Shown: positions 1 to 8,594 of the stretch, one piece after another
Numbering within the stretch: position 1 is the first letter of the stretch
How the letters are laid out: the number at the start of each line of letters is the position of its first letter
IMG/VR virus record: IMGVR_UViG_2740892431_000003
From: a virus
Taxonomy: Duplodnaviria; Heunggongvirae; Uroviricota; Caudoviricetes
DNA: 8,594 nt
Reading direction: 5' to 3' (one strand)
Notes under the pieces: generated by a model
Databases searched by the model: none
The model's input: the letters and a program-made list of their open reading frames with translations, nothing else
Told to the model about the DNA's origin: nothing
Made by a program: the position numbers and the translations under genes

Positions 1-344
1 AAGGGCGCGTGCGCTATCCACTTTTTTGCCCGTCCATATTCAACGGCTTCTTTGAGGAGTTCATTTTCCATCGTTTTCTTGCCGAGCAGGCGCTGGAGTT
101 CTTTAATCTGCTTCATGGCGGCAGCAAGTTCAGAGGCAGGAACAACCTGTTCTCCGGCGGCGACAGCAGTAAGACTTCCTTCCTGGTATTGCTTACGCCA
201 GAGAAATAACTGGCTGGCTGCTACACCATGTTGCCGGGCAACGAGGGAGACCGTCATCCCCGGTTCAAAGCTCTGCTGAACAATTGCGATCTTTTCCTGT
301 GTGGTACGCCGTCTGCGTTTCTCCGGTCCTAAGACATCAATCAT
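1..344 (-). CDS. insC: IS2 transposase OrfA (InsC), first ~114 codons; 3' end lies off-window
   Basis: Minus-strand translation from ATG at 344-342 gives [114 protein letters not shown], which matches IS2 InsC from memory. The ORF track missed it because it runs off the window edge. Confidence 0.85.
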
Positions 345-435
345 CTGCTCTCCAATGACTAGTCTAAAAACTAGTATTAAGACTATCACTTAAATAAGTG
401 ATACTGGTTGTCTGGAGATTCAGGGGGCCAGTCTA
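1..435 (-). mobile_element. IS2 (IS3 family) insertion sequence, partial: terminal inverted repeat plus 5' part of orfA; element continues beyond window start
   Basis: Reverse complement of 395-435 reads TAGACTGGCCCCCTGAATCTCCAGACAACC, matching the IS2 terminus as I recall it; orfA (InsC) starts 90 bp inside. The element boundary at 435/436 coincides with the abrupt start of integrase-like coding sequence. Confidence 0.85.
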
Positions 436-747
436 CAAATCGACAGAACGGTGAAAATAATAAATGAAGATGGTGAGCATATTCAGGGCTTCACCGTACA
501 CGATATGCGCCGTACAGCCAGTACGTTGTTGCATGAGGCTGGTTATCCTTCAGACTGGATTGAAAAGGCTCTGGCACATGAGCAGAAAGGTGTGCGCGCC
601 GTATATAACAAAGCGGAATACGCCAGACAGCGCGCCTACATGTTGCAGCAGTGGGCCGATATGATTGATTCATGGATTGACGGGGAGCATACGGATCTGA
701 TTCCGTTCTCCCCGTCGAAGTTTGAGAAGTGGATGGCGGGGGAATAA
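436..747 (+). pseudogene. int: 3' fragment (C-terminal ~103 aa) of a P4-family tyrosine integrase, truncated by the IS2 insertion
   Basis: In-frame translation from 436 gives QIDRTVKIINEDGEHIQGFTVHDMRRTASTLLHEAGYPSDWIEKALAHEQKGVRAVYNKAEYARQRAYMLQQWADMIDSWIDGEH... This carries the HxxR box and the C-terminal catalytic Tyr region (VRAVYNKAEY) typical of P4/CP4-57-type integrases. The frame is open right up to the IS2 end and has no ATG start (only an internal GTG at 451); ~300 N-terminal codons are missing. Confidence 0.75.
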
Positions 748-750
748 CGT

Positions 751-945
751 TTAATAGTTCTGCTGATTTTCTTCCATCTCTGCTTCTGCTGCCAGTGATT
801 CAATTTTGTTTTCGAATATTGCTGACAGTGTTGCAAATTCAGCATCAGTGACAGCGGGAATTGGAACAAACCTGATCCCGCTGTGTGCAAGCATGTTTGC
901 AGTTTCAAGGCATTTTCTTAAATCTGCTGGTGATGCCCTGTTCAT
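751..945 (-). CDS. hypothetical small protein (64 aa), last gene of the leftward operon
   Basis: ATG at 945-943 overlaps the methyltransferase stop codon (ATGA arrangement), implying translational coupling. Translation MNRASPADLRKCLETANMLAHSGIRFVPIPAVTDAEFATLSAIFENKIESLAAEAEMEENQQNY. Stop at 751-753 is 3 nt from the convergent integrase stop. No recognisable family. Confidence 0.4.
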   Translation of the reverse strand: MNRASPADLRKCLETANMLAHSGIRFVPIPAVTDAEFATLSAIFENKIESLAAEAEMEENQQNY

Positions 946-1592
946 GCAGCACGCTCCCGCCCCTGGATGTCTGTTGGTGACAGCGGAGCATTGCTGAATG
1001 CATTTGTTAATCCGCCAATATCCAACGCGTATCCAGGGTGTAGTTGCACTGCCGGGTCTTCGCACTGATTACCCCAAACATCAAAGCCATGAGACGTCTG
1101 GCGGGCGAACAGTTCAATGCGAGAAACATCGCCTAATAATTGCACAAGTTTTTCACGAACGATATCTGGCTTTCTTGAATGCTCAAGCCGCGGTGCGGTA
1201 AATGACTGAACGATCCCTGCATTAATGCGCGTAGGTAGTTTTCCCTTTACCGCAAACAGGCAATCTTCACTATTGGCGCGAGTCATGTGTCCCATACCCA
1301 TAACCAGTTTATCTGGTTGTCGACTACCACATTTTATCCACGTGAAGCCCTTCATCGTCATCAGACGGAATCCCCAGGCTTCAACAACTTTTAGTGCTTC
1401 GAGTGGTTGTGTTGGCACCCACCACATGGCCAACAGACAGTTTTCATCGGCCAAATCCCACACAGGAAGGCGGCAGATATCCAGCACACTCATAACCGGA
1501 TATTTAAAACCGGCACCGCGATTACCATCTGCGGCTTTGTCCCGGTATACCCAGGGTGGATCTGCATAGATTAGTGTGTATTTCTTAGTCAT
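942..1592 (-). CDS. MT-A70 family DNA N6-adenine methyltransferase (phage orphan methylase)
   Basis: N-terminus MTKKYTLIYADPPWVYRDK...KYPVMSVLDICRLPVWDLADENCLLAMWW has the DPPW catalytic motif and the layout of phage MT-A70/Dam-like methylases. The start could be the ATG at 1592 or the GTG at 1604; the 1592 ATG overlaps the upstream ORF's stop (ATGACTAA). Confidence 0.8.
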   Translation of the reverse strand: MTKKYTLIYADPPWVYRDKAADGNRGAGFKYPVMSVLDICRLPVWDLADENCLLAMWWVPTQPLEALKVVEAWGFRLMTMKGFTWIKCGSRQPDKLVMGMGHMTRANSEDCLFAVKGKLPTRINAGIVQSFTAPRLEHSRKPDIVREKLVQLLGDVSRIELFARQTSHGFDVWGNQCEDPAVQLHPGYALDIGGLTNAFSNAPLSPTDIQGRERAA

Positions 1593-1884
1593 AAACCACC
1601 CCACAACATCCTATGCCGCTATAGTCGCCACGGCGAAGGCCGTTACCTTTTGTGATACATTGGTCCCTGCGAACCGCGATCCTTGCACGTTCAACATCAC
1701 CAGAAGCAACATCCATACACTGAAGCCAAAGGTGAGCGGCAATGCGGAATTGCCCTTTTTTCTCTCTTTCAATCGCGCGTTTTTCGATCTCTATCGCCGC
1801 AGGAGTAACGGCGACAATCTTTGACGGACTGCGCATTGAAACCTTATTCATGTGATATTTTTCAAGTCGGCTTAACTTTCTCAC
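1585..1884 (-). CDS. hypothetical protein (~99 aa; start uncertain, GTG at 1884 or internal ATGs)
   Basis: Minus-strand ORF co-directional with the operon; its stop overlaps the methyltransferase start. The sequence looks protein-like (…KIVAVTPAAIEIEKRAIEREKKGQFRIAAHLWLQ…) but I do not recognise a family. Confidence 0.4.
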   Translation of the reverse strand: MRKLSRLEKYHMNKVSMRSPSKIVAVTPAAIEIEKRAIEREKKGQFRIAAHLWLQCMDVASGDVERARIAVRRDQCITKGNGLRRGDYSGIGCCGVVYD

Positions 1885-1993
1885 TTAATCCAACCCTCTC
1901 TGAAAATTAATGCCAGCAGATAAAGCCATGCTGAAACAGAGGCCAGGAATAAGTACCATCCTGACCATTTGCTCCAGTGCCTTAGCAGCGCAC

Positions 1994-2242
1994 TCATGCA
2001 GCGTTGCTCACGGGACGATATACACGTTGCTGAACAGGAGGCTTTTTACCCTGGAACTCTGCCGGGCTTGCTGCCTGACGTTCATCAAGCCAACGCTCAA
2101 CTTCATCACGGTTCCATGCGCAGCGTTTATCGGTGATATACCAGCGTTTAGGAAATTCCCCTGCGCGCTCCATACGGTCGATAGTGCTCCATGACAGTGG
2201 CACCACCGCCAGGAGTTCTTTCTTACCTAATGCACCTTTCAT
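1994..2242 (-). CDS. AlpA/excisionase-like HTH DNA-binding protein (Phage_AlpA family-like)
   Basis: MKGALGKKELLAVVPLSWSTIDRMERAGEFPKRWYITDKRCAWNRDEVERWLDER fits the AlpA/Xis pattern (L..V..S.STI.R....G.FP......W...EVE.WL). RBS AGAGAGG sits 6 nt upstream of the ATG. Confidence 0.6.
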   Translation of the reverse strand: MKGALGKKELLAVVPLSWSTIDRMERAGEFPKRWYITDKRCAWNRDEVERWLDERQAASPAEFQGKKPPVQQRVYRPVSNAA

Positions 2243-2264
2243 GAATACCTCTCTTGGTTGCAGT

Positions 2265-2283
2265 GCGGCGCACGTGGCGCCGC
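2265..2283 (-). other. GC-rich perfect hairpin (GCGGCGC-acgtg-GCGCCGC) with no U-tract, in the recT-alpA intercistronic space
   Basis: 7-bp all-GC inverted repeat with a 5-nt loop, seen directly. No T-run on either strand, so it is not a canonical intrinsic terminator. Confidence 0.3.
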
Positions 2284-2291
2284 GGTGGTGG

Positions 2292-3314
2292 TTACTCGAA
2301 TTCTGGACGCATATCGTTAAGCGTCATCATGAATTTTTGGTGATATTCATCACCGAGCTTTTCAGCCATGGTGTTAATTTCATTTTCAGCGCGCTTGAAC
2401 ATCGTTTTTGCATCTTCAGCAGATGGATCCAGGCTATTAAGTATCGCGATGATATATTCTCGAGCTTCTTCTCGTTCTGAATCTGAAATTGGCGACAGGT
2501 GTTGACGCTCATCGTCAACTACGGAATATTCACCAGTGATAACAGCTGCGTTATCTTGGCTAAGTCCAGCTTCAGCGCGCTCATCCATAACAACAGCCTT
2601 CTGCATTTCAATAGAAACAGGAAGATATTTGAACAGTCGGCGAATTACTGTTTTTTTAGCCATCTCATCGAAGTGATCAACCCATGGGCCACTGCTACCG
2701 GCTTTGCTCAGTGCACGAACTTTCTCAACGTCTGCCCGGCTCATAACTTCAAATTGGACTCCGCCATCTTTCAGTCGTGCAACGGCGTAAACGTGCGTTA
2801 ATTCTCCGCGGTCACCTGTTTCGCAAGGTAAATGCTCGAGCGTTTCTTCCAGGCCGTATGAGTAGCTGAATTTGTCGTTTGTATGTACGGTACGAGCCGA
2901 GATACTCAGGATCTGCCCAGAGCGGCGGGCAAGGTCAATCATTCCGCGATAGCCGATAATCAGCTGTGCTTCTGTAGATACGGTTTCCCATCTTCCATTT
3001 ACTTTCTGGCGTTTGTCGAACGGTATCAGGTAAGCGTGTCCAAGAGCTCCGCCTGGTTCAAGACCCAATTGGGCACATTGCATAATTGCCCCCAGGAAGC
3101 TGGCTTGGTCGCATGATGCAAGTTTTGGAACCTTTCTGATCTCTGTGGTTGCTATGCGCGCCAGACGGTCTGCTGTCATGTGCTTTGGAAGTGCCAAAGC
3201 CATCTGAGCTTTAATTTTTGGGTCTGCCAGAAGTCCGGCCAGAGTTGTTGGTTTCTCATTATGATGTGCAACTTGGTTACCGGTAGCCGCTGCCTTAAGT
3301 GCATTGATAGACAT
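2292..3314 (-). CDS. recT: RecT-family single-strand annealing protein
   Basis: Strong resemblance to Rac RecT: ...MTADRLARIATTEIRKVPKLASCD...AQLGLEPGGALGHAYLIPF...LIIGYRGMIDLARRSGQI...THVYAVARLKDGGVQFEVMSR...GPWVDHFDEMAKKTVIRRLFKYLPVSIEMQKAV. RBS AGGAGA precedes the ATG. Confidence 0.9.
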   Translation of the reverse strand: MSINALKAAATGNQVAHHNEKPTTLAGLLADPKIKAQMALALPKHMTADRLARIATTEIRKVPKLASCDQASFLGAIMQCAQLGLEPGGALGHAYLIPFDKRQKVNGRWETVSTEAQLIIGYRGMIDLARRSGQILSISARTVHTNDKFSYSYGLEETLEHLPCETGDRGELTHVYAVARLKDGGVQFEVMSRADVEKVRALSKAGSSGPWVDHFDEMAKKTVIRRLFKYLPVSIEMQKAVVMDERAEAGLSQDNAAVITGEYSVVDDERQHLSPISDSEREEAREYIIAILNSLDPSAEDAKTMFKRAENEINTMAEKLGDEYHQKFMMTLNDMRPEFE

Positions 3315-3323
3315 TTTTTCTCC

Positions 3324-4223
3324 TTACTTCATTCTGAAGACGCGTTGTGTCGTTGTTGTTTTGAATTTTTCGAATAACTCAGGGTGTACTGACTGGAATA
3401 GCTTCTGGTCGAATCTGTTGCTGATCTGAGATTTCCATGTGCAGAGCGGCTTTCCGTCCAGGGTCAGGACTGAGTGCTCTTGCATGTACATCTTCAGCTT
3501 CTCTTCTGATATAGCTATTTCTTCTTCCAGTGATTTTCTGCGTGATTTCATGTCTCGTAGATCGTTGAATAGTGCGAGTGCCTTTCCGTCAGCCTCGATA
3601 CTTGTCCCGGCATCTTTCTCAAACATCAGCGATACATCGCTTACGCTGGTAGCTTCCGGCGGGTTAAGATTTTTCACTCGGTCCCAGAAAGCGATTTCTT
3701 TTTCTAAGATCGCCTGGATAGTTTCTTCATCACGCTCAACCCGATAGATTCGGAAGTCGTCGCCACCGATAAGCACACCGAAAACGCATACCTGTTTGTT
3801 TGTAACCATCAACCCGTGCATGGCCTGGGCCGTGTAATGCACAGGAATTGCATCTGTCTGGATTTCTCCCCATTCTTTGGCTTTGAACGGACTAACTGTT
3901 TTGATCTCAATGTTCTCGCCTGACGCTGCTTCTGCATCGATCTCAGCTGCAATAAAATCGTAATCACGGTGGATATAGCGGTTTCCGCGATGAACGATTT
4001 CCATCCCTGTTTCCTCAGAAAGCAGGTCTATTACGTATGGCTCCATACGCTGGCCACGCGTGAAAACTTTCTGCTTGCTTGGGTCTACTGGTTTGACACG
4101 TGGCTGGACCTTATCCAGATAAACCTCAAGCGGGGTGCGCCATGGGCTAATTCCAAGAATCCCTGCAACATCGCTTCCTCCGATGTATTTTGTTCTATCC
4201 ATGATTCCAGCGTTCCGCATCAT
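3324..4223 (-). CDS. YqaJ-like (lambda Exo-like) 5'-3' exonuclease, recombination partner of RecT
   Basis: Sits immediately upstream of recT in the same operon. The N-terminal region (…YIGGSDVAGILGISPWRTPLEVY…, later …YYTAQAMHGLMVTNK…) fits the YqaJ viral recombinase fold. ATGA overlap with the upstream gene's stop; an internal ATG 21 nt downstream is an alternative start. Confidence 0.8.
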   Translation of the reverse strand: MMRNAGIMDRTKYIGGSDVAGILGISPWRTPLEVYLDKVQPRVKPVDPSKQKVFTRGQRMEPYVIDLLSEETGMEIVHRGNRYIHRDYDFIAAEIDAEAASGENIEIKTVSPFKAKEWGEIQTDAIPVHYTAQAMHGLMVTNKQVCVFGVLIGGDDFRIYRVERDEETIQAILEKEIAFWDRVKNLNPPEATSVSDVSLMFEKDAGTSIEADGKALALFNDLRDMKSRRKSLEEEIAISEEKLKMYMQEHSVLTLDGKPLCTWKSQISNRFDQKLFQSVHPELFEKFKTTTTQRVFRMK

Positions 4224-4519
4224 GCCGCGTCCCTCTGCCCATCAAGCTGATCCGCCAGATCCCAGCGCGCTATAATTGCCATTGCCTCGCGCCGGTAGGC
4301 ATCCATCAGTTCTTCGAACTCAGGGCTGTCTTTAGCAGCCTCCAGCACTTCCTGACGAACGCCTTTGCCTGTTACAACGTCGAAAGTTGAGGACAGTTGA
4401 TGAAGTCGGATGCTCTCAATCAGTTCAACTTGTCGGTCATATAGCTGTTCTGACAGGCGGTAGTCCTTGTCGAATGCCAGCATGATTTTTTGAAGATTTT
4501 TCTGCTGATTAACGTTCAT
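4220..4519 (-). CDS. hypothetical protein (100 aa), second gene of the leftward operon
   Basis: Strong RBS GGGAGGG 6 nt upstream of ATG 4519; its stop overlaps the exonuclease start. Translation MNVNQQKNLQKIMLAFDKDYRLSEQLYDRQVELIESIRLHQLSSTFDVVTGKGVRQEVLEAAKDSPEFEELMDAYRREAMAIIARWDLADQLDGQRDAA. No family recognised. Confidence 0.5.
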   Translation of the reverse strand: MNVNQQKNLQKIMLAFDKDYRLSEQLYDRQVELIESIRLHQLSSTFDVVTGKGVRQEVLEAAKDSPEFEELMDAYRREAMAIIARWDLADQLDGQRDAA

Positions 4520-4521
4520 TA

Positions 4522-4674
4522 TCAGCCCTCCCATATCTCGTTATCGTTGGCTACATCGCGAGCTTCTTTGCTGACGAAAGCCCACTTAATGCCTTCCTGT
4601 AAGGTGCGGAACTTCCAGCTCATGAATCCGCATGCAGTAACGCAGTACCAACCGTTGATGATTTTCCACTGCAT
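4522..4674 (-). CDS. small Trp/Cys-rich protein (50 aa), promoter-proximal gene of the leftward operon; absent from the ORF track (below length cutoff)
   Basis: Hand translation: MQWKIINGWYCVTACGFMSWKFRTLQEGIKWAFVSKEARDVANDNEIWEG. RBS GAGGT lies 9 nt upstream of the ATG, and the stop TGA sits 2 nt before the next gene's ATG. It occupies the position of lambda N/cIII/kil-type small early genes. Confidence 0.4.
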   Translation of the reverse strand: MQWKIINGWYCVTACGFMSWKFRTLQEGIKWAFVSKEARDVANDNEIWEG

Positions 4675-4692
4675 AACTTGTTACCTCGGTCT

Positions 4693-4771
4693 GTTACCGT
4701 TGAGGTAATAATTATGCGTATTTGGTTTGATGTCAATAGATATGAGTTAAAAAAATTACCCATTAGGTAAT
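4693..4771 (-). promoter_or_regulatory. Leftward early promoter (pL-like) with two flanking 17-bp palindromic operators (OL)
   Basis: Operators GTTACCgttgaGGTAAT (4693-4709) and ATTACCcattaGGTAAT (4755-4771). On the minus strand a -35 TTGACA (complement of 4731-4736) is followed ~17 bp later by an AT-rich -10 (AATTAT) that overlaps the 4693-4709 operator. Confidence 0.5.
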
Positions 4772-4780
4772 AGTATAGGC

Positions 4781-4805
4781 AATAAAAAAGCCGCCAGAAG
4801 GCGGC
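4781..4805 (-). terminator. Rho-independent terminator downstream of the repressor gene
   Basis: Minus-strand RNA would form GCCGCC-UUCU-GGCGGC followed by UUUUUUAUU (plus strand 4781-4805 reads aataaaaaaGCCGCCagaaGGCGGC). Confidence 0.7.
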
Positions 4806-4827
4806 TTACTTACTGAAAAGTATGATT

Positions 4828-5412
4828 TTATTGTTTGTTTTTTTCGTTCTGGTTGATGACAAATTCAATGTAACTTTCGATCTTTGCTTTCTCGGTTTCG
4901 GGTAACAATGCGTAGCGCGAGCGGTCATAGTTGATGGTCGCAGGGTCGTGCGGGTGAATCAGTAATTCATAGCCGTGACGCCCGAATGCGGATGCAACAT
5001 TCTCCAGGGTGGAAATGGAAACGCTGACCTCATTGTTTAACAGGCGACTGATTGTCACCTGGGCGACGCCGGATGCGCGGTGAAGTTTTCCCTGCGTTGA
5101 AAGGTCGCGGCTTTCGCTCATCCAGCGTTCCAGGTTGTGAGCCGCCAGCTGACCAATGTCGCTTGGGCCGACAGGCTGAAAACCTTCCTGAGAAAGCGAG
5201 CGATCGATATCAAGCCAGTTACGGGGTTTATTGGCGGCAGCTTCAATTTTTCGTGCAACCTGGTCGCCGATAACCTTCTTGCCAAGAGCCCAGCGGTTTA
5301 CCAGATTTGCCTGAGTTCCAAGTTTTTCTGCCATCCGCGTCTGAACACCATTGAATTCACGGTCGATCAAGTCGTTGAGATTTTGCCTGCGGACGTCCTG
5401 GATACTTTTCAT
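4828..5412 (-). CDS. Prophage repressor (CI-like role) with two tandem XRE-type HTH domains and no S24 peptidase domain
   Basis: First HTH roughly …VQTRMAEKLGTQANLVNRWALGKKVIGDQVARKIEAAANKPRNWLD; second roughly …LHRASGVAQVTISRLLNNEVSVSISTLENVASAFG. Placed between the divergent operator-bearing promoters, followed by its own terminator. The C-terminus has no Ser/Lys peptidase motifs. Confidence 0.7.
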   Translation of the reverse strand: MKSIQDVRRQNLNDLIDREFNGVQTRMAEKLGTQANLVNRWALGKKVIGDQVARKIEAAANKPRNWLDIDRSLSQEGFQPVGPSDIGQLAAHNLERWMSESRDLSTQGKLHRASGVAQVTISRLLNNEVSVSISTLENVASAFGRHGYELLIHPHDPATINYDRSRYALLPETEKAKIESYIEFVINQNEKNKQ

Positions 5413-5466
5413 TTTCTGGAAAATCGCCTCATATATGAATCAGTAGATGATTCAATTTAAAGCAAT

Positions 5467-5531
5467 ATTACCCAACAGGTAAATGCACCTCATAGGTAAC
5501 TATCCTTGATTTTTGTTACCTTATGGGTGAA
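5467..5531. promoter_or_regulatory. Immunity-region operators (OR) in the divergent promoter region between the repressor and the Cro-like gene
   Basis: ATTACCcaacaGGTAAA (5467-5483), abutting weaker site TGCACCtcataGGTAAC (5484-5500), and GTTACCttatgGGTGAA (5515-5531). A candidate -35 TTGATT (5505-5510) for the rightward promoter sits just upstream of the third site. Confidence 0.55.
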
Positions 5532-5566
5532 TATTTATTATCTGAAATAAATATCAGGCAATAGCT

Positions 5567-5797
5567 ATGAGCGATAACGGACATTTCGATTTCAAAAAGC
5601 ACTGGCTTGCACTTACTCCGGATGAGCGTGAAGCCTTCGCACAGGAAGCCGGAACGACGAGTCACTATATCCAGACTCACTTAACAGGTAAGCGCAAAAT
5701 GCCAGGTAAGGTATTGATGAATGGGCTTTTTAAAGCCTGTAAAACAAGACAATGGCTGCGCTCAAAAGCAGAACTGGCATACTTCTTCTACTCATGA
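5567..5797 (+). CDS. Cro-like small DNA-binding regulator (putative), first rightward gene
   Basis: 76 aa, divergent from the repressor, immediately downstream of the operator cluster and followed by a terminator. The call is positional plus a weak HTH-like segment (LTPDEREAFAQEAGTTSHYIQTHLTGKR); the family assignment is tentative. Confidence 0.5.
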   Translation: MSDNGHFDFKKHWLALTPDEREAFAQEAGTTSHYIQTHLTGKRKMPGKVLMNGLFKACKTRQWLRSKAELAYFFYS

Positions 5798-5819
5798 TAT
5801 CCAGCTACAACCCTCTGTA

Positions 5820-5844
5820 GACCGCCACCCGGCGGTCTTTTCAT
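5820..5844 (+). terminator. Rho-independent terminator after the Cro-like gene (tR1-like position)
   Basis: GACCGCC-accc-GGCGGTC stem-loop (5820-5837) followed by TTTTCAT. Confidence 0.55.
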
Positions 5845-5947
5845 ATCTATTCGTACCTCAAAGGTAATAAAAAACCAAATCTGGTTGATCTTTTTTTTGT
5901 GTCAGCACAAAATGACCGTAACCCCAATACTAATAGCAGGGCTTACC

Positions 5948-6148
5948 ATGGAAATCATTACACGTATTGATGCCGCAAAGCGCGGACTTAAACGCTACTA
6001 CACCGGAAAACCATGTAAGCATGGACATGACAGTGAACGCTGGGTTTACAACGGACACTGTGTTGAGTGCACCATGGAATCAAACCGTCGCATCAGGGCA
6101 GAGATTAAGCAGATCATGATTAATTCCTCCCCACAACACTCAAGCTGA
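5948..6148 (+). CDS. small putative zinc-binding protein (67 aa) at the cII-equivalent position
   Basis: MEIITRIDAAKRGLKRYYTGKPCKHGHDSERWVYNGHCVECTMESNRRIRAEIKQIMINSSPQHSS carries a C-x-H-x-H … H-C-x2-C cluster. I chose the ATG at 5948 over the upstream ATG at 5912; neither has a strong RBS. Confidence 0.45.
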   Translation: MEIITRIDAAKRGLKRYYTGKPCKHGHDSERWVYNGHCVECTMESNRRIRAEIKQIMINSSPQHSS

Positions 6149-6163
6149 TAGCGGAGATTAATC

Positions 6164-6997
6164 ATGAGCAGACATGCAACAGATTGGGCCTGGGAGACAG
6201 ATCCAGGTAGCTCATCATTAAAGCTCATACTGCTCTCGATGGCTGACAGAGCCGATGAATATAACCTCTGCTACCCCAGCATAGAACGCCTCGTTAAAGA
6301 CACTTGCCTGAATAAAAAAACCGTGCAGGCCGGGCTTATATCGCTCATGAAAATGGGGCTTATTTCAGATACCGGAGAGAGAAAGGGAGCGACAAAAAGA
6401 GTGCGGGTTTTCTCTCTTAATATAACCAAAAACGGGAACATTAAAGGCAACCGGGAGGGGGGCAATGAACCCGAAAACGGTAATGTTACCGAAAACGGGA
6501 ATATACCCAAAAACGGGATGTTGAATGATCCCAAAAACGGGATGTTGAATGATCCCAAAAACGGGATCCAGAACCAGTCATATAACCAGTCATTTAACCA
6601 AGAGAGGGAGAGCAGGACAAAAACCGGGGATTCTGTTCCTCATGACCCCGGCGCAAACAACGCCGTGATGAATAACTTTGTTCCTCCTGGTGGGCCAGGG
6701 CAATTAGGTAAATTTGTCATGCATGAACAATGGCAGCCATCAGATGACTTTCTTCGGAAAAGCTCATTGCAGGGAATCTACCTGGACAGTCTGCCAACGG
6801 CACAGGAACTTGCAGAGTTCAGAATTTACTGGATGGCTGAGGGTAAGGCATACCATCAGGCACAGTGGGAGCAGAAGCTGGCAAGGCGCATCCAGTTCTG
6901 TAGACAGAAATCAGGTGAAGTCAGAAAGAGCCTTGACTGGCATAACACTGACTGGATAGATGAGGTGTGGGATGAAATCAACTCCAGAACTTCTTAA
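6164..6997 (+). CDS. Replication initiation protein (lambda O-like; N-terminal winged-helix DNA-binding domain, low-complexity iteron-encoded linker)
   Basis: N-terminus MSRHATDWAWETDPGSSSLKLILLSMADRADEYNLCYPSIERLVKDTCLNKKTVQAGLISLMKMGLISD is typical of phage replication-initiator HTH domains. It sits directly upstream of, and overlaps, the P-like gene and contains the iteron array. RBS GGAG precedes the ATG. Confidence 0.7.
   Translation: MSRHATDWAWETDPGSSSLKLILLSMADRADEYNLCYPSIERLVKDTCLNKKTVQAGLISLMKMGLISDTGERKGATKRVRVFSLNITKNGNIKGNREGGNEPENGNVTENGNIPKNGMLNDPKNGMLNDPKNGIQNQSYNQSFNQERESRTKTGDSVPHDPGANNAVMNNFVPPGGPGQLGKFVMHEQWQPSDDFLRKSSLQGIYLDSLPTAQELAEFRIYWMAEGKAYHQAQWEQKLARRIQFCRQKSGEVRKSLDWHNTDWIDEVWDEINSRTS
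6425..6571. repeat. Iteron array (putative phage origin of replication) embedded in the O-like gene
   Basis: At least six direct repeats with core (A)CC(C)(A/G)AAAACGG(G/T)A starting near 6426, 6470, 6488, 6506, 6530 and 6554, at 18-24 bp spacing. This includes a perfect 24-bp tandem duplication (6506-6529 and 6530-6553). A second short direct repeat AACCAGTCAT(A/T)T follows at 6572-6600. Confidence 0.6.
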
Positions 6998-7754
6998 TGA
7001 GTACGATCGCTTTCGTGGTGGGCATGACCACTCGACGGCGGTTGCTTCTGCTGACGATGAAAGGGCAAAGAAGGAGCAGGTTGCAAGAATTTTCAACGAA
7101 ATGTTTGTCCAGTTACAGGCTGCATTTCCAGGCAGCATCGCTGCTATCAGCGAGCAAGGAAAGCTAAACGAATTTCGAAAACAATGGATGCTTGCGTTTC
7201 TGGAGAATGGGATCACAACAATGGAACAGGTTAACGCTGGTATGCGCCACGCCCGCGCCAGTGAATCTCCGTTCTGGCCGTCGCCTGGGCAATTCATCAA
7301 GTGGTGCAAAGACAGCAAGATGGTTCTTGGCGTCACCATTGACGATGTGATGGCGGAGTTTCACCGGTACAGCAAGGAAAAAAGTTTATATCCTGGTGGT
7401 CCCGAAAGATTCCCGTGGCGACATCCGGTTATGTACTGGGTCGTATGTGATACCCGCCGTGCAATGTATCAGCGCCAGCTTAGCGAGATTGAGGTTGAGA
7501 AACACGCGCGCAGGCTGCTCGATGATTGGGCGAAAAAGGTGGCTTCCGGACAGCAGATACCCGATCCGGTGATCAGCATACAGGCAAAGCCAGAACCCAT
7601 GAGTACACCTCCGGACACAGGGAGAGACGTTTACCATCCACCAGGGCGAAGTTTCGGGTGCATGCCTAACGCCGCCACCCTTGGGGGAATAACACCGGCG
7701 CAGTGGCTGATGGAGGAATACAGGCGGGGAAAGGCGGCAGGATTTATCAAGTAA
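6972..7754 (+). CDS. Replication protein P-like (DnaB helicase loader, lambda P family)
   Basis: …IFNEMFVQLQAAFPGSIAAI…FRKQWMLAFLENGITTMEQVNAGMRHARASESPFWPSPGQFIKWCKD… closely parallels lambda P as I recall it (ITTMEQVNAGMR, PSPGQF). I chose the ATG at 6972 with RBS GAGGTG upstream; it overlaps the O-like 3' end as in lambda. Confidence 0.85.
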   Translation: MKSTPELLNEYDRFRGGHDHSTAVASADDERAKKEQVARIFNEMFVQLQAAFPGSIAAISEQGKLNEFRKQWMLAFLENGITTMEQVNAGMRHARASESPFWPSPGQFIKWCKDSKMVLGVTIDDVMAEFHRYSKEKSLYPGGPERFPWRHPVMYWVVCDTRRAMYQRQLSEIEVEKHARRLLDDWAKKVASGQQIPDPVISIQAKPEPMSTPPDTGRDVYHPPGRSFGCMPNAATLGGITPAQWLMEEYRRGKAAGFIK

Positions 7755-7759
7755 TACCA

Positions 7760-7779
7760 GCGCGATAGCGCATTTTTTT
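7760..7779 (+). terminator. Possible weak intrinsic terminator after the P-like gene
   Basis: Short GCGC-gata-GCGC hairpin followed by aTTTTTTT. The stem is only 4 bp, so confidence is low. Confidence 0.35.
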
Positions 7780-7790
7780 ACGTCTCGATG

Positions 7791-7869
7791 ATTACCTACT
7801 GGGTAATAAAATATTCTAAAATCTATTGATTTAGTGTCTTATGTGGTTTTTAATTACCTCAGGGGTAAA
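7791..7869 (+). promoter_or_regulatory. Third operator-flanked sigma70-like promoter upstream of the DUF1064-like gene
   Basis: Operators ATTACCtactgGGTAAT (7791-7807) and ATTACCtcaggGGTAAA (7853-7869) bracket -35 TTGATT (7826-7831), a 17-bp spacer and -10 TTTAAT (7849-7854). The downstream operator overlaps the -10 and start region; RBS AGGGG precedes ATG 7872. Confidence 0.5.
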
Positions 7870-7871
7870 TC

Positions 7872-8216
7872 ATGAGAAAACAGATACAGGCTCTTGGTCG
7901 ACTCAAAACAGGCCAGATGAACAAAACAGAATCTGCGTATTGCCAGCACCTTGAGCAGCGTAAACGTGCAGGGGAAATCGCCTGGTATCGGTTCGAGGGT
8001 ATCAAGCTGCGGTTAGCTGATAACACGTTTTATACGCCAGATTTCGCTGTGATGCTCGCCACCGGCGAGATGGAACTGCACGAAGTGAAAGGTTTCTGGA
8101 CCGACGACGCCAGGGTGAAAACCAAAGTCGCCGCAGATCAGTATCCGTTCCGAATCATCGGGGTAACGGTTAAACCAAAGAAAGCAGGTGGCGGCTGGAA
8201 CATCGAAGAGTTCTGA
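7872..8216 (+). CDS. DUF1064-like phage protein with a PD-(D/E)xK nuclease-type motif (putative endonuclease/resolvase-like)
   Basis: …ESAYCQHLEQRKRAGEIAWYRFEGIKLRLADNTFYTPDFAVMLATGEMELHEVKGFW…QYPF resembles the conserved core of small phage DUF1064 proteins (D…E.K signature) as I recall them; not verified by search. Confidence 0.5.
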   Translation: MRKQIQALGRLKTGQMNKTESAYCQHLEQRKRAGEIAWYRFEGIKLRLADNTFYTPDFAVMLATGEMELHEVKGFWTDDARVKTKVAADQYPFRIIGVTVKPKKAGGGWNIEEF

Positions 8217-8277
8217 ATCGACGATCTTTTTAGTTATCAATGTAATCAATAAGTTATGTGGATAAGCGAGGGTAAAG

Positions 8278-8594
8278 ATGGAAAGTAATATCAAAGGGTT
8301 AGTTGCCGCCGGGCATGAGATGGCTTCGGAACTGAAAGCAGAATGTGGTGCCGTTGATATGCGCAGTGTGGCAAAGCTGATCAGCGATTTGGCAACGCAA
8401 CTGGAAGTGCAATTGGTGCGTGCTAATGCGCTGGCATCACTGGAGGCAGAGCCAGTGGCAAAAATTATAGCTCACTACCCATTAGGAATTGACGTAGGCA
8501 AACAAAAGTTCGTACAGGCCATTGGAGAGCTTCCTGACTTTGGAGGACATCTATTCGCCGCTCCACCCGTTCCAGTAGTACCGGAAGAAAAACC
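8278..8594 (+). CDS. hypothetical phage protein, 5' part (ORF runs off the window end)
   Basis: RBS GAGGGT is 5 nt upstream of ATG 8278. The frame stays open to the window end: MESNIKGLVAAGHEMASELKAECGAVDMRSVAKLISDLATQLEVQLVRANALASLEAEPVAKIIAHYPLGIDVGKQKFVQAIGELPDFGGHLFAAPPVPVVPEEKP… No family recognised. Confidence 0.5.
   Translation, partial: MESNIKGLVAAGHEMASELKAECGAVDMRSVAKLISDLATQLEVQLVRANALASLEAEPVAKIIAHYPLGIDVGKQKFVQAIGELPDFGGHLFAAPPVPVVPEEK

Follow-up and report, generated by a model that had tools for sequence, protein, structure and literature searches.

An IS2 end adjoins the 3' remnant of a guaA-site prophage integrase gene in a draft Escherichia coli genome

How did a prophage integrase gene of E. 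coli come to be reduced to its 3' quarter beside an IS2 element, and what would this mean for the prophage that carries it? The window analyzed here, that is, the whole stretch of DNA at its full length of 8,594 bp, is the entire draft contig JSVP01000111.1 of the short-read E. coli assembly GCA_001651605.1. We consider it highly probable that IS2 inserted into the integrase gene of a temperate prophage of about 39 kb, that the remnant is dead and that the prophage has lost its own integrase. According to the proposed mechanism, IS2 landed in the integrase gene of a prophage at the guaA site and broke it at codon 314/315 of 416; the prophage would then be unable to make its own integrase, and Int-dependent excision would be lost unless the enzyme were supplied in trans. 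The left edge of the contig (window base 1) is an assembly break within the repeated IS2, inside orfA. Because this edge lies within a repeat, statements about the upstream side are all limited, and the 5' part of the integrase gene is out of reach of the window. The remainder of the prophage lies on other contigs, so that its being locked in the chromosome, as the original prediction proposed, can only be inferred.

IS2 belongs to the IS3 family and transposes by a copy-out-paste-in route through a minicircle, and a standard insertion duplicates 5 bp. In addition to OrfA, the full element comprises an IRR end, a programmed -1 frameshift and OrfB, which carries a DDE (rve) catalytic domain. 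The features at the left end of the window are as follows.

1-435, minus strand: left part of IS2 (IS positions 1-435, reversed), 430/435 identical to K-12 IS2A and cut by the contig edge at base 1
344->1 (1-344), minus strand: IS2 orfA (insC), codons 1-114, incomplete, with PF01527 (HTH_Tnp_1; E=1.4e-19) at residues 8-87 of 114
394-435, minus strand: IS2 IRL of 42 bp, the recipient end, which contains the inward PIRL promoter and whose tip, TAGACTGGCCCC, matches six K-12 copies (IRL length and roles from PMC3299598)
436-438, plus strand: orphan triplet CAA, matching neither IS2 nor integrase, where intact alleles read CTG (codon 314)
439-747, plus strand: 3' remnant of the guaA-site prophage integrase, codons 315-416 and stop, 309/309 nt identical to intact alleles and with a C-terminal PF00589 match
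451-747, plus strand: ORF of 98 aa with an internal GTG as its start, listed by the depositors as 'hypothetical protein OO96_24220' (OAO62087.1)

Neither the IS2 part nor the integrase match is due to chance (E-values 0 and 6e-160). The reverse complement of positions 1-435 aligned, over its full extent and without gaps, with the annotated K-12 MG1655 element IS2A at its left end (L004 1761-2195), with 5 mismatches in 435 bases (98.9% identity). Copies that are 100% identical to the window variant occur in many E. coli genomes, including strain CT265, where the element is annotated as 'IS3-like element IS2 family transposase'. On the reverse complement, positions 394-435 form a terminal inverted repeat with the IS2 IRL sequence (TAGACTGGCCCCCTGAATCTCC...) that differs from the IRL of K-12 IS2A at IS positions 32 and 42 only. 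The canonical IS2 tip TAGACTGG (plus strand: ...CCAGTCTA) ends exactly at 435, and since all six K-12 copies start with TAGACTGGCCCC and end with GGGGCAAATCCA, the tip of the window copy can be set precisely at this base. Directly inside the IRL lies the HTH transposase-family domain of OrfA, whose gene runs off the contig at codon 114. Only the left third of IS2 falls within the window, with OrfB, the frameshift site and the IRR beyond base 1; the end that faces the integrase fragment is the IRL. The window element thus resembles the K-12 MG1655 copies IS2A-IS2K in its IRL tip, its OrfA and its overall identity, and, like K-12 IS2A, D, F and I, it interrupts a gene of which annotated fragments are left. 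Many of the top matches to the window IS2 in E. coli genomes were observed to run 2-3 bases beyond the tip.

On the other side of the junction, positions 439-747 are identical to intact integrases in six complete genomes, where the exact copies always lie under a full-length 'tyrosine-type recombinase/integrase'; the segment as such is carried by 552 of 5,426 complete E. coli genomes. The remnant is also identical, residue for residue, to positions 315-416 of the commonest full-length allele, P0067 (WP_000954558.1; 416 aa). This places the breakpoint between integrase nucleotides 942 and 943, with 75% of the protein absent from the window. The first possible start codon (ATG, GTG or TTG) in the reading frame of 436-747 is the GTG at 451; upstream, the frame is closed by an in-frame TAA at 391-393 inside the IS. 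The original prediction had described an IS2 end abutting a truncated prophage integrase, of which only a C-terminal catalytic segment remains in a frame with no ATG start, and all of this was borne out.

Intact homologues carry the domains PF13356 (Arm-DNA-bind_3), PF22022 (Phage_int_M) and PF00589 (Phage_integrase). At the N-terminus they match arm domains of known structure from CP4-like integrases (3ju0, 3jtz and 2kj8), which identifies the gene as encoding an integrase of the P4/CP4 type, in agreement with the comparison to P4-family enzymes that had been suggested. A WD40 match that came up alongside was weak and was discarded as spurious. PF13356 and PF22022 fall within residues 1-314, a part of the protein that the window does not include, and the remnant therefore does not itself display the domain arrangement of a P4/CP4-type integrase; its PF00589 match covers profile positions 123-170 of 172 (27.2 bits, with a cut-off of 27.1). 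Alignment of P0067 with lambda Int indicated that the remnant retains H335-x-x-R338, H361 and Y370, with Arg I (R238) and the beta-hairpin Lys (~264) upstream of the break and hence missing. About half of the R-K-H-R-H/W-Y active site is therefore left, with no DNA-binding domains. Compared with P4/CP4-57-type integrases, the fragment keeps the HxxR, His and Tyr motifs but lacks two catalytic residues and both DNA-binding domains. Judged from its sequence, it is a remnant of a member of the tyrosine recombinase family rather than a functional member. Devoid of Arg I, the catalytic Lys, the arm- and core-binding domains and a start or promoter of its own, it would be a dead gene fragment, which upholds the earlier view that the integrase is non-functional.

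The surroundings of the remnant identify the prophage and its attachment site. In IAI39, BCE049 and fS10a, the intact integrase gene lies 193 bp downstream of guaA. The closest complete relative is fS10a (99.1% over window positions 439-8435), in which a prophage of ~39.5 kb with both att sites, int/xis, and terminase, portal, capsid, tail and lysis genes sits between guaA and yfgI; the window covers only the first ~8 kb of such a prophage, with int broken. In fS10a (L007), direct copies of a 17-bp repeat, ATTGAGTGGGAATGATT, flank the prophage at 2577-2593 and 42081-42097. Because this repeat overlaps the guaA stop codon, the phage would rebuild the 3' end of guaA on integration. A tRNA attachment site next to the integrase, which had been anticipated, was rejected, as the intact relatives use the 3' end of guaA. 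The other genes of the window are listed below.

751-945: DUF1382 gene
Further genes: MT-A70 methylase, PerC-like activator, excisionase-type regulator, RecT, YqaJ/RecE-like exonuclease, repressor, Cro-like protein, O-like and P-like replication proteins

These genes have the same lengths as in the intact relatives and full-length PHROG matches. The expectation that the immunity, recombination and replication modules look intact is thus supported by full-length genes within the ~8 kb that are visible.

The junction itself is less tidy than it first appeared. The integrase frame had been predicted to start exactly at the IS2 terminus (435/436); the IS tip does lie at 435, but integrase homology begins at 439, not 436, with CAA in between, and the best matches in all 552 genomes start at 439. 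The pattern of CAA followed by integrase sequence (CAAATCGAC..., CAAATCGACAG...) was not found in species-representative genomes or viral contigs, nor was there any such allele among the matches in the 552 genomes. As no integrase allele with CAA was found, a pre-existing polymorphism seems unlikely. The 5-mer on the IRL side, the only flank of the element that is visible, reads CAAAT, in comparison to CTGAT in every intact allele, such that three of five bases agree (C436 and the AT at 439-440) and two differ.

In order to judge this mismatch, the flanks of other IS2 copies serve as a control. Five of the six full-length K-12 copies have perfect 5-bp duplications (ATTAC, GGGTT, GCCAC, GTTAT and CCTTG), whereas the IRL flank of the window copy mismatches the expected target 5-mer. 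The K-12 exception, IS2H (L011 2862-4192), has the flanks AAGTT/ATAAA with no matching duplication and lies among pseudogenes. Likewise, the CT265 copy (L006 605-1935) has the flanks TGTTG/ATTAG with no matching duplication and adjoins a truncated gene. The position of these two unduplicated copies beside pseudogenes or truncated genes suggests IS2-associated rearrangements. Given the mismatch between the CAAAT flank and the CTGAT target, a clean simple insertion is not established for the window. The triplet may reflect either a simple insertion with a 2-base change in the IS-proximal duplication, or an IS end that was joined to the integrase later. TTG, the reverse complement of CAA, stands directly outside the IRL in three of the eight IS2 copies inspected, namely the window copy (436-438), K-12 IS2K (L013 2679-2681) and the CT265 copy (L006 1936-1938), a sample too small to call a target preference.

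We somewhat favor direct insertion, with the 5' part of int beyond the IS on another contig and CAA as an irregularity of the junction. Both the IS and the integrase remnant are still identical to intact copies elsewhere, which implies that the event is recent and private to the strain. A simple insertion predicts a counterpart junction of the form ...AACTCTCTGAT/TGGATTTGCCCC..., in which the IS2 IRR follows integrase nucleotides 1-944 immediately downstream of guaA, with CTGAT as the duplication. The IS2-integrase junction of the window is absent from the 5,426 complete E. coli genomes, the GTDB species representatives and the JGI metagenomes, and a degenerate DNA pattern for the 5' junction had no match in viral or metagenome contigs. 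At the protein level, a search with integrase residues 1-314 returned no int::IS2 fusion among the matches listed, in which matches of odd length were contig-edge partials and frameshifted copies. A chimeric query consisting of integrase residues 215-314 and the three read-through frames of the IS2 IRR gave, among the matches listed, integrases alone and fusions of IS2 to many other genes, but none to int. Ten predicted fusion proteins (two alleles at five junction positions each) were looked up exactly, and none is present in the protein collection. The fusion protein searches consider only candidates that pass a shared-word filter, and many full-length integrases are evidently absent from their output, which makes these negatives weak. 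In addition, the fusion queries depend on the N-terminal allele, which varies among close relatives, and the sister contig might end only a few bases away from the IS.

The principal alternative, to which we give roughly one chance in three, is an IS2-associated rearrangement, which might have been a deletion adjacent to the element, a recombination event involving two IS2 copies or an illegitimate deletion with its end point 3 bp outside the IRL. The 5' three-quarters of int, perhaps together with attL and the guaA flank, would then be deleted or located elsewhere, and the prophage, rather than simply being interrupted, would lack its left end. The CAA triplet and the mismatch between IRL flank and target are consistent with such an event, as are the positions of K-12 IS2H and the CT265 copy, which lack matching duplications and adjoin pseudogenes or truncated genes. 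Further support comes from another lineage of the same prophage (L008/P0131), in which a deletion from the 3' end of int through recT exists, and from the lack of any fusion ORF for the 5' half in the protein collection or the viral and metagenome contigs, among the matches listed. However, in adjacent deletions made by the transposase the new flank is joined to the exact IS tip, which leaves three extra bases equally unexplained, and C436 together with the AT at 439-440 still fits three of the five target bases. The fusion searches, moreover, are lossy, in view of the word pre-filter, and depend on the N-terminal allele and on the edge of the sister contig.

A more specific origin of CAA (TTG in the orientation of the IS) is conceivable, although in our analysis improbable: the triplet might be donor-site DNA carried over from the minicircle junction, either as a 3-bp spacer or as a 5' flap that was kept and took the place of the three bases of the CTGAT duplication nearest to the IS. 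The spacers of IS2 minicircles have been described as 1-2 bp in length, functional minicircles are reported to require a 1-bp spacer, and the distance between catalytic centers is 5 bp (PMC3299598). The IS2 literature offers no standard route to three extra bases (PMC3299598), and spacer carry-over was rejected as the standard cause of CAA, as the reported spacers are shorter and are normally lost on integration (PMC3299598). If carry-over did occur, the triplet would be the natural trace of an inexact processing step at the IS2 recipient end. The three-base irregularity at the IRL junction is the sole unusual detail of the locus and a small curiosity for specialists in the IS2 mechanism.

It is very unlikely that the IS2 and integrase segments were wrongly joined during assembly. 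The contig is from a short-read draft and ends in a repeat, and its junction is in no other genome searched. On the other hand, the junction lies 435 bases inside the contig and falls exactly at the canonical IS2 tip, which is not expected of a random chimera. Moreover, the two sides share no k-mer able to mislead an assembler, and the contig is recorded for two samples.

Expression of the remnant was considered from both sides of the junction. The IS2 transposase genes point away from the integrase junction. PIRL is an inward-facing promoter within the IRL, and the strong junction promoter is confined to the minicircle (PMC3299598). Fusion promoters arise from an outward -35 hexamer located in the IS2 IRR (PMC9330008), i.e. 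at the end of the IS that lies outside the window, and from there it would read antisense to int. A consensus promoter scan of the plus strand identified a single site, at 432-461, with 9 of 12 matches and against a chance expectation of 1.1 +/- 1.1; its -10 element lies downstream of the GTG at 451. The idea that outward promoter activity of IS2 affects the adjacent sequence was therefore abandoned for this junction, where the IS end is the IRL, PIRL reads inward and the scan is at chance level.

The same observations bear on the 98-aa ORF, which is most likely a gene-caller by-product only; the exact ORF is recorded on just two contigs, JSVP01000111.1, whose length and gene arrangement are those of the window, and one other. 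That it encodes a small functional protein, made from the integrase C-terminus and expressed in its own right, is scarcely credible, even though the frame is open and annotated and a weak promoter-like site overlaps the junction: the internal GTG start has no Shine-Dalgarno-like sequence in positions 436-450 upstream of it, the promoter-like site is at chance level with its -10 misplaced, the product would lack Arg I, the Lys and all DNA-binding domains, and the sequence is identical to intact alleles, showing no sign of separate evolution. An identical ORF is also called in L003, simply as a result of a 1-base deletion that shifts the integrase frame.

Insertion of IS2 into int, as the reading that we prefer, can be set beside other, independent disruptions of the same integrase gene at the same guaA site. 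In L003 (3406-4655), the integrase is frameshifted by a 1-base deletion at int nucleotide 803, and P0122 and P0123 are likewise frameshifted copies. In L008 (6001-7041), which corresponds to P0131 with 214 member sequences, a deletion has removed the 3' end of int through recT, so that integrase residues 1-296 run into DNA next to the exonuclease gene. The lesions in these copies are point mutations or deletions, in contrast to the IS junction in the window. A looser parallel was noted in K-12 (L013 1251-4012), where the P4-type integrase pseudogene intB of the cryptic prophage PR-Y (leuX) lies 240 bp from IS2K, a roughly similar pairing of a decayed integrase and IS2.

Disrupted integrases are well documented in defective E. 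coli prophages, with IS insertions as a listed cause of such defects (PMC2669165). The window resembles Sp3, Sp11 and Sp12 of O157 Sakai and the K-12 cryptic prophages in that int is disrupted and other modules remain; it differs from them in that the disruptor is an IS2 and the event is private to one draft genome. The disabling of a prophage integrase by an IS is a known phenomenon and belongs to ordinary prophage decay. Defective prophages can still be mobilized with help from other prophages (PMC2669165), and for this reason a locked state is not guaranteed. If the prophage is otherwise complete, it probably still represses, replicates and recombines but would not be excised by its own integrase, which is relevant only to users of the isolate. 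The case has little significance beyond the strain; it serves as an example of IS elements disabling integrases and of how draft contigs that end in an IS hide half of the event.

Some minor observations concern the remainder of the window. The matches of the closest relatives end at 8435, and the final ~159 bases (8436-8594) have no alignment with them; this end of the contig is probably a mosaic boundary. The PerC-like activator gene (1585-1884) encodes 99 aa in the window and in IAI39 and 83 aa in fS10a and BCE049, a difference of start codon or allele. Within the O-like initiator gene (6164-6997), three adjacent short tandem-repeat arrays with periods of 18, 24 and 12 occupy positions 6469-6600 and encode an Asn/Gly-rich stretch. 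These arrays resemble iterons, as in a lambdoid origin located inside the O gene.

Follow-up and report, generated by a model that had tools for sequence, protein, structure and literature searches.

We analysed a window of 8,594 nucleotides from the tailed-phage record IMGVR_UViG_2740892431_000003 (IMG/VR), in which the minus strand carries, in order of transcription, genes for an AlpA-type excisionase, a 38-aa membrane peptide, a 99-aa PerC-family protein, a 216-aa MT-A70 methylase and a 64-aa homologue of lambda Orf63 (Table 1). These are five genuine genes, placed head-to-tail with successive overlaps of 4-8 nt, and together they close the early operon of an E. coli prophage of the common phiV10/epsilon15-like kind; the cluster is ordinary and already annotated. 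The window DNA is 98.2% identical to phiV10 (NC_007804) and 100% identical to one E. coli chromosome, and both keep its gene order; intact prophage copies adjoin guaA, and roughly one complete E. coli genome in ten has the module (561 of 5426). A search with the whole window, insertion-sequence segment included, matched 7420 E. coli records, plasmids among them. As in the window, phiV10 p32-p36 comprise AlpA, the membrane peptide, a PerC-type activator, an adenine methylase and DUF1382, with a convergent P4-type integrase. Epsilon15 shares this backbone (gp29-gp33 being the equivalents, with alpA annotated here as in phiV10), but there a 35-aa ORF separates PerC from the methylase, and DUF1382 is replaced by another small gene. 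The ORFs, coordinates and start/stop overlaps of a preliminary description of this DNA agree with the junctions that we read directly from the sequence. Its ‘unrecognised’ ORFs, by contrast, belong to known families (PerC for the 99-aa ORF, lambda Orf63/DUF1382 for the 64-aa ORF), and all are annotated in phiV10.

Table 1. Genes and sites of the 8,594-nt window, with their positions, strand and the evidence for each.
Feature	Position	Strand	Evidence
IS3-family insertion sequence end (orfA 3-344), interrupts integrase gene	1..438	-	Pfam HTH_Tnp_1 1.4e-19
P4-type integrase C-terminal remnant, 98 aa, convergent with operon	451..747	+	Pfam Phage_integrase 5e-06
DUF1382 protein, lambda Orf63 homologue, 64 aa	751..945	-	Pfam PF07131, PDB 8DSB
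Methylase C-terminal tail, about aa 188-216, lineage-specific, predicted disordered	942..1028	-	Alignment end, pLDDT
MT-A70 family N6-adenine methyltransferase, orphan, 216 aa	942..1592	-	Pfam, phrog, PADLOC, structure match
Catalytic motif IV DPPW, methylase residues 11-14	1551..1562	-	Read as GAT CCA CCC TGG
PerC-family protein, 99 aa, GTG start	1585..1884	-	Pfam PerC, phrog_868
Single-pass membrane peptide, 38 aa (phiV10 gp35 / epsilon15 gp32)	1881..1997	-	phrog_17484, coding-frame test
27-aa ORF of the preliminary description; alternative frame of the 38-aa gene, no gene	1885..1968	-	Coding-frame test
AlpA-family excisionase/regulator, 82 aa, upstream of cluster	1994..2242	-	Pfam Phage_AlpA 3.1e-05; phrog_66 2e-16
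RecT, same leftward operon	2292-3314	-	Pfam RecT 4.4e-57
YqaJ exonuclease, same leftward operon	3324-4223	-	Pfam YqaJ 2.7e-23
104-aa ORF, same leftward operon	4220-4534	-	
50-aa ORF, same leftward operon	4522-4674	-	
Promoter-like site TTGACA-17-AATTAT, candidate driver of leftward operon	4708..4736	-	Consensus match only

Positions 751-2242 would constitute the promoter-distal end of an early leftward operon of recombination and excision genes in a prophage of the Uetakevirus type. The upstream genes of this operon (2292..4674) are tightly packed, a scan between 751 and 4700 gave no terminator-like site on the minus strand, and a consensus scan gave no separate promoter-like site upstream of the methylase. 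The candidate promoter lies just downstream of a terminator-like hairpin (4788-4807), which follows the repressor gene (4828-5412), and these consensus scans for promoters and terminators are our one guide to when the operon would be expressed. An Rfam search of the window returned no RNA family. At the other end, the integrase gene is 1251 nt long in the intact relatives L001 and L002, whereas in the window, unlike phiV10, it has been broken by an insertion sequence, and homology to intact prophages starts at position 439. The InsC-like sequence at 1-438 is presumably IS2. The 3-nt gap between the stop of the 64-aa gene and the convergent integrase stop (745-747), taken earlier as a sign that the former is genuine, is present as described, but it abuts a 98-aa C-terminal stub only.

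The methylase reads from an ATG at 1592-1590 to a TGA at 944-942 and matches Pfam PF05063 over the entire profile (positions 1-172 of 172; 80 bits against a cut-off of 23.9), phrog_359 (3e-120) and PADLOC MTase_II (2.7e-77), the last being the sole PADLOC match in the window. The phrog_359 profile has 329 positions and the match begins at 118; we treated the N-terminal extension as reflecting a mixture that includes longer relatives. Among sequences in the PDB it matches Tetrahymena MTA1 (4e-13) and METTL3, and its AlphaFold 2 model aligns with METTL3 (5il1_A) at a Foldseek E-value of 1.7e-13 and a TM-score of 0.62. The position of DPPW near the N-terminus corresponds to the beta-class order of motifs, (D/N)PP(W/Y/F), and in an alignment of 30 sequences P12 and W14 are invariant, while conservation is at least 90% at D11 and P13. 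K141-P142, E160 and F162 are likewise invariant there, with L161 and N175 again at 90% or more; these residues line up with the SQKPE and LEIFAR segments of MTA1 from Tetrahymena and are, we take it from METTL3 structures, contacts for AdoMet. The AdoMet pocket, whose loss the preliminary description had named as a possible mark of inactivity, thus appears to be kept on alignment, and the enzyme is catalytically intact as judged by its sequence, with DPPW, the full-length Pfam match and the METTL3-like fold all in place. Residues 194-216 have a pLDDT below 50. The methylase is also an orphan: a domain search of its neighbours (PerC, DUF1382 and integrase) identified no adjoining nuclease-domain ORF and PADLOC no nuclease partner. 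As a cognate endonuclease gene is absent beside it, it does not belong to a type II restriction-modification system. M.EcoGIX, a plasmid-borne single-strand-specific methylase considered as a relative, was set aside as unrelated to this context.

Upstream, the 99-aa gene runs from a GTG at 1884-1882 to a TAA at 1587-1585 and, as had been described, its stop overlaps the start of the methylase, by 8 nt. Its product matches phrog_868 ‘transcriptional activator’ along its length (5.7e-62, positions 1-99 of 99) and Pfam PerC (PF06069) over profile positions 5-50 of 90 only (6e-07; 30.1 bits, cut-off 22.6), while its score against the NCBIfam profile ANR (AraC negative regulator, NF033650) was 23.6 bits, below the cut-off of 32. 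The annotation of phiV10 starts this gene at a later ATG, giving 88 aa. The alignment instead supports the GTG start and the length of 99 aa: relatives have an ATG at the exact position of the GTG, the later Met codons chosen by public annotations are not conserved in relatives, and epsilon15 gp31 is annotated at 99 aa. PerC/Pch proteins activate transcription of LEE1/ler in EPEC and EHEC, and no link to LEE is known for the protein in the window. The two share the core motif A..LE.KG.WRRAA..WL...D......R..I..RR..C, but the window protein differs from these activators by an additional N-terminal helix, itself conserved, and by a C-terminal tail, YSGI..GVVYD, that is invariant. In its AlphaFold 2 model, the N-terminal helix is followed by a three-helix bundle and the conserved disordered tail; neither Pfam nor the model revealed a recognisable DNA- or RNA-binding domain. 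Foldseek matches of the core were weak, MIT/TPR-like and not significant (E at least 0.3), and the predicted bundle suggests a shape suited to binding protein rather than DNA.

The 64-aa gene starts at an ATG (945-943) that overlaps the methylase TGA as ATGA, ends at a TAA (753-751) and is, as claimed, genuine: its product matches Pfam PF07131 over the full profile (1-60 of 60; 105 bits, 1.8e-30) and, over residues 2-62, PDB 8DSB (8.5e-13), and is 51% identical to gp4 of phage PA8. It was correctly said to be missing from the ORF list, which instead shows a 104-aa ORF beginning at an upstream GTG at 1065. The 8DSB structure is that of lambda Orf63 (PMC10869804), a small dimeric, non-essential protein of the exo-xis region that promotes lytic development. 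Like lambda Orf63, the 64-aa gene lies between recombination genes and int in an early leftward operon; in contrast to the window, lambda has no methylase beside it. DUF1382 is not a consistent neighbour of such enzymes, being present in only 6 of 87 MT-A70 loci. A mosaic junction at methylase residue 187, together with the helix-binding cleft of Orf63, led us to consider whether the methylase tail and DUF1382 interact and are inherited together. This was ruled out, since the Tyrion, Salmonella and Enterobacter enzymes share the tail of the window methylase but are followed by genes other than DUF1382, DUF1382 lies upstream of the methylase in locus L103, and few loci carry it at all.

Between alpA and PerC, the preliminary description had placed a possible 27-aa hydrophobic peptide. 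Such an ORF exists, and its TAA abuts the GTG of PerC, but it is a wrong-frame artefact. When single-nucleotide codon differences among 9 distinct relatives were classed as synonymous or non-synonymous, the 27-aa frame had 55 synonymous to 345 non-synonymous differences, as against 242 to 120 in the frame of the 38-aa gene. Stops break the 27-aa frame in some relatives, and searches of Pfam, NCBIfam and phrog profiles found no family match for it. The 38-aa peptide covers all of phrog_17484 (1-38 of 38; 2.6e-27) and has one hydrophobic segment, WSGWYLFLASVSAWLYLLALIF; its gene is coupled at both ends, overlapping the stop of alpA as ATGA and the start of PerC as GTGA, and is annotated in phiV10, epsilon15 and Tyrion. 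We give almost no credence to the idea that the small ORFs arose by chance and that the methylase is the sole gene here. The ORFs are short, and the 38-aa one is left out by RefSeq/PGAP, but against this stand the profile matches of the 64-aa (1.8e-30), 99-aa (5.7e-62) and 38-aa (2.6e-27) proteins, the solved structure of a homologue of the 64-aa ORF, the conservation of these proteins across phages of Escherichia, Salmonella, Enterobacter and Klebsiella, and a leaning of substitutions towards synonymous change. The idea is already refuted for the 38-, 64- and 99-aa ORFs and holds for the 27-aa ORF only. The small ORFs on either side of the methylase are therefore genuine, conserved and tightly coupled genes.

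Coupling of this kind says little about function. Of 71 species-representative MT-A70 loci, 41 have a preceding gene that runs 1-12 nt into the start of the methylase, and in 36 of those 41 this gene is not PerC. Since the overlap is generic, it is no evidence of partnership with the methylase; it reflects how compact and translationally coupled such phage operons are in general, and is not the sign of a dedicated methylase complex. The overlap lends no support to the earlier suggestion of a coupled methylase partner, and in sister prophages the same PerC adjoins Dam-type or C5+Dam enzymes. The slot between PerC and int is filled, in every relative examined, by a DNA methyltransferase, the family of which varies: an MT-A70 enzyme, either alone or accompanied by DUF1317, a wHTH protein, SPC32H (annotated as DNA-sulfur modification) or an ASCH-like protein; a Dam-type methylase (PF05869); or a 637-664-aa fusion of a C5-methylase and Dam. 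Because methylase families interchange in this slot, the window enzyme reads as replaceable DNA-modification cargo without a nuclease partner, most likely serving anti-restriction, and because every relative examined has a DNA methyltransferase there, we infer that the enzyme would methylate adenines in phage DNA. In lacking a cognate nuclease and lying in an early operon, it resembles the orphan phage adenine methylases T4 Dam, P1 Dmt and phage Dam PF05869, but it belongs to another family (MT-A70, beta class, very short).

The closest studied counterpart points elsewhere. Gong, Chakraborty and Koudelka described the M.EcoPA8orf6770P-PNB-2 holoenzyme of the Stx2a prophage PA8 (PMC10810198), the methylase of which shares DPPW and a core 83% identical to that of the window enzyme over aa 1-187, where the similarity ends: the last 29 residues are unrelated, and the C-terminal 27-aa tail of the STEC type is absent from the window methylase, whose own tail recurs in the Tyrion, Salmonella and Enterobacter homologues. 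The setting is similar too, with an overlapping upstream gene, a DUF1382 gene directly downstream and int nearby, although PA8 belongs to the Sepvirinae, while the window is Uetakevirus-like. On DNA in vitro the PA8 enzyme had activity near background, and once complexed with PNB-2, which its upstream gene encodes, it favoured 16S rRNA/30S subunits; it affected prophage induction and not restriction, the holoenzyme raising spontaneous induction (PMC10810198). Conversely, overproduced M.EcoGV, which is closely related to the Stx-phage enzyme, was reported to methylate GATC in vivo (PMC10810198), and by analogy the target of the window methylase is probably GATC-like. The PNB-2 gene has no match in the ORF set of the window; in its place is PerC, which has no detectable similarity to PNB-2. 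We considered PerC as a distant PNB-2 homologue and rejected this: BLASTP found nothing, and an hhalign match (E 0.082) was confined to a wHTH segment that the window protein lacks.

One could thus suppose that the window methylase acts chiefly on ribosomal or other RNA and tunes spontaneous prophage induction, with no part in DNA anti-restriction. The nearly shared catalytic core and the presence of the RNA methylase METTL3 among the nearest structural relatives favour this, yet we consider it quite improbable, since the rRNA preference came from PNB-2, which is absent here, the tail suggested to contact PNB-2 (PMC10810198) has been swapped for an unrelated one, sister prophages fill the same slot with bona fide DNA methylase families, and the rRNA site of the PA8 enzyme was never mapped in that work. 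Less remote, though still unlikely, is the possibility that the PerC protein serves the MT-A70 enzyme as a dedicated partner or specificity subunit, a counterpart of PNB-2 in a two-subunit methyltransferase. The PNB-2 gene occupies the same slot, where it overlaps its methylase gene by 4 nt, and the two products co-purify 1:1; the PerC model, for its part, has a protein-binding shape and a conserved disordered tail. Of 87 loci, 27 have a PerC-like ORF no more than 1.6 kb upstream of MT-A70, and such ORFs abut or overlap it even where the methylases are only 41-70% identical to that of the window; 20 of 23 of the upstream PerC-like proteins match Pfam PerC. In another operon type, unrelated to the first (cro-CII-replication-[wHTH-PerC]-MT-A70-LexA-like-RusA), a two-domain wHTH-PerC protein directly precedes MT-A70 in 12 of the 13 places examined. 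As PerC-like genes recur beside MT-A70 in this second setting, a partner role is possible, if unproven. In-frame PerC-methylase fusions in public assemblies (P0003, P0001) would also fit, but may be homopolymer sequencing errors, and a profile search from the PerC alignment recovered mostly a 164-aa Enterobacter family and no fusions.

Against such a partnership, the PerC gene is missing from most MT-A70 loci, one or two genes often intervene between PerC and MT-A70 in the operon type of the window, and PerC homologues of about 67% identity, with the invariant C-terminal tail kept, adjoin unrelated Dam or C5+Dam methylases. Nor do PerC and PNB-2 resemble each other in sequence or profile, and the Foldseek matches of PerC are not significant. 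Characterised PerC/Pch proteins act without a methylase, and a literature search for PerC together with methyltransferase found nothing linking the two. A proposed co-variation of the PerC tail with methylase clade was likewise dropped, as the patterns, if suggestive, were inconsistent and the tail is unchanged beside Dam-type enzymes. The co-occurrence of PerC with three methylase families fits a link to methylation generally rather than to one enzyme, and it is in this light that PerC might control the transcription or translation of the methylase, in the manner of a restriction-modification C-protein or of Com for mom of phage Mu. A small protein of a regulatory family directly upstream of a modification gene, with overlapping stop and start, and the wHTH nucleic-acid-binding domain of some PerC relatives would suit this. 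We nonetheless hold such control to be very unlikely, for no DNA- or RNA-binding domain can be recognised in the window protein, no promoter-like site of its own precedes the methylase, and the co-occurrence is equally explained if PerC is a backbone gene beside a cargo slot.

Our favoured account, which we judge a little more probable than even, is that the cluster is the end of the prophage early operon, in which the methylase is anti-restriction cargo and PerC and the Orf63 homologue act independently. Once the operon is switched on, by infection or induction, the methylase would methylate adenines in the phage and probably the host DNA, and this methylation would shield DNA from restriction. 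PerC and the Orf63 homologue most likely function apart from the methylase, PerC as an early regulator that would work by contacting proteins, the Orf63 homologue as a would-be modulator of the lysis-lysogeny decision. The anti-restriction role raised in the preliminary description is thus plausible, being backed by the replacement of methylase families in the slot, but the nearest studied homologue was reported to methylate 16S rRNA together with a partner protein (PMC10810198). By analogy, the PA8 results (near-background activity on DNA, preference for rRNA, need for a partner) would count against our account. So would the largely redundant nature that a GATC-type methylase would have in Dam+ E. 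coli. In addition, the solved MT-A70 relatives are all subunits of hetero-oligomers, and a methylase of 216 aa, in which no target-recognition domain can be recognised, may be unable to act by itself, which also weighs against the account.

The main outcome for this prophage family is a set of corrections to its annotation: RefSeq E. coli records lack the 38-aa membrane gene, PerC ought to be annotated from the GTG with 99 aa, and the 27-aa ORF should be dropped. Beyond this, the same catalytic core with another upstream gene and tail provides a natural comparison for the choice of substrate by bacterial MT-A70 enzymes and for the role of PerC-like proteins. It is a tentative proposal, and one that we regard as doubtful, that PerC-domain proteins upstream of prophage MT-A70 genes are accessory or targeting subunits of minimal methyltransferases, equivalent to PNB-2, with METTL14 and MTA9/p1/p2 of the eukaryotic MT-A70 complexes as loose counterparts. 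Such a reading covers both the bare 99-aa form and the 140-165-aa wHTH-PerC fusions of lambdoid replication operons. If it were true, the PerC family would gain a biochemical role beside, or instead of, the activation of transcription.

We read the minus strand of window positions 1-2400 directly and listed all of its ORFs (see table). This bore out the junctions drawn in the preliminary description around the MT-A70 methylase, including coordinates and overlaps, with one error of frame: a 27-aa ORF had been proposed as a possible peptide gene instead of a 38-aa ORF, which fits the operon better. Coding was assessed across nine distinct sequences (Escherichia, Salmonella, Enterobacter, Klebsiella and other enterobacterial relatives). 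Codons differing by a single nucleotide gave 242 synonymous versus 120 non-synonymous changes in the 38-aa frame and 55 versus 345 in the 27-aa frame, which is also broken by stops in some relatives. This identifies the 38-aa ORF as a real gene, of which the 27-aa ORF is a shadow. This conserved membrane gene is missing from the RefSeq/PGAP record of the identical E. coli locus (L002, 8137-8295).

Features of the window: the methylase cluster, its flanks and the repeat array
Feature	Position	Strand	Length	Remarks
IS3-family element (end)	1-438
orfA of this element	3-344	-		HTH_Tnp_1, 1.4e-19
Integrase	451-747		98 aa	C-terminal stub only; convergent
64-aa ORF (DUF1382)	ATG 945 to 751	-	64 aa	ATG within ATGA overlap with methylase stop; end 3 nt from integrase stop
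MT-A70 methylase	ATG 1592 to TGA 942	-	216 aa	direct reading
99-aa ORF (PerC)	GTG 1884 to TAA 1585	-	99 aa	8-nt overlap with methylase start (ATGACTAA)
38-aa ORF	1881-1997	-	38 aa	ATG overlaps AlpA stop (ATGA); TGA overlaps GTG of 99-aa ORF (GTGA)
27-aa ORF	1885-1968	-	27 aa	stop abuts GTG of 99-aa ORF; different frame from 38-aa ORF
O-like replication gene	6164-6997
Six direct repeats	6418-6570

Profile searches assign every product of the cluster to a known family. The 99-aa protein belongs to the PerC family (30.1 bits against a cut-off of 22.6; phrog_868, 5.7e-62 across all 99 residues), the 38-aa protein to phrog_17484 ('membrane protein', 2.6e-27) and the 64-aa protein to DUF1382 (1.8e-30); the 82-aa protein upstream of the cluster is AlpA-type, and the 27-aa ORF gave zero family matches in these searches. 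The 64-aa protein also aligned at 8.5e-13 with PDB 8DSB, lambda Orf63, a small dimeric, non-essential protein of the exo-xis region that promotes lytic development (PMC10869804, PMC10695390). For the PerC protein, the 99-aa length with a GTG start had been called correctly, since relatives have an ATG exactly at GTG 1884, the N-terminal LxxLEKYH segment is conserved and epsilon15 gp31 is annotated at 99 aa. The Met residues picked in public annotations, Met17 in RefSeq/PGAP (83 aa) and Met12 in phiV10 (88 aa), are not conserved, and the comparative data favour GTG 1884. Conservation, coding bias and family matches thus mark the 38-, 64- and 99-aa ORFs around the methylase as real, coupled genes.

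These genes are not unrecognised, as had been thought: they fall into known families within a known, common prophage, and the gene cluster is already known. The region matches phage phiV10, whose annotation already has all five genes, at 98.2% identity, and an E. coli chromosome in which the prophage adjoins guaA at 100%; it is present in 561 of 5426 complete E. coli genomes. The cluster is preceded on its own strand by RecT, a YqaJ exonuclease and two small ORFs, with a promoter-like site and a repressor gene further upstream, and it therefore forms the distal end of what we infer, as regards the timing of its expression, to be an early leftward operon. Homology to intact prophages begins at window 439, where the end of the IS3-family element interrupts the integrase, a junction absent from the eight best-matching E. 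coli genomes listed; with its integrase interrupted, the prophage may have lost the ability to excise. Separately, the replication gene contains six direct repeats, each about 24 nt long (core CCCAAAAACGGGA, spacing 18-45 nt), that look like origin iterons; two of them also scored as terminator-like hairpins.

The methylase is intact in motif and fold. It covers the whole MT-A70 domain (80 bits against a cut-off of 23.9) and carries DPPW at residues 11-14, and those of its residues that align with the cofactor-pocket segments of Tetrahymena MTA1 vary little or not at all among 30 homologues. Its AF2 model (pTM 0.72; low confidence in two loops, 18-29 and 96-106, and over the final ~28 residues) matched the METTL3 catalytic subunit (Foldseek E 1.7e-13) and Tetrahymena MTA1 (~2e-12). 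Because no nuclease gene adjoins it and PADLOC matches the methylase only, it is an orphan, as had been proposed. In the methylases of L021, L055, L066, L067, L071, L072 and L077 (ORFs near position 3000), mostly of a clade ~41-47% identical to the window enzyme and otherwise intact, DPAW replaces DPPW (catalytic motif IV). Many relatives end in ...AA (ERAA, TEAA, NHAA; window 942-960 is the corresponding stretch), which may be a by-product of the GCA-TGA overlap and of the following gene's GGAG ribosome-binding site, or could act as a protease-recognition tail.

Of the relatives studied experimentally, the nearest is gp5, an MT-A70 enzyme of Stx2a prophage PA8, which is 83% identical to that of the window over residues 1-187, with no similarity beyond. 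Alone it is nearly inactive; with PNB-2 (gp6), encoded by the upstream overlapping gene, it forms a 1:1 complex that prefers 16S rRNA/30S subunits, and its loss lowers spontaneous induction and virulence, while the related M.EcoGV methylated GATC in vivo on overproduction (Gong, Chakraborty and Koudelka, PMC10810198). PA8 gp4, 3' of the methylase, belongs to DUF1382 like the window 64-aa protein, with which it shares 51% identity. PNB-2 showed no similarity to the 99-aa protein by BLASTP or profile comparison. An RNA-directed role like that of the Stx-phage enzyme, drawn by analogy, seems to us unlikely for the window methylase. The abrupt end of Stx-phage similarity at residue 187 (window 942-1031) looks like a mosaic junction within the gene; another relative, P0079, is a chimera whose N-terminal half comes from a distant clade and whose C-terminal half, with the tail, is of the window type.

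We retrieved 80 species-representative loci with relatives of the methylase and classified their neighbours by iterated profiles. Of the 71 loci with a placeable start, 41 have an upstream ORF that runs 1-12 nt past the methylase start, and in 36 of these 41 that ORF is a gene other than PerC (NinB-like, NinG-like, replication protein, ParB-like or C5 methylase). Overlap of this kind is the norm in these operons and says nothing, by itself, about partnership. Half of the preliminary interpretation stands: the genes are real and coupled, around an intact orphan methylase, but their families were already known. A unit of methylase tail and Orf63 homologue was dropped: DUF1382 lies near the methylase in only 6/87 loci, and relatives sharing the tail have different downstream genes.

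A partnership between PerC and methylase would find support in PerC-like ORFs being the commonest upstream neighbour (within 1.6 kb in 27/87 loci; 20/23 Pfam-confirmed), in two unrelated settings: the window's operon (recT-alpA-38 aa-PerC-...-int) and a lambdoid replication operon (cro-CII-replication gene-[wHTH-PerC]-MT-A70-LexA-like-RusA). In the latter, whose methylases share only 41-70% identity with that of the window, 12 of the 13 places examined have a 140-165-aa two-domain wHTH-PerC protein directly 5' of the methylase. These proteins, mostly annotated 'hypothetical', sit between replication gene and MT-A70 with 1-4 nt overlap (L023, L025, L026, L065, L067, L068, L077, L089-L098, L105, L107); we found no paper mentioning the pairing. 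PNB-2 holds the same slot in Stx phages and two other loci. In-frame PerC-methylase fusions occur in public assemblies (P0003, P0001; cf. window 1585-1600); that of P0003 is explained by one T lost from the TTT run of GGTTTATGAC and could be genuine or a sequencing error.

The AF2 model of the PerC-like protein (mean pLDDT 73.5) starts with a short helix, continues as a three-helix bundle (residues 28-80) and ends in a disordered tail (84-99). Its only Foldseek matches were non-significant and MIT/TPR-like (E >= 0.3); as a lead, they hint that the module binds protein and not DNA. Y88, G90, G95, V96 and Y98 of the tail (window 1585-1635) are invariant though predicted disordered, as is typical of a short motif folding on a partner. 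PerC homologues adjoining Dam-type enzymes keep this invariant C-terminal YSGI..GVVYD tail, and its binding target would therefore not be specific to MT-A70. This, together with the variable cargo between PerC and int in the window's own operon type, weakens the partnership, which we regard as unlikely.

That cargo is MT-A70 alone in phiV10; MT-A70 follows a 35-aa ORF in epsilon15, DUF1317 and a wHTH protein in Tyrion, DUF1317 and a protein annotated as DNA-sulfur modification in SPC32H, an ASCH-like protein in L104 and DUF1382 in L103; in other E. coli prophages it is a Dam PF05869 methylase or a 637-664-aa C5-methylase+Dam fusion. Among guaA-type prophages (L099-L102 versus L103, L104, L001, L004, L087 and L088), the slot always contains a DNA methyltransferase, though not always of one family, and the small accessory genes around it differ as well. 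On balance, we lean towards the methylase being replaceable DNA-methylase cargo with independent small neighbours. Constant across the variants is a DNA methyltransferase of some family (MT-A70, Dam PF05869 or C5+Dam fusion), a pattern that fits selection for DNA modification and so supports the anti-restriction reading.

Follow-up and report, generated by a model that had tools for sequence, protein, structure and literature searches.

A census of lambdoid Rec modules distinguished four non-homologous anti-RecBCD types and left 43 of the 246 modules without one (PMC12315714). The GamS isoform of lambda Gam (98 aa; PDB 2UUZ and 5MBV) is a small, acidic, all-helical protein; it dimerises, has long helices at its N-terminus and carries acidic side chains that mimic DNA (PMC5218532). 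[quoted passage not shown] In phi80 (JX871397), the acidic 93-aa protein GamL (phrog_1050) is encoded 7-8 nt downstream of Mog (Agt/Mog, phrog_1376), and the recombination genes, RecT and then Exo, follow it immediately. The phi80 Agt protein bears the GenBank label "modifier of Gam, anti-toxin for Gam," and gamL is annotated as toxic without Mog and as having SbcCD as a second target; these functional statements on GamL and Mog come from the GenBank annotation and PMC12315714. Other small proteins occupy comparable places: kil lies upstream of the Rec genes in lambda, P22, phi80 and Rac (KilR), the FtsH inhibitor cIII (C3 in P22) is also encoded early on the left, and the small Rec-module proteins Abc2, Abc1 and Arf of P22 modify RecBCD or assist the annealase.

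The window (the whole stretch of 8,594 nt that was analysed) is from an E. coli prophage of the phiV10/epsilon15 type. An earlier note on this DNA described two uncharacterised promoter-proximal genes, here termed ORF-A and ORF-B, which are coupled to a downstream exo/recT pair and occupy the slots of host-takeover genes in lambda and P22. This description was borne out in all of these respects, and the slots are likewise those of host-takeover genes in phi80: both genes lie on the minus strand within the interval given for them (Table 1), 2 nt separate the ORF-A stop from the ORF-B start, an ATGA overlap joins the ORF-B stop to the exonuclease start, and the downstream pair consists of a YqaJ-type exonuclease and RecT. 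The terminator between the repressor gene and the two genes sets repressor transcription apart from the early-left operon. The putative leftward promoter matches the consensus at 10 of 12 positions, and its two hexamers, as well as the flanking palindromes at 4756..4770 and 4694..4708, are kept in an alignment of five phages. Seven sites of the form TTACC-N5-GGTAA occur in the window against 0.18 expected, and the epsilon15 record has repressor-binding sites annotated in the interval that matches the upstream palindrome.

Table 1. Features of the early-left region in the window, from the repressor gene to recT.
Feature	Position	Strand	Remarks
Repressor gene	5412..4828	-	followed by the terminator
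Intrinsic terminator	4788..4807	-	8-bp stem with 6 GC pairs, plus T run; terminator also annotated in phiV10
Operator-like palindrome TTACC-N5-GGTAA	4756..4770	strandless	upstream of the -35 hexamer
Leftward early promoter, putative	4708..4736	-	TTGACA 4736..4731, 17-nt spacer, AATTAT 4713..4708
Second operator-like palindrome TTACC-N5-GGTAA	4694..4708	strandless	from the last -10 base across the expected transcription start
ORF-A, 50 aa (phiV10 p39, epsilon15 gp37, phrog_898)	4522..4674	-	orphan small protein; ATG 4674, TGA 4524..4522; GAGG 4687..4684, 9 nt upstream of the ATG
ORF-B, 99 aa (phiV10 p38, epsilon15 gp36, phrog_856)	4220..4519	-	acidic, predicted all-helical, candidate diverged Gam-type protein; ATG 4519, TGA 4222..4220; GGGAGGG 4532..4526, 6 nt upstream of the ATG
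YqaJ-type (lambda-Exo-like) exonuclease, 299 aa	3324..4223	-	PF09588, E 2.7e-23
RecT-family single-strand annealing protein, 340 aa	2292..3314	-	PF03837, E 4.4e-57

ORF-A and ORF-B are real, conserved and unnamed genes. Both are annotated as CDSs in phiV10 and epsilon15 under the label "hypothetical," which is also the PGAP product name; the claim that ORF-A had been missed by the ORF track is thus correct for the track that accompanied the note. PHROGs places each of them in a family of "unknown function," that of ORF-B being distinct from phrog_1050. Of the described "100-aa acidic protein with a very strong RBS," the acidity (pI 4.7, net charge -6.4) and the ribosome-binding signal hold, and the length becomes 99 aa: a mechanical ORF list starts at an upstream ATG (4534) and so arrives at 104 aa, but the shorter call is better because the relatives, often with GTG, start at the position of 4519, as does the phiV10 annotation. 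Comparisons among five divergent phages put dN/dS at 0.10-0.32 for the ORF-B pairs with computable dS (8 pairs) and at 0.04-0.45 for 9 of 10 ORF-A pairs, the tenth giving 0.94 with a dS of only 0.33; in codons 1-26 of ORF-A, dS is 0.2-2.5 vs a dN of 0.02-0.11. Both genes are under purifying selection. In seven divergent homologues, the sense frame of ORF-A is the sole frame that is open in all. An overlapping antisense ORF or RNA element behind this conservation was rejected: antisense stops occur in some homologues, the sense-frame substitutions are synonymous, and Rfam gives no match.

Of 5,426 complete E. coli genomes, 559 carry the two genes, and ORF-B also occurs in prophages of Salmonella, Klebsiella, Enterobacter and Citrobacter. 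The same 36 phage records hold both of them, and they also co-occur in 62 of the 64 distinct contexts of a survey of 168 loci with 64 distinct ORF-B sequences, and in 7/7 species-representative genomes found from the ORF-A side. The two genes remain coupled, either through a spacer of 2 nt or through an overlap of 4 nt. At all 168 loci, an exonuclease and RecT lie directly downstream of ORF-B. The exonuclease is either of the YqaJ family or of the unrelated DUF3799 family, even beside 100% identical ORF-B, and a 31%-identical ORF-B homologue directly precedes RecT. ORF-A follows the type of repressor and operator.

The 50-aa product of ORF-A, which begins MQWKIINGWYCVTACGFMSWKF, is predicted to be soluble and to form a beta-hairpin, a third strand and an amphipathic helix. 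Its AF2 model has a pLDDT of 55 and was left out of the fold search. Pfam, NCBIfam and PADLOC gave no match, and a profile search of the PDB returned a chance match to mucolipin alone. A membrane peptide was discounted at a 19-residue Kyte-Doolittle maximum of 0.57, and a metal or disulfide motif on finding L/R and S in homologues in place of C11 and C15; the term "Cys-rich" accordingly carries no functional weight. The resemblance of the N-terminus to cIII, which had been suggested from the MQ-aromatic start, likewise did not survive comparison: despite the similar size and early-left place, BLASTP gave no alignment, hhalign gave a probability of 0.5%, the cIII phmmer query scored the ORF-A family at background (median 0.4 bits), and the amphipathic helix of ORF-A and the cIII core do not line up. 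ORF-A resembles the Kil proteins in being a tiny early-left protein upstream of Rec genes, but shows no sequence similarity to those of lambda, P22, phi80 or Rac. In comparisons of sequence and structure with the proteins tested, no recognisable relative was found. The only lead on its function is position, by analogy with KilR (phrog_294, E 6e-21), which stands in the ORF-A slot in two relatives (2/64 contexts).

ORF-B is a small, acidic protein like GamS, and its AF2 model begins with a helix of 36 residues at the N-terminus and continues with further helices. Fold searches with this model returned generic helical hairpins and not Gam, and the helical dimer with protruding N-terminal helices was not recovered. 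Curated models are silent: hmmscan against Pfam gave nothing even at E<=10, and neither NCBIfam nor PADLOC, a library of defence-system models and not of anti-defence proteins, gave a match. The ORF-B profile found only 34 proteins among 1.84 billion representatives, so the family is narrow. Scores against P22 Abc1, Abc2 and Arf, Rac RacC and RecE, and lambda Ea10, Ral and Orf63 were at background; Abc2, Abc1 and Arf remained there in both hmmsearch and hhalign, and they lie on different sides of the annealase gene.

At standard thresholds, the statement that ORF-B has no clear homology to the early-left proteins of lambda and P22 is upheld; below them, a weak similarity to Gam emerges that appears to be non-random. 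Against 177,635 PDB sequences, the ORF-B profile ranks GamS (5mbv_A and 2uuz_A) at 3-4 and gives it the top single-stretch match, with 14.3 bits and an E of 0.32 that is not significant alone. The alignment is colinear (ORF-B 31-86 to GamS 33-90) and is confined to the C-terminal half; the N-terminal helix, by which Gam enters RecB, is without similarity. Lambda Gam is also the highest match outside the family among 4,505 phage ORF translations, and only 4 of 20,000 shuffles of Gam reach its score. In the opposite direction, a phmmer query with GamS scored 70 ORF-B proteins at a median of 9.5 bits (maximum 15.5) and 35 GamL proteins at a comparable 11.9 bits, vs a median of -1.3 for the other 3,602 ORFs (best 11.6, second-best 7.4), with ranks 1-31 held exclusively by Gam, GamL or ORF-B. 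Reversed GamS gave ORF-B a median of 0.75 bits, and 30 GamS shuffles gave medians of at most 3.0. Profile-profile comparison, like Pfam, fails to link ORF-B to Gam at accepted thresholds (hhalign probability 3.7-10.9%); a diverse Gam-family profile is not feasible, as most of the known Gam homologues share 80% identity or more. GamL resembles the N-terminal half of GamS and ORF-B the C-terminal half, and between GamL and ORF-B hhalign (1%) detects no similarity.

The gene neighbourhood points in the same direction. The location of ORF-B, in an early-left operon and adjoining the exonuclease and annealase genes, is that of the Gam family. Furthermore, in 13 of the 64 distinct relatives, a homologue of phi80 Agt/Mog (319-341 aa, 45-69% identical to phi80 Agt) lies 7-8 nt before ORF-B, just as Mog precedes gamL in phi80, and ORF-B thus stands in the exact slot of GamL; among the species genomes, Mog/Agt directly precedes ORF-B in 3 of 7. 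When Mog sits between the two genes, ORF-A stays and is coupled to Mog, and beside some ORF-B genes ORF-A is replaced by KilR or by an unrelated 43-aa ORF. The protein in the slot after Mog varies with the annealase: GamL occurs with Bet or RecT plus Exo, and proteins of 65 or 60 aa occur with Erf. Mog/Agt, without which phi80 gamL is annotated as toxic, does not precede ORF-B in the window, phiV10 or epsilon15, and its absence from the phage of the window counts against a Gam-type role; the window and the phiV10 and BUCT711 genomes contain no further homologue of Gam, GamL, Abc2 or Mog. Among the roles that had been listed as candidates for the two genes, that of a host-nuclease inhibitor (gam) thereby gains real support for ORF-B from the weak similarity to GamS and the arrangement resembling Mog-gamL.

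The distribution of Chi sites bears on this assignment. Unlike lambda, the genomes that carry ORF-B are enriched in Chi: phiV10 has 8 sites on one strand and 0 on the other, more than any of 1000 synonymous-codon shuffles (mean 1.94, maximum 7), and the split between strands is 6:0 in epsilon15 and 4:0 in BUCT711. The Chi depletion that accompanies Gam-type phages is thus absent from these three genomes. Phages that lack a RecBCD inhibitor typically show co-oriented Chi enrichment, and Chi depletion is a correlate of such an inhibitor and not its definition (PMC12315714). The enrichment argues against a full block of RecBCD by ORF-B.

Taken together, these observations make it quite possible, if still somewhat short of probable, that ORF-B is a new and very diverged protein of the lambda Gam type. 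A feasible model is that, once repression is lifted, transcription from the leftward promoter runs through ORF-A, ORF-B, the exonuclease gene and recT, which form a single unit with coupled translation. ORF-B would belong with lambda Gam and phi80 GamL, as a highly divergent relative or, failing that, as a protein of closely similar function: small, acidic, helical and probably dimeric, it may bind a host enzyme that works on the ends of double-stranded DNA, with RecBCD as the most likely target. Blocking RecBCD would spare the exonuclease/RecT pair and the linear intermediates of replication and packaging from degradation. ORF-A would be a separate, lineage-specific soluble protein of 50 aa that is the first product of the operon and probably acts on a conserved host protein, from a slot that is the place of Kil-type division inhibitors in related phages.

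ORF-B could instead be an accessory factor of phage recombination comparable to Arf or Abc1 of P22, aiding RecT or the hand-over from exonuclease to RecT. RecT is always near ORF-B, with a YqaJ exonuclease, a DUF3799 exonuclease or nothing between them, the translational coupling of ORF-B to the exonuclease implies balanced co-expression, and the Chi-rich genomes suggest that RecBCD is not silenced; the dependence of the small protein after Mog on the annealase family would fit annealase-specific cofactors too. However, the apparently non-random similarity of ORF-B is to Gam and not to Arf, Abc1, Abc2 or RacC, the link with Mog indicates a gamL slot, and the swap of exonuclease family beside 100% identical ORF-B makes it unlikely that ORF-B partners specifically with the exonuclease, so that this explanation appears unlikely on balance. 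It is rather less credible still that ORF-A and ORF-B form a two-protein unit, in which ORF-A modulates or neutralises ORF-B, in the way that Mog modifies GamL, or acts with it on one host target. Such a unit would account for their nearly constant association and conserved coupling, but the insertion of Mog between the genes, the coupling of ORF-A to Mog and the replacement of ORF-A by KilR or the 43-aa ORF speak against it, as do strongly different evolutionary rates (identity of 70-85% for ORF-A vs 45-53% for ORF-B); since ORF-A follows the repressor and operator type, the linkage may just mirror shared lineage.

Anti-defence genes are often found in early promoter-proximal slots, and an acidic, helical protein such as ORF-B might be a DNA mimic or anti-defence protein directed at a target other than RecBCD (e.g., SbcCD, a restriction enzyme or a defence nuclease), with ORF-A as an unrelated lysis-lysogeny regulator. 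The second target annotated for phi80 gamL and the Chi-rich genomes agree with this, but ORF-B is strictly tied to Rec genes and not to variable accessory regions, the defence-system models of PADLOC give no match, and a cursory look revealed no CII-type partner for a cIII-like role of ORF-A; the combination seems quite improbable. It is also conceivable, at rather long range, that ORF-B is derived from Gam and redirects or partly disarms RecBCD without silencing it, that ORF-A is a new small host-targeting effector, and that the Mog-adjacent slot, which holds GamL, ORF-B or the 65-aa or 60-aa protein, is a cassette of interchangeable modulators of end processing that suit the type of annealase. 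Such an activity would account for a Gam-like gene beside selected, co-oriented Chi sites.

RecBCD inhibitors determine the survival of phage linear DNA, and several defence systems sense them, including retrons, OLD and Gabija (the latter two according to recent preprints). These inhibitors also increase quinolone sensitivity (PMC5218532). If ORF-B is of the Gam type, it would constitute a fifth anti-RecBCD sequence type, which about one tenth of complete E. coli genomes carry and which current annotation fails to show. The very strongly conserved 50-aa ORF-A adds to this operon a protein without a known relative, and the occurrence of a Gam-like gene together with selected Chi sites provides a concrete test of the rule "inhibitor or Chi, not both."

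The window derives from a temperate podophage of the genus Uetakevirus (phiV10/epsilon15 group) and represents its integrase, early-left, immunity and replication region; it shares 97.9% identity with phiV10 across approximately two-thirds of its length. On the minus strand, the repressor gene is followed by a terminator, a promoter, ORF-A (a short early gene; phiV10 p39, epsilon15 gp37), ORF-B (an acidic early gene; phiV10 p38, epsilon15 gp36), an exonuclease gene and RecT. Two TTACC-N5-GGTAA palindromes flank the promoter, and repressor-binding sites are annotated in the matching interval of the epsilon15 record; therefore, this is the repressor-controlled leftward early promoter. Seven such palindromes occur in the window, against 0.18 expected. 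Two of the other five lie on the rightward-promoter side of the repressor gene, one lies past a terminator (5819-5838) and ahead of an ORF at 5885, and two precede the DUF1064 gene at 7872, so that the repressor, judging from these motifs, may control approximately four promoters. Annotated repressor sites are also scattered across the epsilon15 genome.

Features of the early-left region, and Chi octamers of phiV10
Feature	Position	Strand	Product
Repressor gene	5412..4828	-	
Intrinsic terminator after repressor gene	4807..4788	-	
Sigma-70-like promoter, TTGACA-17-AATTAT	4736..4708	-	
TTACC-N5-GGTAA palindromes flanking leftward promoter	4756-4770 and 4694-4708		
ORF-A	4674..4522	-	50 aa
ORF-B	4519..4220	-	99 aa, pI 4.7, net charge -6.4
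Further operator-like TTACC-N5-GGTAA palindromes	5468-5482, 5516-5530, 5853-5867, 7792-7806, 7854-7868		
Chi octamers, phiV10 (whole-genome coordinates)	6746, 10214, 12016, 15190, 15605, 17437, 18811, 27791		

Two further features lie to the right. A CxxH...CxxC zinc-ribbon-like motif (KPCKHGHDSERWVYNGHCVEC) is present in the small ORF at 5885-6148 (+), past the rightward terminator; related loci encode a similar protein, and in phiV10 the ORF is annotated as hypothetical (p42). Iteron-like tandem repeats at 6469-6600 (18 bp x2.8, 24 bp x2.6 at 100% match, and 12 bp x2.4) fall within the DnaT-like replication-initiator gene (6164-6997) and encode a repeated KNG motif of its product; by analogy with lambda O, they may mark an origin inside the initiator gene.

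ORF-A and ORF-B are annotated CDSs in phiV10 and epsilon15, each as a "hypothetical protein," and comparison of five phages from four host genera shows purifying selection on both. The dN/dS ratio of ORF-A is 0.04-0.45 in nine of ten pairs (0.94 in the tenth, where dS is only 0.33), and that of ORF-B is 0.10-0.32 in the eight pairs with computable dS; in ORF-A codons 1-26, dS is 0.2-2.5 vs. a dN of 0.02-0.11. The ORF-A sense frame is the sole frame open in all seven divergent homologues, and an Rfam search of the ORF-A region gave no match. GAGG lies 9 nt upstream of the ORF-A ATG, and GGGAGGG lies 6 nt upstream of that of ORF-B, within the final ORF-A codons. The coupling to downstream genes proposed in the earlier note is borne out by the 2 nt between the ORF-A stop and the ORF-B start and by the ATGA overlap of the ORF-B stop with the exonuclease ATG. 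The proposed size of ORF-A (50 aa) stands, whereas that of ORF-B (100 aa) becomes 99 aa from the conserved start. A 104-aa version in a mechanical ORF list is the less likely call, because its upstream ATG is not conserved and relatives start at the 4519 position, often with GTG. In the RefSeq record of Enterobacter phage Tyrion, an antisense 70-aa ORF (gp39, locus L006 3251-3463) is called instead of ORF-A, and the conserved sense-strand ORF-A (L006 3347-3496) is left without annotation.

The gene pair is widespread, real and without functional annotation, and its description as uncharacterised holds. By tblastn, both genes occur in an identical set of 36 phage records (Escherichia, Salmonella, Klebsiella and Enterobacter), ORF-A being more conserved (70-85% identity) than ORF-B (45-53%), and 559 of 5,426 complete E. 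coli genomes contain DNA of the pair, both genes being hypothetical in their PGAP annotation. Pfam, NCBIfam and PADLOC gave no match to either, even at E<=10; PHROGs assigns them to phrog_898 (ORF-A) and phrog_856 (ORF-B), both of unknown function, and no publication on the two genes turned up in the literature. When 1.84 billion representative proteins were searched with a profile, only 34 ORF-B relatives emerged, and the family is therefore narrow and confined to Enterobacterales. Seven species-representative genomes reached from the ORF-A side all have the order repressor, ORF-A, (Mog), ORF-B, exonuclease, RecT, one of these contigs stopping just past Mog, a 319-341-aa coiled-coil protein 45-69% identical to phi80 Agt (E down to 1e-118).

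ORF-A is an orphan protein under strong constraint. Thirty distinct sequences share W3, G8, T13, G16, M18, S19, K21, L25, W31 and F33; both Cys are replaceable, and no hydrophobic stretch is of transmembrane grade. Turns at 7-8 ([N/D]-G) and 15-16 ([C/S]-G), with strand-type amphipathicity at 13-19 and helix-type at 22-33, suggest a beta-hairpin, a third strand, an amphipathic helix and a variable tail; an AF2 model (pLDDT 55) was unusable. The faint resemblance to lambda cIII raised in the earlier note did not survive, since profile and single-sequence comparisons with cIII were at background, as they were with C3, four Kil proteins, Ral, Arf, Abc1/2, RacC and YdaE/F/G; the profile gave only a chance match in the PDB. 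ORF-A is invariably the first gene past the operator/promoter of phiV10-type immunity and is coupled to the next gene, whether ORF-B or Mog. Two prophages with a different, S24-type repressor carry an unrelated 126-aa ORF and KilR (phrog_294, E 6e-21) in its place, and lambda, P22, phi80 and Rac each carry a kil gene upstream of the Rec genes. By this analogy, a Kil-like role against the host would be the best guess for ORF-A, albeit a doubtful one.

ORF-B was classified by context in 168 loci (64 distinct sequences). The orders are ORF-A, ORF-B, DUF3799 exonuclease, RecT (41 sequences); the same with Mog after ORF-A (12); ORF-A, ORF-B, YqaJ exonuclease, RecT (8), and this with Mog (1); and KilR, ORF-B, DUF3799, RecT (2). 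The exonuclease family switches (PF09588 vs. PF12684) even between loci with 100% identical ORF-B; therefore, ORF-B is tied to the recombination module and not to one exonuclease. A 31%-identical homologue directly precedes RecT, and a borderline one precedes a Sak4-like AAA_24 ATPase. The main rival to a Gam-type role, namely that ORF-B is a recombination-accessory factor, is considered unlikely. A mosaic breakpoint lies at the ORF-B/exonuclease junction (4220-4223): loci with identical ORF-B have either a YqaJ exonuclease and a separate RecT, as in the window, or a DUF3799 exonuclease. In the phiV10 locus L001, 2354-4114 is annotated as a single 586-aa RecE-RecT fusion CDS.

In the phi80 GenBank record, agt is annotated as "anti-toxin for Gam; Mog (modifier of Gam)" and the next gene, gamL (93 aa), as "host RecBCD/SbcCD enzymes inhibitor; toxic without Mog," with RecT and then Exo downstream. 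The gap between Mog and the next gene is 7-8 nt in phi80-like and ORF-B loci alike; thus, ORF-B sits in the gamL slot. In a set of 79 phi80-like Mog loci, this slot holds GamL (50), a 65-aa phrog_7311 protein (approximately 25) or a 60-aa phrog_1723 protein (4), and the choice among them follows the annealase type, GamL accompanying Bet or RecT plus Exo and both shorter proteins accompanying Erf. At least four unrelated small proteins, counting ORF-B, thus occupy it; PHROGs lists Mog as of unknown function. An unnamed, conserved early-left protein of approximately 53 aa (MNVVYKGKEYRVSKLACGYEWKFV...; phrog_6396; L016 1445-1606 and L008 192-353) is found in one relative between ORF-A and Mog, and elsewhere ahead of the most distant ORF-B homologue; by eye, its sequence resembles phi80 PHI80_44.

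Pairwise BLASTP of ORF-B with lambda Gam gave 10/33 identities (E 0.002 for that single comparison), and hhalign gave a probability of 3.7% with a narrow and 10.9% with a diverse alignment. Against 177,635 distinct PDB sequences, the diverse ORF-B profile ranked GamS, the lambda Gam isoform (5mbv_A, 2uuz_A), 3-4 at E 0.32; the two entries above were summed weak repeats, and GamS had the top single-stretch score (14.3 bits; ORF-B 31-86 on GamS 33-90). Among 4,505 ORF translations from all retrieved phage loci, lambda Gam was the best non-family match (12.3 bits vs. 8.6 for the next), a score reached by 4 of 20,000 Gam shuffles. Reciprocally, phmmer with GamS placed only Gam, GamL and ORF-B proteins at ranks 1-31, with medians of 9.5 bits for ORF-B (n=70), 11.9 for GamL (n=35) and -1.3 for the other 3,602 ORFs (best 11.6, second-best 7.4); reversed GamS gave an ORF-B median of 0.75 bits, and 30 shuffles gave medians <=3.0. 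Composition therefore does not account for the signal, which is as strong as that between Gam and GamL, an accepted RecBCD inhibitor with a predicted fold similar to Gam (PMC12315714). The match of GamL is to the N-terminal half of GamS and that of ORF-B to the C-terminal half. GamS, nearly equal in length to ORF-B (98 aa vs. 99 aa), forms an acidic dimer that mimics DNA and has long N-terminal helices (PMC5218532). phiV10, BUCT711 and the window contain no further homologue of Gam, GamL, Abc2 or Mog.

The host-nuclease inhibitor among the roles listed in the earlier note thus gains from the sub-threshold GamS similarity and the gamL-slot position, but Chi enrichment speaks against a full block of RecBCD. 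phiV10 has eight Chi octamers, all on a single strand (8:0), where a dinucleotide null expects 1.44 and synonymous-codon shuffles within genes average 1.94 (maximum 7; 8 never reached in 1000 trials). Epsilon15 has 6:0 on the same strand as phiV10 (35 kb examined), and Klebsiella phage BUCT711 has 4:0; the window has none, and near the Rec module Chi was seen only in the int gene, approximately 2 kb away. Of 102 lambda-type modules having a RecBCD inhibitor, only 8 have Chi (PMC12315714, Table 1); should the phiV10/epsilon15 group obey the same rule, Chi would count several-fold against a Gam-like total block. Co-oriented Chi enrichment despite a full exonuclease/RecT module is itself unusual by the lambdoid census (PMC12315714). 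It is possible that Chi acts on incoming DNA ahead of ORF-B synthesis, that ORF-B modulates RecBCD and does not silence it, or that its target is a different end-processing enzyme. We tentatively favor, at slightly short of an even chance, the reading that ORF-B is a new and very divergent protein of the Gam type that acts on the host's processing of double-strand ends.

What the first reader, a model, noticed from the sequence alone, without database searches (positions are those of the whole stretch)
4693..5531. Immunity region defined by a 17-bp operator ATTACC-N5-GGTAAT
Five perfect TTACC-N5-GGTAA palindromes and at least two near-matches occur in 8.6 kb, all in intergenic promoter regions, where a chance 10-of-10 match at fixed spacing would be expected well under once. 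Two flank the leftward promoter, three cluster between the repressor and the Cro-like gene, and one more near-match (CGTACCtcaaaGGTAAT, 5852-5868) follows the tR1-like terminator. This gives a concrete operator consensus and hence the immunity specificity of this prophage. I cannot say from memory whether it matches a characterised lambdoid immunity type.
Basis: seen in the sequence. Interest (0 to 1): 0.55.

Follow-up and report, generated by a model that had tools for sequence, protein, structure and literature searches.

The report
Known repressor operators of a phiV10-like prophage
The repeated TTACC-N5-GGTAA palindrome is real and is very likely the binding site of the prophage's lysogeny repressor, but the same sites are already annotated in the sister phage epsilon15, so this is a correct, ordinary finding.

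Summary
The window has five perfect TTACC-N5-GGTAA palindromes (0.01 expected), two one-mismatch sites and one positionally conserved two-mismatch site. All eight lie in four intergenic gaps that make up 6.7% of the window.

The window is the early region of a phiV10-like (Uetakevirus, epsilon15-like) E. coli prophage. Its 194-aa repressor is 100% identical to phiV10 gp40 and is homologous to the SPC32H Rep (PDB 5D50). That type of repressor has no self-cleavage domain and is switched off by an antirepressor.

The epsilon15 GenBank record already labels the same 17-bp sites, at matching positions, as repressor-binding.

The motif occurs 13-18 times per genome in five Uetakeviruses of E. coli, Salmonella, Enterobacter and Klebsiella, whose repressors are only 42-100% identical. 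It therefore marks the genus, not one immunity type.

New detail from this work:
- At PL and P3, two operators sit exactly 62 bp apart around the -35 box. This spacing is almost invariant in 85 related sequences and fits binding by a repressor tetramer.

Direct binding has not been tested for this repressor. Novelty: already known. Interest: low.

The parts
4693..4709 (.). OL1, the downstream operator of PL (GTTACCgttgaGGTAAT). It abuts the -10 box and covers the expected transcription start of the leftward promoter.
   Evidence: Perfect 15-mer. Its half-sites are invariant in the alignment of 10 promoter modules. Half-site diversity is 0.005 across 80 sequences that encode the identical repressor.
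4708..4736 (-). PL core promoter: -35 TTGACA at 4736-4731, 17-nt spacer, -10 AATTAT at 4713-4708.
   Evidence: Consensus scan, 10 of 12 matches. TATTGA of the -35 region is invariant in 10 aligned modules. No transcript mapping is available.
4755..4771 (.). OL2, the upstream operator of PL (ATTACCcattaGGTAAT). It lies 19 nt upstream of the -35 box and 62 bp from OL1.
   Evidence: Its half-sites never vary, while its spacer has at least 15 different alleles among contigs encoding the identical repressor. The 62-bp spacing is conserved.
4788..4807 (-). Intrinsic terminator downstream of the repressor gene. It separates the repressor transcript from the PL cassette.
   Evidence: Terminator scan. 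Annotated as a terminator in phiV10.
4828..5412 (-). Lysogeny repressor Rep, 194 aa: an N-terminal HTH DNA-binding domain followed by dimerisation and tetramerisation domains, with no S24 peptidase domain.
   Evidence: 100% identical to phiV10 gp40 and to ZX5 ORF21. Matches PDB 5D50, the SPC32H Rep, at E = 4e-42 over residues 1-190. Pfam finds HTH families only. Overexpressing ZX5 ORF21 abolished free phage and cut holin and endolysin mRNA by 99.97-99.99% (PMC9782041).
5467..5483 (.). ORa (ATTACCcaacaGGTAAA), the operator nearest the repressor gene.
   Evidence: Perfect site. Conserved in five phages. Completely invariant, spacer included, in 80 sequences.
5484..5500 (.). ORb (tGCACCtcataGGTAAc). 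Its left half is degenerate. It lies 17 bp from ORa and 31 bp from ORc.
   Evidence: Two-mismatch site. It aligns with a perfect TTACC-N5-GGTAA site in epsilon15, SPC32H and BUCT711. Its half-site columns are invariant in 80 sequences while its spacer varies.
5506..5511 (+). Proposed -35 box of PR (TTGATT), lying between ORb and ORc.
   Evidence: TTGATTTTT is invariant in five phages. The scan tool instead chose TTGTTA at 5513 with TATTAT at 5536-5541, but that hexamer is not conserved. The assignment is an inference.
5515..5531 (.). ORc (GTTACCttatgGGTGAa), lying inside the PR spacer and -10 region.
   Evidence: One-mismatch site. Conserved in position in five phages. Half-sites are invariant in 80 sequences.
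5567..5797 (+). Cro-like small HTH protein, 76 aa, a probable second binder of the same operators.
   Evidence: Matches phrog_35 'transcriptional repressor' at E = 5.6e-13. It is 58-84% identical across five phages, with the block AGTTSHYIQxHLT invariant. Binding has not been tested.
5819..5838 (+). Intrinsic terminator after the cro-like gene.
   Evidence: Terminator scan. Annotated in phiV10. Conserved in five phages.
5852..5868 (.). Imperfect operator (cGTACCtcaaaGGTAAT) upstream of a conserved promoter for the replication genes.
   Evidence: One-mismatch site. The right half GGTAAT and the ACC of the left half are invariant in five phages. The outer bases of the left half vary among close relatives: GTACC, GCACC or TCACC.
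5885..5913 (+). Proposed promoter for the replication operon: -35 TTGATC at 5885-5890, 17-nt spacer, -10 CAAAAT at 5908-5913.
   Evidence: GGTTGATCTTTTTT and AAAAT are invariant in five phages. The scan tool did not report it. This is an inference from conservation and spacing.
7760..7779 (+). Short GC hairpin plus T-run after the P-like replication gene, which opens the P3 cassette.
   Evidence: The homologous site in phiV10 is annotated as a rho-independent terminator. GC...GC followed by TTTTTTT is conserved in the aligned P3 modules. It falls below the scan tool's stem threshold.
7791..7807 (.). Upstream operator of P3 (ATTACCtactgGGTAAT), 19 nt upstream of the -35 box.
   Evidence: Perfect site. 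It aligns with the epsilon15 site 35906-35922, which is annotated 'repressor'. Close relatives carry dozens of spacer alleles with invariant TTACC/GGTAA 5-mers; only the flanking 17-mer bases vary.
7826..7854 (+). Proposed P3 promoter: -35 TTGATT at 7826-7831, 17-nt spacer, -10 TTTAAT at 7849-7854.
   Evidence: It has the same geometry as PL, and TATTGA is invariant in 10 aligned modules. The scan tool did not report it, because the second base of the -10 box is T. This is an inference.
7853..7869 (.). Downstream operator of P3 (ATTACCtcaggGGTAAA). It abuts the -10 box. Its right half appears to serve as the ribosome-binding site, with the ATG 4 nt further on.
   Evidence: Perfect site. It lies 62 bp from the upstream operator. 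Alignment.
7872..8216 (+). First gene of the P3 unit: a DUF1064 protein, probably a Holliday-junction resolvase.
   Evidence: Pfam PF06356. phrog_190 at E = 6e-43.

Best explanation
The TTACC-N5-GGTAA palindromes are the operators of the prophage's lysogeny repressor Rep (4828-5412, minus strand).

Rep is an SPC32H/epsilon15-type repressor: an N-terminal HTH DNA-binding domain, a middle dimerisation domain and a C-terminal tetramerisation domain. Two N-terminal domains contact the two half-sites, which lie one helical turn apart.

The early region is built from four promoter-operator cassettes (three of which, PL, PR2 and P3, follow a terminator):
- PL and P3 each have an upstream operator 19 nt before the -35 box and a downstream operator abutting the -10 box, 62 bp apart (about six helical turns).
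- PR has three operators, and the -35 box lies between two of them that are 31 bp apart (about three turns).
- The promoter after the cro-like terminator has one imperfect upstream operator.

I infer that one Rep tetramer holds both operators of a pair, wraps or bends the promoter between them, and blocks RNA polymerase.

In complete relatives, further single or paired sites sit at the terminase, portal, tail-fibre, lysis and integrase promoters. Rep therefore silences every transcription unit directly, rather than through a lambda-style antitermination cascade. Induction works through a LexA-controlled antirepressor encoded outside the window, not through RecA-driven cleavage.

What is shown here: the motif, its enrichment, its placement, its conservation and the homology of Rep.
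What is inferred: that Rep binds these sites in this phage, the promoter assignments, and tetramer bridging.
For: Enrichment:
- Five perfect sites against 0.01 expected.
- It is the only multi-copy 5-mer palindrome in the window.
- The 19-kb host flank of a related prophage has no perfect site, while the roughly 29 kb of that prophage held in the locus has 11 sites with at most one mismatch.

Prior annotation: epsilon15 GenBank AY150271 marks 17-bp 'protein_bind: repressor / lysogeny' features at 12, 2931, 19895, 32479, 32554, 32616 and 35906. These coincide exactly with motif hits.

Conservation across phages:
- There are 13-18 sites per genome in phiV10, epsilon15, SPC32H, Tyrion and BUCT711, against fewer than 1 expected in each.
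- In alignments of PL/P3, OR and the post-terminator region, the half-sites and -35 boxes are largely invariant while most other columns vary.

Conservation within the population (80 sequences encoding the identical Rep):
- half-site diversity 0.0095
- other intergenic columns 0.0475
- third codon positions of the repressor gene 0.051
- operator spacers 0.103

The repressor:
- Homologous to the SPC32H Rep structure 5D50.
- The NLVNRW motif in its N-terminal domain is invariant.
- Rep is described as binding palindromic DNA as a tetramer, and Ant as breaking the tetramer into dimers (PMC9638917). The domain layout is from PMC9986798.
- The identical protein represses lytic genes in phage ZX5 (PMC9782041).

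Geometry: operator pairs are 62 bp apart in 152 of 155 close site pairs (62 bp or within 1 bp of it) among the IMG/VR contigs and in 11 of 12 in the reference phages.
Against: - No binding experiment for this repressor or these sites was available to me. The epsilon15 features are probably bioinformatic predictions.
- The three papers most likely to hold direct evidence were not held: Kropinski 2007, Kim & Ryu 2013 and Kim 2016.
- The cro-like protein is even better conserved than Rep and also has an invariant HTH. Conservation of the half-sites alone cannot tell which protein reads them.
- Several late-region sites are single, which does not obviously fit a two-operator tetramer.
- A 62-bp loop is very tight, and bridging is unproven.
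- Promoter positions rest on consensus and conservation. For PR, the scan tool preferred a different hexamer.
Confidence: 0.8

Rival explanations
1. The palindromes are read mainly by the cro-like protein (5567-5797), not by Rep. Rep would recognise something else.
For: The cro-like protein is 58-84% identical across the five phages and has an invariant HTH block. That matches the invariance of the half-sites better than Rep does, at 43-78% identity. PHROGs files it as a transcriptional repressor.
Against: - No other repeated motif is available for Rep in the conserved intergenic regions.
- Sites lie at late, lysis and integrase promoters, which must be silent in a lysogen. That is the repressor's job, not Cro's.
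- The epsilon15 annotators assigned the sites to the repressor.
- Rep's N-terminal NLVNRW motif is invariant.
- By analogy with lambda, P22 and 434 (my own knowledge), both proteins most likely share the sites.
Confidence: 0.1
2. The sites bind a different factor, either another phage regulator (the PerC-like or AlpA-like proteins of the left operon) or a host protein.
For: The window encodes other putative regulators. No binding data were seen.
Against: - Three sites fill the divergent gap between the repressor and the cro-like gene, which is the classic switch position.
- The sites overlap the -10 and start regions, so they are placed for repression, not activation.
- The motif is absent from the host flank.
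- It tracks the presence of Rep in all five genomes.
Confidence: 0.04
3. The repeats are leftovers of duplicated terminator-promoter cassettes, or small hairpins, with no protein-binding role.
For: The PL and P3 cassettes align with each other, which suggests a common origin. The palindromes could form 5-bp hairpins.
Against: - The half-sites are about five times less variable than neighbouring intergenic and synonymous positions, while the spacers vary freely. That pattern means selection on the half-sites themselves, not shared ancestry.
- A 5-bp stem with a 5-nt loop is too weak to matter as RNA or DNA structure.
- No Rfam family matches the window.
Confidence: 0.03

Closest known systems
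Repressor-binding sites of Salmonella phage epsilon15 (GenBank AY150271; Kropinski et al. 2007, paper not held)
   Same: The same TTACC-N5-GGTAA core and the same 17-bp feature length. The positions match: the PL region, the upstream operator of P3, and sites upstream of terminase, portal and tailspike. The gene order is the same.
   Different: - The repressor is only 42% identical.
- epsilon15 has a third PL-side site 76 bp further on, and AT-rich spacers.
- Its ORb is perfect, whereas here the left half is GCACC.
- The epsilon15 record does not annotate the three OR sites or the downstream operator of P3, both of which the scan finds.
SPC32H Rep-Ant switch (PDB 5D50 and 5D4Z; Kim & Ryu 2013 and Kim et al. 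2016, papers not held, summarised in PMC9638917 and PMC9986798)
   Same: - The repressor is homologous over its full length.
- The motif set is the same in the SPC32H genome.
- phiV10 encodes an Ant homologue that is 88% identical.
- Rep binds palindromic DNA as a tetramer.
   Different: The antirepressor gene lies outside this window. Rep here shares only about 33% identity in the dimerisation domain and 49% in the tetramerisation domain. Tetramer formation and Ant sensitivity of this protein have not been tested.
Lambda, P22 and 434 CI/Cro with tripartite OL and OR operators
   Same: Divergent repressor and cro-like genes lie around three palindromic operators that overlap the rightward promoter. 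The leftward promoter has its own operators. Half-sites lie one helical turn apart.
   Different: - There is no S24 self-cleavage domain.
- PL has two operators 62 bp apart around the -35 box, not three adjacent ones.
- Extra operator-controlled promoters follow terminators, instead of N-type antitermination.
- Operators are also scattered over the late region.
Phage P1 C1 repressor regulon (my own knowledge, not checked here)
   Same: One repressor has many operators spread over the genome at separate promoters, and it is inactivated by antirepressor proteins.
   Different: P1 operators are asymmetric 17-mers, and C1 is unrelated in sequence.
Mycobacteriophage stoperators (abstract of PMC9283540, seen)
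   Same: Many repressor sites are distributed across the phage genome.
   Different: Stoperators are asymmetric, are bound by a monomer and stop elongation. The sites here are symmetric and sit at promoters.

Membership tests
Uetakevirus (epsilon15/phiV10/SPC32H) Rep-operator system | A repressor homologous to SPC32H Rep over its full length, with an N-terminal DNA-binding domain plus dimerisation and tetramerisation domains. | tested here: met
   PDB 5D50 at E = 4e-42 over residues 1-190. 100% identical to phiV10 gp40. Domain layout from PMC9986798.
Uetakevirus (epsilon15/phiV10/SPC32H) Rep-operator system | TTACC-N5-GGTAA boxes at positions matching the sites annotated as repressor-binding in epsilon15. 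| tested here: met
   Alignments.
Uetakevirus (epsilon15/phiV10/SPC32H) Rep-operator system | Gene order: recombination genes, PL, repressor, divergent cro-like gene, replication genes, resolvase. | tested here: met
   98-99% nucleotide identity to phiV10-type phages and prophages. Annotation tables.
Uetakevirus (epsilon15/phiV10/SPC32H) Rep-operator system | A LexA-controlled small antirepressor (Ant) that inactivates Rep. | not testable with these tools
   The gene lies outside the window. phiV10 gp24 is 88% identical to SPC32H Ant. The interaction with this Rep has not been tested.
Uetakevirus (epsilon15/phiV10/SPC32H) Rep-operator system | Direct, sequence-specific binding of Rep to the palindromes. 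| not testable with these tools
   This needs EMSA, footprinting or ChIP. The primary papers were not held.
Lambdoid CI/Cro immunity (lambda, 434, P22, HK022, 933W) | A repressor with a C-terminal LexA-like S24 autocleavage domain. | tested here: not met
   Pfam finds only HTH families. The C-terminal half aligns with the SPC32H Rep dimerisation and tetramerisation domains.
Lambdoid CI/Cro immunity (lambda, 434, P22, HK022, 933W) | Three adjacent operators at both OL and OR. | tested here: inconclusive
   OR has three sites (5468, 5485, 5516). PL has two, 62 bp apart.
Lambdoid CI/Cro immunity (lambda, 434, P22, HK022, 933W) | Delayed-early expression by N-type antitermination through tR1. | tested here: inconclusive
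   No N-like gene was recognised. Instead, conserved promoters with their own operators follow each terminator. Promoter activity has not been tested.

The most novel reading that the evidence does not exclude
The near-invariant 62-bp (six-turn) operator pairs around the -35 box at PL and P3, and the 31-bp (three-turn) pair at PR, could be the DNA counterpart of the 'trans' Rep tetramer. One tetramer would clamp two operators into a micro-loop, and Ant would release both at once by splitting the tetramer.

In addition, all Uetakeviruses of E. coli, Salmonella, Enterobacter and Klebsiella share one operator code, a conserved Ant (88% identical) and a conserved Cro-like protein. They may therefore be mutually immune and co-inducible despite repressors that are only 42% identical. 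In that case the rapid divergence of the repressor would be driven by something other than operator or antirepressor specificity.
Probability: 0.3. Interest if true: 0.4.

Novelty: already known. Interest (0 to 1): 0.2.

Why it matters
The result gives a sound operator map for a common E. coli prophage type integrated next to guaA. This includes phiV10, the O157 typing phages 9 and 10, and ZX5. Neither the phiV10 GenBank record nor the ZX5 paper annotates operators.

It also warns against reading the consensus as an immunity type, because the code is shared across the genus.

The conserved 62-bp operator geometry is a cheap, testable prediction about how the structurally unusual Rep tetramer engages promoters. 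One review of the structure says this mechanism 'has not been extensively characterized' (PMC9986798).

Beyond that, the finding is ordinary.

Tried and rejected
- Tried to read Kropinski 2007 (PMC2698709, PMID 17825342), Kim & Ryu 2013 (PMC3807360, DOI) and Kim 2016 (PMC4983836, DOI). None is held.
- Full-text searches for ATTACC/GGTAAT with 'operator', for SPC32H with 'operator', and for Uetakevirus with 'repressor' found no paper that defines the operator.
- I supposed that the divergence of Rep's C-terminal half tracks a different antirepressor. Rejected: the Ant homologue is 88% identical between phiV10 and SPC32H.
- I supposed that the very polymorphic spacers of the upstream operators mean local hypermutation. 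This is not needed. The mean spacer diversity (0.10) is about twice that of the other intergenic columns and third codon positions, and equals that of the gp38-like gene's third positions, although the OL2 spacer (0.27) is about five times higher. Spacers that overlap promoter elements are not variable.
- I looked for weak partner sites within 110 bp of the single late-region sites in phiV10. None was found.
- A possible half-site abutting the -10 box of the post-terminator promoter is TTACC in epsilon15 but TGACC or TAACC in phiV10-type sequences. I do not count it.
- The scan tool's PR promoter (TTGTTA at 5513) is not conserved. I prefer the invariant TTGATT at 5506.
- Rfam found no RNA family in the window.
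- The first IMG/VR scan returned only contigs with an identical Rep. It was useful for population variation but not for finding more distant relatives.
Full report
**1. The observation**

An exact search finds five TTACC-N5-GGTAA palindromes, at 4694, 4756, 5468, 7792 and 7854. Shuffles of the window give a mean of 0.01, and none of 200 reaches five.

Allowing mismatches adds 5516 and 5853 (one mismatch each) and 5485, 5677 and 293 (two each), against about 2.5 expected at that stringency. I enumerated all 5-mer inverted repeats with spacers of 0-12 nt. TTACC/N5 is the only one present more than twice.

The five perfect sites, the two one-mismatch sites and 5485 all lie in four gaps between genes: 4675-4827, 5413-5566, 5798-5947 and 7755-7871. 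These gaps total 574 bp, or 6.7% of the window.

The cluster between the repressor and the cro-like gene is one perfect site plus two degenerate ones.

**2. What the window is**

- Positions 4400-6200 are 98-99% identical to phiV10, O157 typing phages 9 and 10, ZX5 and related phages of the genus Uetakevirus, the epsilon15-like podoviruses.
- Positions 439-8435 match prophages in 74 complete E. coli genomes. In strain fS10a the prophage lies next to guaA.
- Positions 1-438 are the end of an IS2 element that has cut off the integrase gene.

The repressor (4828-5412, minus strand, 194 aa) is 100% identical to phiV10 gp40 and ZX5 ORF21.
- Pfam finds only HTH domains and no S24 peptidase domain.
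- It matches the crystal structure of the SPC32H Rep over its whole length (5D50, E = 4e-42).
- According to papers that summarise the SPC32H work, Rep has an N-terminal DNA-binding domain, a middle dimerisation domain and a C-terminal tetramerisation domain. It binds palindromic DNA as a tetramer whose DNA-binding pairs come from different dimers, and the tetrameric antirepressor Ant splits it into dimers (PMC9638917; PMC9986798).
- In phage ZX5, overexpressing the identical protein abolished free phage and cut holin and endolysin transcripts by 99.97-99.99% (PMC9782041). That paper defines no operator.

**3. The motif is already annotated in the sister phage**

The GenBank record of epsilon15 (AY150271) carries seven 'protein_bind: repressor, lysogeny' features. 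Each coincides with a TTACC-N5-GGTAA hit, extended by one base on each side in most cases.

The scan finds further unannotated sites in epsilon15. These include three between the repressor gene and gene 39, and a partner for the site upstream of the resolvase gene.

**4. The motif belongs to the genus, not to one immunity type**

Sites with at most one mismatch number 14 in phiV10, 15 in epsilon15, 18 in SPC32H, 15 in Enterobacter phage Tyrion and 13 in Klebsiella phage BUCT711. Fewer than one is expected in each.

These repressors are 78%, 42-43% and 44-45% identical to the one in the window. The N-terminal domain is 53-90% identical, and the NLVNRW motif in its HTH is invariant.

The cro-like protein is 58-84% identical, also with an invariant HTH. 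The antirepressor homologue is 88% identical between phiV10 and SPC32H.

So the DNA code and both partners of Rep are conserved, while Rep itself diverges. The consensus alone cannot define 'the immunity specificity of this prophage'.

**5. Evidence that the half-sites are under selection**

*Between phages.* In alignments of the OR region, of ten PL and P3 modules and of the region after the cro-like terminator, the half-sites and the -35 boxes are largely invariant (only the outer bases of the degenerate halves differ), while most other columns, including the spacers, vary.

*Within the population.* The comparison uses 80 sequences encoding the identical Rep: 79 of the 80 IMG/VR contigs fetched, plus the window.

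| Column class | Nucleotide diversity |
|---|---|
| Half-site columns | 0.0095 |
| Other intergenic columns | 0.0475 |
| Repressor gene, third codon positions | 0.051 |
| Operator spacers | 0.103 |

The spacer of the upstream PL operator alone has at least 15 different alleles between unchanged half-sites.

*Host DNA.* The 19-kb host flank of the fS10a prophage has no perfect site and a single one-mismatch site inside pbpC. The roughly 29 kb of that prophage held in the locus has 11 sites.

**6. Anatomy of the promoter-operator cassettes**

*PL.* The scan finds a strong leftward promoter, TTGACA-17-AATTAT, at 4736-4708. The downstream operator (4694-4708) starts at the last base of the -10 box. 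The upstream operator (4756-4770) ends 19 nt before the -35 box. The terminator of the repressor gene precedes the cassette.

*P3 (7760-7869).* This cassette has the same layout base for base: hairpin plus T-run, upstream operator, 19 nt, TTGATT, 17 nt, TTTAAT, then a downstream operator sharing the last T of the -10 box. The ATG of the DUF1064 gene follows 4 nt after the operator.

*Spacing.* The two operators are 62 bp apart in both cassettes. The same is true in all five reference phages, apart from one case of 63 bp, and in 152 of 155 close site pairs (62 bp or within 1 bp of it) among the IMG/VR contigs.

*PR.* An invariant TTGATT (5506-5511) lies between ORb and ORc, which are 31 bp apart. 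ORa abuts ORb at 17 bp.

*After the cro-like terminator.* All five phages have an imperfect operator (5853-5867; the right half GGTAAT is invariant). It is followed, 17 nt later, by an invariant GGTTGATCTTTTTT and then a -10-like CAAAAT. This is probably the promoter of the replication genes.

*Late region.* In complete relatives, further sites precede the terminase, portal, tail-fibre, lysis and integrase genes.

**7. Mechanism**

The best reading is that Rep binds each palindrome through a pair of N-terminal domains. A tetramer would occupy two operators set an integral number of helical turns apart (62 bp is about six turns, 31 bp about three). That would enclose the -35 box, cover the -10 and start region, and so exclude RNA polymerase.

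Each transcription unit has its own operator-controlled promoter, so no antitermination cascade is needed. Induction would follow LexA-controlled synthesis of Ant, not repressor cleavage.

The homology, placement and conservation are shown here. Binding by this Rep, the promoter assignments and tetramer bridging are inferences. The cro-like protein probably shares the OR sites, as in lambda, and I cannot separate its contribution.

**8. Comparison and novelty**

The system is a member of the epsilon15/phiV10/SPC32H Rep-operator family on every feature I could test. It fails the defining lambdoid feature of a self-cleaving CI.

The motif, its length and its assignment to the repressor are already in a public record of the sister phage, and this repressor is identical to that of a sequenced, studied phage. 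The finding is therefore already known.

What may be new is modest:
- an explicit operator map for the phiV10 type;
- the four-cassette organisation;
- the near-invariant 62-bp pairing;
- the observation that the operator code is shared across hosts and across repressors only 42% identical.

I could not check whether the primary papers already say this.

**9. Verdict**

Novelty is 'already known' and interest is low (0.2).

Noticed in passing
window 1-438 and 451-747: The left end of the window is an IS2 end. Its InsC/TnpA reading frame runs on the minus strand from 344 (NCBIfam NF006928, 259 bits). The IS2 has cut the prophage integrase down to its last 98 codons. Intact relatives carry a full integrase next to guaA. 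This prophage copy is probably unable to excise, although its immunity region is intact.
   Followed up: partly
window 6469-6600: Direct repeats lie inside the DnaT-like replication gene: an 18-bp unit x2.8, a 24-bp unit x2.6 (100% identical) and a 12-bp unit x2.4. They look like iterons of a replication origin embedded in the initiator gene, as in lambda gene O.
   Followed up: no
window 4761-4765 and 7797-7801; IMG/VR loci L008-L087: The 5-nt spacers of the two upstream operators are very polymorphic among contigs encoding the identical repressor. The PL upstream operator has at least 15 alleles and diversity up to 0.53 per column, while the flanking half-sites never change. The ORa spacer is completely invariant. 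Lack of constraint probably explains this, but the contrast is striking.
   Followed up: partly
phiV10 L003 20543-20800; SPC32H L004 19676-19936; alignments A3 and A4: Rep is the fastest-evolving part of the switch, at 42% identity between phiV10 and SPC32H. The antirepressor homologue is 88% identical, the cro-like protein 76%, and the operator half-sites identical. What drives the repressor's divergence is unexplained.
   Followed up: partly
phiV10 L003 41-715; Tyrion L005 34059-34271: Two annotations look wrong. The annotated start of the phiV10 small terminase gene (41) would place the operator pair at 87/105 inside the gene, whereas in epsilon15 and Tyrion the same pair lies upstream of the start. 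Tyrion gp39 is an ORF drawn across the PL operators and promoter.
   Followed up: no
window 2292-4223: The recombination module here is a separate RecT plus a YqaJ-type exonuclease, as in epsilon15. In phiV10 it is annotated as a fused RecET. So the left operon is mosaic relative to phiV10, although the immunity region is 98% identical.
   Followed up: no
L007 19002-19016; phiV10 26870; epsilon15 26882; SPC32H 26960; Tyrion 28568: A conserved one-mismatch site (TTACC-N5-GGTAT) lies about 40-57 bp upstream of the integrase start in five of the six genomes examined; BUCT711 has a mirror-image one-mismatch site at the same place. This suggests the repressor also controls integrase expression. That region is lost from this window because of the IS2 insertion.
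   Followed up: no

Follow-up and report, generated by a model that had tools for sequence, protein, structure and literature searches.

How a phage repressor that appears unable to cleave itself is removed from its operators after DNA damage is the question raised by a gene lying at positions 4828-5412 of an 8,594-nucleotide stretch of viral DNA, which is referred to here as the window. From the sequence of this gene, the original prediction had described a repressor with tandem XRE-type helix-turn-helix (HTH) domains and no autocleavage domain. It had proposed, after the precedent of the Salmonella Gifsy prophages, that the protein is inactivated by a small antirepressor under LexA control. 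The gene product (Rep) is very probably a non-cleavable immunity repressor of the phiV10/epsilon15 type, belonging to the family of the SPC32H Rep and inactivated by a LexA-controlled antirepressor of 85 amino acids (Ant) that is encoded outside the window. The repressor system as such is already known, from the notes carried by the phiV10 GenBank record since its deposit, from the genetics and structures of the SPC32H proteins and from overexpression in phage vB_EcoP_ZX5 (ZX5). The discovery value is thus small: an identical protein stands in the databases as the phiV10 repressor, in a record that mentions the two HTH motifs, the overexpression experiment has been done in ZX5, and the mechanism and crystal structures of the prototype have been published. 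The practical value lies in correct annotation of the gene as an antirepressor-controlled, non-cleavable repressor, whose partner gene is to be sought beside the tailspike gene and not in the early region.

The repressor gene and its prophage

The open reading frame was confirmed on the minus strand (4828..5412), with an ATG start and a product of 194 amino acids. This product is 100% identical to p40 of phiV10, ORF21 of ZX5, the PAS61 protein and other annotated repressors, so that the gene itself shows no difference from its phiV10 and ZX5 counterparts, and it matches PHROG families of transcriptional regulators and repressors. The phiV10 record already mentions 'two helix-turn-helix motifs' and a similarity to the epsilon15 repressor. 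In turn, the epsilon15 record, in which the family member is gp38, annotates repressor-binding sites and cites the HHpred match 5d50_A for the repressor. These identities, together with full-length homology to the Rep of SPC32H, support the reading that the gene encodes the immunity repressor. Overexpression of ORF21 in ZX5, that is, of the same protein as the Rep of the window, has been shown to bring free phage to zero and to decrease the transcripts of endolysin by 99.99% and those of holin by 99.97% (Li et al., 2022; PMC9782041).

The 1.2 kb around rep share 96.5-99.7% identity with 16 records of E. coli phages and, in complete E. coli genomes, the module carrying rep belongs to a prophage inserted beside guaA. 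The prophage to which the window belongs is of the phiV10/epsilon15-like (Uetakevirus) kind, from E. coli or a close relative, and the window represents its early/immunity region. To the left of rep lies a leftward operon with genes for DUF1382, MT-A70 methylase, PerC-like, AlpA-like, RecT and YqaJ-exonuclease proteins plus two small ORFs. Directly after rep, on the same minus strand, there is an intrinsic terminator (4788..4807) in which a T run comes after a GC-rich stem of 8 bp, and a terminator is annotated at the equivalent position of the phiV10 record. Divergent from rep is a cro-like gene of 76 codons (5567..5797, plus strand), whose product matches phrog_35, 'transcriptional repressor', with an E value of 5.6e-13. 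Further to the right are a small Zn-ribbon-like ORF and the O-like (DnaT/HTH_36) and lambda-P-like replication genes. An Rfam scan of the window gave no match.

Two side observations concern the genes that flank this region. In the window, RecT (2292-3314) and the YqaJ-type exonuclease (3324-4223) are encoded by separate genes, whereas the phiV10 record has a single fused RecE/RecT-like gene (p37) in their place; the recombination module is a mosaic difference between the window and phiV10. The other observation is the presence of tandem repeats within the O/DnaT-like gene, namely an 18-bp unit repeated 2.8 times (6469-6518) and a perfect 24-bp unit repeated 2.6 times (6506-6567), which encode a repeated NGMLNDPK peptide. 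The repeats at 6469-6567 most likely represent iterons of the origin, like those in lambda O.

Another difference from phiV10 is found at the left end of the window, where about 1-438 belongs to the end of an IS2-like (IS3-family) element, which is on the minus strand and whose orfA starts here and reads leftward. This element breaks a phiV10-type integrase gene after about nucleotide 942 of 1251 (window position 438), and the last 103 codons of the gene persist as a remnant at 439-747. Since the integrase is cut, the prophage is probably unable to excise, and the element represented by the window may be degenerate. It is conceivable, if somewhat doubtful, that the prophage is a trapped remnant in which Rep chiefly confers immunity to superinfection and no longer takes part in a functioning induction switch, a reading compatible with the antirepressor model preferred here. 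It is favored by the interruption of the integrase gene and by the IS2/integrase junction, which is absent from the sequenced complete E. coli genomes and has no exact match in the species-representative genomes, a distribution that would suit an IS-rich source of the Shigella kind. Against it, rep, the operators and cro are intact, as are the O/P replication genes and the recombination genes, with 98-99% identity to their equivalents in functional phages, and the IS insertion may be recent. Under the antirepressor model, the source prophage of the window would still carry ant.

Operators and the proposed switch

A 15-bp palindrome, TTACC-N5-GGTAA, was scanned across the window as the operator motif. 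Seven sites with at most one mismatch were found, compared with 0.18 expected, a number reached in none of 200 shuffles, and all seven are intergenic. In total, eight operator-type sites, five of them exact, are present at three promoter regions and, to judge from the sequence, Rep most likely binds them. At the left, two perfect sites 62 bp apart (4694-4708, TTACCGTTGAGGTAA; 4756-4770, TTACCCATTAGGTAA) flank a strong leftward promoter recovered by the promoter scan, TTGACA-17-AATTAT, with TTGACA at 4736-4731 and AATTAT at 4713-4708. The spacer between rep and the cro-like gene contains a perfect site (5468-5482), a site with two mismatches (5485-5499) and a site with one mismatch (5516-5530), the last of which overlaps the -35 element of a rightward promoter, TTGTTA-17-TATTAT (5513-5541). 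For rep itself, on the minus strand, only weak promoter hexamers could be read by eye in 5413-5500. The third pair, again of two perfect sites separated by 62 bp (7792-7806; 7854-7868), has the geometry of the left pair; between its sites a candidate promoter for the gene starting at 7872, TTGATT-17-TTTAAT (7826-7854), was read by eye. Each of the 62-bp pairs would be bridged by one Rep tetramer with two DNA-binding pairs. Immediately behind the cro-like gene there is also an intrinsic terminator (5819-5838) and beyond it, ahead of the replication genes, an operator-like site with one mismatch (5853-5867). Because of these two elements, transcription of the replication genes would depend on read-through or on a promoter of their own under the control of Rep.

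The same operator motif and the same 62-bp pairs have been found in phiV10 and in SPC32H, and the rep/cro spacer of SPC32H holds two operator sites 17 bp apart. In the epsilon15 GenBank record, 'repressor' binding sites of 16 or 17 bp are annotated, three of them at the left and one each ahead of the third unit and of gp19, which is the Ant homologue; the annotated left sites have the same layout as the window between 4694 and 4770. As a separate observation, the relatives carry more operator motifs ahead of the terminase and head operons. Rep may thus touch most transcription units of the phage and not just the early ones.

The switch proposed for this prophage would work as follows. The N-terminal HTH of Rep would bind the operator pairs at the leftward promoter and ahead of the unit that begins at 7872, as well as the cluster between rep and cro, and with these three regions occupied the three lytic units would be kept silent. 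Rep would have no self-cleavage, and induction would go through Ant, encoded beside the tailspike gene. Upon DNA damage, cleavage of LexA would allow the synthesis of Ant, which would bind Rep and cause it to leave the DNA. The C-terminal tail of Rep would, by homology, provide both tetramer formation and the docking site for Ant.

Antirepressors of the related phages

The prototype of this switch is the Rep/Ant pair of SPC32H, a Salmonella temperate phage, for which two structures are available in the PDB, 5D4Z ('Repressor') and 5D50 ('Rep-Ant complex'). By BLASTP, the Rep of the window and that of SPC32H are 42% identical end to end, and in a phmmer search against PDB sequences residues 1-190 of Rep were aligned to 2-197 of 5D50_A (E = 4e-42). 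Both proteins have the same three-module layout; in both phages rep has the recombination operon on one side and the cro-like gene on the other, and the TTACC-N5-GGTAA motif and the 62-bp operator pairs are common to the two. Since Rep is a full-length homologue of SPC32H Rep, the antirepressor model is supported through a direct homologue and not by analogy with Gifsy. The original prediction was right in the logic that it took from the Gifsy prophages: the pairs of Gifsy-1/2/3 and Fels-2 (Lemire et al., 2011; PMC3121763), like Tum of coliphage 186, also combine an uncleavable repressor with a small LexA-repressed inactivator. However, these systems belong to another phage type with another position of ant, and no sequence relationship with Rep was detected: a tblastn search with Rep (E ≤ 1e-5) of a phage collection that includes Gifsy-1 gave no Gifsy match. 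Gifsy is therefore an analogy and not a relative, and SPC32H Rep/Ant is the closer precedent.

In the SPC32H record both rep and ant are annotated, and ant encodes 86 amino acids and is divergent from the tailspike gene. Its equivalents in the relatives of the window have been annotated as 'hypothetical protein', as is the case of p24 of phiV10, of the ZX5 protein and of the one encoded by the closest E. coli prophage, that of strain fS10a. Identity to SPC32H Ant is 88% for phiV10 p24 and 89% for the fS10a protein, and ant adjoins the tailspike gene in every related complete phage checked. Relatives with an identical Rep thus share with SPC32H an Ant of 88-89% identity, a LexA box and the tailspike neighbor. 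Among the records of the phage collection, 36 hold a full-length Rep homologue and 35 of them also have Ant; conversely, all 35 records with Ant hold Rep. PP488543.1 is the one phage record with an identical Rep in which Ant was not found.

The LexA box lies directly upstream of ant and reads TACTGTGTATTTATACAGTT in phiV10 and TACTGTATAAATATACAGTT in ZX5 and fS10a. In phiV10, ZX5, fS10a, epsilon15, Tyrion and BUCT554 the ant boxes (CTGT-N8-ACAG) match 17-18 of the 20 consensus positions; the box stands at the same distance from ant in epsilon15, Tyrion and BUCT554, and a degenerate copy is present in a Klebsiella relative. SPC32H and its sister isolate SPC32N differ by two bases in 38,689. One of the differences, at 19960, changes the CTGT of the ant LexA box to CTTT, and the other, at 20147, falls in the tailspike gene. 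The 2013 paper on SPC32H reportedly traced a phenotypic difference to the LexA control of ant, and the change in the box fits that result. The primary work on SPC32H Rep and Ant is that of Kim and Ryu in 2013 (J Virol) and of Kim et al. in 2016 (PNAS). As a side observation, an operator or operator-like motif precedes the LexA box by about 54 bp, within the spacer between ant and the tailspike gene, in every relative examined. It lies at 20881-20895 in phiV10 (record L001), where the copy has one mismatch (TTACCTTTCAGGTGA), at 8205-8219 in record L004 and at 301-315 in record L010.

In the window itself, no exact CTGT-N8-ACAG box was found, and the three hits with one mismatch, against 2.86 expected, are all inside coding ORFs, in agreement with the earlier reading that its intergenic regions carry no LexA box. 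Ant-like sequence is likewise absent from the 8.6-kb window (tblastn, E ≤ 10) and, in the fS10a prophage, from the 20 kb to the right of the counterpart of the window, which include the rest of the early-right operon, the terminase and the head genes (tblastn, E ≤ 10). The small LexA-controlled antirepressor is therefore most likely encoded elsewhere, as had been supposed, and the relatives with an identical Rep, in which ant and a LexA box occur together, point to the tailspike region. The more specific suggestion, that the antirepressor is located in the unit from 7872 onward, did not hold, as this unit opens with a DUF1064/resolvase-like gene (7872..8216, plus strand; Pfam DUF1064, E = 3.4e-7; phrog_190, E = 6e-43); for sequences related to SPC32H Ant this location is largely refuted.

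The two switches also differ. Rep is far more diverged than Ant (42% versus 88% identity), and the identity of Rep to its SPC32H counterpart is 52% in the DNA-binding domain, 32% in the middle dimerization domain (MDD) and 43% in the C-terminal domain that binds Ant (CAD). With identities of this order, sensitivity to Ant is extrapolated from SPC32H, and Ant would be expected to bind the Rep of the window by analogy with the solved pair. In a wider comparison, Ant is 84-89% identical between the E. coli and Salmonella Uetakeviruses, their Reps are 42% identical, and the outer operator half-sites are the same in both groups despite that divergence of Rep. This combination makes cross-induction between these phages a possibility.

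Another difference is that the E. coli phages add an Ant domain fused to BRO-N, placed behind isrK and C4 RNAs. In ZX5, ORF4 encodes a BRO-N protein of about 230-231 amino acids, distinct from the small Ant that this phage also carries. Its C-terminal 75 residues (149-223) align with SPC32H Ant at 40% identity (E = 5e-20), and ORF4 is thus a fusion of BRO-N with an Ant domain. In relatives with an identical Rep this C-terminus is 40-42% identical to SPC32H Ant, and the protein is encoded in the fS10a prophage as well. The isrK and C4 antisense RNA genes were detected upstream of the BRO-N::Ant gene in ZX5, phiV10 and fS10a (Rfam, 75-79 bits), with an operator motif upstream of isrK in the relatives. 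The whole module spans 1078-2054 in ZX5 (record L005), 6032-7006 in record L004 and 19551-20511 in phiV10 (L001), and it is absent from SPC32H. Overexpression of ORF4, tested as the 'anti-repressor' of ZX5, has been shown to lower lysogens from 10^9 to 10^6, about 1000-fold, and in the same work the small Ant with the LexA box was left annotated as hypothetical (PMC9782041).

It is therefore worth considering that, in the subgroup of phiV10, the BRO-N::Ant protein could be the main or an additional inactivator of Rep, and not the small Ant alone. This would be compatible with the switch proposed here, and we regard it as possible but unlikely. The likeness of its C-terminus to SPC32H Ant in ZX5 and fS10a, the effect of ORF4 on lysogens, the two RNAs missing from SPC32H and the operator motif upstream of isrK would all be in line with such a role. 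On the other hand, the gene appears to be split into p23 and p22 in phiV10, and all these phages also conserve the small Ant together with its LexA box. Tentatively, the two proteins may form a two-tier circuit acting on one Rep. The LexA-gated 85-aa Ant would act first. The gene for BRO-N::Ant stands behind a Rep operator and the isrK and C4 antisense RNAs, and its release would have to wait until Rep begins to fail, which would make it a feed-forward lock on induction. Given the 84-89% conservation of Ant next to Reps of 42% identity, cross-induction of heteroimmune Uetakevirus prophages by Ant is also conceivable, in the manner of the Gifsy antirepressors. The second antirepressor module, which lies outside the window, is the sole mildly new point of this analysis.

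Domain make-up of the repressor

The tandem HTH architecture of the original prediction was confirmed. When the C-terminal half was searched alone, Pfam gave a match to HTH_3 at residues 106-147 (25.7 bits; cut-off, 23 bits); a weaker match of the HTH_3/YdaS type at residues 21-67 scored 16 bits, below the Pfam cut-off. Sub-threshold NCBIfam matches to RstR, HigA and TreR reflect the generic HTH and were set aside. An AlphaFold model of Rep, built on an alignment of 33 homologues (mean pLDDT 75), is wholly helical and has no strands, with helices over residues 4-59, a disordered linker at 60-84 and helices again over 85-193. In a Foldseek search of this model against the PDB, SPC32H Rep (5D50/5D4Z) fills the top 12 matches and is followed by XRE-type HTH proteins (NHTF, SinR and the DNA-binding domain of P22 C2).

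By comparison with SPC32H, Rep is predicted to have three modules and not two: a DNA-binding HTH, an HTH-shaped dimerization domain, and a tail for tetramerization and antirepressor docking. The first comprises codons 1-65 (5218..5412, minus strand), with helices at residues 4-19, 24-31, 35-43 and 50-59. Its putative recognition helix is NLVNRW, and N36, R40 and W41 are invariant across the 33 homologues. The second, HTH_3-like, comprises codons 85-152 (4957..5160, minus strand) and is the counterpart of the MDD of SPC32H Rep. Residues 89-190 align to 5D4Z, which contains residues 92-198 of the SPC32H protein (phmmer, E = 4e-20), and Foldseek superposes the second HTH-like domain on 5D4Z with a TM-score of 0.7-0.77 on the target. 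The third, codons 153-194 (4831..4956, minus strand), is a tail of about 40 residues in which Y162, L170 and F184 are invariant across homologues, and it is the counterpart of the tetramerization/Ant-binding domain (CAD, 'TetDloop') of SPC32H Rep. Two later papers describe for SPC32H Rep an N-terminal DNA-binding domain, the MDD, and a C-terminal tetramerization domain, the CAD, which also binds Ant (PMC9986798, citing Kim et al., 2016; PMC9638917). According to the same accounts, the DNA-binding form of this repressor is a tetramer, which is broken when an Ant tetramer binds two dimers of Rep (PMC9986798, PMC9638917). The second HTH-like domain of Rep, aligning with the MDD, is thus a counterpart for dimerization and not a second reader of DNA, so that of the tandem HTH proposal the two HTH-type matches stand, while the function implied for the second does not and the third module had been missed.

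The combination of two DNA-binding HTH domains with a Gifsy-type antirepressor encoded in the unit at 7872 is very unlikely. Two HTH_3-type matches are indeed present, and the unit is preceded by two perfect operator sites. Nevertheless, the unit opens with the DUF1064/resolvase-like gene, Ant-like sequence and a LexA box are both missing there, with Ant-like sequence also missing at E ≤ 10 from the 20 kb that follow in the fS10a prophage, the second HTH-like domain serves for dimerization in the solved homologue, and the Gifsy-1 record is not matched by Rep.

By contrast, the prediction that Rep has no autocleavage domain was upheld. The S24 peptidase family (PF00717) was absent from Rep in a Pfam search even at E ≤ 1, no peptidase appears among the Foldseek PDB matches of the model, and PF00717 is listed for none of 86 clusters of Rep homologues in a large protein collection, in which the non-truncated clusters are about 194 amino acids long and come from Enterobacteriaceae. 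The sequence of Rep contains no AG, no CG and no Cys. The S24 peptidase has a beta fold. A cryptic self-cleaving repressor, whose C-terminal part would be an unrecognised RecA-stimulated protease on the general precedent of lambda CI and LexA, its one point of support, is extremely improbable given the all-helical model, the lack of an S24 match by sequence or by fold, the missing AG/CG site and the alignment with the non-peptidase SPC32H Rep over residues 1-190 of 194, which leaves no room for an additional domain. Compared with lambda CI, P22 C2 and LexA, Rep differs in having neither the S24 domain nor the cleavage site and in its all-helical fold, but it shares with them the N-terminal XRE-type HTH, the divergent arrangement of rep and cro, and the use of multiple operators.

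Follow-up and report, generated by a model that had tools for sequence, protein, structure and literature searches.

The segment at 6423–6631 of the 8594-nt window, the whole stretch of DNA analysed here, lies within the initiator gene of an epsilon15/phiV10-like prophage and is probably the origin from which that prophage replicates; we put the probability of this reading at about 0.78. By analogy with known origins, the best reading of the segment is a set of initiator-binding iterons together with an unwinding element, from which we infer protein binding, unwinding and origin firing. The original prediction that the repeats serve both as DNA sites and as the code for a flexible linker is supported by a core conserved in three reading frames, a disordered linker, a neighbouring lambda-P homologue and variation in copy number, which together suggest that both roles are real.

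The window covers the early region of an E. coli prophage of the epsilon15/phiV10 type (Uetakevirus) integrated adjoining guaA; it matches NZ_CP182365 at 100% identity and IAI39 at 99.9%. The annotation of the prophage adjoining guaA includes integrase, Bet/exonuclease, repressor and terminase genes, indicating a mobile context and not a resident one. The genes follow the order integrase, methyltransferase, Bet and exonuclease, cI-like repressor (4828–5412, minus strand, divergent), cro-like ORF (5567–5797), a small ORF, the initiator gene, an overlapping lambda-P homologue and a DUF1064 gene, and genes p43 and p44 of the free phage phiV10 make up the same replication module. A candidate pR-like promoter (5513–5541, plus strand), seen in a consensus scan only with 9/12 matches, is located between the divergent repressor gene and the cro-like ORF and would drive rightward transcription across the repeat array. 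The lambda-P-like helicase-loader gene (6960–7754, plus strand; RefSeq start 6972) overlaps the 3′ end of the initiator gene, and its product matches the Pfam family Phage_lambda_P (PF06992) with an E value of 4e-53 and is 41% identical to lambda P.

The word AAAACGGKA occurs six times in the window, always on the plus strand (6429, 6474, 6492, 6510, 6534 and 6558), compared with a chance mean of 0.13 and maximum of 2; six or more matches were reached in 0/200 dinucleotide-preserving shuffles. Successive cores are 45, 18, 18, 24 and 24 nt apart, so that the predicted six or more copies at 18–24 bp were found in number, with the first copy standing 45 nt off and outside that spacing. Tandem Repeats Finder (TRF) resolved an 18-bp array of 2.8 copies (6469–6518), a 24-bp array of 2.6 copies with 100% matches (6506–6567), which bears out the perfect 24-bp tandem duplication claimed before, and a 12-bp array of 2.4 copies (6572–6600). 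On the plus strand, we delimit iteron 1 (TAACCAAAAACGGGAA, 6423–6438), iteron 2 (AACCCGAAAACGGTAA, 6468–6483), iteron 3 (TTACCGAAAACGGGAA, 6486–6501), iteron 4 (TACCCAAAAACGGGAT, 6504–6519), and iterons 5 (6528–6543) and 6 (6552–6567), both ATCCCAAAAACGGGAT. In iterons 5 and 6 (ATCCC-AAAAAC-GGGAT), an A-tract is flanked by inverted arms of 5 bp (ATCCC/GGGAT) that match perfectly, and iterons 1–4 retain CC...GG(G). All the repeats fall inside the ORF at 6164–6997 and are translated as had been claimed (TKNGNI, PENGNV, TENGNI, PKNGMLND twice and PKNG). Minus-strand terminator-like hairpins at 6514–6557 were rejected as arms of adjacent iterons pairing with each other, and an antisense ORF at 6271–6558 (95 aa, with 'FNIPFLG' repeats) was set aside as a mirror image of the repeats without support.

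The gene that carries the array (6164–6997, plus strand) encodes a 277-aa replication initiator homologous to phiV10 p43, as judged from the ORF list, Pfam, RefSeq (IAI39 and phiV10) and AlphaFold. Pfam assigned HTH_36 (PF13730) to aa 18–67 (E 2e-10, above the cut-off) and DnaT (PF17948) to aa 184–250 (E 1e-14), and found no Phage_rep_O (PF04492) match in the protein; lambda O itself matched Phage_rep_O only (E 6e-36). Among eight family N-domains, one showed PF04492 below threshold (E 0.017), and BLASTP of the initiator against lambda O gave no significant similarity beyond a short patch (LDxxNTDWI) in the C-terminal part. Remote homology between HTH_36-type and lambda O N-termini has been claimed from HHpred (PMC5509034). 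On these profile results the family is HTH_36–DnaT_C, and only its position and architecture make the initiator 'O-like'.

In an AlphaFold model that drew on 35 homologues, aa 1–92 form a winged helix (pLDDT 88–98; H-H-H-H-beta-beta topology), aa 94–176 are disordered (pLDDT <50), and a confident C-domain extends from aa 180 to about 252–255. The winged-helix coding region (6164–6439, plus strand) presumably specifies the iteron-binding domain, whose model weakly resembles, in fold, MarR-type winged helices and the RepA_N initiator–DNA complexes 5kbj and 4pt7. The DnaT-like domain (aa 180–255; 6701–6928, plus strand) was recognized by PDB sequence and Foldseek matches: its sequence matches the DnaT C-terminal ssDNA-binding entries 4OU6, 6AEP, 9ZBT and 2RU8 with E of about 1e-19, and its model superimposes on the DnaT84-153–ssDNA complex with a Foldseek TM of 0.90. 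DnaT-type domains bind ssDNA. The iterons encode aa 88–135, between the folded winged helix and the DnaT-like domain, and with the 12-mers they encode aa 88–148; since aa 94–176 are disordered, the repeats encode the start of the linker.

Directly after the last iteron, three tandem 12-mers, AACCAGTCATAT, AACCAGTCATTT and AACCAAGAGAGG (6572–6607, plus strand), were identified by TRF, which gives AACCAGTCATAT as the unit, and by comparison with homologues; in the window they are spaced at 12 nt (AACCAGTCATAT AACCAGTCATTT AACCAAG). The 12-bp array falls within the span 6425–6610 of the original prediction but was not described there. In most homologous loci, two or three tandem GAACCAGTCA(nn) 12/13-mers stand in this place. 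A strict two-copy GAACCAGTCA pattern is present in 23/29 loci and is ~50 times denser in the linker than elsewhere. The GAACCAGTCA copies are usually 13 nt apart and are therefore read in different frames (NQS, then EPV), which accounts for the widespread 'QNQSLEPVIEP' peptide. We regard the 12-mers at 6572–6607 as another conserved DNA element, which may serve in unwinding or as a motif for binding to single strands. They run into a purine-rich tract (6597–6631, plus strand; AT skew +0.33 to +0.5) that ends in a degenerate iteron-like ACAAAAACCGGGGAT (6617–6631) and may contribute to the same role.

Duplex stability around these elements is moderate. GC content at 6570–6620 is 0.42–0.47, with nearest-neighbour instability at about the 85–89th percentile of the window, and neither GC content nor duplex stability revealed a strongly AT-rich unwinding region adjoining the array in the window. 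Homologues in AT-rich hosts have an A-rich tract after the array. Far less stable duplex is found in the window at 5431–5554, 5835–5874, 7803–7842 and 8224–8263, and the last of these holds a perfect DnaA box and an IHF-like site; no DnaA boxes or IHF sites were found in or adjoining the array.

The arrangement suggests the following mechanism. Judging from gene order, rightward early transcription would supply the initiator and the P-like protein. The winged-helix N-domain would bind the six iterons, 18–24 bp apart, with the core CCRAAANYGG and ATCCC-AAAAAC-GGGAT as the best site, and by analogy with lambda O this binding may form an O-some-like complex on DNA bent at the A-tracts. The complex could then destabilize the adjoining 12-mer and purine-rich stretch (6572–6631), where the DnaT-like C-domain, the P-like partner or both would recruit host DnaB. 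Being part of the coding sequence, the sites also specify, once translated, the disordered Asn/Gly/Pro/Lys-rich linker that joins the folded domains.

The strongest alternative, although we judge it unlikely, is that the repeats are protein-binding sites with a regulatory role (autorepression, titration or handcuffing, or exclusion of related phages) and that initiation takes place elsewhere, for example in AT-rich intergenic DNA. Constraint at the DNA level, as described below, demonstrates a DNA site and not a replication start at that site; the array has no clear AT-rich flank, and the four less stable stretches listed above lie elsewhere in the window. The iterons of plasmids serve both initiation and negative control, and such a dual role would fit this alternative too. 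However, the array keeps a constant position in the gene and is followed by the conserved 12/13-mers, and by an A-rich tract in AT-rich hosts; this layout of iterons plus unwinding element is that of ori-lambda, and the AT-rich intergenic stretches resemble ordinary promoter or terminator regions.

To follow the repeats beyond the window, we carried out an exhaustive profile search, which found about 3,500 clusters (50% identity) related to the initiator, most of them aligning over aa 1–145 only and having unrelated C-termini. The linkers of relatives carry the same P(K/E)NG...QNQSLEP motifs at 40–60% N-domain identity. With a profile from an 8-sequence N-domain alignment, 29 homologous loci were taken from one-genome-per-species contigs, including Superficieibacter, Marinobacterium, Vibrio, Pseudoalteromonas, Proteus, Providencia, Wohlfahrtiimonas, Rheinheimera, Acinetobacter, Desulfovibrio, Sphingobium, Methylotenera and others. 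Summed over these loci, CCRAAANYGG occurs 116 times on the sense strand of 10.8 kb of linker DNA and 6 times, counting both strands, in 294 kb outside the linkers, a ~500-fold higher density in the linker. In the family matrix, CC and GG are invariant by construction, being part of the search pattern; C is preferred before CC, and G or A after GG.

The core is not confined to one reading frame. Copies in frames 1, 0 and 2 number 93, 12 and 16, respectively, and at least two frames are used in 13/26 loci, giving the peptides PKNG/PENG, PKT(E/G) and (T/F/S)QKR. In the common frame, codon choice within the motif departs from that outside it: proline is CCC in 50/52 cases against 17/82 (21%) outside, threonine ACC in 15/17 against 42/169, serine TCC in 7/7 against 14/189, lysine AAA in 53/54 against 127/195, and glutamate GAA in 22/22 against 79/169. 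Fisher p values for the proline, serine, lysine and glutamate bias range from 1e-7 to 1e-19 and are inflated because repeat units within one gene are non-independent (concerted evolution). The robust part of the evidence for selection, as we read these loci, is its recurrence across genera and across reading frames. Synonymous fixation holds even in genomes of 36–42% GC, and a core in three frames with fixed synonymous positions shows that selection acts on the DNA and not on the peptide. Neither peptide selection nor neutral slippage can explain the pattern across genera and frames.

This bears directly on a second alternative, now very improbable, in which the array is a slippage-prone low-complexity coding repeat that provides a flexible Asn/Gly linker and whose DNA has no function. 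The encoded segment is indeed disordered, the perfect 24-bp copies resemble recent slippage, and the number of units varies freely among near-identical prophages, always in frame. Nevertheless, the same 10-bp word is read in three frames as different peptides, its synonymous sites are fixed against local codon usage, the variable central base lets the encoded residue switch freely between N, I, S, T and F, which are chemically unlike, and the 12/13-mers shift frame as well. Enrichment of the core, codon fixation and frame use largely refute a reading based on slippage or on the peptide only.

The variation in unit number was measured among related prophages. Near-identical E. coli prophages have 4–8 cores (4, 5, 7 or 8 compared with six in the window), and the differences are whole 18- or 24-bp units, confirming the earlier suggestion that copy number varies between strains. 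Of 424 matching records, 60 were sampled at even intervals: 46/60 have the length found in the window, and the other 14/60 range from −42 to +48 nt relative to it, each difference being a multiple of 6. The linker accommodates the addition or removal of entire 18- or 24-bp units.

The least probable alternative is an element that works at the RNA level, for example by pausing translation, by attenuation or by offering an RNA-binding protein a site in the initiator mRNA. It could draw on the sense orientation of all 116 linker copies and on the very small hairpin that CCC-AAAAAC-GGG could form, but a 3-bp stem is too weak for stability, the window has no match in Rfam, direct-repeat iterons pointing towards an unwinding element are likewise expected to share one orientation, the repeat design parallels the footprinted lambda iterons, and a dyad with an A-tract centre at 17–24-bp spacing is typical of dimer-bound dsDNA sites.

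The iteron had also been predicted to be distinct and to define replicon specificity. The same core is common to the Vibrio, Pseudoalteromonas, Proteus and other relatives and also occurs in another type of E. coli prophage, with an N-domain of only 49% identity; the claim of a specificity particular to one replicon does not stand, and since the core is shared by many relatives it would mark a broad specificity class. Among homologues with N-domains ~40–54% identical, different repeats occupy the same position in the gene: TACCAACATTGGAA in Acinetobacter, TCGGAAAAATCCGA in Sphingobium, GTCGGTAAATGCCGAC in Methylotenera, GTGCCAAAAGTGGCAC in a Zoogloeaceae locus, and eight copies at 17-nt spacing in Desulfovibrio. 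These distant repeats are all dyads with an A/T-rich centre. Differing dyads at the same gene position are the pattern that would be expected if iterons co-evolve with the initiator.

The GAAYC-type 12-mers are still present in the distant loci with differing iterons. It is possible, although we hold it with more doubt than confidence, that the array and the conserved GAAYC-N3-CA 12/13-mers are the type example of a translated HTH_36-initiator origin found family-wide in Proteobacteria. Retention of the 12/13-mers where the iterons have changed would suggest that they are recognized by something conserved, for example the initiator, through single-strand binding, or a host factor for helicase loading. 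If so, the 12/13-mers would be a sequence-specific unwinding or loading element and not merely AT-rich DNA, and DNA sites would dictate the sequence of the disordered linker in whichever frame they are read. The common CCRAAANYGG core could then permit cross-talk or incompatibility between unrelated prophages in one cell.

The original prediction also stated that the array mirrors ori-lambda inside gene O, and this is upheld for the layout; the gene itself carries HTH_36 and DnaT domains. In both systems the array lies inside the initiator ORF at the junction of the N-terminal DNA-binding and C-terminal domains, the spacing is similar (~18–24 bp here, 20–24 bp in lambda), and a P-family helicase loader, here the lambda P homologue described above, is immediately downstream. 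The lambda iterons, ATCCCTCAAAACGAGGGA (ATCCCTC-AAAAC-GAGGGAT), share with ATCCC-AAAAAC-GGGAT the inverted arms, the C/G tracts and the A-tract. Footprinting of lambda-type iterons shows that O contacts the outer G residues and bends the iteron centre (PMC7466680). In contrast to lambda, the initiator is HTH_36 and not Phage_rep_O, with a DnaT-like C-domain, and the iteron is 16 bp long against 19 bp in lambda (also given as 18–19). Lambda has four iterons and an AT-rich region, whereas the window has six (4–8 in relatives) with tandem AACCAGTCA 12-mers and a purine-rich stretch, without a strongly AT-rich tract. Overall, function and layout would be those of ori-lambda, whereas the initiator does not match Phage_rep_O and belongs to the HTH_36–DnaT_C family.

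An iteron number above four has a precedent: the origins of the Stx phages P27 and 933W each contain six (Kozlowska et al. 2020, PMC7466680); the extra iterons are weakly bound, yet they are required for efficient replication (PMC7466680). As in the present case, these are lambdoid in-gene origins in which iteron number differs between related phages. They differ in having a true lambda-type O and iterons, whereas the window has another initiator family and another iteron sequence, with a copy number that is polymorphic (4–8) even among near-identical prophages.

DopC/DopE is a domesticated pair of HTH_36–DnaT_C and lambda-P-like proteins in Cellvibrionales and Oceanospirillales (Brezellec et al. 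2017, PMC5509034), and the authors sought iteron-like sequences in dopC and reported none (PMC5509034). The prophage pair shares with it the HTH_36 N-terminus, the DnaT C-terminal motif and the adjoining PF06992 protein, but has a full iteron array and a context next to guaA. A full array is what is expected of a mobile, still origin-bearing version of the DopC/DopE module.

Iteron plasmids such as RK2, F, pPS10 and R6K combine Rep proteins of the winged-helix type with unwinding elements built from repeated 13-mers, of which the Rep proteins bind one strand. The resemblance lies in direct-repeat sites for a winged-helix initiator adjoining short tandem 12/13-mers, and in the weak match of the N-domain model to RepA_N–DNA complexes. 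Unlike the plasmid origins, which are intergenic, the whole origin proposed here is translated; it is paired with a P-type loader, and the array and its vicinity lack DnaA boxes.

The segment provides a concrete, testable candidate origin for the epsilon15/phiV10 temperate phages, which are used for O157 typing and as reporter phages, and equally for a very large uncharacterised initiator family annotated as 'primosomal protein' or 'DnaT-like'. It explains the odd PKNG/QKR-rich low-complexity segment of those initiators, and supplies an ancestral, origin-bearing state for the domesticated DopC/DopE, in which iterons are reported lost. It is also a clean natural example of selection on DNA-binding sites overriding protein-coding constraint in three reading frames. 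The textbook picture of lambdoid replication is unchanged; the added interest is that the same translated origin, readable in three frames, occurs throughout a very large initiator family. In the literature covered, which is incomplete so that an earlier mention is possible, we found no description of an origin, or of binding, unwinding or initiation, for HTH_36–DnaT initiators.

Finally, we looked at records that might represent natural mini-replicons. One candidate (L040) was rejected as a linear fragment. Another (L041), a circular 8.46-kb E. coli record, combines a cI/cro/ydaT region with an HTH_36–DnaT gene and a P gene and shares the iteron core. The HTH_36–DnaT and P genes are its only annotated replication genes. 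Although it may be an artefact of assembly or excision, the record would fit a self-replicating module of the lambda-dv type.

The 3′ end of the initiator gene (6164–6997) is where the sequences of its relatives part company. The matches of many relatives, phiV10 included, end at nt 725 or 746 of the 834 nt of the gene, whereas in other phages the match is limited to nt 765–834. These differing ends mark a mosaic recombination joint at nt 725–834 of the gene (6889–6997 in the window). Approximately the last 30 codons of the initiator appear to be inherited together with whichever P-like allele is present, a pattern that contact between the C-terminal tail and P would predict.

Upstream of the initiator gene, a pR-like promoter candidate (5513–5541) precedes the cro-like ORF, and a strong terminator-like hairpin (5819–5838; 8-bp stem with six GC pairs, followed by a T-tail) lies between this ORF and the next. 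A rho-independent terminator is annotated in phiV10 at the position equivalent to the hairpin. Together, the candidate promoter and the hairpin are predicted to form a tR1-like arrangement, which implies that the replication genes would be under antitermination or read-through control.

NZ_CP076267.1 is the same phage as that in the window, deposited as the 38.7-kb circular ‘plasmid pNADC1036guaAphage’; its eight iterons are the largest array seen, and the record probably represents a phage genome, excised or replicating, that was caught in the assembly. NZ_CP148379.1, noted alongside NZ_CP130688.1, is an E. coli record that is also deposited as a ‘plasmid’; it is circular, and its 8461 bp are made up of a cI-like gene, cro, ydaT, genes for an HTH_36–DnaT-like initiator and a short P protein, rem/hokD, and a few further genes. 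The N-domain of its initiator shares 49% identity with that of the window initiator, and four CCCAAAAACGG-type cores are found within its initiator gene, spread over two reading frames. This small record has the look either of a lambda-dv-type mini-replicon of natural origin or of an artefact of excision or assembly.

A decayed iteron copy, AAAGGCAACCGGGAG (6441–6462), may lie in the 45-bp gap between iterons 1 and 2, and a degenerate iteron-like sequence, ACAAAAACCGGGGAT, is located at 6617–6631, beyond the 12-mers as seen from the iterons. If both are real, the putative unwinding element would be flanked by weak sites on both sides. The 95-aa antisense ORF with ‘FNIPFLG’ repeats that spans the array (6271–6558, minus strand) is without any support as a gene and is a by-product of the repeats.

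Finally, a perfect match to a DnaA box, TTATCCACA (8257, minus strand), adjoins an IHF-like site, AATCAATAAGTTA, at 8244. The pair could have arisen by chance, could serve in regulation, or could be an auxiliary element for replication. The stretch holding both, 8224–8265, is located just downstream of the DUF1064 gene and is AT-rich, with a stability among the lowest in the window.

Follow-up and report, generated by a model that had tools for sequence, protein, structure and literature searches.

Judged from sequence, the DNA between positions 7780 and 7871, which follows the replication gene P, is a real and strongly conserved regulatory region. We consider it likely that the slightly longer interval 7760-7871 constitutes a Uetakevirus cassette in which a weak terminator is followed by a sigma-70-type promoter lying between two operators for the prophage repressor Rep, and that this promoter would be repressed by Rep in the lysogen and induced by the antirepressor Ant. 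The region is ordinary for the phiV10/epsilon15 group, since it is one of about eight such regions and since the corresponding site of epsilon15 has already been annotated. An operator-flanked promoter after P is already known in outline and is no new class of system.

All coordinates refer to the window, that is, the whole stretch of 8,594 nt that was analyzed. It corresponds to the early region of an Escherichia coli prophage of the phiV10/epsilon15 type (Uetakevirus) and shares 97-98% identity with phiV10 and its relatives. DNA resembling the junction (window 7700-8594) is present in 688 of 5,426 complete genomes.

Two predicted operators and their conservation

The candidate promoter is framed by two palindromes. 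The predicted distal operator (ATTACCTACTGGGTAAT, 7791-7807) reads ATTACC-TACTG-GGTAAT and is a perfect palindrome, with its center some 62 nt ahead of the predicted transcription start. The predicted proximal operator (ATTACCTCAGGGGTAAA, 7853-7869) reads ATTACC-TCAGG-GGTAAA and has one mismatch, at its last base. The initial annotation had described two perfect palindromes, which is correct for the first site but not for the second; both sites have a perfect 15-bp core, TTACC-N5-GGTAA, and the two centers are 62 bp apart. The proximal operator overlaps the end of the -10 element, the predicted start site (approximately 7861) and a Shine-Dalgarno-like GGGGT (7862-7866); the start codon of the DUF1064 gene follows 3 nt after the operator ends.

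Six sites with at most two mismatches to the palindrome are found in the window against an expectation of 0.23, a number reached in none of 200 shuffles, and the phiV10 genome contains nine sites with at most one mismatch where 0.04 would be expected. Nor is the palindrome scattered widely through the host, as 150 kb of the E. coli K-12 chromosome contain no perfect site and three sites with at most one mismatch, compared with five in the 8.6-kb window. Its enrichment over host DNA is approximately 30-fold. Chance occurrence is ruled out by this enrichment in the window and in phiV10 relative to shuffled and host DNA.

Across phiV10, epsilon15 and SPC32H the palindrome marks approximately eight intergenic regions, and the region after P is thus not the third operator region, as had been proposed, but one of about eight. 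Because all of these regions carry an operator, direct silencing by the repressor appears to extend to most transcription units. Within the window, the OR region between the repressor and cro-like genes (5467-5531) has operators at 5467-5483, 5484-5500 (with a weaker left half) and 5515-5531. A weaker single operator-like site, CGTACC-TCAAA-GGTAAT (5852-5868), lies just downstream of the terminator of the cro-like gene (terminator at 5819-5838; fold -15 kcal/mol, z = -5.4). The earlier proposal that the palindromes at 7791 and 7853 are of the same kind as those of the immunity region, and that they frame a conserved promoter-like element, was borne out.

Fine-scale footprinting was based on 80 loci obtained from a scan of IMG/VR, in all of which the repressor is 100% identical, so that these loci are uninformative on co-variation. 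The operator pair is present in 76 of these 80 contigs, and in every one of the 76 that keep the junction between P and the DUF1064 gene. The four contigs that lack the pair have lost the entire junction and are therefore not counter-examples. Variation is close to zero (approximately 0-0.07 bits) in the half-sites, the -35 and the -10, and reaches 1.15 bits among 62 distinct variants in the 5-nt spacer of the distal operator, which is the most variable stretch of the 291 bp compared. The loci behind the conservation statistics for this promoter were chosen for having the pair; the resulting bias is small because every locus that keeps the junction has the pair. Furthermore, OL and OR, which were extracted without any motif requirement, show the same pattern of conservation, and at PL the half-sites are likewise invariant and the spacers variable (74 variants).

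Beyond this closely related set, the 62-bp operator pair follows the replication genes in phiV10, epsilon15, a Klebsiella phage, Tyrion, BUCT554 and SPC32H, as well as in prophages of Superficieibacter, Erwinia, Klebsiella and Citrobacter, giving ten diverged genomes or prophages in total. The pair is kept despite exchange of its neighbors, which are P or a DnaT-like gene only on the upstream side and a DUF1064 or RuvC gene on the downstream side.

The promoter-like element and its counterpart at PL

Between the operators, on the plus strand, there is a -35-like hexamer TTGATT (7826-7831; mean entropy 0.02 bits) within a conserved CTATTGA and, 17 bp after it, a -10-like hexamer TTTAAT (7849-7854) that matches the consensus at five of six positions and has T rather than A at position 2. 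The hexamers and the 17-bp spacing are where the initial annotation placed them, but the description "near-consensus" was too generous, as the element as a whole matches at 9 of 12 positions, with T6 of the -10 present and A2 absent. It is the absence of this A that kept the promoter out of the output of the consensus scan. An extended -10 (TGn) that might compensate for the weak -10 was considered and rejected, as the TG is at the wrong distance. The predicted leader of the DUF1064 transcript would be only about 11 nt long.

This candidate promoter is strongly conserved and collinear with PL. The PL module (4693-4771, minus strand) consists of a proximal operator (4693-4709), a -10 AATTAT (4713-4708), a -35 TTGACA (4736-4731) and a distal operator (4755-4771), and its 62-bp operator geometry is identical to that of the 7780-7880 module. 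When PL is reverse-complemented, the two modules align without gaps in four genomes, the distances from operator to -35 and from -10 to operator are identical, and TTTAAT falls column for column on the -10 of PL. TTGA is invariant in six genomes and in PL.

The imperfect -10 and the failure of the scan to report a promoter are compatible with a different reading, in which there is no promoter and the repressor-bound palindromes form a roadblock, or anchor long-range loops to OR and OL, and so back up a leaky terminator against transcription from pR in the lysogen. Operator-like sites do directly follow terminators at both 5852 and 7791, and mycobacteriophage L5 has repressor-bound stoperators within its operons. 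We nonetheless regard this reading as unlikely: the DNA between the operators, including CTATTGA and the -10 block, is conserved as much as the operators themselves, and PL, with which the module aligns without gaps, has TTGACA, the consensus, as its -35, and the leftward operon has no other candidate promoter. A pure roadblock would require neither helically phased sites nor a conserved -35.

The spacer of the candidate promoter contains a second conserved element, TTATGTGGTT (7839-7848, plus strand), which is common to promoters of the late region. phiV10 contains five copies of TATRTGGTT where 0.46 would be expected, and every copy follows a repressor-type palindrome at a distance of 29-41 nt. 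(C)CATATGTGGTT, which here lies in the spacer, precedes the -10 by 7 nt at the portal, tail-fiber and lysis promoters. That TTATGTGGTT is shared with late promoters suggests a further regulator, beyond a model in which Rep alone clamps the promoter.

The putative terminator and the genes of the unit

Six nucleotides after the stop codon of P there is a putative weak intrinsic terminator (7760-7779, plus strand), composed of the hairpin GCGC-GATA-GCGC (7760-7771), an A and a run of seven T (7773-7779). The T-tract hairpin on which a separate transcription unit had been predicated is therefore present, and it is conserved, but its stem is weak, with four G-C base pairs (fold -8.4 kcal/mol, z = -2.0). 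It thus falls short of the 5 bp or more that the G+C-rich stem of an intrinsic terminator should have ahead of its U-run, and the terminator scan, whose minimum is five pairs, did not report it. A strong terminator after P was rejected on account of the 4-bp stem. Six genomes share an identical stem and T-run but differ in the loop, variation across 7760-7779 is near zero in the 62 variants, and the phiV10 record annotates the hairpin as a putative terminator. A conserved stem and U-run around a variable loop suggests a weak but real terminator. Because the hairpin is weak, read-through from pR may also feed the DUF1064 operon. An Rfam search of the entire window returned no match to a structured RNA.

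The first gene of the unit (7872-8216, plus strand) encodes a 114-amino-acid DUF1064 protein. It matches Pfam PF06356 at 31.1 bits (gathering cut-off 24.7, E = 3.4e-7), which bears out the initial assignment of a DUF1064-like product, and it carries the PHROG 190 label. The protein combines the catalytic motif and the restriction-endonuclease-like fold of PD-(D/E)XK nucleases, of which it is a minimal example, and its position is taken by a RuvC-type resolvase in epsilon15 and Tyrion. It is probably a Holliday junction resolvase, as indicated indirectly by the PHROG 190 label, by its replacement with RuvC in epsilon15 and Tyrion and by a RusA-like gene, recognized by eye, that lies nearby in a Providencia prophage; its annotation as a resolvase-type nuclease is supported. 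Among the functions first suggested for this module, recombination fits both the nuclease assignment and the RuvC-type resolvases at the same position in epsilon15 and Tyrion. An antirepressor does not, as ant of SPC32H and its annotated equivalents in epsilon15 and phiV10 lie in the late region; an antirepressor, anti-defense or toxin role for the 114-amino-acid protein is ruled out by its identity as a PD-(D/E)XK nuclease and by the location of ant elsewhere. The next gene begins at 8278 on the plus strand and runs past the end of the window at 8594. Its phiV10 orthologue is annotated as eae-like; the open reading frame itself has no Pfam match, and the PHROGs it matched are of unknown function.

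The repressor and its presumed operator

The presumed ligand of the palindromes is the 194-amino-acid prophage repressor encoded at 4828-5412 on the minus strand. It has an HTH_3 domain, and phmmer aligns it over its full length with SPC32H Rep (PDB 5D50; E = 1.9e-41, approximately 41% identity). Its NLVNRW segment is invariant in six relatives. Because all full-length homologs in the phage collection belong to Uetakeviruses and share both the half-site and NLVNRW, co-variation could not be addressed among cultured phages. A scan of representative genomes yielded only six loci, one of them informative. In that locus, a Providencia prophage, the repressor is 34-36% identical and has VPNVISRY in place of QANLVNRW in the putative recognition helix, and the palindrome is changed to TTAACC-N5-GGTTAA in three places, namely PL, OR and a position 14 nt upstream of the gene that comes first behind the replication genes. 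The conservation of the post-P region, a geometry identical to that of PL and this parallel change of repressor and palindrome all favor the view that the prophage repressor controls the region directly.

In lambdoid phages CI and Cro share operators. The palindromes could likewise serve chiefly another regulator, for example the 76-amino-acid cro-like protein, with the operon being turned down later in lytic growth. The cro-like open reading frame (5567-5797) matches PHROG 35, "transcriptional repressor", and the palindrome is present at OR, where the repressor and the cro-like protein would both be expected to act. Such a role would be compatible with Rep binding rather than exclude it. As the chief explanation we find it improbable, given that the Providencia co-variation involves the putative recognition helix of the repressor and that the annotators of epsilon15 assigned the sites to the repressor.

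It is also conceivable, but very unlikely, that the cassette is merely a copy of PL that has no function, or a set of chance matches carried along by recombination. The PL and 7780-7880 modules are clearly related in sequence, and the 7780-7880 region is a mosaic junction. However, the cassette has been retained across genera in which its flanks have diverged by approximately 20-25%, its half-sites are invariant while the spacers vary freely, and both the enrichment over host DNA and the Providencia co-variation speak against it.

Proposed mechanism

We propose that in the lysogen Rep would occupy both operators. Bound at the proximal operator, it would keep RNA polymerase out by masking the start site, the ribosome-binding site and the last part of the -10. 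The distal operator would lie on the same face of the DNA, since 62 bp corresponds to about six helical turns, and it would add cooperativity, most likely through one Rep tetramer or two interacting tetramers that bridge the sites and bend the A/T-rich DNA between them. Upon induction the LexA-controlled antirepressor Ant, which is encoded elsewhere, would strip Rep from the DNA and the promoter would fire. The resulting operon would start with the PD-(D/E)XK nuclease and, in phiV10, would extend through accessory genes to a putative regulator beside the packaging genes. The anatomy of the sequence, its conservation, the co-variation and the homology of repressor and nuclease are observations; the binding of Rep at 7791 and 7853, the position of the start site, DNA looping and activity as a resolvase are what we infer.

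Rep is a DNA-binding tetramer in which two pairs of dimerization (MDD) domains lie approximately 100 Å apart and face away from the tetramerization domain (PMC9986798; PMC9638917). The latter has a "TetDloop" fold, as does that of the DNA-looping protein Rco (PMC9986798). The contour of a 62-bp loop is approximately 210 Å, compared with the approximately 100 Å between the Rep domain pairs, and strong bending of the DNA would be needed. The engagement of two sites by an SPC32H-type Rep tetramer has been described as not extensively characterized (PMC9986798), and the paired operators offer a defined natural substrate on which it could be examined.

A more elaborate reading, which we hold to be possible but doubtful, is that operator-promoter-operator forms a portable clamp used twice per genome, at PL and at 7780-7880, with a single Rep tetramer wrapping approximately 62 bp of promoter DNA, and that the promoter is in addition co-regulated with the late promoters through (C)CATATGTGGTT. 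If so, a second phage factor would act both here and at the late promoters, and Rep would police every transcription unit directly and not by way of a cascade.

Comparison with known systems

The closest precedent is epsilon15, in the record of which (GenBank AY150271 / NC_004775) the orthologous distal site, 35906-35922, is annotated as "protein_bind: repressor". This phage belongs to the same genus and has the same 17-bp palindrome at the same position, between a replication gene and a gene for a Holliday junction resolvase. The predicted repressor-binding sites reportedly go back to Kropinski et al. in 2007, to whom the GenBank record refers. Further repressor sites are annotated before terS, the portal operon and the tail fiber gene and at OL. 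At the post-replication promoter the record annotates the distal site only; 62 bp further downstream there is a second site that carries no annotation. Unlike the present prophage, epsilon15 has a RuvC-type resolvase instead of DUF1064 downstream and no P gene upstream. The phiV10 record annotates no operators. Pairs of TTACC-N5-GGTAA 62 bp apart can serve as an annotation rule that marks the boundaries of transcription units in epsilon15/phiV10-type prophages.

In SPC32H, the same operator pair is found at 35971 and 36033, before the DUF1064 gene of that phage, and ant is in the late region and not downstream of the post-replication promoter. The Rep-Ant switch of SPC32H, said to have been described by Kim and Ryu in 2013 and by Kim et al. 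in 2016 (PDB 5D50 and 5D4Z), reportedly consists of a tetrameric Rep on DNA that is removed by a LexA-controlled antirepressor.

The arrangement also resembles short-loop repression in the lac and gal systems, by lambda CI bound five to six turns apart, and by Rco of pLS20 at sites 75 bp apart, in that a promoter lies between two operators separated by whole helical turns (62 bp here) and the repressor here is tetrameric. It differs from these in that looping is predicted for Rep and that the loop would be unusually tight. As with gp71 of mycobacteriophage L5, one repressor appears to have many sites over the whole genome, including the late regions. The stoperators of L5 are asymmetric 13-mers that lie inside operons and block elongation in an orientation-dependent manner, whereas the sites described here are palindromic, intergenic and located beside promoter-like sequences.

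Lambda, which the initial annotation took as its reference, is the wrong model for this prophage, a Uetakevirus with an SPC32H-Rep-type repressor and a conserved operator-flanked promoter after P. The two do share a divergent immunity region in which PL and PR carry operators, as well as the gene order repressor, cro, O-like and P, and the genes after P resemble the nin region. No N-like antiterminator was detected among the small early open reading frames in searches of Pfam and PHROGs, where the lack of a match is weak evidence. Unlike in lambda, however, the genes after P here have an operator-flanked promoter to themselves, operators are found at approximately eight regions, including before late genes, and the repressor is of an unrelated architecture, a tetramer inactivated by an antirepressor in place of a protein inactivated through RecA cleavage. 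Prophages of the epsilon15/phiV10 type, which are common in E. coli, thus depart from the lambda scheme, with a tetrameric, antirepressor-controlled Rep that seems to occupy nearly every transcription unit, including a dedicated post-replication promoter.

Identity and Gene Order of the Window

The 8,594-base window matches Escherichia phages phiV10, phiv142-3, and ZX5 and their Uetakevirus relatives in mosaic pieces of 97-98% identity, and parts of Salmonella phage epsilon15 align to it at ~80% identity. Its gene order begins with the 3' end of an integrase gene and continues with a leftward operon (methyltransferase, PerC-like, AlpA-like, RecT, exonuclease, and two small ORFs), the repressor gene (4828-5412, minus strand), a cro-like gene (5567-5797), a small zinc-finger-like ORF (5948-6148), a DnaT/O-like gene (6164-6997), the P gene (6960-7754), a DUF1064 gene (7872-8216), and an eae-like ORF from 8278. 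Over its full length, the repressor is homologous to Rep from Salmonella phage SPC32H (PDB 5D50, E = 1.9e-41). The 66-aa product of the ORF between the cro-like and DnaT/O-like genes has a conserved C-x-H-G-H ... C-x-x-C pattern, falls in PHROG 1081 (function unknown), and is weakly similar to endonuclease VII zinc-binding proteins; the ORF keeps its position in a Providencia prophage and could encode a small zinc-finger regulator. Within the DnaT/O-like gene, an array of 18-24-bp direct repeats of the CCCAAAAACGGGA type (6418-6570), encoding a repetitive, NG-rich peptide, looks like an iteron-containing replication origin, much as lambda carries such an origin within its O gene.

Operators and Promoter Upstream of the DUF1064 Gene

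The initial annotation placed two perfect operator palindromes around a promoter in the segment between the P and DUF1064 genes (7760-7871). The distal site, at 7791-7807, is indeed a perfect ATTACC-N5-GGTAAT palindrome, whereas the proximal site, at 7853-7869, ends in GGTAAA and thus carries one mismatch; neither site has a mismatch in the 15-bp core. At ≤2 mismatches the window holds six such sites against 0.23 expected, a count that no shuffle reached. The palindrome is not scattered through the host genome, a point that had been singled out for checking: 150 kb of the E. coli K-12 chromosome contains no perfect site and three at ≤1 mismatch, compared with five at ≤1 mismatch in the window.

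Every element of the proposed promoter was found, that is, TTGATT at 7826-7831, a 17-bp spacer, and TTTAAT at 7849-7854, but the match to consensus is 9/12, the -10 hexamer is without the conserved A at its second position, and a consensus promoter scan of the window did not report it. Similarly, the T-tract hairpin described after P exists (GCGC-GATA-GCGC, then A and seven T) but is weak, with four pairs, -8.4 kcal/mol, and z = -2.0; the terminators after the cro-like and repressor genes are much stronger (z = -5.4 and -6.7). The public phiV10 record already marks the post-P hairpin as a putative terminator. The same order of terminator and then operator is seen downstream of the cro-like gene, where a strong terminator (5819-5838) is directly followed by a weaker operator-like CGTACC-N5-GGTAAT (5852-5868) and a possible promoter (TTGATC at 5886-5891, 17 bp, CAAAAT) from which the zinc-finger-like ORF and replication genes would be read.

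Conservation and Collinearity with the Leftward Early Promoter

A pair of operators spaced 62 bp center to center follows the replication genes in phiV10, epsilon15, SPC32H, Klebsiella phage ST512-KPC3phi13.3, and Enterobacter phages Tyrion and BUCT554, as well as in prophages of Superficieibacter, Erwinia dacicola, Klebsiella pneumoniae, Citrobacter werkmanii, and Citrobacter braakii. When six genomes are aligned, no variation is seen in the hairpin stem, the T-run, the half-sites of both operators, CTATTGA, a T-TGG-T block, the -10 region, or the ATG, but the loop of the hairpin and the operator spacers do vary. The cassette is kept despite neighbor swaps: epsilon15 has no P gene upstream of it, and in epsilon15 and Tyrion a RuvC-type resolvase takes the place of DUF1064 downstream. 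In four genomes the module aligns without gaps to the reverse-complemented module of PL, the leftward early promoter of the same genome. Both have a distal operator whose center lies 27 bp from the start of TTGA(C/T), a 17-bp spacer, a -10, and a proximal operator centered 7 bp beyond the end of the -10. In PL the -35 is the consensus TTGACA, and the overall match is 10/12. Palindromes acting as roadblocks or loop anchors with no promoter are unlikely given this collinearity with PL and the conserved -35 and -10 block.

The operator pair is present in 76 of the 80 IMG/VR contigs whose repressor is identical, and the remaining four have lost the entire P-DUF1064 junction. Across the 62 distinct variants the half-sites, -35, and -10 vary by 0-0.07 bits and the coding flanks by ~0.05 bits, compared with 1.15 bits, the highest value in 291 bp, in the 5-nt spacer of the distal operator (7797-7801). 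The same half-site versus spacer contrast is seen at OL and OR (the operators of PL and those between the repressor and cro-like genes), whose sequences were extracted without any motif condition. The spacer of the distal PL operator (4761-4765) reaches 0.69 bits in relatives that are otherwise 98-99% identical, with flanking genes at ~0.05. No other positions come close to these two distal spacers in variability, and the proximal and OR1 spacers change much less; relaxed constraint, affinity tuning, or a mutational hotspot in a potential cruciform loop could be responsible.

Co-variation of Operator and Repressor in Providencia

The repressor of a Providencia alcalifaciens prophage (L093) is 34-36% identical, and QANLVNRW, invariant elsewhere, is replaced by VPNVISRY. 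No ATTACC-type operators were found in this prophage; TTAACC-N5-GGTTAA stands instead at PL, at OR (with one mismatch), and, in perfect form, 14 nt upstream of the first post-replication gene (9850, 10675, and 12905, reverse-complement orientation). The operator sequence at the post-replication position thus follows the repressor. Of the computational evidence, this co-variation argues most strongly for binding of the promoter under study by the immunity repressor or another immunity-region regulator. The cro-like protein may share the palindromes, which is compatible with Rep binding. That the cassette is an inert duplicate strikes us as extremely improbable in view of its conservation, the enrichment of its operators, and the co-variation. 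A second palindrome, ATAAAC-N5-GTTTAT, lies beside the TTAACC operators at PL and the post-replication promoter of L093 (9679, 9923, and 12887, reverse complement), and GTTTAT repeats occur in its OR region too, which suggests that this prophage has two DNA-binding regulators with separate sites.

Operators Genome-Wide and a Second Conserved Element

In whole-genome scans of phiV10, epsilon15, and SPC32H the palindrome recurs at conserved intergenic positions. Two sites lie at the promoter under study, three at OR, and two or three at OL; others stand immediately upstream of terS, ahead of the portal operon and the lysis cassette, in the gap between ant and the tail-fiber or tailspike gene, and, in weak form, ahead of int. 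The phiV10 genome contains nine sites at ≤1 mismatch against 0.04 expected. With about eight operator regions genome-wide, the promoter is not the third operator region on a lambda-like scheme that had been envisaged, and the distribution suggests direct silencing of most transcription units by Rep. The public epsilon15 record already labels many of the sites "protein_bind: repressor", including 35906-35922, the ortholog of the distal site, upstream of the resolvase gene; the proximal site, the 62-bp pairing, and the geometry shared with PL were not found among the record annotations, from which the primary papers may differ. In phiV10, terS is annotated from 41, and operators at 86-102 and 104-120 and a strong hairpin fall inside the annotated gene start; the equivalent epsilon15 operators precede terS, and an ATG near 121 is the more probable start in phiV10.

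The promoter spacer contains a second conserved element, TTATGTGGTT (7839-7848), that recurs at three late-region promoters. The motif has the form (C)CATAT(G/A)TGGTT and becomes a perfect palindrome, AACCATATATGGTT, at the lysis promoter. Copies lie at 3310, 20923, 24736/24741, and 35118 in phiV10 (five against 0.46 expected), at 2990 and 24753 in epsilon15, and at 3233 and 24831 in SPC32H, every one 29-41 nt downstream of a repressor palindrome. At the portal, tail-fiber, and lysis promoters it stands 7 nt upstream of -10-like hexamers without a recognizable -35. A second regulator, perhaps a late one, may act there.

A Model for Repression and Induction

Direct repressor control of the promoter is a proposal well supported by sequence comparison. 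Kim & Ryu 2013 reportedly found that Rep is uncleaved in the SOS response and is displaced by Ant, a small LexA-controlled antirepressor. The proximal operator would span -8 to +9 around a start inferred at ~7861, together with a Shine-Dalgarno-like GGGGT, so that Rep bound there would keep RNA polymerase out. Cooperativity would come from the distal operator, which lies six turns upstream on the same side of the helix: either a single tetramer would bridge the two sites or two tetramers would interact, bending the A/T-rich DNA in between. SPC32H Rep binds DNA as a tetramer, the proposal being that different dimers contribute the DNA-binding pairs, and a single tetramer is described as sufficient for repression (PMC9638917). 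Its two pairs of MDD (dimerization) domains lie ~100 Å apart and point away from a tetramerization domain whose fold is common to Rco, the DNA-looping regulator of pLS20, and the repression mechanism is described as not extensively characterized (PMC9986798). The loop would be tight, with ~210 Å of DNA between sites against the ~100 Å quoted for the Rep domains, and this is the least secure step. On induction the promoter would drive an operon beginning with DUF1064. In phiV10 this operon reaches, after ~4 kb, the gene for a putative transcriptional regulator (PHROG 536), beyond which come a strong hairpin, two further operators, and terS. Because the post-P hairpin is weak, some read-through from pR, the rightward early promoter, probably also enters this operon.

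The 114-aa product of the first gene belongs to Pfam DUF1064, a family assigned by a 2005 prediction to the PD-(D/E)XK nucleases (PMC1189080). It matches PHROG 190, labeled Holliday junction resolvase (E = 6e-43), its YTPDF...EVKG segment aligns weakly to the active-site region of T7 endonuclease I, and P56-D57, E71, and K73 are invariant among 22 homologs. Given these features and the replacement by RuvC, a junction-resolving or branch-cleaving role is our best guess. A RusA-like gene was recognized by eye near the equivalent position in the Providencia prophage. The antirepressor-like function floated earlier for this gene is ruled out, as ant of SPC32H and its annotated equivalents in epsilon15 and phiV10 lie in the late region.

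Relation to Lambda and Epsilon15

The initial observation is real and well above chance, its errors being minor ones of detail. The claim of novelty against lambda fails, since the feature belongs to the standard regulatory scheme of epsilon15 and SPC32H and is annotated already.
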